This document shows, one piece after another, positions 1 through 64,000 of a stretch of DNA of 64,000 nt. Under the pieces are notes generated by a model. That model was not told the DNA's origin and did not search any database. It saw only the letters and a program-made list of their open reading frames with translations. The stretch covers positions 1 to 64,000 of the forward strand of contig JBHLLG010000005.1 of NCBI GenBank assembly GCA_048885925.1, written 5' to 3'. Position 1 is the first letter of the stretch, and each line of letters begins with the position of its first letter. Both the position numbers and the translations under genes were made by a program. Origin of the DNA: Candidatus Hermodarchaeota archaeon. Lineage in GTDB: Archaea > Asgardarchaeota > Lokiarchaeia > Sigyniarchaeales > SOKP01.

Positions 1-1734
<1,734 letters not shown>

Positions 1735-1810
1735 TAATAAAATTATATATTTATTAAAAGTAAATTAAAAAATAATTTATATTATTAAAATTTGAAATTA
1801 AGAATATCAA

Positions 1811-2626
1811 ATGGCTCGTCCGTTATGGTTTGTCAAGTTACTTAAAAAAGCTTTTCCAAATGTTAAAGTAATTGCTAAATTGACAAATCTTCCTATTTTA
1901 GGTACAATATTTGATTATCTACTTTTCAAGGGTGATGATATCATTTATCTCCCGAAAGATAAAGTTGTTGAGATAAATAAACCAGTGGGTGAATATAATG
2001 AATTTATACTTCCATCCCAGGTCTTAGAATACTTCATAAATAAAGCTAACCATCATTGGGTTATGAATTTCTGTATTTGCAGATCAAGTATGGATTGTAA
2101 AGACTATCCTATTGATTTAGGTTGTCTTTTTCTGGGAGATGCTGTATTAGATATCAACCCTCAATTAGGGAGATTAGTTTCTAAAGAAGATGCTCTAGAT
2201 CATCTAAAAAAATGTAGAGAAGCGGGTTTAGTTCAAATGATTGGTAGAAATAAATTAGATGCGCAATGGCTTGGTGTTAAACTGGGAGAAAAACTTTTAA
2301 GTATATGTAATTGCGATCCTTGTTGTTGTTTATGGCGCGTGTCTTCTATTTTAGCCCATAAAATTGGTTCGAAAATAAAGAAAATGCCAGGAGTAAAAAT
2401 TCAAGTTTCTGATAGGTGTATTGGATGTGGGACATGTTCTAAAGGAGTTTGTTTTGCCAATGCTATAAAAATAATAAATAAAAATGCTGTTATTAATAAT
2501 GAATGTAGAGGATGTGGTCGCTGTGTTGAAGTTTGTCCACAAAAAGCAATAGATATAATAATTGAAGATTTCAATTATGTAAAAAGATCAATTGAGGAGA
2601 TAGATAATATTATAGAGGTTAATTAG
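1811..2626 (+). CDS. 4Fe-4S dicluster ferredoxin-domain protein
   Basis: CIGCGTC...C and CRGCGRCVEVCP at the C-terminus; extra Cys clusters CICR and CNCDPCCC. Confidence 0.8.
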   Translation: MARPLWFVKLLKKAFPNVKVIAKLTNLPILGTIFDYLLFKGDDIIYLPKDKVVEINKPVGEYNEFILPSQVLEYFINKANHHWVMNFCICRSSMDCKDYPIDLGCLFLGDAVLDINPQLGRLVSKEDALDHLKKCREAGLVQMIGRNKLDAQWLGVKLGEKLLSICNCDPCCCLWRVSSILAHKIGSKIKKMPGVKIQVSDRCIGCGTCSKGVCFANAIKIINKNAVINNECRGCGRCVEVCPQKAIDIIIEDFNYVKRSIEEIDNIIEVN

Positions 2627-4085
2627 ATTTAGGATTTTTTTCCCAAAATTCAATACCTTGCTTAATATTTCTAATTCTTGTTCTTTCTTTAAGTGCAGAG
2701 ACTGCTTGAACTGCTTCTTTAATGGAATGGAATACCGGAATATTTGCTAGTTCTAATGAATCAATTATTAAAGAATATTTTGGAATATATGGGATAAAAC
2801 AAACAAGCGGTTTTCTTTTTGTTAATACAACATTCGCAATTCTTCTACCAATTTGAAAAGATATATTAGGAGGATATGGAAGTATTAATAAAATAATACA
2901 TTCAATTCTTTCTATATCAGATAAATATCTGACTACATTTTCAATATCAGTATCTAAAACGGAACCTGTTAAATCAATTGGATTATTGAAGGAAGCAATT
3001 TCCCTAGCAACGGGGCTAGTTAATGATCTCAATTCATTTTTCTCTTCTTCCGTTAATTTTACTGCATTCAAACCATATTTTCCTAACATATCACTTGCTA
3101 TAACACCATGACCTCCAGATCCAGAAACGATTACAATATTTCCAAATGTTACTACGTTTTTACCGAATGGATTTCTTCGTTGTGATAATACATCATAAAC
3201 TTTGAGACATGTTAATAACTCCCTCTCAGAATGAGGTTGAATAACATAATTTTGCCTTAGTGCATTATAAATAACATTATAATTACCAGCCAGACTTGCT
3301 GTATGAGACTGTGTGGCCACTTTTCCTTCCTTTGTTTTTCCTCCATAAAATACTATAACAGTATCATCTGATTCCTTGGCTAATTGAGCAAATTTTTTTG
3401 CTTTTCCTTCTTTAAAACCTTCTAAATAAAATGCAATATTTGAAGTTTCTTTATCTACTTTACTAAAATATTCTAATAACATGGATTCGTCTACTACGGC
3501 ACGGTTGCCTATAGAAACCGCAGTAGAGACCCCTATATTTCTTTCCGCAAACTTTACGAAGAACTGATCTACTAAAAACCCTCCACTTTGACTTATTAGT
3601 GCTACAGATCCTTTTGGTGGTCTTGTAATGCGTTCTGTTGGGAGAAAAATAGTATCAACAATAGGAGGTGCATAAACACCAAGACAATTGGGACCTAAAA
3701 CAGCGATATTATTATCAAAAGCGATTTCTTCTAACTTTTTTTGACGTTTTACGCCTTCACCACCTATTTCAGCAAAACCACCTCCAATTATTACACTTGC
3801 TGGTATACCTAAATCAGCACACTCTTGAATGTATCCTAAAGTATCATCTGGACCTACAGCAATGACCAAAAGATCGGGGATTTCAGGAAGCTTGTCTAAG
3901 CGATCATATAGTTGTACTCCCTCAACTTCACCCCCATTAGGGTAAATCCCATAAACCTTAACTTGCATTTCAAATTCATTTTTTAATAAAACAATTCTCC
4001 CCGGGCTAAGAGGGTTTTTTTTTGACACTCCAACTACGGCTATTGATTTTGGTTTAAAAAGTTTCTTTAAATCCATCTTTATCAT
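2619..4085 (-). CDS. ADP-forming acyl-CoA synthetase, alpha subunit (CoA-binding)
   Basis: PKSIAVVGVS, LGPNCLG, ISQSGG, phospho-His motif SHTASLAG, NPIDLTG. No ATP-grasp domain in this ORF. Confidence 0.85.
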   Translation of the reverse strand: MIKMDLKKLFKPKSIAVVGVSKKNPLSPGRIVLLKNEFEMQVKVYGIYPNGGEVEGVQLYDRLDKLPEIPDLLVIAVGPDDTLGYIQECADLGIPASVIIGGGFAEIGGEGVKRQKKLEEIAFDNNIAVLGPNCLGVYAPPIVDTIFLPTERITRPPKGSVALISQSGGFLVDQFFVKFAERNIGVSTAVSIGNRAVVDESMLLEYFSKVDKETSNIAFYLEGFKEGKAKKFAQLAKESDDTVIVFYGGKTKEGKVATQSHTASLAGNYNVIYNALRQNYVIQPHSERELLTCLKVYDVLSQRRNPFGKNVVTFGNIVIVSGSGGHGVIASDMLGKYGLNAVKLTEEEKNELRSLTSPVAREIASFNNPIDLTGSVLDTDIENVVRYLSDIERIECIILLILPYPPNISFQIGRRIANVVLTKRKPLVCFIPYIPKYSLIIDSLELANIPVFHSIKEAVQAVSALKERTRIRNIKQGIEFWEKNPKSN

Positions 4086-4254
4086 TATGAAAGAATTTCT
4101 GTTTTCAAAATATAGAAAAACTTGTTTTTAAATCATTTACTCTATATAAGGCTTTTTCAATATTATGTTTTATTATTAAACAAGTTCTTTGTTAAAGATT
4201 TATTAATAGAAAAAATCAAATACTATTAATTTAAAAAAATTAAAATTGATTTAA

Positions 4255-5655
4255 TTGAATGAAATGGAAATAGAAGTTAGAAGGGAAAAATTTTCTTATA
4301 AAAGGGGTATTTCATATGGTATTGGTCAACTTTCAGATATTACAGCATACCAAACATTCACTTTTTTAGTATTTACCTTTTATTATGCGGTAGTAGGTAT
4401 TGATATTATCTCGATTATGGTAGCTTTCATCTTATGGGCGCTATGGAATAGTTTCAATGATTCTTTAATAGGTTTTTTTTCTGATAGAACCCATACAAGA
4501 TGGGGAAGACGCATACCGTGGATTATGATTTCTTTAGGTCCATTAGCTTTATCTGTATTTCTTTTATTCACACCACCAATTAGCATGGATATAACTAATA
4601 ATATTCCCAATTTTGTTTACTTTATGATTATAATTGTGGTATTTGAGTTATTTTTTACTATGTATGATTTAAACTTTACAGCATTATTCCCTGAACTTTT
4701 TATAACAGTTAAAGAGAGAACAAAAGGTAATAATATTCGACAAATTTTTGCTATACTTGGCTTAATAATGGCTTTTGTTTTACCAGGATTATTTATTTCT
4801 GATTATTCAGATCCTGCCTCATTAGGGCAATATCAACTTTTTGGAATTGTTGTTGCTGTCATTATTTTAATCCCAGCACTTATATTTTTGAAGTTTTCTC
4901 CAAGAGAGAAAGCAGAGTTTAAGGAGGATTACAAAAAAGCGCCAAATTTTATTGACTCTCTTAAAACTTGCATAAAGAGTAAGTCATTTGCTTGGTATAT
5001 CCCTGCAGAGGTTGCTAATTGGTTTGTTTATGGAATGTTGCCTGCAATTGTTCCTTTATATGGCAAATATGTTTTAAATATTACAGATACCTTACTCTTA
5101 TCCTTACTGCTGGGAATTGCATTCATTTCAGCAGCTCTTTTTATGACAATATTATGGAAACCTTTAGTTCAAAGAATTGGTCCAAGAAAATCTTGGTTAA
5201 TATCGATGTCGATCTGGGTGATTATCCTTTCACTTCTCATGATAATCGGTGATCCAATCTCTGGGATGATTGTATTTTTTCTGATGGGTATTGGTCTATC
5301 TGGTTCATTATATATCATTGATATCGTTATTTCTGATATTGTGGATGAAGATGAGGTCAATACAGGCACGCGAAGAGAAGGGGCATACTATGGAGTAAAC
5401 ATGTTTCTTATGCATTTATCTACAGTAGTGGTTTTTTTAGTTATTGGCCCAGTGTTTCTTATTTCTAATTGGTACGAGTTTAATCCCGCTGATGTTCCAA
5501 TTTCAAGTCTTAGGATTTTAATTTCAATATTTCCGATTATTGCTTTACTAATTGGTATTTTTGTAATCTATAAATATCCTTTAGATGGTGAGAGATTAAA
5601 GTTTGTTAAACACCAACGTGAATTATTACACCAGGAAAAGAAATCTAAAATTTAG
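4255..5655 (+). CDS. MFS glycoside-pentoside-hexuronide (MelB-like) transporter
   Basis: About 12 hydrophobic segments; SDRTHTRWGRRIPW and DEDEVNTGTRREGAYYG. Confidence 0.88.
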   Translation: MNEMEIEVRREKFSYKRGISYGIGQLSDITAYQTFTFLVFTFYYAVVGIDIISIMVAFILWALWNSFNDSLIGFFSDRTHTRWGRRIPWIMISLGPLALSVFLLFTPPISMDITNNIPNFVYFMIIIVVFELFFTMYDLNFTALFPELFITVKERTKGNNIRQIFAILGLIMAFVLPGLFISDYSDPASLGQYQLFGIVVAVIILIPALIFLKFSPREKAEFKEDYKKAPNFIDSLKTCIKSKSFAWYIPAEVANWFVYGMLPAIVPLYGKYVLNITDTLLLSLLLGIAFISAALFMTILWKPLVQRIGPRKSWLISMSIWVIILSLLMIIGDPISGMIVFFLMGIGLSGSLYIIDIVISDIVDEDEVNTGTRREGAYYGVNMFLMHLSTVVVFLVIGPVFLISNWYEFNPADVPISSLRILISIFPIIALLIGIFVIYKYPLDGERLKFVKHQRELLHQEKKSKI

Positions 5656-5798
5656 TTCTTTTATTTTTTATTATTCTATTTTTATTTTTGGATTTTTTCT
5701 TAGTTTTAGAATTTTTAAATTAAATATTTATAAATTTAAAAAAGAAATATGATCAATTTTAAAATTTTTTTAAATTACAAATAAAAATTAAATTTGAG

Positions 5799-7220
5799 GT
5801 GTCGTGTATTACTGAACAACGAGTGGAGATAAAAGAACAATTTGAATTAAAAACTGCTGTTAAATTTGGCACAGGTCAATTTGCAGATATTATAACTTAT
5901 CAAACCTTCTTTTTCTGGATATTTACCTTCTACTACACTATTGTAATTAAAAATTCCATTCTTATTGGAATTGCTTTCATAATATGGTCTGTGTGGAATG
6001 CCTTTAATGATCCACTTTTGGGTTATTTGTCAGATCGTACACATACAAGATGGGGACGGAGAATCCCTTGGATGATAACTGCGATTATTCCTTTATCACT
6101 AGTTATGTTCCTTTTATTTACACCCCCTATTACTTTTGGAATAACATCAACTACGATTAATTTTATTTACTTTTTCATAATTATTATCATTTTTGAATTC
6201 TTTTATACAATGTTTTCGTTAAATCAAACAAGCCTTTTCCCAGAGCAGTTTATTGATGGAGTTGTAAGAGGTAAAGTTAATAGTATTAGACAAATGTATA
6301 CTGTGGTGGGATTAGTAGTAGCTTCTATTTTGCCTTCTTTCTTTTTTACAGGTGATCCAATGACAGAAGAATCATTACCTAATTGGTCAATATTCTCAAT
6401 TGTCCTCGCTATGCTTACATTTATTTTTGGATTTTTCTTTATAAAGTGGGCTGCTAGAGAAAAAGTTGAATTTAAGGAAGATTATAAAGAAGCTCCAAGC
6501 TTTTTCAAAGCCATTAAACTTTGTGTTAAAAGTAAAAGTTTTAGATGGTATATACCAGCAGAAATATGTAATTGGTTTGTCTATGGAATTCTCCCCACTG
6601 TAACTCCACTTTACGGTCGATATGTTTTAGGTATCGAAGCTGAATCTTTTGAGTTGTCTATTTTACTTGGAATTATATTCATTTCTGCTGCAATATTTGT
6701 CAATCTATGGAGATGGGTAGCAAAGAAAATAGGTTCAAGAAAAGCTTGGATGTCTTCCTTAGCTGTTTGGATAATAACGCTAATACCATTTTTATTCATA
6801 AGTTCATTTGTAGAAGGATTGTTTGCATTTTTCATTATGGGAATTGGTTTAGCTGGATCTTTCGTTCTTATTGATCTAATCGTTTCTGATATTATTGATG
6901 AAGATGAGGTTAATACAGGAATTAGGAGAGAAGCTGCATATTATGGTGTCAACGCATTATTCATGCGCTTTTCTACTGTATTTGTTTTCTTAGCAGTAGG
7001 TTTTGTCTTTGCTGGTTTTGGATGGGAAGAATATGAACCATTAATTAATGATCCAGCTGCTTTAGCTATGGCTTTAAAGATTCTAATGGCGATTTTACCA
7101 GTAATAGCAATAATAATAGCAATCCTATCCCTATATAAATATCCGTTATATGGTGAAAAACTAAAAAAAGTAAGAGAAAAGTTAAAAGAGATTCATGAAC
7201 AAAAAAAATCTAAAATTTAA
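5799..7220 (+). CDS. MFS GPH-family transporter, tandem paralog of the previous gene
   Basis: Same motifs and the same HxxKKSKI-type C-terminus. The annotated GTG lies within the GAGGTG SD-like site, so the real start may be ATT at 5808. Confidence 0.88.
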   Translation: MSCITEQRVEIKEQFELKTAVKFGTGQFADIITYQTFFFWIFTFYYTIVIKNSILIGIAFIIWSVWNAFNDPLLGYLSDRTHTRWGRRIPWMITAIIPLSLVMFLLFTPPITFGITSTTINFIYFFIIIIIFEFFYTMFSLNQTSLFPEQFIDGVVRGKVNSIRQMYTVVGLVVASILPSFFFTGDPMTEESLPNWSIFSIVLAMLTFIFGFFFIKWAAREKVEFKEDYKEAPSFFKAIKLCVKSKSFRWYIPAEICNWFVYGILPTVTPLYGRYVLGIEAESFELSILLGIIFISAAIFVNLWRWVAKKIGSRKAWMSSLAVWIITLIPFLFISSFVEGLFAFFIMGIGLAGSFVLIDLIVSDIIDEDEVNTGIRREAAYYGVNALFMRFSTVFVFLAVGFVFAGFGWEEYEPLINDPAALAMALKILMAILPVIAIIIAILSLYKYPLYGEKLKKVREKLKEIHEQKKSKI

Positions 7221-7221
7221 A

Positions 7222-8535
7222 TTATTTAATTTTTAATTTTTTTAAATTTATTATTCCCTGACGAATTCTTCTAATAATTTCTTTAATTTCTTCTGTTTTT
7301 ACAATTAGAGGGGGCATAATTATGAGAGTATTTTTTTTATTACCGCAATAATTAAGAAGAACTCCTTCTTTGATTATAGAAAGCATCCCTAATTGACTAT
7401 TCTCTTCATTATGAAATTCAACACCCCACATTAAACCTCTACCTCTTGCTTCTTTGATTAAATCAGAATACTCTTCTGCAATCTCTTTCAATCCTCTACC
7501 AAACAATTTCCCCATTTCTTTTACATGATCCAAAAACTCTGGATCAGATTGTATTTCCAACATTTCAAGTGCAACAGCACAACCAAGATCAGAGCCTCCA
7601 GTTGTAGATATATGAATAAATGGGTCATCTTTAAAGACTGTTTTCTCTATGGAAGGTTTATAACTACATGTTGATAGAGGATATATTCCAGAACTCATCC
7701 CCTTTCCACATACAATAAAATCGGGTATTACTTTCTCGTCAGGATACATTCCACCATAGATTGCCCAAAAATGACCTGTTCGACCTAAACCCGATTGAAC
7801 TTCATCATTTATCATCATAACTCCTTTCTCATCACAGATCTCGCGAACTTCAGGAAAATAACCCTCAGGTGCGATTAAAACGCCCCCTGTAGCAGGAATC
7901 GTCTCTAATATTACACATGCAACCTCTTCTGTAACTGCCCTACGTATGGCATTTACATCACCAAAAGGCACTTGTTTAAATTCTGGAAAATTCCATAAGA
8001 AAGGGTCTTTAAAATCGGGATCTCCTGTGAGAAGAGCAAAACCAGTGTGACCATGATAACCACCAATTGCTGAAATACAACCTCTTCTTTTAGTATACGC
8101 CCTTGAAAATTTAATAGCAGTATCAATTGCTTCACCACCACTAACTCCAAATGTAGTTTTACTAATGTCTCCTGGCATTAATTCTGCTAACTTCTTACCT
8201 AAAAGGGCTCGTTGTTCTGATAAAAGCATATGATCTCCTAAATCTAAACCACCATCTATAGCATCTTTAAGACGTCGAATAATTCTTGGATTTCGATGAC
8301 CTAAATTAAATACACCACCAGAAGAACGACAATTATATAATTCCATAGGAGATTCTCCAGATCTTGATCCTTCTAATGTTTTTAAGTGAATTCCATCTCT
8401 TTCACCAGGAATCACTCCCAATCCAAATCCTTTAAATAGGCGAACTTTAGGACTGTTAACATGTTTTGAATAAAGCTTTAATAATTTCTTTTGAGACAGA
8501 GTACCTATAAATTTCTTTTTGAGATTTTCATTCAT
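7222..8535 (-). CDS. Class III PLP aminotransferase (putrescine/acetylornithine type)
   Basis: SGGEAID, GYHGHT, DEVQSGLGRTG, and PLP lysine in CGKGMSSG. Confidence 0.88.
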   Translation of the reverse strand: MNENLKKKFIGTLSQKKLLKLYSKHVNSPKVRLFKGFGLGVIPGERDGIHLKTLEGSRSGESPMELYNCRSSGGVFNLGHRNPRIIRRLKDAIDGGLDLGDHMLLSEQRALLGKKLAELMPGDISKTTFGVSGGEAIDTAIKFSRAYTKRRGCISAIGGYHGHTGFALLTGDPDFKDPFLWNFPEFKQVPFGDVNAIRRAVTEEVACVILETIPATGGVLIAPEGYFPEVREICDEKGVMMINDEVQSGLGRTGHFWAIYGGMYPDEKVIPDFIVCGKGMSSGIYPLSTCSYKPSIEKTVFKDDPFIHISTTGGSDLGCAVALEMLEIQSDPEFLDHVKEMGKLFGRGLKEIAEEYSDLIKEARGRGLMWGVEFHNEENSQLGMLSIIKEGVLLNYCGNKKNTLIIMPPLIVKTEEIKEIIRRIRQGIINLKKLKIK

Positions 8536-8719
8536 AATTGAGATTTAAAACATTGGATTATTTTAAAATTTTGAACTTAGATACAAAGAAGGACTATAAA
8601 AAAATTTTGAAAAAAATAACAATTAGTATTATAATATTCAATATAATTATAAAAGAAAAAGAAAAATTAAAAAAGCATTAATCAGTTATGCCAGATCTAT
8701 TAATTTGTTAAATAAACCC

Positions 8720-9535
8720 CTAAAATTCATATCCACACTTTTTACAGACATTTTTTTTCGCATACATCGGAATATGACCAACATATGAAAGAACTTTATG
8801 TTTATCTTCAACAACCTTCAAATCTCGACCTGTAGCTCCGCACATGGGGCAAGTAACTCTCTCATCACTAGCGAATCCACCCGTGCCTATATCTGGAGGT
8901 TTTAATTCTTCCAGTTCACTTTCAAGCTCATGAAGATGTGCAGAAGTTGATTCTAAAGTTTGTTCTTTTTCAGAGATTTGTTCTGTCAACTGTTGAACTT
9001 GAGAATCCCTTTGTAAAAGTGCGTTATTCAGTTCGCTTAATTGTGAGTTTAATTGCGCGATTTGTGCCTTAGCTGATTCTAATTCTTCAACTTGAGAAAT
9101 TAAATTTGAGATTTCTTCTTTAACTGTTTTTAATTCAGCCTCATAACCCGCAGCTTTTTCTAATTCTGCCTCTTTAAGGGCTAAATTATTTTCAAGATCA
9201 GTTGTTTTTGTTTTATATTCTGCTAGTTCGGTTTTAAGGCTATTATTTTCAGTATTTAAGTCTCTGATTACATCTTGATCCTCTGTTTTAGTTTTTTGAA
9301 GATCTGAAGTTGTGTTATTTAATTTGTTTTCTATTTGTTCAAGTTTACTTGTAGTTTCATCTAATTCATTTAATGCATCTGCTAGTTTATCTTTTGTTTG
9401 AGAAAGTTCATTTTTAGCATCAGACAATTGTTTTTCTAAATCATTGACTTTAGATCTGAGATCCAATAAGAGCCTTCCTTCAACAGAAACTTTTTTATCA
9501 GGTTTTGCTTCTGCCTTAGCCCAGTCTATTGACAA
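8720..9535 (-). CDS. Long coiled-coil protein with C-terminal Zn ribbon
   Basis: About 190 aa of heptad-like E/K/L/Q-rich sequence; CPMC...CKKC at the C-terminus; GAGGT upstream of the TTG start. Confidence 0.75.
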   Translation of the reverse strand: MSIDWAKAEAKPDKKVSVEGRLLLDLRSKVNDLEKQLSDAKNELSQTKDKLADALNELDETTSKLEQIENKLNNTTSDLQKTKTEDQDVIRDLNTENNSLKTELAEYKTKTTDLENNLALKEAELEKAAGYEAELKTVKEEISNLISQVEELESAKAQIAQLNSQLSELNNALLQRDSQVQQLTEQISEKEQTLESTSAHLHELESELEELKPPDIGTGGFASDERVTCPMCGATGRDLKVVEDKHKVLSYVGHIPMYAKKNVCKKCGYEF

Positions 9536-9740
9536 TTTTTATACCTCGGTATGATTATAATTTTTGAATTGATTTTATAAATTAAATATGTCAATTATAT
9601 ATAAATCATAGTATAATAAGTTTTTAATTATTTTTTCTTTTGGAAATCATTTACTAAAAAAGCGTATTATGATTTAATTTAATTATTTTCAAAATTATAA
9701 TATATTATAAAGAAATCATTATAGAAGTTTGATTAATTGA

Positions 9741-10610
9741 ATGGAAAATACGGATGAATCACAATTTGGAATTGATTATATTTCCACATCAGGAGTATTT
9801 AAAACTCCTTTTACACTAATTACTTTTTTACAATTAGTAATTGGATGCATGGTAGTAATTTCCATTAATTTATGGTTTTATAATGACCTCTATTTCCTCA
9901 TTACTGGAGAGAGATTTTTATCATATATTATGATTGGGCAATGGTGGGAATGGTTATTACTTCCAATGAATATTTATGGAAATCTTTTATTATTTGCGTT
10001 TTCAATTATCTTATTTTCAACAGTAATCTCCAAAATTTTAAACAAATTCCATCCTCCAAAGGAAGGAGTATTTGAAAGTGGAAGCAAAGAATGGAAATAT
10101 ACACATCGTAGATTTTGGATAGCTTATTTTCCAATTTGGTTGGCAAGGGCGTTACCATTACCTTGGTCTGATATTTTTGTCTATAGGTTTCTTGGAGTTC
10201 ATATCGGCAGAAATGTGGTTGCGTATGAAGGATATATTGATCCTGAGTTTGTAGAGATAGGAGATTATACTATGACTTCTCTTAATATATGCATTTTTTC
10301 CCATTTAATTTACCATGATAGAATTATTATTAAAAAGGTCAAAATAGGGAAGACATGTATTATAGGCCCTCAAACAATAATTTCTCCAGGTACAGTACTC
10401 CAAGATGGGGCGATATTAGGAGCAAATAGTTATACTTGGTTTGATCAGGTCTTGGAAAGCGATTTAATTCATGTTGGAACACCTGTTAGTATGACATTTC
10501 CTATACAAACTATTGAGGAATCTCAAATGAAAGCAGAAAAGATTAGAAACGAAATTCATAATAATAATGATTTTAATAAAAATAGTAATAAGGGAGGAGA
10601 TATAAAGTAA
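9741..10610 (+). CDS. Membrane protein with left-handed beta-helix (hexapeptide) acyltransferase-like domain
   Basis: Two N-terminal TM helices; GVHIGRNV and KVKIGKTCIIGPQTIISPG hexapeptide repeats; GTP closing motif. Confidence 0.7.
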   Translation: MENTDESQFGIDYISTSGVFKTPFTLITFLQLVIGCMVVISINLWFYNDLYFLITGERFLSYIMIGQWWEWLLLPMNIYGNLLLFAFSIILFSTVISKILNKFHPPKEGVFESGSKEWKYTHRRFWIAYFPIWLARALPLPWSDIFVYRFLGVHIGRNVVAYEGYIDPEFVEIGDYTMTSLNICIFSHLIYHDRIIIKKVKIGKTCIIGPQTIISPGTVLQDGAILGANSYTWFDQVLESDLIHVGTPVSMTFPIQTIEESQMKAEKIRNEIHNNNDFNKNSNKGGDIK

Positions 10611-11348
10611 ATGTTTCAACCAGCAAGCCTAAAAGGTGATTCTCCAACTCCCATTGATGAGAGATTTCGAAATAAGTTTCTGAGTATTTATTTTATTATT
10701 ATGATTTTAAGCTTTATTCCATGTGTTATATTTGAAATGGTTTATATTGAATTATTTTGGAGAAATGGAATTTATTTATGGTTCTTTATTCTCATGCCTT
10801 TTAATATCGTAATAGTAATTCATTTACTTCAGTTAAGTGCGAATTCAATTTCATTTTTATTTTTAATTGTAGTTAAATTAATTTTTACTCCAAGGGAAGG
10901 AATATTTAGTAGGGATATAAAAGATAAGAATTATCTTTACTGGAATTTAAGAAATGTGATTAAAAAGTGGCCCCTTTTTATCAATGCTTCAAATCCACTT
11001 CCATGGCTTAAGAATCGTTTTACATTACGTTTTTTTGGAGTGAAAATTGGTAAAAATGGAATTCATGATAATAGTTGGATCTCATCTGAATTTGTATCTA
11101 TAGGCAAGAATGTTATTATTGGAATGGGAAGCACCGTTTTAAGTTTTGGAATTGAACAAGAAAAGTTTATTTTAAAAAGGATTGTTATTGAAAATGATGT
11201 GCTAATTGGAGCTAAATGTGTAATTCTTCCTGGAACTCACATTAAATATAATACAAAATTATCAGCTCATTCATATACAAATCCTAATTCTGTGTTAGAG
11301 GAAAATGCAATATATATTGGACATCCTGCAAAATTAAAGAAAAAATAA
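10611..11348 (+). CDS. Second membrane hexapeptide acyltransferase-like protein (paralog)
   Basis: Two TM helices; GVKIGKNG, IVIENDVLIGAKCVILPG, GHPAK; abuts the previous stop codon. Confidence 0.7.
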   Translation: MFQPASLKGDSPTPIDERFRNKFLSIYFIIMILSFIPCVIFEMVYIELFWRNGIYLWFFILMPFNIVIVIHLLQLSANSISFLFLIVVKLIFTPREGIFSRDIKDKNYLYWNLRNVIKKWPLFINASNPLPWLKNRFTLRFFGVKIGKNGIHDNSWISSEFVSIGKNVIIGMGSTVLSFGIEQEKFILKRIVIENDVLIGAKCVILPGTHIKYNTKLSAHSYTNPNSVLEENAIYIGHPAKLKKK

Positions 11349-11354
11349 TAAAAC

Positions 11355-12950
11355 ATGATCTCTGAAAAAAGTTTAAAATTAGACCCAAAACGAAAAATTA
11401 CATCACCAAAGAGATTTATAATTATATCTGATACTCACATTAGTCGATCAAGGGGTCCTTTTAATCTTCATGCATTTAATTTAGGCATTGGACAAATAAA
11501 TAAGATAAAAAATGTTGATCTTTATTTACATCTTGGAGATATTACACACTCTGGCACTCTTTTAGAATATGAATATGCTATGGAGCAATTCAAAAAATTC
11601 AAGCCAATTTCTAAATGTCCGTTGATGATCTTAATTGGAAATCATGATGCAATGAATGTTGGATACTTACTTTTTGAAGAAATGATTGGGAAAAGGCATT
11701 ATGAATATGAAGACGACGATATATATGTAATTGGAATAGATAGTACTAAACCAGATTTACCCGGAGGGATAATACATCATAATGTAATTGAAGCTGTTCG
11801 TAAAAGATTAGAGAAATCAGAAAGAGAAAATAAACTTAAAGTAGTATGTTTTCACCATCAGCTCATTCCAATTCCTAATACTGGAAAAGAGAGATCTGCA
11901 ATTGATGATTCAGGAGATATGTTAAAAATGCTTTTAGACTTAAAAGCAGATTTAGTTTTAAATGGACATAGACATATTTCAAATTTATATACTGTAAGTA
12001 GCAGTGAAAAAGATTTATTGATTTTTAATGCAGGGACATTTTGTTGTAATAAAACGAGATATAGAGATTTATTCACATATTCTATTATTGATATTGAAGA
12101 AAGTAAACTCACTTTCAAGATAATACCAATATTAGATACAAACTCTAAACGTGAAATACATCGTGAAATTAATTATTATCTTCCATTAGAAATTGAAAAA
12201 AATCAGAAACCAATATGTAAATTTATCCAATTATCTCATTCGTTAATAAATGAAAAATCAGAAAATAAAATAACTAATCTTGACAGAGCTATTGAAAAAA
12301 TAAATGAAATTAAAGATGTCGATTTAGTTGTACATGTTGGAAATGTGACGAAAAACAGTTATAAAGAAGAATTCAAGATAGCAAAAGATAAAATGAATAA
12401 TTTGAATTATCCAAATTTAATGGTTCCAGGGTACACAGACTCGAAGCCTCCCGCCTGGGAATATTGGAAACAATATTTCGGTGATTTAAATCCCCTATAT
12501 GAAAATGAGAAACTATATTTTCAGGGATTAAATTCTACAACCAGAGATTCTACAGAAGGATTTATTGGGCGTAAAAAAATGAATAACTTCATAGAAAAGG
12601 TTTTATCACTTAGTCATCAAAAAATATTTGGAGTATGTTGTTTCCATAGCCTAATACCTACTCCTTTAAGTGTTTGGAGGACGGAACTAATTGACTCCGG
12701 AGATGTACTTTCTCAATTTGCTCATTCTCAAATTGATCTCTGTTTAAATAGTTCTCCAAGTGTTGCATTCAATGTGAAAATTGATCATACAGTATTTTCA
12801 AATGGTGGAAATATTAACCCTGAACGATTTGATGAAAGTTTTATTGAAGTAGATATTTATAAAAAGGGCAATGTTGTATTGAAAGAACATAATTTGAAGA
12901 CGGGACAAGTCAATATAGTTGGTAATTATAATATTACTATTTTTATTTAA
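11355..12950 (+). CDS. Calcineurin-like metallophosphoesterase (CpdA/Icc-like), tandem domains
   Basis: Domain 1 has SDTH, GDIT, GNHD, HH and GHRH. Domain 2 has degenerate equivalents. Confidence 0.85.
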   Translation: MISEKSLKLDPKRKITSPKRFIIISDTHISRSRGPFNLHAFNLGIGQINKIKNVDLYLHLGDITHSGTLLEYEYAMEQFKKFKPISKCPLMILIGNHDAMNVGYLLFEEMIGKRHYEYEDDDIYVIGIDSTKPDLPGGIIHHNVIEAVRKRLEKSERENKLKVVCFHHQLIPIPNTGKERSAIDDSGDMLKMLLDLKADLVLNGHRHISNLYTVSSSEKDLLIFNAGTFCCNKTRYRDLFTYSIIDIEESKLTFKIIPILDTNSKREIHREINYYLPLEIEKNQKPICKFIQLSHSLINEKSENKITNLDRAIEKINEIKDVDLVVHVGNVTKNSYKEEFKIAKDKMNNLNYPNLMVPGYTDSKPPAWEYWKQYFGDLNPLYENEKLYFQGLNSTTRDSTEGFIGRKKMNNFIEKVLSLSHQKIFGVCCFHSLIPTPLSVWRTELIDSGDVLSQFAHSQIDLCLNSSPSVAFNVKIDHTVFSNGGNINPERFDESFIEVDIYKKGNVVLKEHNLKTGQVNIVGNYNITIFI

Positions 12951-13107
12951 TTCACAACTATAGAACTCCTATGAATTCATCTAAAAAACTAGCTAATCTA
13001 TTTTTAATAAAAAATAAACTTAATAATAATATTTTTTTATTTATTCTTAAAATTAGGCTATGTTTTAGAATTATATTTAAGAGTTCTAAGGTTCTGATGA
13101 TCTTTTT

Positions 13108-13392
13108 ATGGCTAAAGTAAAATTAAATTTGTTAAATATTTTCCAGCTCAGAATTAATAAAAAAGTTATAGAATATGAAGGTAAAACTGTGGGAGATATT
13201 CTATCAAAATTTATAAATGAAAACAGAGACAAACTCGATGCGGAGTTAATTAATACACAAAAGAAAAATCAATTTAGTGAATACGTAATTATTTTATTAA
13301 ATGGGCGGAATATTAAATATTTAAAAAACTACAAAACAAGTTTAAATGATGGGGATGAGCTTTATTTATCTTATGCTTTAGCAGGAGGCTAA
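13108..13392 (+). CDS. MoaD/ThiS/SAMP-Urm1 family ubiquitin-like beta-grasp protein
   Basis: 94 aa; ILLNGRNI...LNDGDEL; C-terminal di-glycine LAGG. Confidence 0.88.
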   Translation: MAKVKLNLLNIFQLRINKKVIEYEGKTVGDILSKFINENRDKLDAELINTQKKNQFSEYVIILLNGRNIKYLKNYKTSLNDGDELYLSYALAGG

Positions 13393-13532
13393 AAGGATTG
13401 CTTTATTAATAGTTAAGCTTAAATATTAATTTTATCTTATTCTTTTTACTAAAAGCGATTATTTATTAATAGTTCTTAATATTGAATAATTTAGAAGAAT
13501 TTTTCTTGAAAAGTTAGATTTGGTGATTTGGT

Positions 13533-14468
13533 ATAACAAAGAAGTTATCCTTTTGCGGCCTTGATAATGCTGGTAAGACCAGTATCTTAACGGCGATAAC
13601 AAAGCGTTTTGGTTTTGAAGAGGAAATAGCTAGATTAACACCAACAAGAAGAATTGCTCGTGATTCGTTCAAATTTCTTGGTATTGAATTTAGCAGGCTT
13701 GATTTTGGAGGTCAACGCATTTATCGGGAGGAATATCTTAAACATCCAGAGAAGTACTTAGGAGGTACTGATTTAATGTTTTATGTCATAGATGCTCAAG
13801 ATTATAATCGCTATATCGAATCAATAGATTATTTAGAGGACATTTTACTCTTTTTCAAAGAAGAACAAGCATATATCCCTATTTGTATCCTTTTTCATAA
13901 ATTCGATCCCCAACTTATTGAAGACAAGGAGATTAATAAAAGAATTCTTACATTAAAACAAGCATTGACAAGGTATTCTAACGATTTTGACATTTTTTTC
14001 TTTGAAACAACCATTTTTGATATAAAGTCAATTATGGATGCATTTTCAAGTGGTTTATCTATGCTATTTGAAAAAATGGAAATGGTATCGCAATTATTTT
14101 CAGAAATAAGTAAAAATTACAATGCTATTTTAATTGCATTATTTGATTTTAAAGGAATCACCCTTGGAGAGTATTATAGACCGCATCTCCAGTTGACAGA
14201 AAAACTTAAGATTTATGAAATTTATTTGGAACTACAAAAACGTGTTGTTGCAGAGAGTAGAAATCTTTTAGAATTTTCTGATAAATTTGAAAGTGGAGAA
14301 AGATTTTCAGGGATAATTGAAGTTCTTAATTTTGGGAACCTGGATTTTTATTTGTTATTCATTGTTGAGGAAGATGAAAAAGATTTAGCAATTACAATTT
14401 CCCTTTTAGATAAAATTGAAGCAGCAAAACCCCAAATGGAAAATTTGATTATGCAAATAATCCAATGA
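13533..14468 (+). CDS. Small GTPase (Arf/Rag-like) with C-terminal roadblock/longin-like domain; probable ATA start
   Basis: The frame of ORF 13776 extends upstream through GLDNAGKT (G1), PT (G2) and DFGGQ (G3) to an in-frame TGA at 13524-13526; HKFD is G4. No in-frame ATG/GTG/TTG precedes G1; ATA 13533 follows GGTGA. Confidence 0.85.
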   Translation: MTKKLSFCGLDNAGKTSILTAITKRFGFEEEIARLTPTRRIARDSFKFLGIEFSRLDFGGQRIYREEYLKHPEKYLGGTDLMFYVIDAQDYNRYIESIDYLEDILLFFKEEQAYIPICILFHKFDPQLIEDKEINKRILTLKQALTRYSNDFDIFFFETTIFDIKSIMDAFSSGLSMLFEKMEMVSQLFSEISKNYNAILIALFDFKGITLGEYYRPHLQLTEKLKIYEIYLELQKRVVAESRNLLEFSDKFESGERFSGIIEVLNFGNLDFYLLFIVEEDEKDLAITISLLDKIEAAKPQMENLIMQIIQ

Positions 14469-14480
14469 GATTATAAAGAG

Positions 14481-14585
14481 CGCTGATGGAGGGATTCGAA
14501 CCCCCGAGCGCTTACGCGCACCGGCTTTCTTGACCATTATTTTTATTACTCGAGGCCGGCGTCTTACCAACTAGGCTACATCAGC
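14481..14585 (-). tRNA. tRNA-Ser(CGA) with 22-nt intron at canonical 37/38 (intron 14527-14548)
   Basis: Acceptor GCTGATG/CATCAGC, discriminator G, anticodon stem CCGGC/GCCGG, anticodon CGA (14550-14552), long variable arm GCGC-GTAA-GCGC, T-loop GGTTCGAATCC. CCA not encoded. Confidence 0.93.
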
Positions 14586-14714
14586 ATTTTTTTCAATAAC
14601 TTTCTAAATAATTTTTAAGCCCGATAAATATAAATTTATTTCTTTTCTTAAATCCAAAAAAAGTTAATTGAATCTTCTATGAAGATAATATTGCGAAGGG
14701 GAAATTGGTAATTT

Positions 14715-15014
14715 TTAAGACGAAGGGACGTAAATTTTTAACTTTAAAGATGGATCAAGTAATTTAATTATTCCTTCCTCTTCATATTGTTTTAAAAGTA
14801 ATTTTGCCGTTGAAACTCTGATGTCATATTTTAAAGCGAGATCTGTTGCCAAAATTGATTTCTTTTTTAAGATTGATTCTTTTAATTCCTTTTCAATATT
14901 ACTGGGAATAAAAGCATCCCTCTCAACAACATTTATTTGTTTGGTTCTTCCATATTTTCTTCTAAGATTTAGTGTAGCTTTCCTTATAATTTGCTTATCT
15001 TCTTTTTCAGCCAT
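14715..15014 (-). CDS. rps25e: Small-subunit ribosomal protein eS25
   Basis: 99 aa basic winged helix; ILATDLALKYDIRVSTAKLLLKQYEEEGIIK...KIY. Confidence 0.85.
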   Translation of the reverse strand: MAEKEDKQIIRKATLNLRRKYGRTKQINVVERDAFIPSNIEKELKESILKKKSILATDLALKYDIRVSTAKLLLKQYEEEGIIKLLDPSLKLKIYVPSS

Positions 15015-15163
15015 CTAAAATCATAATCAATGAATTATAATATAAAAAATAAAAATAAACTGATATTATTAATATTTAAAATTTAATAAAATTTTTGATT
15101 TATTATTGAAAATATAACATTTCTTTTCTGAATAGATTATCTGCTGAGGATTTTAGATTATAA

Positions 15164-15802
15164 TTGAATTTGAACGATAATTATCATTTTAATGTTAAAA
15201 GAAAAAGACCAGAAGAAATATATAATAAAGTTTCAGATTATTTTCGAGGGGAAATCCTAAATCAGTATGCTCGCTCTAAAAGTATAATGAAAATCCAAGA
15301 AAAAATTACTATCAGAGCTTTGGAACTATTAAACCTTAGAAAAAAAAATGCTTTAATCTTAGATGCAGGTAGCGGCCCCGGATTTACTGCAATGTATTTA
15401 AATGAATTAGGATACAAAACTATTGCTCTTGATATAATATCTGAATTCTTGAGCTTTTACAATATAAAAGACTTAAATCCAATTGCCGCAGATATGTGTT
15501 TTCTCCCTTTTAAGCCAAATACTTTTGATGCAATTATCTCTATTTCTGCTTTACAATGGATATATAGAGATTTAAATTACGATTACATGCATTCTGTAAT
15601 GAAAGAATTATCTAAATCTTTTTTTCACATTTTAAAGCCAAACTCCAATGTTATAATCCAATTTTATCCTAAAAATAAAGAAATTATGGATAAAATTGCC
15701 AAAACAATTGTAGATAATACAAATTTTAATGGTAATTACGTAATAGATAACCCAAATAGTAAAAGAAAAAGAAAGATTTATCTTTTATTAAGCAAGGAAT
15801 AA
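15164..15802 (+). CDS. bud23: Bud23/WBSCR22-like SSU rRNA guanine-N7 methyltransferase
   Basis: RPEE, IQEKITIRALELLNL, LDAGSGPG, PFKPNTFDAIISISALQW, QFYPKN and NSKRKRKIYLLL all match recalled yeast Bud23 motifs in order. Confidence 0.8.
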   Translation: MNLNDNYHFNVKRKRPEEIYNKVSDYFRGEILNQYARSKSIMKIQEKITIRALELLNLRKKNALILDAGSGPGFTAMYLNELGYKTIALDIISEFLSFYNIKDLNPIAADMCFLPFKPNTFDAIISISALQWIYRDLNYDYMHSVMKELSKSFFHILKPNSNVIIQFYPKNKEIMDKIAKTIVDNTNFNGNYVIDNPNSKRKRKIYLLLSKE

Positions 15803-15951
15803 TATTTTTAACTTTTTAATAGATTGATTTTTATCAATCCACTAACAGATTTTCATGAAGAATTTATCATTATGCATAATAATTTATATATCTTTTCTTA
15901 TAATATTTTTAACAATTTATTCTAAAAATTTTATAAAAATTTGATGAGATT

Positions 15952-18900
15952 ATGAAATTACAAAAAATACATAATAATCGACGCAAAAAAGCGATTTTAT
16001 TACTTGCATTTCTATTTATTACTCTTTTACCGGCGCTTTTGTTAAATGTTACTAATTTGGAAGATAAGATGACCTATGGAAAAGAGGATGATAATGCAAT
16101 TAATGAAATTGACCTAGAATTAAGTGCATTAGGTATACATCCTTGGTGGGATTCTGATTGGCCTTATAGAACTTTAGTAAATATTACAAATCTAGCCGGT
16201 GTTAGTTTAAAAAACTACGGAGTTAAGGTAGTATTGCCTTATGATAGTGGTGAATATCAAAATAAAGTAAATAATACATTAAAGGACATAAGAGTTATTG
16301 AGTATATAGGTAATGACCCTGTTGAAAGAGAATTTTATATTTTTCAGAATTTTGATGGAGATTTAGGCGATTATTCAGCAGGAAAAGCAACGATTTACTT
16401 CAATACAAATCTAACTGCTTCTAGCTCTCCTCAAACTGATACCTACATATATTTTGGAAATATGGAAGTTGAAAGTACTGCAGTAGATTATGGCCTTGGA
16501 TTAGTAAAAAATGGAGATTTTGAATTTGTTCCATCAGGAGATAACCCCACAGGAAATCCATCAATTGCGCCTCATTATTATAATCCCGTAGGATGGAATT
16601 GGTCTGATGACACTCCTGATGATATTGCTCCAAGACTTCCAGATGTGGGAGAAGATTCGCAGACAAATGATACAGCCACTGAATGGTGGCAAAATTGTTT
16701 AATTACTACAACAGGAGGAGATACACAAGTGCGAGGAACATATACTTATAAATGGGGTTCCAACCAAACTTCGATAACCGATACTACGGGTCTTGATGTC
16801 CAATATGCTGGAGTATTATACACAAATCCATTTGTTGTACCCATTGTTAATGATGGTAGTGGAAAAATTTATTTGAGACTATGGCAAAACGTTAGAATCT
16901 GGGGTTTTGATGGTAGTGCTACAAAAGATTGGAATGATGGATATTTTGTTCGAATAATTAATGCTTCAAATAGCATACCTGACGATCCTGATAATCATCA
17001 ACAATTAGGTCAATATTTAGAGTACTTTAAAGGAATCACCCATAATAATAAAGGAGGTTATTCATTACAAAATTATACACTTGGCGTTGTAACAGGAACT
17101 TTTGATACAGATTTAGGTGAGCTAACAGGTTTCGTATCGTTTGATCTAAGTGCCTATATGGGTCAAAATATTTCATTAGAATTTGGTATGTATGGGGATG
17201 AAGGCTCACAAAATTACGATACTGGATTTGTCCAAGTAGATGATGTTGAATTTACTTATGATGGTGATATAACAGTTGTATTAAATGAAGTTCAAATCCA
17301 GAAATCTGATGTCGCTGTTATTGCTCGAGATGTTGATGGTATGATTGTTCCTAATGCGAAAGTTTCATTAGTTCAAGATCAAACAGTAATAAAACAACAA
17401 ACAACTGATGTAACAGGTACAACGATCTTTACGGGGTTAAACTTTGGGATATATAATTTTACTGTAAATTATGTCTTCTCAGCAACTTATGAAGATGTAG
17501 TATTTAATAGTACAAGTGAAAATTTTGGTACAACAAAATGGAATTTGTATAATGTCTCCGAATTGGATCATACTTTTAATTTAAATTTAGATATATGGAC
17601 GATAGATTTTGAAATCGTAGATTGGGATGATGAACGTTTAAACGACGGATATGTTAAAGTCTATGATAATAAGAGTGGTACTCTATTAAAACAGATAACA
17701 CTAGTTGATGGAACAGCAAGATTTCGATGGAATAATGCATCTTATTACTATTATGAAGTTTATTTCTACAATACTAGATATAGTGTAAATAATCTTCTTT
17801 TGAATTCTAGTTATATTTACCGATCTAACTATGAACAAAATGAAAAATATTATGATCATGAATTGGATTTACTTACTTATGGTCAAAAAGTTGGGAACTA
17901 TTATAGAGTCTATGAGCGCATCTACACAGCGGGATCCATGACAGACTTTAGTAATAAAAAGTTAGTAAATTTTAATATTACATTGGAAAATCTCCAAGAA
18001 CAAATTGATAATTTAACAATCTATTACATTGATGGAAATAACCAGACAGCTGGAAACATTATTTATCAAGATCTTACTATGTCGGGTACTGATTTCACTG
18101 GTTCAATAGATATTGGAACTGTAGATAATGATAAGTTAAAAAGTGAAAACTATCAAGGATATGGAATATTAATCGATATTGGAGGATATAACACTGGTGG
18201 TCTTACAGGTTCAATCAAAGTTAACACTACAGAATTAGTTAATGTTTATAACAAAACAGCTTTATCCAAGATAAACATAAGAGTAATTGATGATTCTTAT
18301 CCCTATGATCCCATTCCTTTCGTCAGCGTTAAAATATGGAATGGTACAGCTAATATACCAAGTAATTTAATTACTACATTAACTACTTATGATGATGGAT
18401 GGGCATCTCATTATGAAACAACTTATAAACCATTCATTTTTCTAATTGGTTATAGTTATAACATAACTCTTAAAAGAATAGGTGCTGACGTTCAATTTAA
18501 TATAAATAGCACATCTCCAAAGCAATATGAACCTCCTGGACCTCTTGACTGGTATAATTATTCTTTAAGTCAAAATTCTTCAATAATTCTTGAATTTGTA
18601 GGAACACCATCACTTCCTGAGTACGAAACTCAAATAGAATTATTGGCTGATATCTCTCAAGCAGTATGGAATAGTAGTAATTTACATATAACAATAAATG
18701 TTTCTTTTACAACTAATGGAATTGATTGGTATCAAGTACCTGATGAGGGAACTTTTACATGTCGTATAGAAGATTGGTTAACTGGTGAAACAGTTTTAAC
18801 GGTAGATCTGACCCCAAATTATCAAGGAATTAATCTACAAAATTATTCCATGACAATTAATTCGAATCAATTATCTGCGGGAAATAGTTTTAAAAAGTAT

Positions 18901-20307
18901 TGGTTTATTGTTGAAGGAGAAATAGCAGGATATGAACCCCCAGAACCTTATTATCAGCAAGTTCAAGTTGATGCTGCCCCTACAAGTATGAATTTGTATG
19001 ATTATGACACACGTTTGATAGTATCTGCATTTGATAAAGAATTCGCTGAACTTGTTAATGTAACTGTAAGATATTTAATCGCTCCAGATAGTCCATTAGA
19101 AGATGCAATAATAACGTTTAAATGGTTGAATCGTCCCACACGTTATTTTGTTGTGGATCCTATAGATAATGAATTCTATTATTGTGAGATTGACACTTCA
19201 GTAGCCTTAAATGTAGGAAAATACCCTATTACTATTACTGCATCGAGAGAGAATTACACATCCCAAACAACAGTAAGTTTTCTTGAAGTTCTTGAAAGAC
19301 CTACTGCTGTTAATGGTAAAACTGATTTAGCCTATTCTTCGGAAGAAGTTTTGGTCCAGGATGCTGTAAACTTTACATATGTATATACTGATATATTAAA
19401 AAATGGCGAATTGATTGGAGATCTAGATGTTGCAGTTTATACATGGCAAAAACTATATCCAAATGGATCGATAATAGAAGGAATAGACGGTTCTGGAGAG
19501 TTGATACAAAATGCTAACAAGAGTTATACATTAGATTTTAACACGGAACTAAAAAGTGTCGGTTCTTATTATCTATATATTACTCTTCAAAAGAATAATT
19601 ATGAAGCACGAGCAGCTCTTTTTAATTTAGATATTATATTAAGACGTTTTGATCCTTCAATTGATAAACCTCAATTAGGAAGTAATAATGATATCCAAAT
19701 AAAGCAAGGTACAGATGTTGAATTTGAAATCAATATATGGGACCCAAATAGAGATTTAGCATTAGAAAATGCAACAATCACATTGAATTTTAGAGGAATT
19801 AATTATACATTTGGTTCTTCTGGCAGTACACCAGGTCTTTATACATATACATTATTGACACGTGATATTGATACTTTTATAAATTCAAAAACATATGTTG
19901 GTAAAATTTACATGCAAGCTGCTAATTTTACTACACAAGAAATCACTATCTATATTACTGTGAAGATGGAAGAAATTTTTCCAGGAATGCCAACATTCTA
20001 TTTCATCTTAATTACCGCTGCGATTATTGGTGTTGTTGGGAGTGCCGTAGCATATAGAATTATTCAACAGTCAAGAATTCCAAATCATGTTAAGAAGATT
20101 AGGAAAATAAAAGGTTCAATAAAATCCAAGAAGCGAATAGAGGAGCTGATATCTATTCCAACAAAAGAACAAATGATGGTAAAATTATTCGGAGATGAAT
20201 GGAAAGAAATTGGATTATCCCTCGATGATACTTTAGGCATAAAGGAATTGAAATCTAAAAAATTACCAATAGAAAAAAATAAATTCAAAGGAGGAGGTGA
20301 AGATTAA
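15952..20307 (+). CDS. Large single-pass cell-surface protein (N-terminal signal, DUF2341-like start, beta-rich/Ig-like repeats, TM, about 75-aa cytoplasmic tail)
   Basis: Signal KKAILLLAFLFITLLPALLL; WWDSDWPYR; many NxS/T sequons; TM FYFILITAAIIGVVGSAVAY; basic tail. Confidence 0.8.
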   Translation: MKLQKIHNNRRKKAILLLAFLFITLLPALLLNVTNLEDKMTYGKEDDNAINEIDLELSALGIHPWWDSDWPYRTLVNITNLAGVSLKNYGVKVVLPYDSGEYQNKVNNTLKDIRVIEYIGNDPVEREFYIFQNFDGDLGDYSAGKATIYFNTNLTASSSPQTDTYIYFGNMEVESTAVDYGLGLVKNGDFEFVPSGDNPTGNPSIAPHYYNPVGWNWSDDTPDDIAPRLPDVGEDSQTNDTATEWWQNCLITTTGGDTQVRGTYTYKWGSNQTSITDTTGLDVQYAGVLYTNPFVVPIVNDGSGKIYLRLWQNVRIWGFDGSATKDWNDGYFVRIINASNSIPDDPDNHQQLGQYLEYFKGITHNNKGGYSLQNYTLGVVTGTFDTDLGELTGFVSFDLSAYMGQNISLEFGMYGDEGSQNYDTGFVQVDDVEFTYDGDITVVLNEVQIQKSDVAVIARDVDGMIVPNAKVSLVQDQTVIKQQTTDVTGTTIFTGLNFGIYNFTVNYVFSATYEDVVFNSTSENFGTTKWNLYNVSELDHTFNLNLDIWTIDFEIVDWDDERLNDGYVKVYDNKSGTLLKQITLVDGTARFRWNNASYYYYEVYFYNTRYSVNNLLLNSSYIYRSNYEQNEKYYDHELDLLTYGQKVGNYYRVYERIYTAGSMTDFSNKKLVNFNITLENLQEQIDNLTIYYIDGNNQTAGNIIYQDLTMSGTDFTGSIDIGTVDNDKLKSENYQGYGILIDIGGYNTGGLTGSIKVNTTELVNVYNKTALSKINIRVIDDSYPYDPIPFVSVKIWNGTANIPSNLITTLTTYDDGWASHYETTYKPFIFLIGYSYNITLKRIGADVQFNINSTSPKQYEPPGPLDWYNYSLSQNSSIILEFVGTPSLPEYETQIELLADISQAVWNSSNLHITINVSFTTNGIDWYQVPDEGTFTCRIEDWLTGETVLTVDLTPNYQGINLQNYSMTINSNQLSAGNSFKKYWFIVEGEIAGYEPPEPYYQQVQVDAAPTSMNLYDYDTRLIVSAFDKEFAELVNVTVRYLIAPDSPLEDAIITFKWLNRPTRYFVVDPIDNEFYYCEIDTSVALNVGKYPITITASRENYTSQTTVSFLEVLERPTAVNGKTDLAYSSEEVLVQDAVNFTYVYTDILKNGELIGDLDVAVYTWQKLYPNGSIIEGIDGSGELIQNANKSYTLDFNTELKSVGSYYLYITLQKNNYEARAALFNLDIILRRFDPSIDKPQLGSNNDIQIKQGTDVEFEINIWDPNRDLALENATITLNFRGINYTFGSSGSTPGLYTYTLLTRDIDTFINSKTYVGKIYMQAANFTTQEITIYITVKMEEIFPGMPTFYFILITAAIIGVVGSAVAYRIIQQSRIPNHVKKIRKIKGSIKSKKRIEELISIPTKEQMMVKLFGDEWKEIGLSLDDTLGIKELKSKKLPIEKNKFKGGGED

Positions 20308-20309
20308 AA

Positions 20310-21425
20310 ATGCCAATAGGATTAGTAATTATGAGATGGGATATTAAAGTGAGTACTGAAATCCTCGCAAAATATCCGGAAGAACTTATTATCAGTGATG
20401 AAACATTGATGCAAGTATATGCAACTCATGAATATACGGGAGAACCAGGAATGATTAGTTTATTGGTAGGACCACTAAATATCGCTTCATATTATACAGG
20501 ACGAGAGAAGCCCCTTTATATCATTTTGCTTCTTAATTTGGATGAAGATGCTGATGCATATGAAGGAGGATTATCTGATATTTCACGAGTGATTTTCCAA
20601 AATTTCGAGGACAATGCCTATCTAGATATGATTCCATTTCTTTTTCAACGACTATCAACTTATCCAACTCTAAATGAAGAACAAAGTTTAGCTATTACTT
20701 ACTTAGATGGCGTAAATCGATTAATAATAAATAGACTTAGGGAAGAAGGAGTTATTACAAAATCTGAGTTAAAAATTTGGTTAAAAGATCGATATAGAGA
20801 AGGATTTTTTGATGTGGATGCAATCTTAATGGAATTAATTAAAAAAGAAGTAATTAAAGAAACTTCAGTAAAAGGAATGCCTTCTGAATTAATCTTTCTT
20901 ATAAATGATCTTTTTATGATTAGGAGACCACCAATAAAATTGCTTAAGAATCCTGTGGAACGGGGCCTTCCCGAGAGATTTGTTAGTGAATATAATATTG
21001 CAGTAAAAAACTTTTTCCAGAAATATAAACCTTCAGATAACGATAATCTTAAAGTATTAGATGGAGTTATTGCTGATCCCCAAGTTTATGAAATCTTGAA
21101 ATTACTCAGGATATCAATTGTTACTAAAAATGTCTTAGAGAAACTTAGAAAAAAGGGAGTAGATGATATTGATGGCGGATTAAAGAAATTGTGGGACTGC
21201 CAAATGATTCATGTGTTTCAAGATGAGAAAGGAAACGAGTATTATGCCTTAATAACTGATTTTCACAATTCTTTGATTTATCCTAAATATATGGTAAATA
21301 CGATCATAAACCAATATAGGGTTAAGTCAAAATCAGATGGAGTTTTAATTGAATATCTCAATGTTCTTGATGATAATTATCGACATACAAAACTTGTAAC
21401 TGAAGTTGAAGAACAAGAAGAATAA
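20310..21425 (+). CDS. Longin/uDENN-like plus tandem winged-helix protein (NPRL2/3-like architecture), copy 1
   Basis: N-terminus GLVIMRWD...EILAKYP resembles the uDENN/longin start; two WH-like segments follow. Starts 2 nt after the surface-protein stop. Confidence 0.55.
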   Translation: MPIGLVIMRWDIKVSTEILAKYPEELIISDETLMQVYATHEYTGEPGMISLLVGPLNIASYYTGREKPLYIILLLNLDEDADAYEGGLSDISRVIFQNFEDNAYLDMIPFLFQRLSTYPTLNEEQSLAITYLDGVNRLIINRLREEGVITKSELKIWLKDRYREGFFDVDAILMELIKKEVIKETSVKGMPSELIFLINDLFMIRRPPIKLLKNPVERGLPERFVSEYNIAVKNFFQKYKPSDNDNLKVLDGVIADPQVYEILKLLRISIVTKNVLEKLRKKGVDDIDGGLKKLWDCQMIHVFQDEKGNEYYALITDFHNSLIYPKYMVNTIINQYRVKSKSDGVLIEYLNVLDDNYRHTKLVTEVEEQEE

Positions 21426-21497
21426 AATTAGAATTTTTTAATTTTTTTAATTTTTTCTATTTTTTTGTAAAATAATTAAAATTAATTGAAAAAATAC

Positions 21498-22535
21498 TCA
21501 TTTAGTCAAATAGCTTTTCAACTTTTTCGCTTTTTCATAAAAGTCCTTATAGAGAGCATCATCTCCTAATTCAAGACACAAATCAGATATCCTTTCAAAA
21601 TATTCGGCTGTTTGCACAATATCTCCATTTTCTAAACTGATTTTTGCCTGATTAATCAATTGTTCTCTTTCAAATAATGGTTTTAATAGTGGAGAAGCAT
21701 CAGTACTAATCCCCAAAATATCAGCAATTATTTGTATCATTTTGTCTCGATTATCTGGATCGATTGCCACCATTGAATAAGTTTTCATACCAAGTATTTC
21801 TTCTATTTTTTCAACACTCATAGCGTTATGTAAATCTTGTTTGTTTCCTATTATAGCAATATGAGCGTGAGGGGCATGTTCTCTTACCAATTCGATAAAA
21901 AATCGACTTTTTTCAACATTTTCTAATGTAGAATCTGTAATTATGAGAACAGCATCACTCCCAAGAATAAAATCATTCCATAAGTAGCTAAATTGTTCTT
22001 GTCCTGCAAAATCCCATAAATGAAAATATAGTTTTCCGATTTTTACTGTAGAAATTTTCCCTGTAATTGTTGGAATATGCACGGAAGGGATTTCAGTAGC
22101 GCAGATTAATTTTGTAGTTGTAGTTTTCCCAACTCCTGAGAATCCTACTAATGAAATTTTAGTTTTAAGATTTCTATGAATTGAATCCATTATTGGATCA
22201 AGTAACTCCATGAGAGATGGATCTAAATTATCTGCATTATCACCAAATGTCTCTAAAAATTCTTTTTTTAATATGTTCAGTTCTTTTTTTGTTTGTGATA
22301 AAGAATCATTTATATCTGTTATGAACATAAACATTAATCCTAAGTTTTCCTCTATTGTGAACACAATTTTGTATTTAATATAATCATAGCTATCTTGTTC
22401 GATTCCCGTTCCTTTCTTGGAAATTTCAACAATTTCTCGATATATTTTATTGAAATCTTCCATCGGAACTGCTTTTCCAAAATTTTTATTGTATAAGACT
22501 TTCTCTTCCTTTAAAATATAAACTTGCCTTAACAT
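21498..22535 (-). CDS. Small GTPase with N-terminal longin-like domain and C-terminal helical hairpin
   Basis: GFSGVGKTT, PT, WDFAGQ, NKQD. N-terminal 120 aa (MLRQVYIL...LMFMFITD) has a longin-like pattern. Confidence 0.85.
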   Translation of the reverse strand: MLRQVYILKEEKVLYNKNFGKAVPMEDFNKIYREIVEISKKGTGIEQDSYDYIKYKIVFTIEENLGLMFMFITDINDSLSQTKKELNILKKEFLETFGDNADNLDPSLMELLDPIMDSIHRNLKTKISLVGFSGVGKTTTTKLICATEIPSVHIPTITGKISTVKIGKLYFHLWDFAGQEQFSYLWNDFILGSDAVLIITDSTLENVEKSRFFIELVREHAPHAHIAIIGNKQDLHNAMSVEKIEEILGMKTYSMVAIDPDNRDKMIQIIADILGISTDASPLLKPLFEREQLINQAKISLENGDIVQTAEYFERISDLCLELGDDALYKDFYEKAKKLKSYLTK

Positions 22536-23330
22536 AATCCCCAGTTTAAATCCTATAAAATGTAAATCAAAAATAATTTTTTTATATTTAATAAATAGAT
22601 AAAATCATGATTTTGTTATTTTTCCTTGATTCTTCAATCTAAATTTAAATATTTAAATTTTTAGAAATTAAAAATCATGAGATATAATAGGTAGAATTAT
22701 TTTAACTAACTTTAATTTAAAAAAAATGGATTAGATAAATAGATAGGGATATTGGGTATACTTTCTCTTATATTTTATTTATTAAATAACTTTATTCAAA
22801 TTAATTTATTTTTTCAGAATTGAGGGGTGATTTTATGATTAATTTTATCAAATTTTATTAAAAATACCCTTAAATTACGTACTTATTAGATATTTTATTG
22901 TTATTATATTAGGTTACAATTTTCAAAATTGTTAACATTAATTCAAAAGTTAAATACAAATAGTGTTAGAAATAAAGATAAAAAAATCTTTTAATAGACC
23001 ATTATACTCTTAAAAAATTATAACTATTAAGATTATGTTCATTATATCTATCTCTAATATTCTTAATTAGAAAGGAAAAGAGGTCAAAAGTTTGAATAAA
23101 CTTGCTATTTATATGCCAGATAATTCTTAAAATGAACAGAAAATCTTTTTACTAATTTATTTATTTTTCAGAAGTTTGACATATACTTTTACATTTAAAT
23201 TAATTTTTAATTAATAACACAGCAAAAAATACTCTGATGAAAAGTTAAATATTAATGCTGACATTAATAAAGATAAGAATTCTTTTTTTTTGAAAATTAT
23301 TAACATTATAGAAAAAAAGGTATAGGAAAT

Positions 23331-23774
23331 ATGAAGAGAAAAACAATTCAAAGTCTTAATTTTACTATCATACTTATTTTAGTTCTAATTATATCAATAT
23401 TTTTAACACTTTATTTGATTAATCCTATTTATGATGGAGAATGGTTATCATCAGAATTTTTTACAATTTTCTTCTTTGTTATTACAGGCATAACGATTGC
23501 AGTCGGTTCTAGCCTTGTAATATATCATTTAAATCAACGACAGAAAATTCCTACTTTTATTAGGAGAATAAAAAAAATAAAAAAAGCAATAAGAAGAAAA
23601 TATCCAATTTCTGAATCTATATTATATCCAATGAGGATGGAATACATAGTAAACAAATTAGGAAATAAATGGAAAATACTTGGATTATCCTTAGAGTCAA
23701 TTTTAGGAATAGAGGGGATAAAAGGGAAAAAAACTTCTAAAGAAAAAGAAGAATATCAAAGAGGTGGTATATAA
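23331..23774 (+). CDS. Small two-TM protein whose tail is homologous to the tail of the 1451-aa surface protein
   Basis: QKIPTFIRRIKKIKKAI...LGNKWKILGLSLESILGI aligns with SRIPNHVKKIRKIKGSI...FGDEWKEIGLSLDDTLGI. Confidence 0.8.
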   Translation: MKRKTIQSLNFTIILILVLIISIFLTLYLINPIYDGEWLSSEFFTIFFFVITGITIAVGSSLVIYHLNQRQKIPTFIRRIKKIKKAIRRKYPISESILYPMRMEYIVNKLGNKWKILGLSLESILGIEGIKGKKTSKEKEEYQRGGI

Positions 23775-24889
23775 CGCCAGTTGGATTAGTTGTGATGAGA
23801 TGGGATGAAAGGGTTGGAACAGAAATGTTAGTAAAATACCCTGAAGTAATAAACGTTACCGATAAAACTCTTATGCAAGTTTATAGTACTCATGAGTATA
23901 GTGTGGAATCCGGCGTGATCAGTATGATGATTGGTTCCTTAAACATTGCTTCTTACTTCACTGGTCCCGATAAAGGTTTGTACATTATTCTACTCCTAAG
24001 TTCTGATGATGATCCAGATTCATATGAAGAAGGATTAATAGATATCTCTCGAATTATTTTACAAAATTTAGTAGATGATGCCTATATTTCAATGATTCCT
24101 ACATTATTTAGGAGGTTATCTGTTTATCCTACATTAAATAGCGAACAGCACCTTGCTATTACATATCAAGATGAGATTAAACGGATGATACTTAATCGCT
24201 TGAGAGATGAAGGAGTAGTTTCAAAGTCAGAATTAATTATATGGTTAAAAGATCAATATAAACAAGATTTTGTTGATTTAGAAGGGATCTTAAATGAACT
24301 CGCTAAACGTGCAATTGTTAAGGAAACAACAGTTCAAGGTATGCCCTCAGAACTTATATTTTTAATACAAGATGTTGTGGCTTTAAGAATACCTCCTACT
24401 AAAATAGTAGAGGATCCAACTAGTCGCGGTTTGCCTTCAAAACTTGCAGAAAAATACATAACAGAAGTTAAGAATTTTTTTCAAAATTATCAGCCAACAG
24501 ATGGAGACAATCTAAGAATTATAGATATTCTTATTAATCCACAAGTCTATGAAACACTACGATTATTAAGAACATCAATAGTAACTAAGAATGAGCTTGA
24601 TAAACTTAGAAGAAAAGGTATTGATGATCTCGATGATGTATTAAAGATGCTTTGGGATGTACAAATGATTCAAGTTTTTCAAGATAATAAAAATAACGAA
24701 TATTATGCGCTACTCTCGGATTTTTACTTGGATTTAGTTTTTCCAAAATATATATTAAACATTATTAAAAAAGAGTACGAACAAAAATCAAAGGCGACCA
24801 AAGTTCTAATTGAATATCTTACTGTTCTAGAAAATTCCTATTCTAGCATTAAAGTAAGAACTAAAGCCGAAGAAAAAGCTAAAATTTAA
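23774..24889 (+). CDS. Longin/uDENN-like plus tandem winged-helix protein, copy 2; probable ACG start
   Basis: Collinear paralog of 20310-21425. ACG CCA GTT GGA TTA GTT GTG ATG (xPVGLVVM) matches MPIGLVIM. ACG overlaps the upstream TAA; GAGGTGG lies at 23761-23767. Confidence 0.6.
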   Translation, partial: TPVGLVVMRWDERVGTEMLVKYPEVINVTDKTLMQVYSTHEYSVESGVISMMIGSLNIASYFTGPDKGLYIILLLSSDDDPDSYEEGLIDISRIILQNLVDDAYISMIPTLFRRLSVYPTLNSEQHLAITYQDEIKRMILNRLRDEGVVSKSELIIWLKDQYKQDFVDLEGILNELAKRAIVKETTVQGMPSELIFLIQDVVALRIPPTKIVEDPTSRGLPSKLAEKYITEVKNFFQNYQPTDGDNLRIIDILINPQVYETLRLLRTSIVTKNELDKLRRKGIDDLDDVLKMLWDVQMIQVFQDNKNNEYYALLSDFYLDLVFPKYILNIIKKEYEQKSKATKVLIEYLTVLENSYSSIKVRTKAEEKAKI

Positions 24890-24994
24890 TTTTTTATTCG
24901 ATTTTTTTACTTGCTTTTTAGTTTATATCAAAAGATTTTTGAATTGATAGATATTAATCTCCATTAGAATAATCAATAAAATAAAGTGAACTAA

Positions 24995-26341
24995 TTGAAA
25001 AAGATAAAGGAAGACGTATTTGAAAAAAGTTGTGAGCAATACTTTGATATTCCTGAAGCAATGGGTCTAGATGGAATAGATTTAGAGAAATACATTATTG
25101 CAAGTTATATTATAAAGCGTCCTAGGGGAATGAATGTAAATTATCTGGCACGATTTGCAGCAATTGAGCAATCAACAGGTACATGGGTAAGAGTACCTTC
25201 TGAAACTGCGGAAGTAAGAAAATATCACGTAGCTAGAGTGCTAGGCGTATATGAGTTACCTCATTGGGAATATATTGTTCCAAAAGACGAGAAGGAGAGG
25301 TTTTATTTCGCCCAAATTGCTTTTCCTATAGAAAATGTTAAAGGAATGGGTATACCAATGTTATTAACGACCGTAATTGGAAACATTAGTATAACACATG
25401 GACTGAAATTAGTGGATCTAGCATTTCCCAAAGCATGGTTGGAAGATTTTAAAGGCCCAAAATTTGGGATCGACGGAATTCGAGAATTAATGAAAATACC
25501 AGAGCGTCCACTTTTAAACAACATGGTAAAGCCATGTACTGGCCATTCCTCTGACGTGGCAGCCGATTTGGTTTATAAAGCTGCAGTTGGTGGATGCGAC
25601 GTTGTAAAGGATGATGAATTAATATCAGATCCACCATTCAATAGGCTTGAGGATAGGATTGTAAAAGTAATGGAAGCTGTAGACAGAGCTGATTCTGAGA
25701 AGGGTGAGAAAACATTATATACAATAAATATTACTACTAAATTTCCAGAAATGTTTGAATATGCGGATAAAATGATTGAATTGGGAGCAAATGCTTTAAT
25801 GATTAATTACTTAACAACTGGTTTTGAGGCTCTAAGGCAAATAGCAGAAGATCCTTCTATAAAAGTACCGATATTAGGACATATGGATTTTGGTGGGGCT
25901 TATTTTGGGGGAGAATGGACCGGAATGACAAGTATGTTAACCTTCGCAAAATTACCACGAATTTGTGGGGCAGATACTGTAGTAATTCCTGCACCCTATG
26001 GTAAAGCTGAAATTGTAGAGGAAAGATATGAGCAAAATCTTAAAGCATTGCGATATCCTTTAAGACACATTAAACCAACTCTTCCAATGCCGTCAGGAGG
26101 AATTACCCCAGGGATGGTTGAGAAATGCATAAAAGAAGCTGGTAAGGACATCCTTATAGGTAGTGGGGGTGGAATTCACAGTCATCCCGATGGACCAATA
26201 GCAGGGGCTAAAGCATTTAGGCAAGCAATTGATGCTGTAATGGAAGGTAAAAATATTAGAGAAGTTGCTAAACAAAAGAAGGAATTAGGTGTAGCTCTTG
26301 GAGTATGGGGTAGTGGAAAAACTGCTTTAATAGAAGAATAA
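24995..26341 (+). CDS. RuBisCO-like protein (form IV)
   Basis: EQSTGTW, GPKFG, KDDE, YGK and PSGG are present, but the K177, R295 and H327 equivalents are replaced (KPCTG, GHMD, TVVIP). Confidence 0.85.
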   Translation: MKKIKEDVFEKSCEQYFDIPEAMGLDGIDLEKYIIASYIIKRPRGMNVNYLARFAAIEQSTGTWVRVPSETAEVRKYHVARVLGVYELPHWEYIVPKDEKERFYFAQIAFPIENVKGMGIPMLLTTVIGNISITHGLKLVDLAFPKAWLEDFKGPKFGIDGIRELMKIPERPLLNNMVKPCTGHSSDVAADLVYKAAVGGCDVVKDDELISDPPFNRLEDRIVKVMEAVDRADSEKGEKTLYTINITTKFPEMFEYADKMIELGANALMINYLTTGFEALRQIAEDPSIKVPILGHMDFGGAYFGGEWTGMTSMLTFAKLPRICGADTVVIPAPYGKAEIVEERYEQNLKALRYPLRHIKPTLPMPSGGITPGMVEKCIKEAGKDILIGSGGGIHSHPDGPIAGAKAFRQAIDAVMEGKNIREVAKQKKELGVALGVWGSGKTALIEE

Positions 26342-26367
26342 TTTTCTTTTCTTTTAATTTAATTTAT

Positions 26368-27324
26368 TTATAAATAAGATTCTCTTAGAAGAACCCTTAT
26401 TTTAGGATTAAATTTATCTAAACTAGTTTTTAGTGCAACCTTATTACCTCTTAAATCCAAATATTCTAGATTTTTAAAATTTTTAATATAATCTAAGTTG
26501 ACTAATTCACTGATTTTATTATTTGTTAAAATAAGATGCGTTATATTTTCTAAGACTGTTAAATCTTTAATATGTTCAACTTGATTATTCGAGAGATCAA
26601 TTTTTTTTAACTGTTTTAGGTAATTTAGACCAGGAATTTCAGAAATTGAGATAATATTATTCTTCCATCCAAAAGGAGTGCCTTTAACTTCGTATTCCAA
26701 ATAGTCTGATAAATCCAATTCCGAGACTAATCCATTTAGAGGATCTAATTCATAATAGACGTTTGGAAATACTTTTGTAAGGTTCACAATTGTTAAATAA
26801 TTAATTAAAATTTGAGAAAGTTCCTCATTTGTGAAATAATCATACTTTTTAGACTTTAATAAATTCTTCATAATTTTTTTGAACTTCTTATTTTCTATCT
26901 CCTTTTCTTTATTTATATATTTGTGGTTCTTTATTTTTTTAACTTCCTTAAATAAGATCGATTTGGACCGATGATTCCGTATATTTTCTAATGATTTAAT
27001 TATACTTACTAAGCAATTATAATCTGTTTCATTTTTAATCGCCCACTTTAAAGGTACTAATGCTTTATTTAAAAATCGATTATTTATAAATTGTATCGCA
27101 GCATTTCTTATTTTTTCGTTTACTTCAGAGATGATAATATTTTCTAAAATTGTAAAAAGTGAATCGTTAAACACACAAATTTTATCTAATATCTGTATCG
27201 CATCAAATCTAATACTATCGTCTTCAGAATTCTCTATAAAAGAGACTAGCTGCTCAAAAGCAGCAAATTTATTGATTTCATTTCCTTCGAATTGCTTAAA
27301 AATCTTTTTTGGAGTTAGACTCAT
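26368..27324 (-). CDS. HEAT-like N-terminal plus leucine-rich repeat protein
   Basis: LKKIDLSNNQV, ITHLILTNNKI, LEYLDLRGNKV; N-terminus shared with two other paralogs in the window. Confidence 0.8.
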   Translation of the reverse strand: MSLTPKKIFKQFEGNEINKFAAFEQLVSFIENSEDDSIRFDAIQILDKICVFNDSLFTILENIIISEVNEKIRNAAIQFINNRFLNKALVPLKWAIKNETDYNCLVSIIKSLENIRNHRSKSILFKEVKKIKNHKYINKEKEIENKKFKKIMKNLLKSKKYDYFTNEELSQILINYLTIVNLTKVFPNVYYELDPLNGLVSELDLSDYLEYEVKGTPFGWKNNIISISEIPGLNYLKQLKKIDLSNNQVEHIKDLTVLENITHLILTNNKISELVNLDYIKNFKNLEYLDLRGNKVALKTSLDKFNPKIRVLLRESYL

Positions 27325-27545
27325 TTTTAAAATTGAATAGATTTGTTAATTTATGGTTAAATGTCAATTTATTAAATTTAAGAGATATTATATATTTATC
27401 TTTTAGCTAACATCGTATATTTGGTATCAATTGAAATAGTCTTTTCAAATAATCCAAACAGTTTATTCAAATATATTGTATGATAAGGATTAGTTATAAA
27501 TAATCAAAGTCCTATTATAAATATAATAGATATTAGGGGTTAATT

Positions 27546-29870
27546 ATGAAAAAAGTATTGAAGATTTCAAACATAGTATGCTGGTTTTTCATCTTAATAG
27601 GAATTTTATCTATATATAGTAAAGCAACTCTAAGTTTATCTTCAGATAAAATCCATTTGTCTCAAGAGCAGGAGTTTACTTTTTCAGGAAATTATAATGG
27701 AAATATTTCAGTAATGTATTTTGATGAAGGTTCAACATTAAATTCATGGAATAATACTGATTCTGTAACTCAAATTATTCCATTCAATTTCACGAGACAT
27801 GGTTATGATTATGAATATCAAGTAAGTAGATTAGATATTCGAGCAGATGTTGAACTAGGGGAACTTCAAAATTTTACAATTGCTAAGAATACATCTCAAC
27901 AAATAAGTTTAAAACCTGCCTATAGAATTGCCCAAGAATTTACTGCTCCTGAGAACATTACAAAGATTGAAGAATTAATGATTTATTTGACGTTCAATTT
28001 AAGTTCTACAAATGTAACTTCGTACTACTTAGATCTTTTTATTTATGACGAATTTCTTCAAAATCGTCTCGATTGGGTATGGGTCTACGATACTAGAAAA
28101 GTTGTTGATGATTGGATAATATTTCACCCAAATTATAATAAATTTGAACCTAATAAAAAATACAATATTGCTTTCAGATTCTATCATTTAGATTACCCTA
28201 AAAGTCTTTATTGGGATTTTCAATTTGATTTTTGGAAGGCTGAAAATTATACTAATCCTAGTTTTAATAAAGGGATTACAAGATACTATAATACTACTAG
28301 TGAAAGTGAAGCATATTGGACTCCATTTTCAAACGATACTACGATAGATATGTTATGCAATTTTACATATAAAGAAGAAATTGATTGGACTGAAGTAGGG
28401 TTAGAATTAAATATAAACGATGAAAAAGTTATTCCAAATTTTCAAGAGTCTTATTTAACTTTAACCTATTATATAGATCATCCATTAAGCGAAGATATTA
28501 ACTTAACTCTTACAAGTAAACAATTATTTAATTTGCTAACACTCTCGATTAATATTTATTATATTTATTTAATTAGCGTTAATGGAAGTTATAACGTTGG
28601 TGAAGATGGTATTGAATGGACTGTTGAATATTATTATGAGAATATACCATTTGGTTATCCACCTCCACAATTTTTATTTGAGAGAGATTGGGATCTTATA
28701 AAATTAGAGGATTCTGATGAACAAGAATTGAGAAATATATATTTTGGCCCTACATCATTATATAACGAATCCTATTATGGAATTACAACATTTTTTGGTC
28801 CCGTCTTAGAAGAAGGGATCTATACAGGATATTTTAATTCACCAAATTATTGCCATTTGATTAGTGCAAAAGTTAAATCTGGCAATAACTTTGTAATGAA
28901 GCCATCTATAGAGTTAGGGCAAATAATTAAATTAGAAGCAGAAATAATAGATCCCTTTAATCAACAGGTATCTGGAGGAACTGGGAATCTTATGTTATTA
29001 TCTCCCTCTGGAGACATAATTTATAATGAGACTGGTTTAACATCTATAAATGGAAGTGTAAGTAGCTTGGAAATACCAATTTCATCAAACTTCGGTAAAG
29101 GAATATATGAAGCAATAATATTTTGGACAAATGGAAAAGAAATAGCGTATCACACTATACAAATTATCGTTGTGGCTCCTGTTAATATTATATTTTGGGT
29201 GATTTTATCAATAATTATAACTGCAGCTTCTACTCCTCTTGCTCTGGTAGCTCGAAAGTATATTAGACAAAGAAATTGGCAAAAATCCTTGAGAAATTTA
29301 TTTGTCTTTACCAAAGATGGTTTGAGTTTATATGAATATTCCTTTGGTATTGAAATACAAGATCCTGCTCTTATTTCAGCTATGATTTCCGCATTAACTA
29401 ATTTTGTGAGGGAAGCAACGGGAAGCAAGGAAGCATTAAGAGCAATAGATCAAGAAGATAAAAAGATGATTTTATATCATGGTAATCATACTACAATAGC
29501 CATGATGTCCGACAAAGACCTACCAATAATCCATAAGCGTGTAAAAAAATTTTCTGAGATTTTTGAAGGAGAATTTGATTTAAAATTGAAACATTGGGAT
29601 GGAGAAACAACTGCTTTTAAGGGTGCTGAAATTATGGTCAATAAATGCTTTCCTATAGATGTTGAGCGCCAAATAATTCATGGTGTAAGAGGGAAACTTA
29701 TTGAATTTAGAAATATACTTGAAACAATGGCCGAATCGAGGGAAATTATATCATTAATACGTGAAATAACAGACTTTATTTCCCGGTATCGAGCAATTGT
29801 AAATACATATTACATTGATTACTATTTTGAAATAATTAAAATTGCTGAAGAAAAAATATCAGTAGCTTGA
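27546..29870 (+). CDS. Single-pass membrane protein with extracellular beta-rich region and cytoplasmic longin-like domain
   Basis: Signal peptide; TM IIFWVILSIIITAASTPLALVA; cytoplasmic LFVFTKDGLSLYEYSF...LISAMISALTNFVRE...IDQEDKKMIL. Confidence 0.7.
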   Translation: MKKVLKISNIVCWFFILIGILSIYSKATLSLSSDKIHLSQEQEFTFSGNYNGNISVMYFDEGSTLNSWNNTDSVTQIIPFNFTRHGYDYEYQVSRLDIRADVELGELQNFTIAKNTSQQISLKPAYRIAQEFTAPENITKIEELMIYLTFNLSSTNVTSYYLDLFIYDEFLQNRLDWVWVYDTRKVVDDWIIFHPNYNKFEPNKKYNIAFRFYHLDYPKSLYWDFQFDFWKAENYTNPSFNKGITRYYNTTSESEAYWTPFSNDTTIDMLCNFTYKEEIDWTEVGLELNINDEKVIPNFQESYLTLTYYIDHPLSEDINLTLTSKQLFNLLTLSINIYYIYLISVNGSYNVGEDGIEWTVEYYYENIPFGYPPPQFLFERDWDLIKLEDSDEQELRNIYFGPTSLYNESYYGITTFFGPVLEEGIYTGYFNSPNYCHLISAKVKSGNNFVMKPSIELGQIIKLEAEIIDPFNQQVSGGTGNLMLLSPSGDIIYNETGLTSINGSVSSLEIPISSNFGKGIYEAIIFWTNGKEIAYHTIQIIVVAPVNIIFWVILSIIITAASTPLALVARKYIRQRNWQKSLRNLFVFTKDGLSLYEYSFGIEIQDPALISAMISALTNFVREATGSKEALRAIDQEDKKMILYHGNHTTIAMMSDKDLPIIHKRVKKFSEIFEGEFDLKLKHWDGETTAFKGAEIMVNKCFPIDVERQIIHGVRGKLIEFRNILETMAESREIISLIREITDFISRYRAIVNTYYIDYYFEIIKIAEEKISVA

Positions 29871-29891
29871 TTTTTTTTCTAAATATATAAT

Positions 29892-32372
29892 TTAGTCTAA
29901 ATCAATATTGAAAGAAAGATAATTAGTGAATTGTACATTGATATTCCAAAGATTTTCTTTTGGTTCGATTTGGTAATATTTATAATCTGTTTTAATAATT
30001 TTCATACCTTTTGGAAGCTTTACTATAATAGTTCCTTCTCTTTTTCCTTTTAATTCAATTTTAATTTTCAGTTGTTTCAATTCAAAATTATACTCAAATT
30101 GTTTTATTTCACAACATCCCTGAGTTATGTGCAGGTTTGAAGATATTAAAATGGGAGAATTAATTTTTCTTTCGTTTACAGGAATAATTGTTAAATAGCT
30201 GCAAGAATGTGGATTTATTCCTCTAATTGTAAAAATGTCATCATAATTAATTTCTCCAAGAAATTTATTATTCCAAAAATCATAGAGATAGAATATTCTT
30301 TCGTTTTTCAATAAATTTGGAATTAAGTCTAAGATTTTTAATTCTTTAAAGGCTATACTATCGTCCCAATTTATTATTGCTACAAGATATCTTTTTCCAA
30401 TAATCTCTTTTGTTTCTAGCATATAGATGGTTGGCAATTCTGAAATAAAGGCATCAATAACAATTGGATCATTGTCTTTCGGATTGTAAGGGGGGATAAG
30501 AAGCTTAGCATCATTAATTTCATCTCTAGATAATTTTGTCATATCATCAGATATTAAGATTTGTCCCCCAGATAATCCAAAAATAGTCATTTGTAATCGA
30601 ATTTCATCAATATTTAATTTTGTATCACTTCTCCTAATCATTAAACAATCGGGATCATTTATCCAAAAATATCTATGCATAAATGACCTATATAATGTGT
30701 TTAATAATGCTGCTTTTAAAGAAATATCTGCGATCCCTCTACCATTTTCAAATTTTTCGATAAAATCAGAATTCCAAAGAGGAGCCGTATCACAACTTAT
30801 ACGCATAGCATTAACTAATCCTACACAAGGTCCCAAAGGTGCACCACATCCTAATAAAAAGGAATTATCTGAAATTGCGTCTCTTATTATTTTTACAGCG
30901 TTGTATAATAGTTGTGCTCTCGTAAATTTTGGATTTGTATAATCAGCACTATAAGGGGTAGCAGCGTGAAGAAAATCAATCTTGAAGAAATTAATTAGTG
31001 GATTATTATTATCAGCCTTACCCTTTTTAAAAGCATTTAAAAGATTGGAAAAAAAAAGTTTCAAAAAATCCAATACTTCCTCGTTTGATAAATCAATAGT
31101 GTATTCAAACGAATTCCAATTAAAAAGTACGGGGAGTAAGTTATTATTTTTTGTTAAAAACCAATCTCGGTGTTCTCGAAAGAATTGAGATCTCTTAATA
31201 GCAATAAATGGTGCTGTCCAAATACCACCTTTAAATCCTAACTTTTTTATATATTCGAATAACCAAGGTAATCCATCAGGAAATTTTTCATTTAAATTTG
31301 CAAAATCGCCAATTTTAGTGAAATATCCATCATCTAATTGAATAAAATCGATTGGCATATCAGTATGGTGTTGAAAAAATTCCAAGTTTTTGACCATTTC
31401 GTCTTGTGAGATATTGGTAAAATAATAATACCAACTGCACCAACCTATAGGTATTTTTTGGATTATAGTTTCTTTCAGATTTTTATTAACAACTTTAGCA
31501 TAATCAATTAATCCATAATAACCATTATTATTCTTTTTAAAACAAATGAATAATTCCTCTGAAGAATTGATATTACTTTTATTAAAACTAATGTTATCCA
31601 TACAGCCAAATGCAATTAATAGGCGTATTTCATTCATTCCACCATAATCAAGAATTATTCTTGAAAATTGATCTTTTAATGACACAAAACCAAGAACCAA
31701 TGAATTTTTTGAATTAGAATCTGTAATGACAGTACAATATTCGCTGTAGAATCTTCCTTCAATTTTGTAATCTTGATTGTCATAAATCATTTTAAGGATT
31801 TCTGTAGATGAACCTTGAGTATCTTTTTCTTTCCCAAAAAACAATCCACAAGAACTCCAACTTTGCCACCCATTTTTAAACCAAGTAATATTATGTAAAT
31901 TTGTTGGTTTAGAACCTCCAAACAGCCATAATAAACCATTTTTCATTGTTAATGGAGATATACTGTGTACAGATAGTTGGTTTTGGCTTTTATCTAAAAT
32001 ATCAATTAATTTTACCAATATGAAATCTTTATTTTTATAAATTTTAAACTGAATTTTAAATAATATGTCGTGAATTTCATTATTTATAGGTTCAAAGGTA
32101 ATCTTCAATCCATTTCCTAACAGATCTTTGATATTTTCAATATTGCTTTTAAAATTATACGTATTTGAGGTAACTTCTATTAAAGTTTCTTGTTTTTGAG
32201 AATAAAAGTTTATTGAAGTATAACAATCTTTAATTTGACATTCTACTAATTTTTTGTTCGTTAAGATTATCTCATATTTCCCTTTATTTTCTCCTTTTTT
32301 ATAAAATTTTATTCCAATTATACCATTAAAGGCTTCAAATGTTTCTTCATTATCGTTGATTGTCTCAATCAT
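29892..32372 (-). CDS. Alpha-galactosidase (GH36-like)
   Basis: GWCSWYYY, FIQLDDGY, GIWTAPF, FFKIDFL, MRISCD, WINDPDC. Confidence 0.85.
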   Translation of the reverse strand: MIETINDNEETFEAFNGIIGIKFYKKGENKGKYEIILTNKKLVECQIKDCYTSINFYSQKQETLIEVTSNTYNFKSNIENIKDLLGNGLKITFEPINNEIHDILFKIQFKIYKNKDFILVKLIDILDKSQNQLSVHSISPLTMKNGLLWLFGGSKPTNLHNITWFKNGWQSWSSCGLFFGKEKDTQGSSTEILKMIYDNQDYKIEGRFYSEYCTVITDSNSKNSLVLGFVSLKDQFSRIILDYGGMNEIRLLIAFGCMDNISFNKSNINSSEELFICFKKNNNGYYGLIDYAKVVNKNLKETIIQKIPIGWCSWYYYFTNISQDEMVKNLEFFQHHTDMPIDFIQLDDGYFTKIGDFANLNEKFPDGLPWLFEYIKKLGFKGGIWTAPFIAIKRSQFFREHRDWFLTKNNNLLPVLFNWNSFEYTIDLSNEEVLDFLKLFFSNLLNAFKKGKADNNNPLINFFKIDFLHAATPYSADYTNPKFTRAQLLYNAVKIIRDAISDNSFLLGCGAPLGPCVGLVNAMRISCDTAPLWNSDFIEKFENGRGIADISLKAALLNTLYRSFMHRYFWINDPDCLMIRRSDTKLNIDEIRLQMTIFGLSGGQILISDDMTKLSRDEINDAKLLIPPYNPKDNDPIVIDAFISELPTIYMLETKEIIGKRYLVAIINWDDSIAFKELKILDLIPNLLKNERIFYLYDFWNNKFLGEINYDDIFTIRGINPHSCSYLTIIPVNERKINSPILISSNLHITQGCCEIKQFEYNFELKQLKIKIELKGKREGTIIVKLPKGMKIIKTDYKYYQIEPKENLWNINVQFTNYLSFNIDLD

Positions 32373-32470
32373 AATGGAAAATATTATATTTTTGTTTCTA
32401 ATTGAATTAATTAATAGTTAATGAATATAACTAATTTATGGTAAAAAAAACCTTGAAATGAATAAGAAGT

Positions 32471-33655
32471 TTAATCAAAATTAAAAGGAGGGAATTTCTT
32501 TCTTTTAGAAAATTTTTCCTTTAAAGTGTTCTTTAACTCATTAAAGGGTTTTAAGTTACCTGAAAAGGCATTATTCGCCTTTTCATTAATATCAGAATCT
32601 AATATTTGTTCAACTTGGCTTATATTTCCTAGATTTCCCTCTGAGAGCATTGAAAGGAAATAATCATTTTGATATTTCTTAAAAGTTAAAAATCGATATC
32701 TTTGAAAACCCAATTTCACTGCTATCCACCTAGGTATAGCACCCGTATTTCCCTGTGTATTAGCCGCAATTGCTTCGATCCTTGCAGTGAGCATTGATTC
32801 CTTCATTTCTTTTTCTTCATCTGGATCATCAAATTTACCAAGAGAATCAATTTTTAAGTTTTCTTCACCTAGTAAAAGTGATATTACTCCGATAGACATT
32901 GATGATAATCCAATATAATCTATTCTTATCGTATTTTCTACATATGGGATTTCTTGATCAGTAAAAACCTCCTGTAATTTTACATATTGTTCCAATATAA
33001 ATTTCGTTCGTCGTTTAAATTCTAGTTCAATATTATGTTTTTCAAATTTTTCTAAATTCTCTACATCTTTACCGTCCAGTATTTCTGAGAAGTGATTTGA
33101 CATCTGTTCCAAGACCCATTTTCCTTTCTTATCGGGAAATTTTCCATAAACAAGATAAATTATTTTGTTTTTTTCATAAAATTGGCATTTTTCTTCTTTC
33201 TGTTTATCTATGGAAATCAAAAGCATTTTATCGAGGTCCCCTTCTAGAACACCTGTAGCTATGAAATCTAAATTATTTGTTAATTCCAATAAATAGGAAT
33301 ACTTATCATTGCTACAATAAAGTTGAGTTCTTTCTACAGAAGTAATACCCATTAATTTTATGTATTCTCCTCTCTTTAGTTTAATCTTATCAATTTCCAA
33401 TGAAATATCTAAAGGTTTTTCTTTTACTTTCACTTTACCTTTATATTTTGAAGATAACGTTGTTGTCGTGGTTTCAAATTCTTTAGGAGTAAGTTTTTCA
33501 TCTTTTTCTGTTGTTAAATCAAATAATTCTACTATAAATTTCTTACATTTGGGGCATAACTGATCTTTTGGATAAGGTTTTGCTATTATATATCTGCAAA
33601 ATGGACATTCAACCTTATCCTGGCGTTTATTTGAATGGAAAAAAATGTTAGAAAT
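32471..33655 (-). CDS. Zn-ribbon protein with putative longin/roadblock-like domains; probable ATT start
   Basis: ORF 32471-33433 is open in-frame upstream to ATT at 33655, directly after TAA, adding CPFC...CPKC. GGTGAG at 33665-33670. Confidence 0.6.
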   Translation of the reverse strand: MSNIFFHSNKRQDKVECPFCRYIIAKPYPKDQLCPKCKKFIVELFDLTTEKDEKLTPKEFETTTTTLSSKYKGKVKVKEKPLDISLEIDKIKLKRGEYIKLMGITSVERTQLYCSNDKYSYLLELTNNLDFIATGVLEGDLDKMLLISIDKQKEEKCQFYEKNKIIYLVYGKFPDKKGKWVLEQMSNHFSEILDGKDVENLEKFEKHNIELEFKRRTKFILEQYVKLQEVFTDQEIPYVENTIRIDYIGLSSMSIGVISLLLGEENLKIDSLGKFDDPDEEKEMKESMLTARIEAIAANTQGNTGAIPRWIAVKLGFQRYRFLTFKKYQNDYFLSMLSEGNLGNISQVEQILDSDINEKANNAFSGNLKPFNELKNTLKEKFSKRKKFPPFNFD

Positions 33656-33701
33656 TTATATCAACTCACCTAGTAATTAGAGTTATATTAAAATAAAGAG
33701 A

Positions 33702-34787
33702 TTATAAATATTTATTTACTATTATCCGAAATGCACCAAGAAATTTATTATTATCTTCCTTAGTTCCTATCGTAATTCTTATATAATTATATAAGCCAGG
33801 TTTGCTTAAATGTCGAACTAAAATTTTCATTTCCTTTAATTCCCATACAAATTTTAATGTTTTAGATTTATCATCAAATTTTAAAAGAATAAAATTTGCA
33901 TCAGAAGGTAGAACACTAATTCCATTATATTTATTTAATTCTTCAGTAAGTCTTTTCCTTTCTTCCAATATTGATTTATTTTGTTCAATTATCTTTTGAT
34001 TATACTTAATACTTGACAAAGCTGCAACTTGCCCTAAATAATTAGTATTATATGGCAATTTTACCTGATTCATTTCCTTGATTATTTTAGGATCGGCTAA
34101 AGCATAGCCTATTCTTAGAGATGCTAATGAGAAGCTTTGAGAAAAAGATCTATATACAATTAAGTTTTTTGTTTTTTTCAACAACGGTAAACAAGTTTGG
34201 GTTGAAAAATCTCCGTAAGTTTCATCAACAACTACTATACCTTGAAAACTACCACAGAGTTTTAAAATTGAGGCATTTCCAAAGGATTTTCCATTTGGAT
34301 CATTGGGCGAATTAATAATCATTAATTTTCCTTTAGTGGAATAAGCATTATCAGGTATAGAAAAATCCTCATTAAGTTGAATTTCATTAATTTTAGCATT
34401 ATAAAGTGTTGCTAATACTTTATTTAAGCCATATGAGGGGTAAAATATGACTATTTCATCGCCTGGGTCAATAAAAACTTTGAAAATAACATCTAAGATT
34501 TCATCTGAGCCATTTCCAATAAAAATTGAATTTCGATTAGTAAGTGTATCTTTATCTCTTAATAAAACATTTAAAATCTCTTTTCGTAGTTCAAAAGAAG
34601 TATTATCTGGATAGAGTCTAATTTTATCATTAACAGCGCCTTTTATATCATTCAATACCTCTGGTATAGGTGGAAAGGGATTTTCATTAGTATTTAATTT
34701 AACCCATCCATCTTCTGTTGGTTGTTCAACTGGTTCATAAGCGGAATATTTTCTGAGATGTTCTCTTATCAATTTATTTAATTCCAT
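33702..34787 (-). CDS. hisC: Histidinol-phosphate aminotransferase homolog lacking the PLP lysine
   Basis: KLNTNENPFPP, YPD, GNGSDE, LRIGY and YIRITIGT are present; RSFSQ replaces RTFSK. Confidence 0.75.
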   Translation of the reverse strand: MELNKLIREHLRKYSAYEPVEQPTEDGWVKLNTNENPFPPIPEVLNDIKGAVNDKIRLYPDNTSFELRKEILNVLLRDKDTLTNRNSIFIGNGSDEILDVIFKVFIDPGDEIVIFYPSYGLNKVLATLYNAKINEIQLNEDFSIPDNAYSTKGKLMIINSPNDPNGKSFGNASILKLCGSFQGIVVVDETYGDFSTQTCLPLLKKTKNLIVYRSFSQSFSLASLRIGYALADPKIIKEMNQVKLPYNTNYLGQVAALSSIKYNQKIIEQNKSILEERKRLTEELNKYNGISVLPSDANFILLKFDDKSKTLKFVWELKEMKILVRHLSKPGLYNYIRITIGTKEDNNKFLGAFRIIVNKYL

Positions 34788-35091
34788 TTCTGTACCCTTT
34801 TGTAAATTTTAAAAATATGATTATTTAAGTGAATTTCTCAAAAAAATAATAATTTAAATATTTATTTGTTAAAATTTATTCTTTATCTTTTAATTTCTAG
34901 ATTTTAGGTTTTATTATAATTTATAAATTTTAATTACCAAATCTCAAATTTTTTTTTTTAATAAAATCTTAAATTATATGAAAATCTAAATTATTTCCTT
35001 CATTCAAAAAAAAACTTCGAAAACTCAATTTTTAAATTTATTAACACTATTTTATTTATAATATAAAGTAATGATAAAATATATTGAATAG

Positions 35092-35982
35092 GTGATTAAA
35101 ATCGCTTCATACGCGTTAATGTTCGATGCTCGCCCAGGAGGAGAAATTGTTCCAATCCAGTGGAGTAAAGACAGTTTCATGCCGGAAACATCAATTATCG
35201 TTTTGGATGAGGATAGTGAATCTGTGTTTCTCTGGCATGGCACTAAGCAAGGATTAGTTGCTAGAAGAACAGCTCTTAGGCAAGCAGAATCTCTTAAGGG
35301 TCATGGATATACTGTTGGCAAAAGTATAATAGGTCGTGATATAAAATATATAAAAGAAATTGATGCTCGAAAAGTCGGAAAAGTTCCAGAAGATACACAA
35401 ATGAATGATGAACTTCAAGAAATTTTAAATAGAAATTACACCGCATTAGATAATTTCATTGTAACTTTTCAAGTTAGAGAAGTTGCGCCTGTAGCTGTGA
35501 AAAAACCAGCCCCTAAAATGGAAATAAAACCTGCTCCAAGTCCTATTGCAACAAAGAAGGAAGAAGTAAAAACTACTCCAACCCCTGCAGTGGCACCTAC
35601 ACCTAAGCCTGTGACTACAACACCTGCTATTCCAGCAAAGATTAAAGAAGCAGGTTCAGAATATGATGTGTCTGAACCATTGCCTTCAATTAAACCAGAG
35701 ACAAAAATAGCTCCAGCAATAAAAATTTCACCCAAAGATCTAATTACTGATGCGAAAGTAGCTTTTGTCTTTAGTGCTATATTAGAACATTATGATGATA
35801 TTTGGATTTCAAAAAAATCTGATGGAAGTTTTGCGGTTGAGCAAATGGATGGTCCAATTTGCCAATTTTCAATTAAGGAAGGTTCAAAATTGAATTTTAC
35901 GGCAAATTCCTTCTCCGGAGTGGACCCTAAGATAAAGACAGCAATACAAAAGAAGTTTATTGAGCTAAGTAAATTATTATAA
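35092..35982 (+). CDS. Gelsolin-domain protein with Pro/Thr/Ala/Lys-rich linker and C-terminal domain
   Basis: SIIVLDEDSESVFLWHG...RRTALRQAESL is a gelsolin-repeat pattern. The start may be ATC 35101, since the annotated GTG lies within AGGTGA. Confidence 0.65.
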   Translation: MIKIASYALMFDARPGGEIVPIQWSKDSFMPETSIIVLDEDSESVFLWHGTKQGLVARRTALRQAESLKGHGYTVGKSIIGRDIKYIKEIDARKVGKVPEDTQMNDELQEILNRNYTALDNFIVTFQVREVAPVAVKKPAPKMEIKPAPSPIATKKEEVKTTPTPAVAPTPKPVTTTPAIPAKIKEAGSEYDVSEPLPSIKPETKIAPAIKISPKDLITDAKVAFVFSAILEHYDDIWISKKSDGSFAVEQMDGPICQFSIKEGSKLNFTANSFSGVDPKIKTAIQKKFIELSKLL

Positions 35983-36068
35983 TTTTTATTATATTTTTTA
36001 TTATATTCTTTTTTATTATTTATTAGATTTGAGAAGAGAATTTCGTCTTTATTTTAAATAATATTAAA

Positions 36069-37835
36069 GTGTTAGAAATGAAATTCAATAAGTTAGCAGA
36101 TTTGTTTTCAGAACTAGAAAGTACTACAAAAAGGCTTGAAATGATTGATCTTTTAGCGAAATTTTTTGAAGAAATAAAAAATACGAAAAATTTTGAAGAC
36201 TTAGATAAAGTTGTTTACCTCTTACAAGGTTATTTAGTACCAAACATTAAAAAGTTTCCAAAAATGGGATTAGCTGAAAAAATGATAATCGAAGCATTAT
36301 CAGTCCATTCTGGGATTGATGGAAAAAGAATTAAAGAAGTTCTAGTAAAAGAAGGGGATATTGGAGCTGCTGCAGAGTTAATATTAGCAAAAAAAAAGAA
36401 GCAAAAATCATTATTTGACTATAATTTATCAAATGAAAAAACAAGTATTTCGATAGAAATCTCTGAATTATATTCAGAATTAAAAAGAATAGCATTAAGC
36501 GAGGGTTCTGGTTCCCAAGATGCTAAATTAGGGATATTAAGAGGATTAATGAGGAAATGTTCTCCATTAGAGACAAAATATTTACTGAGAATAATTACTT
36601 CCACATTAAGAGTAGGGGTTCAATCACCAACAATTATAGAAGGCTTAGCTCTCGCTTTTACGGGTATAAAAGCAAATAAAGAGTTCATTGAAAGAGCTTA
36701 TACTTTATATCCTGATCTTGGTGAAATAGCTAAAATATTAGCTGAAAAAAGTCTTGAAGAAGTTAAAAAGATAGATATACAATATGGAACTCCAATTCTA
36801 AGTATGCTTGCTTCTCGAGAAGTTTATACAGAATTTATAAGTAGATTGGGTGTTCCTTTCATAGCTGAACATAAATTAGATGGAGAAAGACTTCAAATCC
36901 ATAAAAGGGGAGATGATATAATCTTATTTTCAAGACGTTTATTAGATATTTCAGACCAATATCCCGATGTATGTCAAGTTTTAAGAGAAAACATTCATGC
37001 TGAAAATGTAATCTTTGAAGGAGAGGTTGTAGCTATGGATCCATTTTATGAAAAGATGCTTCCTTTTCAAGTTTTGAGCCAAAGAAGAAGAAAATATAAT
37101 GTTGATGATATATCTAAAAAAATACCCGTGTGTTTATTTGTATTTGATCTTTTAAAGGTTGAGAATGAATCATATGTGGATAAGCCGTTACCAAAGCGTC
37201 GTAAAAAATTAGAGGAAATTATAGAAGAGAGAGATGAGTTGCGACTTGTTAAATCGGTAATTATAAATACTACTGAGCAATTACTCGAATTCTTTCATAA
37301 AGCTAGAGAAGAAGGAACTGAGGGAATTATGGCAAAATCACTACAGGATAATTCAATATATCAAGCAGGGAATCGTGGTTTTTTGTGGCTTAAGCTAAAA
37401 GGTTTAGAAGGGGGAAAGTTAAAAGATAGTATAGATGTTGTATTGGTTGGTGCTTTTTACGGAAGAGGTCGCAGAAAAGGATGGTATGGAACTTATATAG
37501 GAGCTGTTTATGATCCTGATAACGATAGATTTGTAGCATTTTCACGTGTATCTTCAGGATGGACAGATGAGATTATGGAAAGTCTAACAAAAGAAATGAA
37601 GCAATATGAAATAGATAAAGTTGCATCTAATGTTATATGTGAGGATACTCCTGATACATGGCTTCAACCTGAAGTAGTAATTGAGATAATAGGTGATGAA
37701 ATAACAATAAGCGATAAATTTTCAACTTTAGGTTATTCTATGAGATTTCCCGTTTTTCAGAGATTACGTCCTGAAAAAGGACCGAAAGATGTAACAACTA
37801 TTCAAGAAATTCAAGAATTATATGAAACCCAATAA
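36069..37835 (+). CDS. lig: ATP-dependent DNA ligase
   Basis: EHKLDGER, EGEVV, FDLL, EGIMAK, WLKLK, MRFPVF. The start may be ATG 36078. Confidence 0.96.
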   Translation: MLEMKFNKLADLFSELESTTKRLEMIDLLAKFFEEIKNTKNFEDLDKVVYLLQGYLVPNIKKFPKMGLAEKMIIEALSVHSGIDGKRIKEVLVKEGDIGAAAELILAKKKKQKSLFDYNLSNEKTSISIEISELYSELKRIALSEGSGSQDAKLGILRGLMRKCSPLETKYLLRIITSTLRVGVQSPTIIEGLALAFTGIKANKEFIERAYTLYPDLGEIAKILAEKSLEEVKKIDIQYGTPILSMLASREVYTEFISRLGVPFIAEHKLDGERLQIHKRGDDIILFSRRLLDISDQYPDVCQVLRENIHAENVIFEGEVVAMDPFYEKMLPFQVLSQRRRKYNVDDISKKIPVCLFVFDLLKVENESYVDKPLPKRRKKLEEIIEERDELRLVKSVIINTTEQLLEFFHKAREEGTEGIMAKSLQDNSIYQAGNRGFLWLKLKGLEGGKLKDSIDVVLVGAFYGRGRRKGWYGTYIGAVYDPDNDRFVAFSRVSSGWTDEIMESLTKEMKQYEIDKVASNVICEDTPDTWLQPEVVIEIIGDEITISDKFSTLGYSMRFPVFQRLRPEKGPKDVTTIQEIQELYETQ

Positions 37836-37958
37836 AAGTTAATTCAGTTTTTACTTAATATTTATAATTATTGCTAGGAGTTATATTCATTATTCTAAGT
37901 AAATTGCTATTAAATCTTTAAATTACTAATTTCAATTATATATTCCCTATACTAGTAA

Positions 37959-39461
37959 TTATTTATATATTTTCAATCCCTTATTTTGTAAAATTTTAAT
38001 CGATTCCGGAATCTTTCTAATGTATTTATTAAAATTTAGATTAAGAATTTTTAATGAAGAAAGATAACCCAATGAACTTGGTAGTGATTTTAGATTATTT
38101 CCCCATAAATTTAATTCTTCCAATGAAGAAAGAGAATCAATCCATTCTGGAAGAGTATTGAAATTATTCCAGCTTAAATCTAATCTTTTGAGATGCTTTA
38201 AATCTTTAAGTGATTTAGGTAAATTTGTAAGTTTATTATTCCTCAATATTAAATTTTCTAATGATTTTAATGATCCTATTTCATTTGGAAGTTCTTTTAT
38301 GTTATTATCATAAAGATTTAATTCTTTTAACGAGACTAATTTTCTTAGAATAGAAAAATTAAATGATATTTGATTACCACCTAATCCTAGGATTTCTAGT
38401 GATTGTAGATTTTCTATCCATTCTGGAAGGACAATAAGCTTATTTAAACCTAATTCTAATTGTTTTAAAGAGTTAAATCCATTAATTGATTTAGGTAAAT
38501 AGTTCAGTTGATTTCCATGTAGATCCAGAATTTCTAATGATTTCAAATCATAGATTTCTTTGGGTAGTGATTTTAAGTTGTTATGCCTCAAATCTAATTT
38601 CTTTAATTTCTTTAATCTTCCAATAATACTTGGAATCTCACTAATTTTATTATATTTTAAAATCAAACGTTCTAATGACATTAAAGAACCAAAAGATTCA
38701 GGCAAACTTCTAATGTTATTATTGCTAAGATCTAGATATTTAAGATATTGAAGGTTACCAATCTTTTTAGGTAGATTTACAATTCTATTGATCTTCAAAT
38801 CTAATTTCTCAAGATATTTAAGAACTATTATGAACTCTGGTAACCTTTTTAAAATTTTCCAGCCAAGAACATTGGAGCTGATTCCCGATAAGTCCAATGA
38901 TATTACCAAACCATTCTTTAAGATATACTCTATATCTTTAAATTCCCTTTTAAAGTACCTAATGATGATATAATTATTTAATATTTCAGAAAGTCTTATA
39001 TTCGTAAATTTATAAATTTCCCCGGTTTTGAAGGTTTTTTGAAGACTTTTATTGAATTGATGGATATCTATGTTTTTTATTTTATCAATTAAAAATGTTT
39101 TAACTTTATCGTTTATTATGTCCCCCATAGTAGAAACAATTTTAACCAAACAAATTATTGAAGTTTCATGATGAAACGCCCATTTCATAGGATTAAATGC
39201 CTTTTCTATAAAATTTTGATGAATAGCTTTAATTGCTGTATATCTAATCTCTTCGTGAGAATCAGAAATTAAAAGATTTTCAAATAATTTAAAAAACTCT
39301 TCACTTTTTGAACCAATTTTTATTAATATTTCAATACTTTCAATTCTTTTTATGGTATCATCGGAATTGTTAACTAAAGCAATTAATTTATCTACAACAA
39401 ACTGTTTCTCTAGATTTCCATTTAAAAATTCTTTGTAAATTGAATTTGGGGATAATTTCAT
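37959..39461 (-). CDS. HEAT-like plus leucine-rich repeat protein
   Basis: About 12 repeats of 23 aa, LxxLxLxxNxLxxLPxxIxxL. Confidence 0.88.
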   Translation of the reverse strand: MKLSPNSIYKEFLNGNLEKQFVVDKLIALVNNSDDTIKRIESIEILIKIGSKSEEFFKLFENLLISDSHEEIRYTAIKAIHQNFIEKAFNPMKWAFHHETSIICLVKIVSTMGDIINDKVKTFLIDKIKNIDIHQFNKSLQKTFKTGEIYKFTNIRLSEILNNYIIIRYFKREFKDIEYILKNGLVISLDLSGISSNVLGWKILKRLPEFIIVLKYLEKLDLKINRIVNLPKKIGNLQYLKYLDLSNNNIRSLPESFGSLMSLERLILKYNKISEIPSIIGRLKKLKKLDLRHNNLKSLPKEIYDLKSLEILDLHGNQLNYLPKSINGFNSLKQLELGLNKLIVLPEWIENLQSLEILGLGGNQISFNFSILRKLVSLKELNLYDNNIKELPNEIGSLKSLENLILRNNKLTNLPKSLKDLKHLKRLDLSWNNFNTLPEWIDSLSSLEELNLWGNNLKSLPSSLGYLSSLKILNLNFNKYIRKIPESIKILQNKGLKIYK

Positions 39462-39521
39462 ATAAGTTTAATATCTATTTTTTAAAAATCTTAATTTAGA
39501 TGAGAAAATTTAATTAAAAAT

Positions 39522-40607
39522 TTAAATTAATCCAGCAACATTAATAATTTCATTAGCAATTTCTTTTGGTTTGGTTTCCTCAATAAAATGCCCAAAACCT
39601 TTAAAAACTCTAATATGCTCATTAAGTTGTGGTAAATATGTTAACCATTGCCTAATTACTTCTGGTTTTGCGGATGGATCCCAATCACCAAGAATTGCTC
39701 TAATACCAATGCTTTGACCATTAGGTCCCCAGATATCACTAATATTGTCCTGAATAAAACGATAAAATGATGAAGTGTCTCTATTGCCAAGTTGAGGTTC
39801 TAAATATATATTTCCATACCCCCATACAGGTGTTTGAAGAACTAAACGCTTTGAACTAAGTACATTTGATATTGATTTAAATTGTTGTTTAAATATCTTT
39901 TGAGCAATTTTCTCTCTTTTACGAAAAATACCAAATTCTTTTGCTATTATTGAGAAAATCATTCTTATAAATAATGTCGTAGGGTTTGTAGGTTTACAAA
40001 AAATTGAAAATGAGGCAAATGAACCCCATAAACGGTTAGGAATTATTTTTGGACCTTTAGCCCAATTTACCCATGAACCTGGAAAATTTTGATATGTTAT
40101 TCCTTCTTCTGGAATAGGAAAAACTGTACTATTTAATATAATCAAGTTGGTTAATCGTTCGGGTTCTTTCAAGAAAGCCCCAATACCAATAGGACCTCCC
40201 CAATCATGTATAACGAGAGTTACATTTCTCAAATCCAAGTATTTTATGAGTTGTAATAAATTATTAGCATGATCCATGCATACCATTTCATAGGTTGCTT
40301 GATCTGACAAGCCAAATCCAATATGATCCATTGTCACGATCCTAAACGGTTTCTTGGCGTAATCGATAATATATTTTATGACTTTTCTATAAGTATATGA
40401 ATTTTCGGGATTCCCATGAATGAAGACAATATTAGATACTAGATTTCCTTTACCATGTGTACTATCCCTGAAAAATAATTTTTTTCCTTTATCTAGTCCT
40501 TCTGGTAGTTCAAACCAGAATCCACATTCTTCAGGGTAGTAATCATTAGGTATTTTTTTTATGGGTGTATTTCCGGGAGATCTTCTAATCTTTAAATCTG
40601 AGTTCAT
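39522..40607 (-). CDS. Alpha/beta hydrolase, haloalkane dehalogenase/OleB-like
   Basis: HGNP, DHIGFGLS, nucleophile elbow HDWGG, catalytic GHF. Confidence 0.82.
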   Translation of the reverse strand: MNSDLKIRRSPGNTPIKKIPNDYYPEECGFWFELPEGLDKGKKLFFRDSTHGKGNLVSNIVFIHGNPENSYTYRKVIKYIIDYAKKPFRIVTMDHIGFGLSDQATYEMVCMDHANNLLQLIKYLDLRNVTLVIHDWGGPIGIGAFLKEPERLTNLIILNSTVFPIPEEGITYQNFPGSWVNWAKGPKIIPNRLWGSFASFSIFCKPTNPTTLFIRMIFSIIAKEFGIFRKREKIAQKIFKQQFKSISNVLSSKRLVLQTPVWGYGNIYLEPQLGNRDTSSFYRFIQDNISDIWGPNGQSIGIRAILGDWDPSAKPEVIRQWLTYLPQLNEHIRVFKGFGHFIEETKPKEIANEIINVAGLI

Positions 40608-40644
40608 TTAAATACCCAAAATAGTTAATATTATTTTAAAAAGG

Positions 40645-42483
40645 TTAAAAGGCAGATGCGATTGTTTGTTTTTTCAGACCTTTTATTATATGTTTATCCA
40701 ATCCACTGTCACCTTTACTGGATTGTAATTTAGATAGAAAGCTTAGAAAGCGAGAGCGCTGCTTGAATTTAAATTTATTCCATTTCAGATCAAATGGCCG
40801 TTTTGAAAGTAATTCAGTCTTATAAGGAATATCTCCTTCAGTTAATTTCTTATTTTTAAGATACAGATATCTTTTTGCAGGTTCTTCTTTAGGATATCGA
40901 TTAATTGGATCAAGGAAATTTTGAATCTTGAACTTTTTTGCTCGTTTTTCCATGTTTCTGGATAAAACTCGTTGGATTGCTGTAGGTTCACCAATTAACT
41001 CACGATATTTCTGATCTATTTTGGTAACTCTCCGTCTTACAACTCCATTTGGAGCAAAACGATTCATAGCTCCACACATACTTTGCAGTACTGCAGCTTG
41101 TTGTTTAAAGAATTTGGATTTATGTTCTCGTAATATTGGATTGTCTGAATTCAGACAAAATTCATAACCTCTCAACAATACATCAAGTTTTCTTAGGATT
41201 GAAGGTCCCCATGTTTTATAAATTAAATCATAACCATATTCAGTTAAATTTAGAGTTTCATGAATTTCTAATGCTACATTTTCCTGAGAACCACTCCAAA
41301 AATGTACATCTTCCCAAGGAACATCCTTTAAACGTCCACATTTTTTCATCTTATTATATAGAGCAGTTCCAGGAAATGGGCTTAATCTTGTGAGTTGCTC
41401 ATAGGTAGGGTAGCAAGCTACGAAATAATTAAGGTCTTCATATATATTTGAGTGATCATGAAAATCCCATCCACAAATCCAAGCACCAATAGTGCGTATT
41501 CCCATGTTATGAAGATTATTAAACACTTCTCGAGCATCTGCTTCTTTTACTTTAGTATAGCCATGTTCCCCAGCAAATTTTGATTCAACACCTATAAAAA
41601 TAGCACCTATTCCGATTTCAGCTATAGCATCCCATCCATACTTGTCAGCGAAGTTCCAAATATGATCTACTGAACCAAATGCGAACCAATCAAGAGTTTC
41701 CACTACTTTAGGGTTGCTTTCCCAATACTCCTTAGTTTTTATTAAATATTCGGGATATCGGAAGTGATCTTCTTCAATTACAAAAATCTGAGATAAATCT
41801 GGGAAATATTTATGATACAAATGCATATGTTTTACCAATTCTTCTGGTGATAGTAATTGTATTCTTTTGTACCCAAACATCTCAGTAGTAGAACAAAAAT
41901 CACAAGCACCTGGACATCCTAAACCCGATACTAAGAATCCAATAGTTCCTCTGGGATATTTATCTATAAACCAAAGAGAGCCCCCACATTTCGGCATTAG
42001 TTTTTGTACAATAGGACGATTTGAATCTTCACCAAGTAGTTCACGCATAAATTTCACTCCTTCACCCTTCACCGCGAAATCTACATATTTCTTTTGAGTC
42101 TCCTCATCATATTTCGCTTTAAATGCTTGTGCACCATATGAACCAATCATTAGCTTTGTTTCGGGACTATTTTTTCGAACATATTCACACATTTTTAATA
42201 CATTATCCAGATGTACTGGAAAACAACTAATTCCGATGTAATCATATCCCTTATCTACTTCTTTTGTAAAATGTTCCCATCTAGGATATTCAAGTAAAGT
42301 GGTGGGTTCATCAATATTTTGTGCCAAAATATGATTCCCAAAACAATGTGTATGAGAAATTATTGTAAAGATATCATCCCCATGAGTAAAACGTTGTCCA
42401 GTAGCATCTGTTAAAGAATCATTTGCTGGAAGTGTTGGATATGGATACGTAGGAGTAGTTAATAAAATGCGAGGATCTTTCAT
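40645..42483 (-). CDS. B12-binding-type radical SAM protein
   Basis: GCPGACDFC, GVES and PFPGT, with an N-terminal Rossmann-like domain. Confidence 0.82.
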   Translation of the reverse strand: MKDPRILLTTPTYPYPTLPANDSLTDATGQRFTHGDDIFTIISHTHCFGNHILAQNIDEPTTLLEYPRWEHFTKEVDKGYDYIGISCFPVHLDNVLKMCEYVRKNSPETKLMIGSYGAQAFKAKYDEETQKKYVDFAVKGEGVKFMRELLGEDSNRPIVQKLMPKCGGSLWFIDKYPRGTIGFLVSGLGCPGACDFCSTTEMFGYKRIQLLSPEELVKHMHLYHKYFPDLSQIFVIEEDHFRYPEYLIKTKEYWESNPKVVETLDWFAFGSVDHIWNFADKYGWDAIAEIGIGAIFIGVESKFAGEHGYTKVKEADAREVFNNLHNMGIRTIGAWICGWDFHDHSNIYEDLNYFVACYPTYEQLTRLSPFPGTALYNKMKKCGRLKDVPWEDVHFWSGSQENVALEIHETLNLTEYGYDLIYKTWGPSILRKLDVLLRGYEFCLNSDNPILREHKSKFFKQQAAVLQSMCGAMNRFAPNGVVRRRVTKIDQKYRELIGEPTAIQRVLSRNMEKRAKKFKIQNFLDPINRYPKEEPAKRYLYLKNKKLTEGDIPYKTELLSKRPFDLKWNKFKFKQRSRFLSFLSKLQSSKGDSGLDKHIIKGLKKQTIASAF

Positions 42484-42556
42484 TATTTAGCCTTTAATAC
42501 TTTTTTTATCAGTTTACGTGTTAATTTATATTTGGGTTAAAATCAATATATAAATA

Positions 42557-42571
42557 TTGTGCAATACACAA
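42557..42571. promoter_or_regulatory. Putative operator TTGTG-N5-CACAA next to a TATA-like box
   Basis: Perfect 5-bp inverted repeat just 3' of TATATAAA (42547-42554), between the divergent radical SAM and HTH genes. Confidence 0.4.
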
Positions 42572-42607
42572 CAATTGATCAGAGCATGTAATTAAAGTAA
42601 TAATTTT

Positions 42608-43297
42608 ATGATGGATTTAGCTAAAAAAAATGATTATAAATCAAAGATATTAGAAACTTTAGATGATTTTCCATCTGGATTAACTATATCAGATATCTCT
42701 GATAAAACGGGAGCTCATCGCAATACGGTATCAAATCACTTGAGGTCATTGGAAAATGAGGGTTTGGTCTTAAAGAAAGAGATTGGTTCAGCGCATTTAT
42801 ACTTTAGCAAGAGGAGAGAATATTTGAATAAAAATTTAGTAAATTCATTCCTCCAAGCTCTCTTATTTGGTTTAAAAAATAAATTCCCCCATAAAGAAGA
42901 ACTATTTAAAGAAATTGGTCATGAAATTCTTAAAAAATTTAAATTTCCTATTGGTGAGGCTTATATTGAAGAATTTAAGAAAGCTAGAAAAACGAATGAT
43001 CCAATTGCTCAGTTGAAATTATTTGAAAGGTTTTATAACTCTTATGATTTTTTTCAAGATGATATCTATATTTCAATACAAGAGCTTTCTCAAAATAAGG
43101 CTGTATTTCGATTAATTAATTCAGAATATTTAAAAGATAAGGATGAGTTTATATATTTCTTTTATATTGCTTGTGGGATTACGGAAGGAATATATTTAGA
43201 GAATCTTAATAAAAAGGTCTTATGCAACGTTGAAAAGGTCCATATATCAAAAAATGAAGATGATTCGTATATTGATATTTCTTTAAAAATTCTATAG
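42608..43297 (+). CDS. Winged-HTH transcriptional regulator with V4R-like C-terminal domain
   Basis: GLTISDISDKTGAHRNTVSNHLRSLENEGLV; C-terminal YIACGITEG...C. Confidence 0.75.
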   Translation: MMDLAKKNDYKSKILETLDDFPSGLTISDISDKTGAHRNTVSNHLRSLENEGLVLKKEIGSAHLYFSKRREYLNKNLVNSFLQALLFGLKNKFPHKEELFKEIGHEILKKFKFPIGEAYIEEFKKARKTNDPIAQLKLFERFYNSYDFFQDDIYISIQELSQNKAVFRLINSEYLKDKDEFIYFFYIACGITEGIYLENLNKKVLCNVEKVHISKNEDDSYIDISLKIL

Positions 43298-43359
43298 TAA
43301 GTTATAGGTTATATTCTAATTCTTTAAGAGCATCCTATTGTGGATTTCCAGTGTTTTAA

Positions 43360-44859
43360 TTATAATTTTATAACTAGATCACTTTTCTTTTTAAAATCAC
43401 TTAAAAATGTTGGTAATTGATTCAATCTATTAAAACTTAGATCTAAGACTTTTAGATTAGATAATAAGCTTATAGATTTGGGGAGGGTTTCAACTTGGTT
43501 TCCCCAAAGATTTAATTCTTCTAATGAATTAAGTTCGCCGATCCATTCTGGTATTTGAGTAAAATTATTCCAACTTAAATTAAGTTTCTTAATTTTACGT
43601 AAAAATTTAAATGTTTCTGGTAAATGTGAAAGTTGATTATTTCTTAAAACCAATACTTCTAAAGAATATAAATTACCCATCGATTTTGGCAATGCAATTA
43701 TATTATTGTCATATAGATCCAATATTTTTAATAATTGAAATGAACAAATCCATTTTGGAATCATTTTTAATTTATTTCCACTCATACCAAGACTTTCTAA
43801 TGACTTAAGCGATTTTATAGTAGTTGGGACCTCTAAAAAGTTATTCCACCCTAACTCTAATTCTTTAATTGAATTTGGCAGTTTAAATTCTATTGAATTT
43901 ATTTTATTCCCATGCAGGTTTAAGTTCTCGAGGAATTTGAGAGATTTAATTGATTTAGGTATTTTGTTAAGCATATTATTCCTTAAATTGATTGTTTGAA
44001 GTAGTTTTAAACTACTTAAAGATTCAGGTATAGATCTTAATCGATTAGATTTCAAATTTAGATGTTTTAGAGAGGTTAAATTTTGAATAGATGTTGGAAG
44101 GTTAATTATTTTATTATAACTCAAATCTAATGAAATAATTGAATCTAATTTTTTTGAGATTTCTGGTATATACATTAAATTGTTAAATCTTAAATCAAGA
44201 ACCTCAAGATGCTTTAAAGAACTTATTATTTCGAGGAAATCTGGTATAAAGATTCCTTGAGGATCTACATTCGTTAAATCTAACGTAGTAACATAGCCGA
44301 AATTATCAAATTCATATTTTAAATAGCCAAAGCGAATTTTTAAAAATGAGATAAAATAATAATTTATCAAAATTTCAGCAAGTTCTTGAGTGGGAATATT
44401 TTCAATTTTTCTTGCTCTAAAGGAGTTTTTTAAATTATATTTGCATTTTTGATTATAAAGAGTGTTTAATTTCTCCATTAAGATAAATCTAGATTTTAGA
44501 TTATTGATTTTAGATAATGTGGAGATGGCTGTAATCATGCATCGTAAGGATGTTTCATGTTCAATAACCCATTTCATTGGTTCTAAGGCTTTATGTAAAA
44601 AAAATTTTTTCATGTAAGATGCTGCGATATTTCGTATTTTTTCATCTGAATCAGAAACTAGTAGATTTTCTAAGAGTTTAAATACTTTTTCATCTTTACT
44701 TTGGATTTTCTTTAGGATTTGAAGGCACTCTATTCTAATATCAATATTATCAGTATTTTCTATAAAAGTAATCAGTAATTCAAGAGCAGAAGAGTAATCT
44801 AAATCTTTATTTCTTAAATTCTCGTAAATTGCTTTTGGAGTTAAAGACATATTATTCAT
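43360..44859 (-). CDS. HEAT-like plus leucine-rich repeat protein
   Basis: About 12 LRRs; close paralog of 37959-39461 (LENLLxSD, PMKW, WxxxLxSLEELNLWGN). Confidence 0.88.
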   Translation of the reverse strand: MNNMSLTPKAIYENLRNKDLDYSSALELLITFIENTDNIDIRIECLQILKKIQSKDEKVFKLLENLLVSDSDEKIRNIAASYMKKFFLHKALEPMKWVIEHETSLRCMITAISTLSKINNLKSRFILMEKLNTLYNQKCKYNLKNSFRARKIENIPTQELAEILINYYFISFLKIRFGYLKYEFDNFGYVTTLDLTNVDPQGIFIPDFLEIISSLKHLEVLDLRFNNLMYIPEISKKLDSIISLDLSYNKIINLPTSIQNLTSLKHLNLKSNRLRSIPESLSSLKLLQTINLRNNMLNKIPKSIKSLKFLENLNLHGNKINSIEFKLPNSIKELELGWNNFLEVPTTIKSLKSLESLGMSGNKLKMIPKWICSFQLLKILDLYDNNIIALPKSMGNLYSLEVLVLRNNQLSHLPETFKFLRKIKKLNLSWNNFTQIPEWIGELNSLEELNLWGNQVETLPKSISLLSNLKVLDLSFNRLNQLPTFLSDFKKKSDLVIKL

Positions 44860-44883
44860 GGTTAAATTAAAATTTGTATTAAG

Positions 44884-46452
44884 TTAGACTCTTTGAATCA
44901 CCATACCTCCTAACCTTATTGGACCACCGCTAGCATTGTATATTTTTTCTGCCTTTCTTAATTTGGATTCACTATGAGAGTAAACTTTAAAAACAAGATC
45001 TCCCTTTTTAATTTTTGCTCCTTGTTTTTTAATTATTTCTACACCAGAAACTTTAGAACTTGGACATCCTGCAGCTTTAGCAATCTGATTAATTATTGAA
45101 TTATTTACTTCAACAATATATCCATCTTTAGTGGCAAAGAATTCTTTTATGTGTGGTCCTAATTCAATATCTTCTGGAGTAATTTCCGGATCACCGCCTT
45201 GAGCTTCAATGATTTTTTTCATTTTTTCGTAAGCTTTTCCAGAACTTAAGATGTCTTTAGCTAGAGTTTGACCCATACCTTTCTGAGCTTTACCACTCAT
45301 TTCAAGAAGAATACCTGCCAAGTCAGTAGATTTTTCTATTAAAGAATTTGGGCCAGCAGAATAATCGCGTAATAGTGTAAGAGCTTCTTTAGCTTCTATA
45401 GCAGGCCCTACAGCATGACCTATAGGTTGATGAGCTAGTGTGAGGGCGCATTCAGCTTCAATACCTACATTTGCAGCAATTTCTTTAAATAAATAGGCGA
45501 ATTGTTTTCCCTTATCAGCGGTTGTAAATTTAGTTCCTTCACCCACAGGTATATCAAGTACAAGCTTTTTTACTCCTAGAGACAATTTTTTTGTAAGGAT
45601 TGAGGGTATCATAAGACCAATAGGATCCATATGTAAGGGGCGTTCGATTTCAATTAATATGTTATCTGCAGGTGCTGTTTCAAGCGCTCCACCCCATATT
45701 ATACAAGCATTTTCTTTGGATACAATTTCTTTTAATTCTGTCGGTGTGAACGCAACAGGGGCTAATACTTCCATAGAATCTGCGGTTCCAGATGGAGATG
45801 TTATTGCTCTTGTAGAAGATTTTGGAATTGTTAATCCTGCTGCTGCAACAATTGGTACTATAATAAGAGAGACTTTATTTCCAGGAACGCCGCCTTTTAA
45901 CAAAACTTACGAAATGTAAATTTTTGTGCTATGTTTATCATAGACATCCATTCCAAAATAAAAAATCTCTCCACTTCGTGTTTCTGCTAACGTTAAAGCT
46001 GTCATCTCTTCATTATCCATTCCATTAATTGCAACTCCAGTTATAAAAGCAGCTAAATCGATTCGTGACAAGGAACCTGAGACAGCATCAGATACGATCT
46101 TACCTATTTCTTCACTTGACAATCTATTTCCTTTAACCTTTTTTTGAATATATTTAAATGAATCTGGTGGATCTGCCGGTTTAACTGAAAGTATCATATC
46201 ATCTTTTAAATTTCTTTTTTCCCGCAATATATTCAAAAATATACCAATTTCACCTTGTTTAACAATAGAATCCGAATAATCTATTTGTAATATTGCTACC
46301 CAGTATTTTTCTTCAATAGATTTTGTCTGCGGATTTTTAATAATGATCCTTTCTCCTGCCTTTTGCCCGAGTTCTTGAGCATCTTTAATGTTTACAACTA
46401 CATCTTTAGTATTTCCTGTTTCAAAATTTATTTTTTTTACTTTAAGTTTCAT
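44884..46452 (-). CDS. deoA: AMP phosphorylase (thymidine phosphorylase family); exons 46452-45926 and 45895-44884, 512 aa after removal of a 30-nt intron
   Basis: The two listed ORFs are in the same frame and join into DKHSTGGVPGNK; also IPKSSTRAITSPSGTAD, IWGG and QPIGHAVGP. Confidence 0.9.
45896..45925 (-). other. Putative BHB/BHL-type mRNA intron (30 nt, contains in-frame TAA)
   Basis: RNA UAGC-AC^A-AAAAUUUAC-auuuc-GUAAGUUUU-GUUA-AA^A: 4-bp central helix, two 3-nt bulges and a 9-bp intron stem. Canonical cuts restore ACA GGC GGC. Confidence 0.8.
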
Positions 46453-46503
46453 ATCACTTTATATCTTTTTATTTTGAGATAGAAATATATAAAAAAAAAA
46501 AGA

Positions 46504-47802
46504 TTATAACTTTATTGAAATAGGGAATTCTTTGATTTCTTCAATTAAGTTTTGGTCAGGATCCTTAAATCTTGCCTCTATTTTGATAGAATAGTCTTCT
46601 GCTTCAATTGGTTTAAGATTGATTTCCCATTTAATATTCTCATTTGGTTTTAGTGAATATATTTGTTTATTTAATGTTCCTCTCATTACTTTAAGGTTCT
46701 CTGGGAATTCAATTTCTATATTAAGATCTAAAGCTTCTCCCTCACTTTTATTCTCTATAAGTATTTCTAAGGGAAAGGTTTGCCCAATGAGAGGAGGTCT
46801 TAAAGTTTTCATTGAAATATCTAATGTTGGAGGAGGAGATATTAGAGTTGGATACATAATTTCAGAAATTTCGTAGAAAAATTTTAAACTTCCATTTAAT
46901 TCAGATGTTAAAACAATTGGTCCAATATAGGATTTTTCCATTTGAAAATGAGGTTTAATTAAAAGATTTATAAGATAATTTTGACCAGGTTCTATTAAAA
47001 TAGGTAAACCAGGTTTTTTAGCTGTTGTAAAGTTATCAGAAAGAGTTAATCCAATTTTTGTTATTTTTAATTCATTTATATTATAATTATAAAACTTATT
47101 GTTTGAAATATCTAATAGGTTTTTAGTATTAATATCTAATGTTAAATTTATGGTATCATTAGTTGTATAAACGTTTTTATCAAAACTTAATTTAGTATGT
47201 AAATTGATAATTGTTTTAGTCAAGACAATTGCCTTTTTTGCTAAACTTATTTCACCCTCATAAAATTTAAAACTTTCAAAATCTTTTTCAATCTGTTTTA
47301 CATAATTCTCGTTCTTATCTTTTGTTGCTATAGTAAAGTTTTTTACTAACCTTATCATTGGATTCTCTTTAAAATAAGCATCATTAACATAAGTTTTGTA
47401 TTTTTTTATTAAATCTAAACCTTCTTCTTGTTTTCCTTCTAGAAATAAGCATAAATAAGATAAACTAGTGAATAAAATATATTGATAACTTCTCTCGGAA
47501 GTATTTCTTAAACTGGGGACATAATTTAGTGCATCTTTGAAAAATTCATAAGCTTCTATAAAATTATCATTATAGAGAGAAGCAGTTCCTGCATTTCTAT
47601 AGAATTCTAATCCATTTATGTATTTTTCATCATTCATAGCACATTTTGCGGCATTAAAAAAACATTCTTTAGCACGGTTATAATCACCTATATTCAAAAA
47701 ACTTTTTCCAACGGTGTTAAACAATTTTGCTGCTCGTTTTAATTGCATTGCTTTATAAAGTTGCTCTGCTTTTTTTAGCTGTTTTTCGATATCTTTTCCC
47801 AT
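46504..47802 (-). CDS. Hypothetical protein: TPR/SNAP-like helical N-terminus plus Ig-like beta-sandwich C-terminus
   Basis: KAEQLY...RAAKLF...RAKECFFNAA helical repeats; C-terminal LEILIENKSEGEALDLNIEIEFP (CARDB-like). Confidence 0.55.
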   Translation of the reverse strand: MGKDIEKQLKKAEQLYKAMQLKRAAKLFNTVGKSFLNIGDYNRAKECFFNAAKCAMNDEKYINGLEFYRNAGTASLYNDNFIEAYEFFKDALNYVPSLRNTSERSYQYILFTSLSYLCLFLEGKQEEGLDLIKKYKTYVNDAYFKENPMIRLVKNFTIATKDKNENYVKQIEKDFESFKFYEGEISLAKKAIVLTKTIINLHTKLSFDKNVYTTNDTINLTLDINTKNLLDISNNKFYNYNINELKITKIGLTLSDNFTTAKKPGLPILIEPGQNYLINLLIKPHFQMEKSYIGPIVLTSELNGSLKFFYEISEIMYPTLISPPPTLDISMKTLRPPLIGQTFPLEILIENKSEGEALDLNIEIEFPENLKVMRGTLNKQIYSLKPNENIKWEINLKPIEAEDYSIKIEARFKDPDQNLIEEIKEFPISIKL

Positions 47803-47944
47803 CTTAAATTCACATTAATCATAACTAATAATAAAATAAAAAATTAATTTTAAAATAAAAAGTTAAAAGAAAGATATAAAATTTTTAAATAAATTTAATT
47901 ATATTTTTAAAAATATAATCATCTAATACCGAAACCTTTGCAAG

Positions 47945-47985
47945 GTAAGTCTCTTTTCAACTAATATTTTTTTGAAAAGATCATT
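47945..47985 (-). promoter_or_regulatory. Eukaryote-like SECIS element in the 3' UTR of hdrA-vhuD
   Basis: AUGA (47984-47981), stem UCUUUUCAA, A-rich loop AAAAAUAUUAG, stem UUGAAAAGA, then GA (47951-47950), immediately after the vhuD stop. Confidence 0.8.
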
Positions 47986-48465
47986 CTATTCGGTTTTTTT
48001 CATTTTTAGGTTTTTCGATTCCTTTTCTTCTTTTTTAGAAGTATTCGAATCTTTTAAAGGATTGCTGCCTAGTTTTTTGATAGTCTCTGATATACGAGTA
48101 GCTTCTTCTTGAAACTTTTGTCCTTCAGCAGCACTACAATGAAACATCTGTATTCTTTCTGGTGAGAGGCCGACTATTTTCAAAATTTCTTTTGCGTAAT
48201 TAACGTTCCTCTCAGCAACTAAATTACCAGTTTCATAATCACATTCACCTTGGTATCAAGCTCCAATAACAACTCCATCAGCACCTTTACCTATCGCTCG
48301 CATCATTAAAGATGGAGTCACTCTCCCAGAACAATTAATTCGAACTGGTCTCAATGTGGCAGGATATTGCGCTCGAATAGTTCCTGCCATATCACCTGCA
48401 CCATAACCTCATTTCCAACAAAGGAATGCTAGAATTTTTATATTTCCATTTGTTATTTCTGTCAC
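47986..48465 (-). CDS. mvhD: Hydrogenase iron-sulfur subunit D (MvhD/VhuD), selenoprotein with 2 Sec, 159 aa
   Basis: GTG start after GAGGTGG; LAFLCWK-UGA-GYGAGD (48409-48411), INCSGRV, GA-UGA-YQGECDY (48256-48258), CSAAEG. Confidence 0.9.
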
Positions 48466-48478
48466 TAATCCCACCTCT

Positions 48479-50458
48479 CTATATTTCTTCTAAAATTGCA
48501 TCTATTTGTTTTTCATATTGAGGTTCTCTATAATATCGAAGAGTTATAGCTTCTGAAGGACAATTGGCCAAACATGTTCCGCATCCTCTACATAGGATCT
48601 CATTAACTTCAGCACCATCTTCAGCTAATTTTATTGCATTATAAGGACAATTTAATTCACAGAGTCCACATTTTGCACAACGATCCTTATCAACAGAGGC
48701 TCTAATCAGTAGAATTCGATATTTATCTTTAATCATAAGTCTTGCAAGTGAAGAAGCAGCGGCTCGTCCTTGAGCTATTGATTCTACGATAGATTTTGGA
48801 CCCTGACTGACGCCTGCAAGAACGATTCCAGGAATTTTTGTGTCGATGGGGTTCAATCGCGCATGAAATTCTTTAAAAAAGCCATCCTGACTAGTTTCAA
48901 GCTTAAGCATTTTTTGAATCGAATGGATACCGATAGCAGGAACCATCGATGCTGAAAGCACAACTAAATCGTATTCTAGCTCTTTTAATCCACTTGAACC
49001 TAATGTATTTTGCATGACTATTCTTAAATTATGAGTTTTTGGATCTTCTTTTATTCTACTAACATTTGTTCTTATATATTTGATACCCTCCTTCCTTGAG
49101 AGTGTGAAATATTCCTCATAGTCTTTCCCAGCAGCTCGCATATCCATATAAGCAACAGTGATATCTGCCTCTGGATAGTGTTGTTTGATTAACTTACTAT
49201 TTTTTATAGAGATCATACAACATACACCAGAGCTGCAATAAGTATTCATGTTTAAATCTCTTGAACCAACACATTGAATGAATAATATTTTTTTAGGTTC
49301 TTTCCCATCAGAAGGTCTTACCAAATGTCCAATTGTGGGGCCGTTGGGAGCTAGCATTCTTTCAAGTTTTAATTGTGTTATTACATTAGGATATTTTTTA
49401 TATCCTAAATATCCTGTTGGTGGCTCAAATTCATCCCAACCAGTCGCTACTATAATAGATCCTACCTGTACTTCTACGATTTCGTCTTGTTGTTCGAAAT
49501 CAATCGCATTCACTTCACAAGCTGCCTTACATAATTCACATTTAATGCATCTTTCCATGTCAATTTGGGCTAGTGATGGGACTGCTTGAGCAAATGCTAC
49601 ATAAATCGCTTTTCTGGAATCCATTCCTTCGTTGAATTCATTGTAACCATAAGCTGGACATACTTCAAAGCATGCTCCACACCCATTACAATCATTTGTT
49701 ACATACCGTGCTTTTTTCCTTATTTTTACAGTAAAGTTACCAACAAATCCAGTGACTTCTTCAACCTCACTGTATGTATATAAATTAAGACCTGGCGTTC
49801 TTGCTGCTTGTAACATTACGGGTCCTAATATTCATATACTACAATCATCTGTAGGAAAAGTCCTATCCAGTTTAGCCATTTTGCCTCCTATAGTTGTACT
49901 TTTTTCAACTAAGTAAACTTCAAAACCTTCTTCGGCAAGATCAATCCCTGCAGATAATCCCGCTACGCCACCACCAATAATTAAAGCCTTTTTTGTAATA
50001 TCAACTTCTTTAACTATAATCTTCTCTAACACAGACGCTCTTGCTACTGCAGACCGAATTATATCCTCAGCAACTTTTTGAGCTCCAATTTTATCTTTTT
50101 TATGCACAAAACTAGAATGTTCTCGTATATTAGCAAATTCTAGGTAGGATGAATCAAGACCCATCGCGTCTAAAACACTTTTAAAGACAGGTTCATGAGT
50201 TTTAGGAGTACATGAGCCTACAACCAGTCTATTTGCATTACTTTCAACCATTTTTTCCTTAATGAACTCCGCTCCAGGTTCAGTTCAAAGACTTATATAA
50301 TCTAGTGCTTCAACAACATTGGGAAGACTTTTTGAAAATTCTACTAATGCTTTCGTATCAATTATTTCAGCGATATTTAAGCCTCATTGACAAATGAACA
50401 CGGCAATCCTTGGAGTTTCCTCGTCGTATTGAACTGTTTTTTCTTTAGTTTCTACCAT
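48479..50458 (-). CDS. hdrA: Heterodisulfide reductase subunit A, selenoprotein with 3 Sec, 659 aa
   Basis: One frame from ATG 50458, with UGA at FICQ*GLNI (50384-50386), SL*TEPG (50285-50287) and DCSI*ILGP (49832-49834). Also GGGVAG FAD motif, QCVGSRD and ferredoxin motifs. Confidence 0.92.
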
Positions 50459-50666
50459 TGCATATTACCTTTTACTAAATATTTTTTAATTTCCTCCAAA
50501 TTAATTATTTTATTTTTATTGCTAATTATAATGTTATATTCTAATCAATTAAATTTAAAACTAAAATGTTTCTTATATCTTTTATAATATTATTAATTAA
50601 AAATTATTTCAAATTAAAATTATATCTTTATAATTGAAAACCCTTTCTATATTCTGAGTAAAAGTT

Positions 50667-51071
50667 ATGTTATTTCAAATGCCTGATATGCAAGAATTAG
50701 GACCAATTATTGCTACAATAGCACTAATACTCTTTGATATATTACTTTTAAAATTAGCTTTACTTATAACTAAAGCTCAAGAAAAAAAAAATATGAAATG
50801 GGTTGCGATTAGTTTTGGTATTCAATTTGGAGTAATTTTTTTTGTAGGGTCTCCTTTAATAATATATGGAATGGTTGGGAGATTTCAAGGAGACCCGGGA
50901 ATCATAATACCCGTAGTTATATTCTCTGTTTTTATAGATTTAAATGTTATAAATCTGATTCATAAAATTGGTTTAAAAAGATCTTTTGTCGTTATGTTTT
51001 TTGTCGTAGGACCAATAATAACAGCTCTATATCTTCTTGGTTCCGCTCTAGGAGGAACTTTAATATATTAA
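50667..51071 (+). CDS. Small multi-pass membrane protein, unknown function
   Basis: Four hydrophobic segments in 134 aa. Confidence 0.6.
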   Translation: MLFQMPDMQELGPIIATIALILFDILLLKLALLITKAQEKKNMKWVAISFGIQFGVIFFVGSPLIIYGMVGRFQGDPGIIIPVVIFSVFIDLNVINLIHKIGLKRSFVVMFFVVGPIITALYLLGSALGGTLIY

Positions 51072-51997
51072 TTCATTATTTCTTCATTGATTTTTCTATT
51101 CATATCAATTATCTCCTCTCTAGCTGCTTTATCAAAATTTTCCTGGGAAAATTTTTTATTTTTATGATAAGCATAAATTATGTTTCTTGAAGAGTTAACA
51201 ATTCCACCTAATCCATTCTCATAAAATCCATCTTTAATGTCTTTCGCTTGAGCACCTTGGGCACCATATCCTGGTATTAAAATAAAAGAATGTTCCACAA
51301 TTTCTCGAACTTTTTTTAATTCTTGAGGATAAGTTGCCCCAACTACAACACCTAAATTAGTAAAATTAGAAAATTGTGCTAAATCAATACTCCAATCACG
51401 TATTAGCTCAGCGAGTCGAATATAATTTCTCTTTAAAATCTGATTTTCTACTTTATATTCAATAATATCATTAGAAATCTTATCTAATCTCACACTAAAT
51501 AAATCTTGAAATTCTGAACTGCTAGGGTTAGATGTTTTTATAAGTATGAAAAGCCCTTTTTCTTTGTATTCTAAAAAAGGTTTAACTCCATCAAATCCAA
51601 AATATGCATTAATGGTACATGCATCTGCATTAAAGTTATTAAATATTGAATAAGCATATGCTTCAGAAGTAGAACCAATATCATTCCTCTTTGAATCTAA
51701 AATAACTAATATCTCATTTTTTTGAGCGTATTTTATTGTCTCTTTTAAAGCATTTAAAGCCTCATACTTTTCATAGAAAGCAATCTGAGGTTTTACAACA
51801 GGGATTAAATCTTTAGTATTGTCAATTAGGATTTTGTTAAACTCTAAAATAATCTCGTTTGGATTATCAAGTTCTTCAATGAGATATTGAGGAATTTCTC
51901 CTTCTTTATCCATTCTAGGGTCAAGCCCCATACAGACAACGCTTTTCTTTTCTTTTATTGATTTGATTAAATCTTCGATAAAGTTCATAATTAGCAA
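51068..51997 (-). CDS. pyrF: Orotidine 5'-phosphate decarboxylase (type 2)
   Basis: CMGLDP, KPQIAFYE, DSKRNDIGST, KTSNP, VVGAT, LIPGYGAQG, VNSSR. Confidence 0.93.
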   Translation of the reverse strand: MLIMNFIEDLIKSIKEKKSVVCMGLDPRMDKEGEIPQYLIEELDNPNEIILEFNKILIDNTKDLIPVVKPQIAFYEKYEALNALKETIKYAQKNEILVILDSKRNDIGSTSEAYAYSIFNNFNADACTINAYFGFDGVKPFLEYKEKGLFILIKTSNPSSSEFQDLFSVRLDKISNDIIEYKVENQILKRNYIRLAELIRDWSIDLAQFSNFTNLGVVVGATYPQELKKVREIVEHSFILIPGYGAQGAQAKDIKDGFYENGLGGIVNSSRNIIYAYHKNKKFSQENFDKAAREEIIDMNRKINEEIMN

Positions 51998-52377
51998 AAA
52001 CTATATTTCTGTTTTTTAATTAATATTAGCAATAAATTTAGTAATTGTTGGCAATGAATGATCCAAATTTTAGAAATTTTTGGCAATGGACTCATATCCA
52101 ATTTTACTTTTAATTTGGTTGTTATATGAATAATTTTTTAAGAATTTGAATTTGATGTTTTCTTTTCTTTAAATTCTTTACTCTCTAACACCTAAAGCAA
52201 TTGAAGCTCTTCTTTCAGCGTAATTTCCAATTGCACTTATTGTCGCTTGATATTTTCCCTCTCGTTTTACAGAATCAACTCTAAGTGTGCTTTCACCATT
52301 ATTCTGAGTTAAATGAAAATTAAATGGAACTTTTTTCCCAATCAATAATTTAAGGACAACGGGTGCAACCACAAAAT

Positions 52378-53091
52378 GCAGTTCGTAAAAAACAAAAGCA
52401 AAAATCAGAGAAATGCTAAAATTCAAAGTTCAAATTTAGACCCTTAACGAGCCACGGAACCCCCTAACGCCATAGAAAGAGGGCGCACTGTTATGATAAA
52501 AGAAGACATGGCCATAGCGGTAATCAGCAAAGATAGCGCCGCCGAGTTTTCTAATATCAGAAGGAGTTTTCACCCAGCTCGACGTCTTCATATCGAAATT
52601 TCCAAGTTTCTGCAACTCTCGATATTGTTCTTCCGTTAAAAGCTCAATGCCCATGTTAGCTGCCATATCAATAGCGTTACCTTCTGGATGCACCCCTTTC
52701 TTTTCCCTCGCCTCCTGGCCTTCGCGGTCGTAACATACATTTCTGCGGCCTTTAGGACTTTCCGCTGAACAATCATAAAAAATGTATTCCCCCATCTTTT
52801 TATCATGACCAACAACATCCGGCTCACCGCCAGTTCTTTCCATTTCATTGAGTGACCACAATTTTTCAGTATTAGATTCCAGCTTTGCTTGTACTTTAGC
52901 CCATTCAAGGGATTTATGGCGATTCATGTTTCTCTCAAAACGGGCTTTCAATACTCTTAGTAGTTCTTCACGTTGTTCTGGTGACAAATCTTTTTTAAAT
53001 GCGGTAATTGATGGTTTGCGCATAATCATAGTATTCATCCTGAGTTTAAAAAATTATTTAGGCAGGAAAGGATTTTTTTTATACGAACTGC
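52378..53091. repeat. Inner 15-bp inverted repeat pair bracketing the DUF4256-like gene
   Basis: GCAGTTCGTAAAAAA (52378-52392) versus the reverse complement of 53077-53091, GCAGTTCGTATAAAA; 14/15 identical. Confidence 0.5.
52436..53038 (-). CDS. DUF4256-like protein of bacterial type
   Basis: LWSLNEMERTGGEPDVV, DCSAESPKGRR, KTSSWVKTP, LGGAIF, RGFRGSLRV; visibly higher GC than its neighbours. Confidence 0.75.
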   Translation of the reverse strand: MNTMIMRKPSITAFKKDLSPEQREELLRVLKARFERNMNRHKSLEWAKVQAKLESNTEKLWSLNEMERTGGEPDVVGHDKKMGEYIFYDCSAESPKGRRNVCYDREGQEAREKKGVHPEGNAIDMAANMGIELLTEEQYRELQKLGNFDMKTSSWVKTPSDIRKLGGAIFADYRYGHVFFYHNSAPSFYGVRGFRGSLRV

Positions 53092-53400
53092 GGCGAAAAA
53101 TTAGAAAACAATCGAAGAAGAATTAATTAGAAGTATCATATGAAATTATATTCATTCGAAAACCAATTAATTCCTATTGTCAACATTTTTGAGCAAGATA
53201 TAAGTTTCTTAAAATATCATTGCCGAAAATTTCTCAAAATATAGATCCATTGCCCTTTTTATGAATGTCAAGAATTTCTAGAATTTTATAAGTAGAGACT
53301 ATCTACTGATAGATGTGAAAAATAAATATTGCTATTATTTTTCAAAATTTACATTTAATCTTTAAATAATAAATCTGATACCATACCATAGAAAATTTTA

Positions 53401-54762
53401 TTAATCAAACTTATTATCACTAAATTCATCCAAAAGAGTGTAAATCTCTTCAATAATATCATTACAATCAACAGTTTTTTGTTCTTCAGAAACCATATTC
53501 CTAATTGTTACTGTTCTTTCTGCCAACTCCTCCGATCCTATAATCAACACTATATTAACCCCTAATTCATTAGCTTTACTTAGTTGATTTTTGAGATTTT
53601 TAAATCTATAATCTATTATACAGGGAAAATCTTCATCTCGAATAACCCTTGCAAGTTCAAATGCATAGGTTGACATATCTTCATTTATAGATGCTATATA
53701 TATTGTATCACTATAATCTTTCTCTTTAATTTCTTCTGGAATCAAGTTGTAAGTTTTTAAAAATAGGGAAAGTGTATAAACTCCCATCCCAAATCCAGTA
53801 CCAGTGATCTTTTCATCTGAAAATAATGATAAAAGATCGTCATAGCGACCCCCTCCAAATATACTCCTTATATTTTCTTTTCCAGTATCGAATACCTCAT
53901 AAATGATTCCAGTATAGTAATCAAGGCCTCTTACCGTTCCAGAAGAAAAAGTGCAATAACTAGAAAGATTTACTTCATTTAATAATTGGTTGAAATTAAC
54001 TATTTCGAGATATCCTTCAGATTGGTAAAAATCTTCTGAAATTTTATCAAATTTATTTAATAATTCCTTAATACTTTTTGCATCTTTAAGTTTTAAAATA
54101 CTTTGAATGATAAATTCATCTTGAAATGCATCTATAACATACTTTTCAAACTCATTATCTTCCATTTTGTCTGATTTATCTAATGCTTTAAAAACAGAGG
54201 GGATTTTATCTTCACTTAGTTTAAGAATATATTTACAAACTGAATCCATAAATCGTCGACTATTATAAAAAATTTGAAACTGTTCAGCAGTGGCTCCAAA
54301 TTCTGTAAATATATCTACAATTATATTAAAAATTTCAAGATCAGCATAAAGACTTTCTTCACCCAATATATCTACATTAGGTTGAAAGAAAGCTCGACGA
54401 CGACCTCTTTGAGGTCTTTCATATCTAAAGCACATTGGAACAGAAAACCACCGAATAGGTTTTTTTAATTCTTGACACTTTTTAGCAACCATCCTTGCTA
54501 AAGAAGGTGTAAGTTCGGGTATTAAAATTAGTCTCTCTCCTTCCTTTTTCTCAACAATAAATGATTGTTCATTGACTAATTCATCGGAGGATTTTGCAGC
54601 AAATAATTCAACTGGTTCTATGGGTGGAGTTGCATATTCTTCATAACCATATCGTTCTATTACGTCTTTTATGGTTTCAATTATCCAATTAACTTCACGT
54701 AAATCAGCTGGGTAATAATCATCCATTCCTCTAAGTGGTTCTTTAGAAAATTTTTTAGACAT
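53401..54762 (-). CDS. hisS: Histidyl-tRNA synthetase
   Basis: PLRGMDD, FRYERPQRGR, RGLDYYTG, GGGRYD, and a C-terminal anticodon-binding domain. Confidence 0.96.
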   Translation of the reverse strand: MSKKFSKEPLRGMDDYYPADLREVNWIIETIKDVIERYGYEEYATPPIEPVELFAAKSSDELVNEQSFIVEKKEGERLILIPELTPSLARMVAKKCQELKKPIRWFSVPMCFRYERPQRGRRRAFFQPNVDILGEESLYADLEIFNIIVDIFTEFGATAEQFQIFYNSRRFMDSVCKYILKLSEDKIPSVFKALDKSDKMEDNEFEKYVIDAFQDEFIIQSILKLKDAKSIKELLNKFDKISEDFYQSEGYLEIVNFNQLLNEVNLSSYCTFSSGTVRGLDYYTGIIYEVFDTGKENIRSIFGGGRYDDLLSLFSDEKITGTGFGMGVYTLSLFLKTYNLIPEEIKEKDYSDTIYIASINEDMSTYAFELARVIRDEDFPCIIDYRFKNLKNQLSKANELGVNIVLIIGSEELAERTVTIRNMVSEEQKTVDCNDIIEEIYTLLDEFSDNKFD

Positions 54763-54922
54763 CTAATCACTTGCTTTAGAATATATAAACTATTTTTAGA
54801 AAAGAACCTTAACAAATATTTTTTTCGATTTAACAATAAGGTTTTTCTAATTTATTATATGTAAATAAATAATATTTGATTTGAATTTAAAGTGATTTAA
54901 CAAGTTATTTGGAGAGATATAA

Positions 54923-55570
54923 GTGTTAAAGGGGGACATTTATAATGAAATATCTGAGGCTATCGTAAATCTAGATGAAGAAAAAGCTTTTAAATATGCA
55001 AATAAAGCTATTAATGAAAATATGAATTTACTCGATGTTATTGAGAAAGGATATGCTGCTGGGATAAGGCGTGTTGGAGAATTATGGGAAGAAGGAGAAT
55101 TTTTCTTACCTGAGTTAATGAAAGGTGCACAAATAATGCAAAATTGTTTAGATCTTCTAATTCCACATCTTCAAAGGGGATCTGGGAAAATTTCACGTGG
55201 AACAATTGTAATAGCTACAATTGAGGGAGATATTCATTCAATTGGAAAAACGATTGTTGGTACAATGTTAAGAGCTTATGGTTATGATGTTTATGATCTA
55301 GGTGCTGATGTTCCTGCTGAAAAAATTGTAGAGGAAGCAATTGAAAAAAGAGCAGATATTATTGGAGTTTCCGCTCTTTTAACAACTACAATGATTAATC
55401 AGAAAAAAATTATTGATCTTTTAAAAGAAAAAAACCTAATGGGTAAATTTAAAGTCATTTTTGGCGGCGCTCCTGTAACTTCTGCATGGGTAGAAGAATG
55501 TAATGCTGATGGTTTTGCTGATAACGCAATCGAAGCTGTTAAACTAGTTAAATCTCTTCTAAAGCATTAA
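54923..55570 (+). CDS. Methyltransferase cognate corrinoid protein (MttC/MtbC-like)
   Basis: GEFFLPEL cap, GDIHSIGK, SALLTTT, GGAP. Confidence 0.9.
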   Translation: MLKGDIYNEISEAIVNLDEEKAFKYANKAINENMNLLDVIEKGYAAGIRRVGELWEEGEFFLPELMKGAQIMQNCLDLLIPHLQRGSGKISRGTIVIATIEGDIHSIGKTIVGTMLRAYGYDVYDLGADVPAEKIVEEAIEKRADIIGVSALLTTTMINQKKIIDLLKEKNLMGKFKVIFGGAPVTSAWVEECNADGFADNAIEAVKLVKSLLKH

Positions 55571-55601
55571 AAATTGAATTTTTTAAAGAGGTAAATTACT
55601 A

Positions 55602-56480
55602 ATGTTATTTAATGGCTGGTTAAAGGATGATTCTAAGATTATCTTATTTGATGGTGCTATGGGGACACAATTAATTGAAAAAGGATTAACAACAGGTAAA
55701 ATCCCAGATATCCTGAACGTTGAATATCCAGATGTTATTTCTAGCATTCATAAATCCTATTATGATGCGGGTTCAGATATGTGTCAAACGAATACATTTG
55801 GCTCAACTCCTTTGAATTTAAAGCGTCATAAGCTTGAAAATCGAATTGGAGAAATTATTGAGAATGCCTTAAAAAACATAAAAGAAGTTCGCCCTTCTGA
55901 ATGTTTGATTGTAGGTGATATAGGACCTACAGGTGAATTTAGACCACCCGTTGGAAATGCTTCTAGTGAAGATTGGTATTCAAGCTTTTTAACCCAAGCA
56001 AAATTATTAGAAAAGGGTGTTGATCTTTGGCATATCGAGACAATCTCAGATATAGAAGAGATGCTAACAGCAATAAAAGCAGTTCGAGAAGTTTCTAAGA
56101 AACCAATGATTGCCTCAATTACATATAAAAGGACTAAAAAGGGTTTCTTCACAATAATGGGAGATTCACTTGAAAAATGTATAAATATGTTGGATAAAGA
56201 AAAAATAGAAGTCATTGGAGCAAATTGTACCTTAGGATCGCATGATATGATTGATTTATTAAAAAGTGCTATTAATTTAACTAATAAGCCAATTTCTGTA
56301 AAGCCTAATGCGGGTCAACCTAAAATAGATGGCAATAAAACATTTTATGAACAACCTGTTGAAGAATTTGTCAAAGATATCAAAGAAATGATCGAATTGG
56401 GAGCAAAAATAGTTGGGGGTTGTTGTGGTACCTCTCCCATAACTATAAGAAAAATTCGAAATGTAATTGATTCTTTCTAA
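55602..56480 (+). CDS. Homocysteine S-methyltransferase (stand-alone MetH Hcy-binding domain)
   Basis: DGAMGT, TNTFG, GANC, PNAG, GGCCGT zinc motif. Confidence 0.9.
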   Translation: MLFNGWLKDDSKIILFDGAMGTQLIEKGLTTGKIPDILNVEYPDVISSIHKSYYDAGSDMCQTNTFGSTPLNLKRHKLENRIGEIIENALKNIKEVRPSECLIVGDIGPTGEFRPPVGNASSEDWYSSFLTQAKLLEKGVDLWHIETISDIEEMLTAIKAVREVSKKPMIASITYKRTKKGFFTIMGDSLEKCINMLDKEKIEVIGANCTLGSHDMIDLLKSAINLTNKPISVKPNAGQPKIDGNKTFYEQPVEEFVKDIKEMIELGAKIVGGCCGTSPITIRKIRNVIDSF

Positions 56481-56507
56481 AAATATTAAAATAAGGAGTT
56501 TATCTCA

Positions 56508-57935
56508 ATGCCAATTATTAGGCCAAAGATAAGGTTATTAGATGATGAACATAAGAACAAAATTTTAGAAGAAGCTAAAATTATTCTTGAAAATCAAGGT
56601 GTCTTCATCGAGAATAAAGACGCAATTAATTTATTTGATCAAAATGGTATAAATCATGAGGGTTCGCGTTATTTTTTTCCACCTGAATTAATTGATAATT
56701 GCTTAAAAACAGTTCCTCATGAAATTACCTTATATGATAGAGAGGGCAATGAACAAATATCATTAAAAGAAGATAATGTTTATTTTGACCCTGGATCTGC
56801 AGCGATTTTTATATTAGATGAAAATAGTGGTGAAATTAGAGAAGCTTTATCTAAGGATTTTATCAAATTTTCGAAAATAGTTGAAAAATTAAAATATATA
56901 GAAGCTCAAAGTACTGCTTTAATCTATAAGGATGTTCCAAAAGAAGCTCAAGATTGGCATAGGTTATATATTGCTTTATCAAACTGTTACAAACCAGTTA
57001 TAACTGGCACTTTTCGAAAAAAAAGTTTTTCAATAATGAAAGATCTTCTATTAACTTGTAGATTGTCTGAAGATGACTTAGCAAGAAAGCCATTAGCAAT
57101 ATTTGATGCTTGTCCAAGTCCCCCTCTTAAATGGTCTGATCTTACAACTCAATCATTAATAGATGCTGCAAAAAGTATGATACCCTCTGAATTTGTTTCA
57201 ATGCCATTAGCAGGTGCTAATGCTCCAATTACATTAATAGGATCCATTACTCAACATTGTGCAGAATGTTTAGCAGGGATCGTAATTGCTCAATTAACAA
57301 AAAAAGGAGCTCCATTAATATGGGGAGGATCACCAGCTATATTTGACATGAAATATGGAACAACTCCCATGGGTGCAATTGAGACTATGATGATTAATTT
57401 AGGAGATATCGAGATGGGAAAATACTTGAATTTACCTACCCATGCGTATATGGCACTTAGTGATTCTAAAGTTCCTGATAGTCAAGCAGGATTTGAAGCA
57501 GGAATGGGAGCTTTACTTGCAGGTTTATCAGGAGTTAACATGGCTTCCGGTCCTGGAATGCTTGATTTTGAATCTACACAGAGCATAGAGAAGTTAATTA
57601 TTGATAATGAAATTGCAGGTATGGTAAAGAGGTTTCTTCAAGGAATCGAGGATTATGGTACCCCATTTGCTTCAGAAATCATAAAAGATTATAAGGATAA
57701 AGAGGAACTTTTATCTCATCCTTCAACTTTGAAATATTTTCGAAAAGAATTGTTTTTTCCAAGTCCAATAATAGATAGAATGACACGAGATATGTGGAGG
57801 GAGAATGGATCTAAATCTGCTAGAAAAAAAGCAAAAGAAGAAGCATTTAAATTATTAGAAAAATCATCAGCAAAACCTATCGATGACTCATTAGCAAAGG
57901 AATTAGAAAAAATCACTAAAAGTTCATTAAAATAA
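56508..57935 (+). CDS. mttB: MttB-superfamily methylamine/quaternary amine:corrinoid methyltransferase (non-pyrrolysine)
   Basis: PSPPLKW, PLAGANAPITLIG, GAPLIWGGS, SDSKVPDSQAGFE. No in-frame UAG; Leu at the position expected for Pyl. Confidence 0.85.
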   Translation: MPIIRPKIRLLDDEHKNKILEEAKIILENQGVFIENKDAINLFDQNGINHEGSRYFFPPELIDNCLKTVPHEITLYDREGNEQISLKEDNVYFDPGSAAIFILDENSGEIREALSKDFIKFSKIVEKLKYIEAQSTALIYKDVPKEAQDWHRLYIALSNCYKPVITGTFRKKSFSIMKDLLLTCRLSEDDLARKPLAIFDACPSPPLKWSDLTTQSLIDAAKSMIPSEFVSMPLAGANAPITLIGSITQHCAECLAGIVIAQLTKKGAPLIWGGSPAIFDMKYGTTPMGAIETMMINLGDIEMGKYLNLPTHAYMALSDSKVPDSQAGFEAGMGALLAGLSGVNMASGPGMLDFESTQSIEKLIIDNEIAGMVKRFLQGIEDYGTPFASEIIKDYKDKEELLSHPSTLKYFRKELFFPSPIIDRMTRDMWRENGSKSARKKAKEEAFKLLEKSSAKPIDDSLAKELEKITKSSLK

Positions 57936-58070
57936 TCATATAATCTTTTTATCCGAAATTCCTTTTATCAAATTCTAAACATAACTAAAAATCTTATAAT
58001 AATTTAAGTTGAAATTAATAATAATTAAACAATTTATTTAGATTAATTAAAGATTAATTCAGTTAAAACT

Positions 58071-58346
58071 ATGCCAAAATTAATAGAAAACAAGGAAAAA
58101 AAGTTTAACTTATTTCTAAATAAGGATAGATGTGGTGGTTGTGAAGTGTGTATAGCTGTATGCCCCACAGGAATATTAGAAATAAGTAATGAATTAAATT
58201 ATAGAATTGCTTATATTCCAAAAGTAAAAGAGGATAAAGCTAAATACTGTACAGGATGTCGTAGATGCGAATTATGCTGTCCTGATTGGTGTATTTATGT
58301 TTTAGAAGAAGAACAAGAAATTCAAATTAATAATTTAAAAAGATAA
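58071..58346 (+). CDS. korD: 2-oxoacid:ferredoxin oxidoreductase delta subunit (ferredoxin)
   Basis: CGGCEVCIAVCP and CTGCRRCELCCP; first gene of the operon. Confidence 0.82.
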   Translation: MPKLIENKEKKFNLFLNKDRCGGCEVCIAVCPTGILEISNELNYRIAYIPKVKEDKAKYCTGCRRCELCCPDWCIYVLEEEQEIQINNLKR

Positions 58347-58347
58347 A

Positions 58348-59538
58348 ATGGTGGAAGTTATGGAAAACAATAAGAGGTTTTTACCAGAAGGTAAATATGT
58401 AATGATGGGGAATGAAGCAATGGCGGAAGGTGCCTTAGCTGCAGGTTTGAGCTTTTTTGGTGGATATCCAATTACACCTAGTACAGAGGTTATAGAGCAT
58501 CTAGCTAAAAGATTGCCAGAAGTAGGTGGATGCTGTATGCAAATGGAAGATGAGTTAGCATCGATAAATGCTGTAATTGGTGCTTCACTAGTGGGGGCAA
58601 AATCTATGACCGCAACCTCAGGTCCAGGACTTTCTTTAATGGTTGAGACGATTAGTATGGCTGCTAATCTTGAAGTACCTTTTGTAGTCTGTGATGTGCA
58701 AAGAAACGGTCCCGGTACCGGCTTTGTCACAGAACCTCATCATAATGACTTAGGTTTAATTAGATTTCCAGGAAATGGGGAATTTGGAGTAATAGCTTTA
58801 GCTCCCATGAATTGTCAAGAATTATATGATTTAACAATTACAGCTTTTAATTTTGCTGAAACTTTTCGTTGCCCCGTATTTATCATTTCAGATGCTTATT
58901 TAGGCCATCTCCATGAAGCTGTAAATATACCCTCAAAAGAAGAAGTAATAAAGAAATTAATCTATCGTGAAATACCTAAAGATATTGAGAAAAAATATAC
59001 ATATAAAGATGCTACTACTAATGAATATATTGTCCCTAAACCTCCAATAATGGGAACTGATTATGTTCCAGTTATGTTTCTTCATCAACCTCATGATTAT
59101 AACGGATTTTCGAGACGTGCTTATTCATTAGAATTTACAAAAATGCTCATTGAAAAATTAAATTCTAATATAGAAAAAATATCTATTACTGAGAAATATA
59201 AATTAGATGATGCTGAAATTGTTATTATTGCCTATGGATTATCTGTAAGAACAAGCTACTATGCTGTCGATATTGCCAGAAAAGAAGGGATAAAAGTTGG
59301 AATATTTAGATTAATAACAGTTTGGCCATTCCCAGATAAAAAAGTAAAAGAAATTGTTAAAGATGTAAAAGCAATAATCGTACCAGAATTAAATTATACG
59401 GGATTCATTGCTGAACAAGTTGAAAGGGTTACCCATCTTGATATACCGATCATAAAAATTCCAAAAGTGTGCGATTTTCATCACCCAGATGAAATATTAA
59501 AAATAATTAGAGAGGTAGATACAAAATGTCAGGACTAG
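58348..59538 (+). CDS. korA: 2-oxoacid:ferredoxin oxidoreductase alpha subunit
   Basis: GNEAMAEGA, GYPITPSTE, QMEDE, TATSGPG, DVQRNGP. Substrate specificity is not determinable. Confidence 0.88.
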   Translation: MVEVMENNKRFLPEGKYVMMGNEAMAEGALAAGLSFFGGYPITPSTEVIEHLAKRLPEVGGCCMQMEDELASINAVIGASLVGAKSMTATSGPGLSLMVETISMAANLEVPFVVCDVQRNGPGTGFVTEPHHNDLGLIRFPGNGEFGVIALAPMNCQELYDLTITAFNFAETFRCPVFIISDAYLGHLHEAVNIPSKEEVIKKLIYREIPKDIEKKYTYKDATTNEYIVPKPPIMGTDYVPVMFLHQPHDYNGFSRRAYSLEFTKMLIEKLNSNIEKISITEKYKLDDAEIVIIAYGLSVRTSYYAVDIARKEGIKVGIFRLITVWPFPDKKVKEIVKDVKAIIVPELNYTGFIAEQVERVTHLDIPIIKIPKVCDFHHPDEILKIIREVDTKCQD

Positions 59539-60443
59539 GTCCAACATATCCTGGTGAAAAGCCAGAAAATCCTTACCTTTTTGTTTCTTTTCCAGGTCAT
59601 TTATTCAAAAAATATTCTTCTCTTTTTTGTGCAGGTTGTGGTTATGGTATAATAGGGCAAATTTTTAATCGCGTATTTGAAGATGAAAAATTAAATCCCA
59701 AATTATATCCTGTTATTCTCGGAATAGGATGTTATAGTCAAATGCTATTAACATTGCACTATGCTTCACAAAGAATATTAGCTCTTCATGGACGTGCCCC
59801 TGCATTAGCAACAGGCATGAAAATGGCAAATCCTGCAATGAAACCTATCATCTTTTCAGGAGATGGTGATTGTTTAGGAATTGGTGGAAATCATTTTATA
59901 CATACATGCCGAAGAAATCTCGATTGTATTATTTTAATATTTAATAATAGCATTTATGCTATGACTGGAGGGCAGGGTGCCCCTACAACTTTGTATGGAG
60001 CTAATAGTACAACAACACCTTATAAAATGTTTGAAAATAGAACTGATGGTATAAAACTTGCTCTTGCTGCTGGAGCAACATATGTTGCAAGGACGACAGT
60101 TGCACATCCTAGAACTTTAATAAAGTATTTTAAAAAAGCATTAAAGCATAAAGGTACTTCCGTAATTGAAATAATTACTCCTTGTATTACATATTTCGGT
60201 AAAAAAAATTTGGATAAATTGGGAGCGGAATTTCTAGAAATTCCTGGTGAAAAAATGGAAACTACAGGTAAAATGATTGATTGGATAAAAAGAAATAGTA
60301 TACGTATAAATCAAGCGAAATTCATGACAGAGGACGAATTATTTAATAAATATATAATCGGGGAATTTAATTTTGAACCAGACAAACCAGAGTACTCTGA
60401 AGAATATGCTAAAATCAAAAAAATTGCGATGGAGGAAAAATGA
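59526..60443 (+). CDS. korB: 2-oxoacid:ferredoxin oxidoreductase beta subunit (TPP-binding)
   Basis: FCAGCG, GIGC, HGRA, GDGD, NNSIYAMTGGQ. Confidence 0.88.
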   Translation: MSGLGPTYPGEKPENPYLFVSFPGHLFKKYSSLFCAGCGYGIIGQIFNRVFEDEKLNPKLYPVILGIGCYSQMLLTLHYASQRILALHGRAPALATGMKMANPAMKPIIFSGDGDCLGIGGNHFIHTCRRNLDCIILIFNNSIYAMTGGQGAPTTLYGANSTTTPYKMFENRTDGIKLALAAGATYVARTTVAHPRTLIKYFKKALKHKGTSVIEIITPCITYFGKKNLDKLGAEFLEIPGEKMETTGKMIDWIKRNSIRINQAKFMTEDELFNKYIIGEFNFEPDKPEYSEEYAKIKKIAMEEK

Positions 60444-60446
60444 AGT

Positions 60447-61043
60447 ATGACTAGATATGAAATTCATATTTCCGGGTTTGGAGGCCAAGGAGTAATAACT
60501 TTAAGTAAGATGATAACTACTGCTGCTGCGTTATATGAAGATTTAGCCTCAACTCAAACAGAAGCTTACTCTGCTTCTGCTCGTGGAGGTCGATGTTGGG
60601 CTGAAGTTGTTGTAGATTTAAATAAGGATATTAAGATCATCGATTACCCTAAAGCTTTAAGACCATATGACTTTTTAATTATTCTTTCTGAGGAAGCTGC
60701 TGCTAGTATTAATCCTGATTATGTTAAAAAAGATGAAAACACAGGTTATTTAATTTGGGATCCTTCAACAATCAAGAATTTTAAAATAGTGAATAATATT
60801 CATAAAGCTTTAGGCGTTCCCATACAAAAAATAGCAGTTGAAAAATTTGGGGATATAGTTTTTGGAAATTCAATTCTTTTTGGTATATTTACTTCTCTAT
60901 CAGGGATTATCTCTGAAGAGTCAGCGATCGAAACAATCAAAAAGTTTGTTCCAAGCTCCAGTTTAAGTAAAAATTTAGAGGCATTTGAAATTGGCAAAAA
61001 AGAAGCGCAGGAATTTATTAAAAAATTAAAAGAGGAAAAATGA
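60447..61043 (+). CDS. korC: 2-oxoacid:ferredoxin oxidoreductase gamma subunit
   Basis: ISGFGGQG, YSASARGG, NLEAFEIG. Confidence 0.88.
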   Translation: MTRYEIHISGFGGQGVITLSKMITTAAALYEDLASTQTEAYSASARGGRCWAEVVVDLNKDIKIIDYPKALRPYDFLIILSEEAAASINPDYVKKDENTGYLIWDPSTIKNFKIVNNIHKALGVPIQKIAVEKFGDIVFGNSILFGIFTSLSGIISEESAIETIKKFVPSSSLSKNLEAFEIGKKEAQEFIKKLKEEK

Positions 61044-62866
61044 ATAGCATGCATATTGACAAAATCAAAAAGGGATGGCAAGAATTAGATTCTGAAATTA
61101 TTAAAACTGGCAAATGTGTTTATTGTGGAGCATGTGGGGCATTCTGTGCAAATATTAAGTTTGATAAAGAAAAGGAGATACCTATAGAAGATGGTTCTTG
61201 CAAAGATATTAGTACTTGTAGAGATGGATTTGGTGTATGTTATAATGTTTGCCCTAAAACGGGAATTGATCAAATTCCACTTTCTTTGCTAGATAAATGG
61301 ACATTTGGGAAGGAGCAGAATAAGATGCTTGGTCACTATATTGAAATTGTTTCTGTGAAACTTACAGATTCTGCTGAACAAAACCTTCCTATAGAAGCTG
61401 GTCCTTTAACAGCATTATTACAAACTGCAATGAAAGAAGGATTTATTGATTGTTCTATTATAACCGAGAAGGATGAGAATTTTAGACCTTATCCAATCCT
61501 TGCATCAAGTGAGAAAGAATTATTTAGGGGTGTGGGTTATAAACCTTCTCAAAGCCCCACACTCTCCTTAGTAGGAGAAGCTATTAATAAAGAAAATGTT
61601 AATATAGCAGTTGTAGGAACGCCATGCCAAATACAAGCACTTAGGAAACTTCAGAATCATCCTAGATTTGATTTTGAAGCATATGATTTAGTTAGTCTAG
61701 CGATTGGTACCTTTTGTTTTGGTACATTTTATAACCAGCTTTTGAATGAATGTCTTAAAGATAATAAAATAAATATAACCGAGATTCAAAAGATTTCGAC
61801 AGATAAAAATAATTTTAAGCTAAAAATAAGAACGGGTAATAGAACGAAGGAAATACCATTGAATTTTATTTATAATAAATCAATAAGGAATGCTTGTTTT
61901 GCTTGTTCGGATTATACTGCCGCTTTTGCTGATATTTCTATTGGAAATGTAGGAAGTGAAGACGGATGGAGAACATTCATTATTAGGACAGAAAAAGGTA
62001 AGAAAGTTTATGATCTTGCAATTCAGAAGGGAATTTTTGAGGAAAAATCACTTTCGAAGGATAATGAAGAATTGATATTAGATATTACACGTAATAAAAC
62101 AGATATGGTAAAAATAGAATCTGTTTTTACCCATTCACCTGAAATTAAAAGTTTCATATTAAGAAATGAAAGAATCGCAAAAGCTTACCGACCTGGTATG
62201 TTTGTTATACTCTGGCTTCCTGATATTGATTTTTTACCTATGTCAATTTCGAACATCAAGGGTAATTTACTTGAAGTTACGGTTCAAAAAATAGGTGAAG
62301 GAACAACTAAACTTTTTGAATTAAAAGAGGGTGATAAGATTGGAATACGAGGTCCCTTTGGAAATTCATGGAATTATGAAGATGCAAGTAAAATTTTGAT
62401 AGTCGGAGGAGGGATGGGAATTGCAGCTCTTACGTCTCTAATTGAACCCCTAAAGCACAATAAGAAGAATATTATAGTGACTATCGGAGCTAAAGACGAG
62501 ACTTCTCTAATTTTTGCGAATAGGCTTATTGATTTAATTCCAAGCACAATGTGTAGTACTGATGATGGATCTGTAGGAAGAAAATGTTTTGTTACCGATA
62601 CAATTGAAGAGATCTTAGCAAAAAATAAAATTGACTTAATAATCACATGCGGTCCAGAGATTATGATGAAAAAGGTTCTTGAAATTGCGGAATCAAAAAA
62701 AATCACTATTCAAACTTCCTTAGAACGTAAAATGAAATGTGGAATTGGTTTATGTGGTTCATGTTGCATAGGAGAAGACAATAATATTACTGTGTGTAAA
62801 GATGGACCAATATTCAATTCTGAACAACTAAAGAAATTTCCTCAATTTGGAAGTTATATAAAATAA
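61040..62866 (+). CDS. Fusion of an FrhB/FdhB-family domain and a PyrK/NfnA-like FAD/NAD/2Fe-2S domain
   Basis: N-terminal CVYCGACGAFC, VGTPCQ, CFACSD and ADISIG; C-terminal RGPFGN, GGGMGIA, TDDGS, CGP and CGIGLCGSC...CKDGP. Confidence 0.85.
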   Translation: MNSMHIDKIKKGWQELDSEIIKTGKCVYCGACGAFCANIKFDKEKEIPIEDGSCKDISTCRDGFGVCYNVCPKTGIDQIPLSLLDKWTFGKEQNKMLGHYIEIVSVKLTDSAEQNLPIEAGPLTALLQTAMKEGFIDCSIITEKDENFRPYPILASSEKELFRGVGYKPSQSPTLSLVGEAINKENVNIAVVGTPCQIQALRKLQNHPRFDFEAYDLVSLAIGTFCFGTFYNQLLNECLKDNKINITEIQKISTDKNNFKLKIRTGNRTKEIPLNFIYNKSIRNACFACSDYTAAFADISIGNVGSEDGWRTFIIRTEKGKKVYDLAIQKGIFEEKSLSKDNEELILDITRNKTDMVKIESVFTHSPEIKSFILRNERIAKAYRPGMFVILWLPDIDFLPMSISNIKGNLLEVTVQKIGEGTTKLFELKEGDKIGIRGPFGNSWNYEDASKILIVGGGMGIAALTSLIEPLKHNKKNIIVTIGAKDETSLIFANRLIDLIPSTMCSTDDGSVGRKCFVTDTIEEILAKNKIDLIITCGPEIMMKKVLEIAESKKITIQTSLERKMKCGIGLCGSCCIGEDNNITVCKDGPIFNSEQLKKFPQFGSYIK

Positions 62867-62891
62867 ATAATTTTACCACTTTTTTACTTAA

Positions 62892-63713
62892 TTACTTCCC
62901 TTTCTTTTTTTTCTTTTTTTCTTCTTTTACTATATTATTTGGTAGTTCTTCTCTCCAAGCTAATAAATCTTCGATTTTTGAAACACCCATTATTTTTAAA
63001 TAAGCATCTTCTAAATCCTTTGCATTAACAGAATCAATTATTTCCTTTGGGCTTCCTTCAACTTTTATTTCTCCTTTATCGATAATCCCAATTAAATCAC
63101 ATAATTCTTCAGTAGCATCAAGAAGGTGTGTACATATAAAAATAGTTTTATCTGCTTTTTTAGCAAGATCTGAGATCAAATCTTTTACCATTCTTGCAGC
63201 AGCAGGATCTAAATTGGAAGTAGGCTCATCTAAAAAAATAATTTTAGGATCTTGAATCAAGGCAGCACATAAGCAAACCTTTTGTTTCATCCCCCTTGAA
63301 TAACCTTCTAAAAGATCATTTTCTCGACCTTCTAAAGCAAAAATTTCTATTAATTCTTGGATGCGAGTTGAAATAACTTCTTTGGGCAAATAGTATAACT
63401 CCCCAATAAATTCTAAAAATTCTTTAGCCGTTAATTTTTGATATAAACCAGGTGATTCTGGTAAGAAACCAGAGTTAATTTTAACTTGCTTACTCTCGGT
63501 AATTATATCATAACCTACTACTTTTGCATCTCCTGAAGTTGGAGTAATTATTGCGTTTAACATTCTTACTGTTGTTGTTTTTCCCGCTCCATTTGGACCT
63601 AACAATCCATATGTAATCCCATAAGGAATCTTTAAGTTTAAATTATTTACAGCTATAAGATTCCCAAACTTTTTAGTAAGATTATTAGTTTTAATCGCAT
63701 AATTATTTGAAAT
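62892..63713 (-). CDS. ABC transporter ATP-binding protein (ABC-2/multidrug type); start probably ATT 63713
   Basis: GPNGAGKTT, YSRGMKQ, FLDEPT. The frame extends upstream of the listed TTG through AIKTNNLTKKFG to an in-frame TGA. Confidence 0.88.
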   Translation of the reverse strand: MSNNYAIKTNNLTKKFGNLIAVNNLNLKIPYGITYGLLGPNGAGKTTTVRMLNAIITPTSGDAKVVGYDIITESKQVKINSGFLPESPGLYQKLTAKEFLEFIGELYYLPKEVISTRIQELIEIFALEGRENDLLEGYSRGMKQKVCLCAALIQDPKIIFLDEPTSNLDPAAARMVKDLISDLAKKADKTIFICTHLLDATEELCDLIGIIDKGEIKVEGSPKEIIDSVNAKDLEDAYLKIMGVSKIEDLLAWREELPNNIVKEEKKKKKKGK

Positions 63714-64000
63714 TTTTTTTCACATCCAATTATCTTAATAATCTTTTTTTTAAATTTTCCTAATCAATTAAATTTTTCTTAATAAATTCAGAGATATAGT
63801 TAATTATAAAAAACATCAAAAGCCTGATTTCTAAATTTTAAATGTCTTATTTTCATAAAATTAATCCAATTTTGAAATAAACGCAAGAAAAACTTCTAAT
63901 TACATGCTAAATTTTCACTTAATACATTATTTTCACTTAACAAAATTAATAGTTTGACTGATAAGAATCTTAAAAAAGGACTAATAACTGGTTTTGTAGG

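What the first reader, a model, noticed from the sequence alone, without database searches (positions are those of the whole stretch)
45867..45971. Probable bulge-helix-bulge mRNA intron in the active-site motif of an Asgard AMP phosphorylase
Seen: the gene reads GAT AAA CAT AGC AC[A AAA ATT TAC ATT TCG TAA GTT TTG TTA AA]A GGC GGC GTT CCT GGA AAT AAA. The 30-nt insert (45896-45925) has an in-frame TAA and splits the family motif DKHS-T-GGVPGNK. It folds as central helix UAGC/GUUA (4 bp), bulge ACA, a 9-bp intron stem AAAAUUUAC/GUAAGUUUU with a 5-nt loop, and bulge AAA. Cutting after the second base of each bulge removes exactly 30 nt and gives a 512-aa ORF. The flanking exons also pair over about 21 bp (45949-45971 with 45867-45889: GAGAGA/UCUCUC, UUUAUUUU/GAAAUAAA, GGAAUG/CGUUCC). 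The pair adjacent to the 3' bulge is not closed, so the motif is relaxed (HBh'/BHL). Established: EndA cuts BHB motifs at these positions and RtcB ligates; the classic protein-coding example is crenarchaeal cbf5. Inference: this is an EndA-spliced mRNA intron that could act as an on/off switch for nucleotide degradation, conceptually like the short non-spliceosomal XBP1 intron. I know of no description in this gene or lineage but cannot search.
Basis: partly seen in the sequence, partly recalled or inferred. Interest (0 to 1): 0.93.

Follow-up and report, generated by a model that had tools for sequence, protein, structure and literature searches.

The report
Spliced mini-intron inside Asgard enzyme gene
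A 30-base, stop-containing insert in the active-site motif of an Asgard archaeon's AMP phosphorylase gene has the shape of an intron cut out by the tRNA-splicing enzyme, and similar mini-introns interrupt at least six other protein genes of the same genome, which is very rare in archaea.

Summary
On the minus strand, a 30-nt insert (45896-45925) with an in-frame TAA splits an otherwise complete AMP phosphorylase gene inside DKHS|TGGVPGNK.

It is neither an artefact nor a pseudogene:
- The same insert sits at the same site in 7 of 23 congeneric genomes and in 23 of 80 related Promethearchaeota (Asgard) loci.
- Both exons are under the same purifying selection as in intron-less orthologues (dN/dS 0.067 vs 0.060).
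- Removing 30 nt gives a clean 512-aa ORF in all 7.

The RNA structure is a bulge-helix-bulge motif of class HBh': a 4-bp central helix, two 3-nt bulges and a 9-bp intron stem. Across 23 distinct sequences, 98% of pair cells are paired and 10 of 13 pairs show compensatory changes, a level reached by 0 of 500 shuffles.

EndA and RtcB genes are present. No RNA data could be found, so splicing itself is inferred.

A motif-free comparison with 60% of one relative's genome found six more such 29-34-nt introns in this genome. The genes are EF-2, aIF5A, a Ras-like GTPase, a CO-dehydrogenase-family gene, an amidohydrolase and a JAB protein.

The parts
45926..46452 (-). Exon 1 of the AMP phosphorylase gene (ATG at 46450-46452 to the AC of the Thr codon)
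   Evidence: ORF; TIGR03327 profile positions 1-165; Glycos_trans_3N domain
45928..45931 (-). 5' strand of the 4-bp central helix H (UAGC, exon nucleotides)
   Evidence: Pairs with 45898-45901. 100% paired in 23 sequences, with UA in 17 and CG in 6 at the outer pair
45925..45927 (-). 5' bulge ACA. The predicted cut lies between 45926 and 45925; a one-base slide on both sides gives the same product
   Evidence: Geometry. The bulges hold the cut sites in the BHB definition quoted in the bioRxiv paper (section 4.8). The cut after the second bulge base is recalled knowledge
45896..45925 (-). 30-nt intron with in-frame TAA (45907-45909)
   Evidence: Same-site insert in 7 of 23 genus genomes and in 23 of 80 loci
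45902..45924 (-). Intron hairpin h': 9-bp stem AAAAUUUAC/GUAAGUUUU with loop AUUUC
   Evidence: 97.1% paired, with 8 of 9 pairs changed on both sides in 23 sequences
45898..45901 (-). 3' strand of the central helix H (GUUA, intron nucleotides)
45895..45897 (-). 3' bulge AAA. The predicted cut lies between 45896 and 45895. No exon helix h follows it
   Evidence: h = 0
44884..45895 (-). Exon 2 of the AMP phosphorylase gene (third base of the Thr codon to the TAA stop at 44884-44886)
   Evidence: TIGR03327 profile positions 167-500; Glycos_transf_3 and PYNP_C domains; best solved relatives 4ga5/4ga4

Best explanation
The 30 nt at 45896-45925 are an archaeal bulge-helix-bulge (BHB) intron of class HBh' inside the coding sequence of the genome's only AMP phosphorylase gene.

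Inferred mechanism:
1. In the pre-mRNA, four exon bases (UAGC) pair with four bases near the intron's 3' end (GUUA).
2. This central helix is flanked by a 3-nt bulge on each strand and, on the intron side, by a 9-bp hairpin.
3. The tRNA-splicing endonuclease EndA cuts in both bulges.
4. RtcB joins the exons, giving ...CAU AGC ACA GGC GGC..., which reads DKHSTGGVPGNK in a 512-aa enzyme. The intron is released as a 30-nt linear or circular RNA.
5. Unspliced mRNA would end at the TAA after 181 residues.

What is shown: the structure, its conservation and covariation, selection on both exons, and the presence of the enzymes' genes. What is inferred: cleavage and ligation by EndA and RtcB.

History. 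The intron is old in this Promethearchaeota (Asgard) lineage and has been lost precisely several times.

Wider pattern. It is one of a set of similarly built 29-34-nt introns in protein-coding genes of this genus.
For: 1. Real DNA. The insert is at the identical site in 7 of 23 genus genomes with a match (sequences). It is also in 23 of 80 loci from public MAGs: 21 of 30 nt, 2 of 31 nt, 56 without an insert, 1 undetermined.

2. The gene stays functional.
- After in-silico removal, all 7 genes give 1536-nt ORFs without stops and carry DKHSTGGVPGNK; of the 20 genes examined (7 with and 13 without the insert), 19 read YDKHST and one intron-less gene (G001) reads FDKHST.
- dN/dS has a median of 0.067 in 21 intron-bearing pairs and 0.060 in 76 intron-less pairs. 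Both halves behave alike while dS exceeds 1.
- The genome has one copy only.
- The pathway partners, RuBisCO and a neighbouring IF-2B-family gene, are intact.

3. RNA structure under selection.
- In 23 distinct sequences, 98.0% of 299 cells are paired.
- 10 of 13 pairs have changes on both sides (33 cells); 0 of 500 shuffles are as high.
- Slid controls give 29-49% paired.
- The central helix is 100% paired, and synonymous exon changes are compensated in the intron.

4. The geometry fits the published definition of a canonical-class HBh' motif (bioRxiv 10.64898/2026.10.13.758758, section 4.8 read). H has 4 of 4 pairs, h' has 9 bp and the bulges are 3 nt.

5. Machinery.
- One EndA gene has the N-terminal and catalytic domains.
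- Its best solved relative is 3p1z_B (E = 5.5e-38), aligned over the full length including the loop GFFGSPLGINKPR.
- One RtcB gene is present.
- 19 of 31 tRNA genes called by aragorn carry introns.

6. Independent cases.
- A motif-free comparison with a relative found six more stop- or frameshift-bearing inserts of 29-34 nt in this genome.
- Each has a 4-of-4 central helix and bulges at the register that restores the orthologue's reading. Four of them are not multiples of 3.

7. Against two separate polypeptides. In 6 relatives (L191, L193, L195, L198, L201, L203), an in-frame TAG lies two codons before exon 2, with no ATG, GTG or TTG after it (sequences printed).
Against: - No transcript evidence. 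No RNA run was listed as holding the stretch, and nothing from four metatranscriptome runs could be laid on it. This is no evidence either way.
- The local hairpin is not more stable than shuffled sequence (z = -0.41; z = -0.91).
- BHB-like motifs that would restore an ORF occur about as often with shifted partners, so the motif alone carries no weight.
- The exon helix h is missing. Cleavage would therefore need an EndA of broad specificity.
- Only one EndA gene was found. No second (beta) subunit appeared by Pfam or tblastn in this 95%-complete assembly. Published work describes Asgard EndA as (alpha-beta)2 (PMC5829648, passages).
- Nothing is known about how ribosomes are kept off unspliced mRNA in a cell without a nucleus.
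Confidence: 0.86

Rival explanations
1. Split gene: the insert is a short intergenic spacer. The two ORFs (181 aa and 339 aa from the TTG at 45903) are translated separately and assemble into an active enzyme. The hairpin serves translation re-initiation or mRNA stability.
For: - An in-frame TTG lies inside the insert in this genome. It is kept in many relatives, where it is part of the stem and central helix.
- Split genes are known in some archaea (recalled).
Against: - The split would fall between S and T of the invariant DKHSTGG loop.
- 6 relatives have no start codon after the last in-frame stop (sequences).
- Covariation preserves a helix between exon and insert at an exact 4-bp / 3-nt-bulge geometry. 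A spacer does not need this.
- Four of the six sister inserts in this genome shift the frame and sit in small single-domain proteins such as aIF5A.
Confidence: 0.04
2. RNA excision by machinery other than EndA/RtcB, for example another hairpin-specific endonuclease plus a ligase, or a self-cleaving RNA. The BHB-like shape would be coincidental.
For: - Cleavage by EndA was not tested.
- The motif lacks helix h.
- Only one EndA gene was found.
Against: - The conserved features are exactly those that define BHB substrates: a 4-bp helix and two 3-nt bulges on opposite strands.
- No Rfam family, ribozymes included, matches the region at E up to 1.
- 30 nt is too short for known self-splicing introns (established knowledge).
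Confidence: 0.05
3. Translational recoding: ribosomes bypass or read through the 30 nt, as in the 50-nt hop of phage T4 gene 60 (recalled), so no RNA processing is needed.
For: The insert is short, contains a stop codon and forms a hairpin. AAA codons lie at both ends.
Against: - Many relatives have two or three in-frame stops.
- Take-off and landing at AAA would insert a Lys into DKHSTGG.
- In G017 the 3' end reads GAU UGG, so there is no AAA landing codon.
- Covariation involves a helix between exon and the insert's 3' end, which bypass does not require.
- Sister inserts of 29, 31 and 34 nt fit the same RNA geometry.
Confidence: 0.02
4. Pseudogene or assembly artefact: a small insertion has killed the gene, or it was created by assembly.
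For: - In-frame stop in a catalytic motif.
- The genome is a draft of 181 contigs.
Against: - The insert is present in 23 of 80 independent public loci.
- dN/dS of 0.067 in both halves equals that of intact orthologues although dS exceeds 1.
- There are no other stops or frameshifts in any of the 7 genes.
- The insert itself is more conserved than synonymous sites and shows compensatory change.
- There is no other copy of the hairpin within 3 mismatches in the genome, so it is not a repeat element.
Confidence: 0.01

Closest known systems
cbf5 pre-mRNA intron of Crenarchaeota (Watanabe 2002, Yoshinari 2006: cited in papers I read, not read themselves; Yokobori 2009, PMC2738675: abstract and passages)
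   Same: - A BHB-type intron inside a protein-coding gene that must be removed to give a functional protein.
- A patchy distribution explained by an old gain and secondary losses.
- Loss possibly through reverse transcription of spliced mRNA, as proposed in PMC2738675.
   Different: - Another gene (AMP phosphorylase), and another kingdom of Archaea (Asgard/Promethearchaeati rather than the crenarchaeal orders Desulfurococcales and Sulfolobales).
- Here it is one of at least seven interrupted protein genes in one genome. cbf5 was still called the only such coding-sequence example in 2020 (PMC7714728, passage).
- cbf5 splicing was shown experimentally according to those papers; here it is inferred.
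BHB intron in the 5' UTR of Haloferax volcanii HVO_1309 (Schwarz 2020, PMC7714728: abstract and passages)
   Same: An mRNA substrate of the archaeal splicing endonuclease. It is short (46 nt) and released as a circular RNA.
   Different: - It lies in an untranslated region, so it does not interrupt a reading frame.
- It was shown by circRNA-seq and in vitro cleavage.
- It is euryarchaeal.
Non-canonical tRNA introns of Asgard archaea (bioRxiv 10.64898/2026.10.13.758758: abstract, passages and section 4.8)
   Same: - The same lineage, the same presumed enzyme and the same motif classes (HBh' is counted as canonical there).
- Repeated gains, and a motif-free census as the method.
- This genome also has many tRNA introns (19 of 31 aragorn calls).
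   Different: Those are in tRNA genes. The word mRNA does not occur in that text.
HAC1/XBP1 unconventional mRNA splicing in eukaryotes (recalled; RtcB's role is mentioned in the listing of PMC8718801)
   Same: A short non-spliceosomal intron in a coding sequence is cut by a protein endonuclease at RNA structures and joined by RtcB. It changes the reading of the downstream frame.
   Different: - The endonuclease is Ire1, which recognises stem-loops, not a BHB motif.
- It is stress-regulated and eukaryotic.
- No regulation is shown here.

Membership tests
Archaeal BHB intron (EndA/RtcB-spliced) | [quoted passage not shown] | tested here: met
   UAGC/GUUA has 4 of 4 pairs. It is 100% paired in 23 distinct sequences, with 2 of 4 pairs changed on both sides. 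Definition.
Archaeal BHB intron (EndA/RtcB-spliced) | Two 3-nt bulges on opposite strands that hold the cut sites, at a spacing that removes the intron exactly | tested here: met
   Bulges ACA and AAA. Cutting after the second base of each removes 30 nt and restores the frame. The same register holds in six other genes. The cut position within the bulge is recalled, and cleavage itself was not tested.
Archaeal BHB intron (EndA/RtcB-spliced) | At least one flanking helix (h from exon or h' from intron) of 2 bp or more | tested here: met
   h' is 9 bp and h is 0 bp, giving class HBh'. h' is 97.1% paired, with 8 of 9 pairs changed on both sides.
Archaeal BHB intron (EndA/RtcB-spliced) | Splicing endonuclease and RNA ligase encoded by the organism | tested here: met
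   EndA at G000:C22:7621-8214. RtcB at G000:C12:26362-27669.
Archaeal BHB intron (EndA/RtcB-spliced) | An endonuclease of broad specificity ((alpha-beta)2 or epsilon2 with the extra loop), needed for motifs that lack h | tested here: inconclusive
   The single EndA aligns over its full length to 3p1z_B, including the loop region with a KPR lysine. That this chain is the crenarchaeal catalytic subunit, and that the lysine matters, is recalled. No second subunit was found.
Archaeal BHB intron (EndA/RtcB-spliced) | Spliced RNA and excised (circular) intron observed | not testable with these tools
   No RNA holder was listed, and nothing was laid from 4 RNA runs.
AMP phosphorylase (NCBIfam TIGR03327, equivalog) | Whole-protein score above the curated cut-off with full profile coverage | tested here: met
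   The read-through protein P0001 scores 556.4 bits against a cut-off of 535, over profile positions 1-500. The pieces alone score 109.2 and 447 bits. The best solved relatives are 4ga5/4ga6/4ga4, E = 2.7e-120.
AMP phosphorylase (NCBIfam TIGR03327, equivalog) | Enzyme activity on AMP with phosphate | not testable with these tools
   Only homology is available. RuBisCO and an adjacent IF-2B-family gene, the pathway partners, are present.

The most novel reading that the evidence does not exclude
In this Asgard (Promethearchaeota) genus, splicing of messenger RNAs by the tRNA-splicing machinery is a routine step of gene expression. A population of stereotyped mini-introns of about 30 nt is being gained and precisely lost across protein-coding genes. 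Each has a 4-bp helix, two 3-nt bulges, and an 8-9-bp hairpin, often with an AUUUC-like loop. At least seven genes in this genome carry one, including the essential translation factors EF-2 and aIF5A and a Ras-like GTPase. This would be the first prokaryote known to carry many introns in coding sequences that must be removed before translation, in the closest relatives of eukaryotes and without a nucleus.
Probability: 0.7. Interest if true: 0.92.

Novelty: new member of a known kind. Interest (0 to 1): 0.86.

Why it matters
In the papers I could search, BHB introns in archaeal coding sequences are known from one gene, crenarchaeal cbf5. A 2020 paper still calls it the only example besides one 5'-UTR intron (PMC7714728). 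Papers from 2018 and 2025 cite only the cbf5 work.

This case adds a metabolic enzyme in Asgard archaea, and it turned out not to be alone. EF-2, aIF5A, a Ras-like GTPase, a CO-dehydrogenase-family gene, an amidohydrolase and a JAB protein of the same genome carry the same kind of insert.

If splicing is confirmed:
1. Gene callers are mis-annotating such genes as split genes or pseudogenes in Asgard MAGs, which distorts metabolic reconstructions.
2. The conflict between introns and coupled transcription-translation, central to ideas on the origin of the nucleus, becomes testable in a living prokaryotic relative of eukaryotes.
3. The presence/absence polymorphism within one genus offers a natural system for studying how protein-spliced introns are gained and precisely lost.

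Tried and rejected
RNA evidence. No RNA holder was listed for the gene. Four metatranscriptome runs of the same studies gave 0 contigs on window:45600-46200 at 90% likeness. This is no evidence either way.

Motif-plus-ORF scans.
- A first genome-wide scan for BHB motifs that join two open frames gave 26,894 hits and was useless, because adjacent genes satisfy it.
- A stricter scan for the hairpin architecture gave 130 hits with L = 20-60.
- With L = 20-45 it gave 69 hits, against 61-71 with the 3' partners shifted by 2 or 3 nt. For stem of 8 or more and loop of 12 or less it gave 8, against 4-9.
- I therefore rejected motif scanning. I used only the motif-free orthologue comparison to call further introns.

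It is not specific to intron-bearing genes. Its two compensatory-looking pairs carry little weight.

Census candidates rejected.
- G000:C17: a 582-nt insert that is an in-frame extra sensor domain without stops.
- C13_o53: 228 nt at 42-46% identity.
- C1_o89: a -4 offset.
- C8_o21/G006c: a 10-nt offset with no convincing motif.

aIF5A intron. My script classed it as the mirror arrangement. The ViennaRNA fold instead shows the usual arrangement: helix UGCA/UGCA, an 8-bp stem, loop AUUUC and a 5-bp exon helix. Both give the same product.

EF-2 intron. Its covariation alone is weak: 96.7% paired, but only 1 pair changed on both sides, and 66 of 500 shuffles are as well paired.

Other checks.
- Second EndA subunit: not found.
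- Rfam: no match.
- Sibling copies of the AMPase and aIF5A hairpins within 3 mismatches in the genome: none.
- find_trnas without intron mode found 0 tRNA genes in the window.
- A planned check of the cut register on this genome's own tRNA introns could not be run, because the script machine was lost.

Literature.
- Searches that found no description of BHB introns in Asgard protein genes were.
- The library lacks most subscription journals.
- Supplements were closed and may hold relevant tables, for example those of the 2026 tRNA-intron preprint.
Full report
WHAT IS THERE

The gene lies on the minus strand. Searches confirm the quoted sequence. One search lists two abutting ORFs: 181 aa (45907..46452) and 339 aa (44884..45903, starting at a TTG inside the insert).

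Both are pieces of one AMP phosphorylase. NCBIfam TIGR03327 matches profile positions 1-165 in the first piece and 167-500 in the second. The read-through protein scores 556.4 bits, above the curated 535. The nearest solved structures are 4ga5/4ga6/4ga4 (E = 2.7e-120).

The 30 nt at 45896-45925 carry an in-frame TAA and sit between S and T/G of DKHS-T-GGVPGNK. The genome has a single copy of the gene. It has intact RuBisCO and IF-2B-family genes next to each other on contig 30, the partners of AMP phosphorylase in the pentose bisphosphate pathway (the pathway is described in the abstracts listed).

NOT AN ARTEFACT, NOT A PSEUDOGENE

A search of 40 related genomes found the gene in 39.
- Within the genus, 23 of 24 genomes have a match. 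Seven (G000, G005, G016, G017, G020, G022, G023) have a match 30 nt longer with internal stops; 16 have none.
- None of the matches in the 16 genomes of other families of the order has stops.
- One search shows the insert at the identical site in all seven.
- In the 80 best loci from one-genome-per-species public contigs, 21 carry a 30-nt insert and 2 a 31-nt insert at this site, 56 carry none, and 1 could not be read.
- Those records are titled Promethearchaeota or Promethearchaeia, with a few other Asgard labels. NCBI places that phylum in the kingdom that holds Thor-, Odin- and Heimdallarchaeota.

After removing the 30 nt in a script, all seven genes are uninterrupted 1536-nt ORFs with the same motif as the intron-less genes.

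Pairwise dN/dS (Nei-Gojobori) has a median of 0.067 (range 0.045-0.098) over 21 intron-bearing pairs. It is 0.060 (0.030-0.100) over 76 of 78 intron-less pairs; two pairs with saturated dS dropped out. The N- and C-terminal halves behave alike, and dS is mostly above 1. The gene has therefore stayed under strong purifying selection for a long time with the stop-containing insert in place.

THE RNA STRUCTURE

The arrangement is that of a bulge-helix-bulge motif as defined in the literature (section 4.8 of bioRxiv 10.64898/2026.10.13.758758):
- four exon bases (UAGC, 45928-45931) pair with four intron bases (GUUA, 45898-45901);
- a 3-nt bulge (ACA) follows on the 5' strand;
- a 9-bp intron helix h' with a 5-nt loop lies at 45902-45924;
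- a 3-nt bulge (AAA) follows on the 3' strand.

No exon helix h closes the 3' bulge, so the class is HBh'.

Cutting after the second base of each bulge removes exactly 30 nt. That position is recalled; it follows from canonical tRNA introns at 37/38.

The folding energy of the local hairpin is unremarkable: z = -0.41 and -0.91.

The comparative signal is strong.
- On seven genus sequences, both helices are 100% paired, with four pairs changed on both sides.
- On 23 distinct sequences, 98.0% of 299 cells are paired and 10 of 13 pairs show changes on both sides (33 cells). No shuffle of 500 reaches any of the five measures, and sliding the partner by 1-3 columns drops pairing to 29-49%.
- In six sequences the His codon CAT is CAC and the partner intron base is G instead of A. 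Here a synonymous exon change is compensated in the intron.
- Some relatives have entirely different stem sequences that still pair perfectly, for example UAUAUUGAA/UUCAAUAUA in L195.

HISTORY

On a maximum-likelihood tree of 20 of the 23 genus genes, the seven intron-bearing genes are not one clade. (Three genes had no locus and were left out; the insert columns were removed.)
- At least 5 changes are needed; well-supported branches force at least 2.
- The AU test rejects monophyly (p = 2e-83), and intron-bearing genes sit beside intron-less sisters with 100/99 support.
- More distant relatives (74-78% protein identity) also carry the intron, with diverged stems.
- Together this fits an old intron with several precise losses, the pattern reported for cbf5 (PMC2738675). 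It is a gene tree with saturated synonymous sites, so the number of events is uncertain.

MACHINERY

The genome encodes one EndA of 198 aa with the N-terminal and catalytic domains and one RtcB.
- The EndA aligns over its full length to chain 3p1z_B (E = 5.5e-38). The alignment includes a loop GFFGSPLGINKPR against GYYGQPLDVEKPR.
- From memory, that chain is the catalytic subunit of a crenarchaeal heterotetramer, and the loop is the one that confers broad specificity.
- Published work states that Asgard archaea have (alpha-beta)2 EndA with this L1 loop (PMC5829648, passages).
- I found no second subunit, which remains open.
- The genome is rich in tRNA introns: 19 of 31 aragorn calls.

The long exon-exon helix folds well in this sequence (z = -3.93 for 105 nt). 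The same pairs are almost as complete in 13 orthologues without the insert (16.5 vs 17.3 of 19, p = 0.12). It is therefore largely a by-product of conserved codons.

There is no evidence on regulation.

IT IS NOT ALONE

Motif scans had no power, so I ran a motif-free census.
- ORFs of 120 aa or more were taken from 2.0 Mb (60%) of the complete congeneric genome G006 and from 0.4 Mb of a genome of another family (G031). They were compared by tblastn with this genome, and the reverse comparison was also run.
- 1616 of 1903 six-frame G006 ORFs had hits.
- I looked for inserts with a stop or frameshift inside otherwise well-aligned coding sequence.

Besides the AMP phosphorylase, this gave six cases in this genome:

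| Gene (family call) | Place in G000 | Strand | Length | Where it sits |
|---|---|---|---|---|
| EF-2 | C2:56851-56880 | - | 30 nt | TDS\|DDEEQERGITI |
| Prismane/CO-dehydrogenase family | C6:5548-5581 | + | 34 nt | YMPI\|CDMCC |
| Ras-family GTPase | C12:62467-62497 | - | 31 nt | TIGVDF |
| aIF5A | C13:~10205-10233 | - | 29 nt | hypusine loop GKHGHAK |
| Amidohydro_3 | C7:85463-85492 | + | 30 nt | |
| JAB/MPN protein (on the orthologue) | C15:18539-18569 | - | 31 nt | HSHPGFK\|VMMSH |

Three 30-nt cases were found in G006.

In every case a 4-of-4 central helix with bulges lies at the register that restores the orthologue's exact reading. ViennaRNA folds of five of them show the same H-bulge-hairpin shape, with z from -1.39 to -4.22.

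Distribution of two of these within the genus:
- The EF-2 intron is shared by 7 genomes at this site among the 27 of 30 fetched loci that I could read. Two further genomes (G053, G016) have extra stop-bearing inserts elsewhere in EF-2. Its own covariation is weak.
- The aIF5A intron appears only in this genome among 39 genus genomes with a match. Its open frame is 119 aa, against 142 aa or more in the others, apart from one locus cut by a contig end. This suggests a recent gain.
- The hairpins are not repeats: no other copy within 3 mismatches exists in the genome.

COMPARISON WITH WHAT IS KNOWN, AND NOVELTY

The mechanism proposed is the known one for cbf5 in Crenarchaeota, so this is a new member of a known kind.

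In the searchable library I found no report of BHB introns in Asgard protein-coding genes.
- A 2020 paper calls cbf5 the only example besides a 5'-UTR intron.
- The 2026 preprint on Asgard tRNA introns does not contain the word mRNA.
- Supplements were closed and subscription journals are not covered, so prior description cannot be excluded.

VERDICT

- The intron interpretation is strongly supported by comparative evidence, but splicing has not been seen directly (confidence 0.86).
- The exon-exon helix and the switch idea are not supported.
- The wider pattern of mini-introns in essential genes makes this considerably more interesting than a single case.

Noticed in passing
G000:C2:56851-56880 (-), = L204:2352-2381: A 30-nt insert with TAA in the main EF-2 gene, between TDS and DDEEQERGITI. 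It has the same H4 / 3-nt bulge / 9-bp stem / 5-nt loop shape (z = -3.08). It is shared at this site by G015, G001, G021, G046, G023 and G016. A 35%-identical EF-2 paralogue has no stops.
   Followed up: yes
G000:C13:~10205-10233 (-), = L207:506-534: A 29-nt frameshifting insert in the single aIF5A gene, inside the hypusine loop GKHGHA|K. The fold shows a helix UGCA/UGCA, an 8-bp stem, loop AUUUC and a 5-bp exon helix (z = -4.22). It was seen only in this genome among 39 genus genomes with a match.
   Followed up: yes
G000:C6:5548-5581 (+), = L205:549-582: A 34-nt frameshifting insert in a Prismane/CO-dehydrogenase-family gene with a 4Fe-4S domain. Removal gives KPTYMPICDMCC, exactly as in G006.
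   Followed up: partly
G000:C12:62467-62497 (-), = L206:1768-1798: A 31-nt frameshifting insert in a Ras-family small GTPase, within TIGVDF (switch I by recall). The MFE fold prefers a slightly different register from the BHB one.
   Followed up: partly
G000:C7:85463-85492 (+), = L208:1264-1293; G000:C15:18539-18569 (-): A 30-nt insert with a stop in an Amidohydro_3 gene. A 31-nt frameshifting insert in a JAB/MPN protein, between HSHPGFK and VMMSHID. Both have a 4-of-4 central helix at the restoring register.
   Followed up: partly
G006: L060 ~17488 (+); L104 ~10049 (-); L115 ~1977 (-): Three 30-nt stop-bearing inserts in genes of the relative G006 that this genome lacks: STYSCNL|CAV, SGGL|GPTFDD and KEKYWD|WGSG. 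All have BHB geometry.
   Followed up: partly
G053 (L234) and G016 (L237), EF-2 gene: G053 has three stops in EF-2 but no insert at the G000 site. G016's match is 57 nt longer than intron-less genes. Together these suggest further intron positions within EF-2.
   Followed up: no
all ten inserts: All inserts lie in strongly conserved protein motifs, and their hairpin loops are alike (AUUUC, AUUUC, AUUUA, UUUUC, AUAUC) although the stems differ. This could be an ascertainment bias, or a constraint that the exon half of the motif must stay constant.
   Followed up: no
window 14480-14585 (-): aragorn in intron mode calls a tRNA-Ser(CGA) with a 22-nt intron here. The find_trnas tool without intron mode finds no tRNA in the whole window. 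Genome-wide, only 31 tRNA genes were called, 19 with introns, so many are probably missed.
   Followed up: no
window 25466-26308 (+): A second, weaker RuBisCO-large-family match (165.8 bits) lies in the window. The stronger one (309.7 bits) is on contig 30, next to an IF-2B-family (ribose-1,5-bisphosphate-isomerase-like) gene.
   Followed up: no
window 43360-44859 (-): The gene downstream of the AMP phosphorylase encodes a 499-aa leucine-rich-repeat protein (judged by eye from the translation; not scanned).
   Followed up: no
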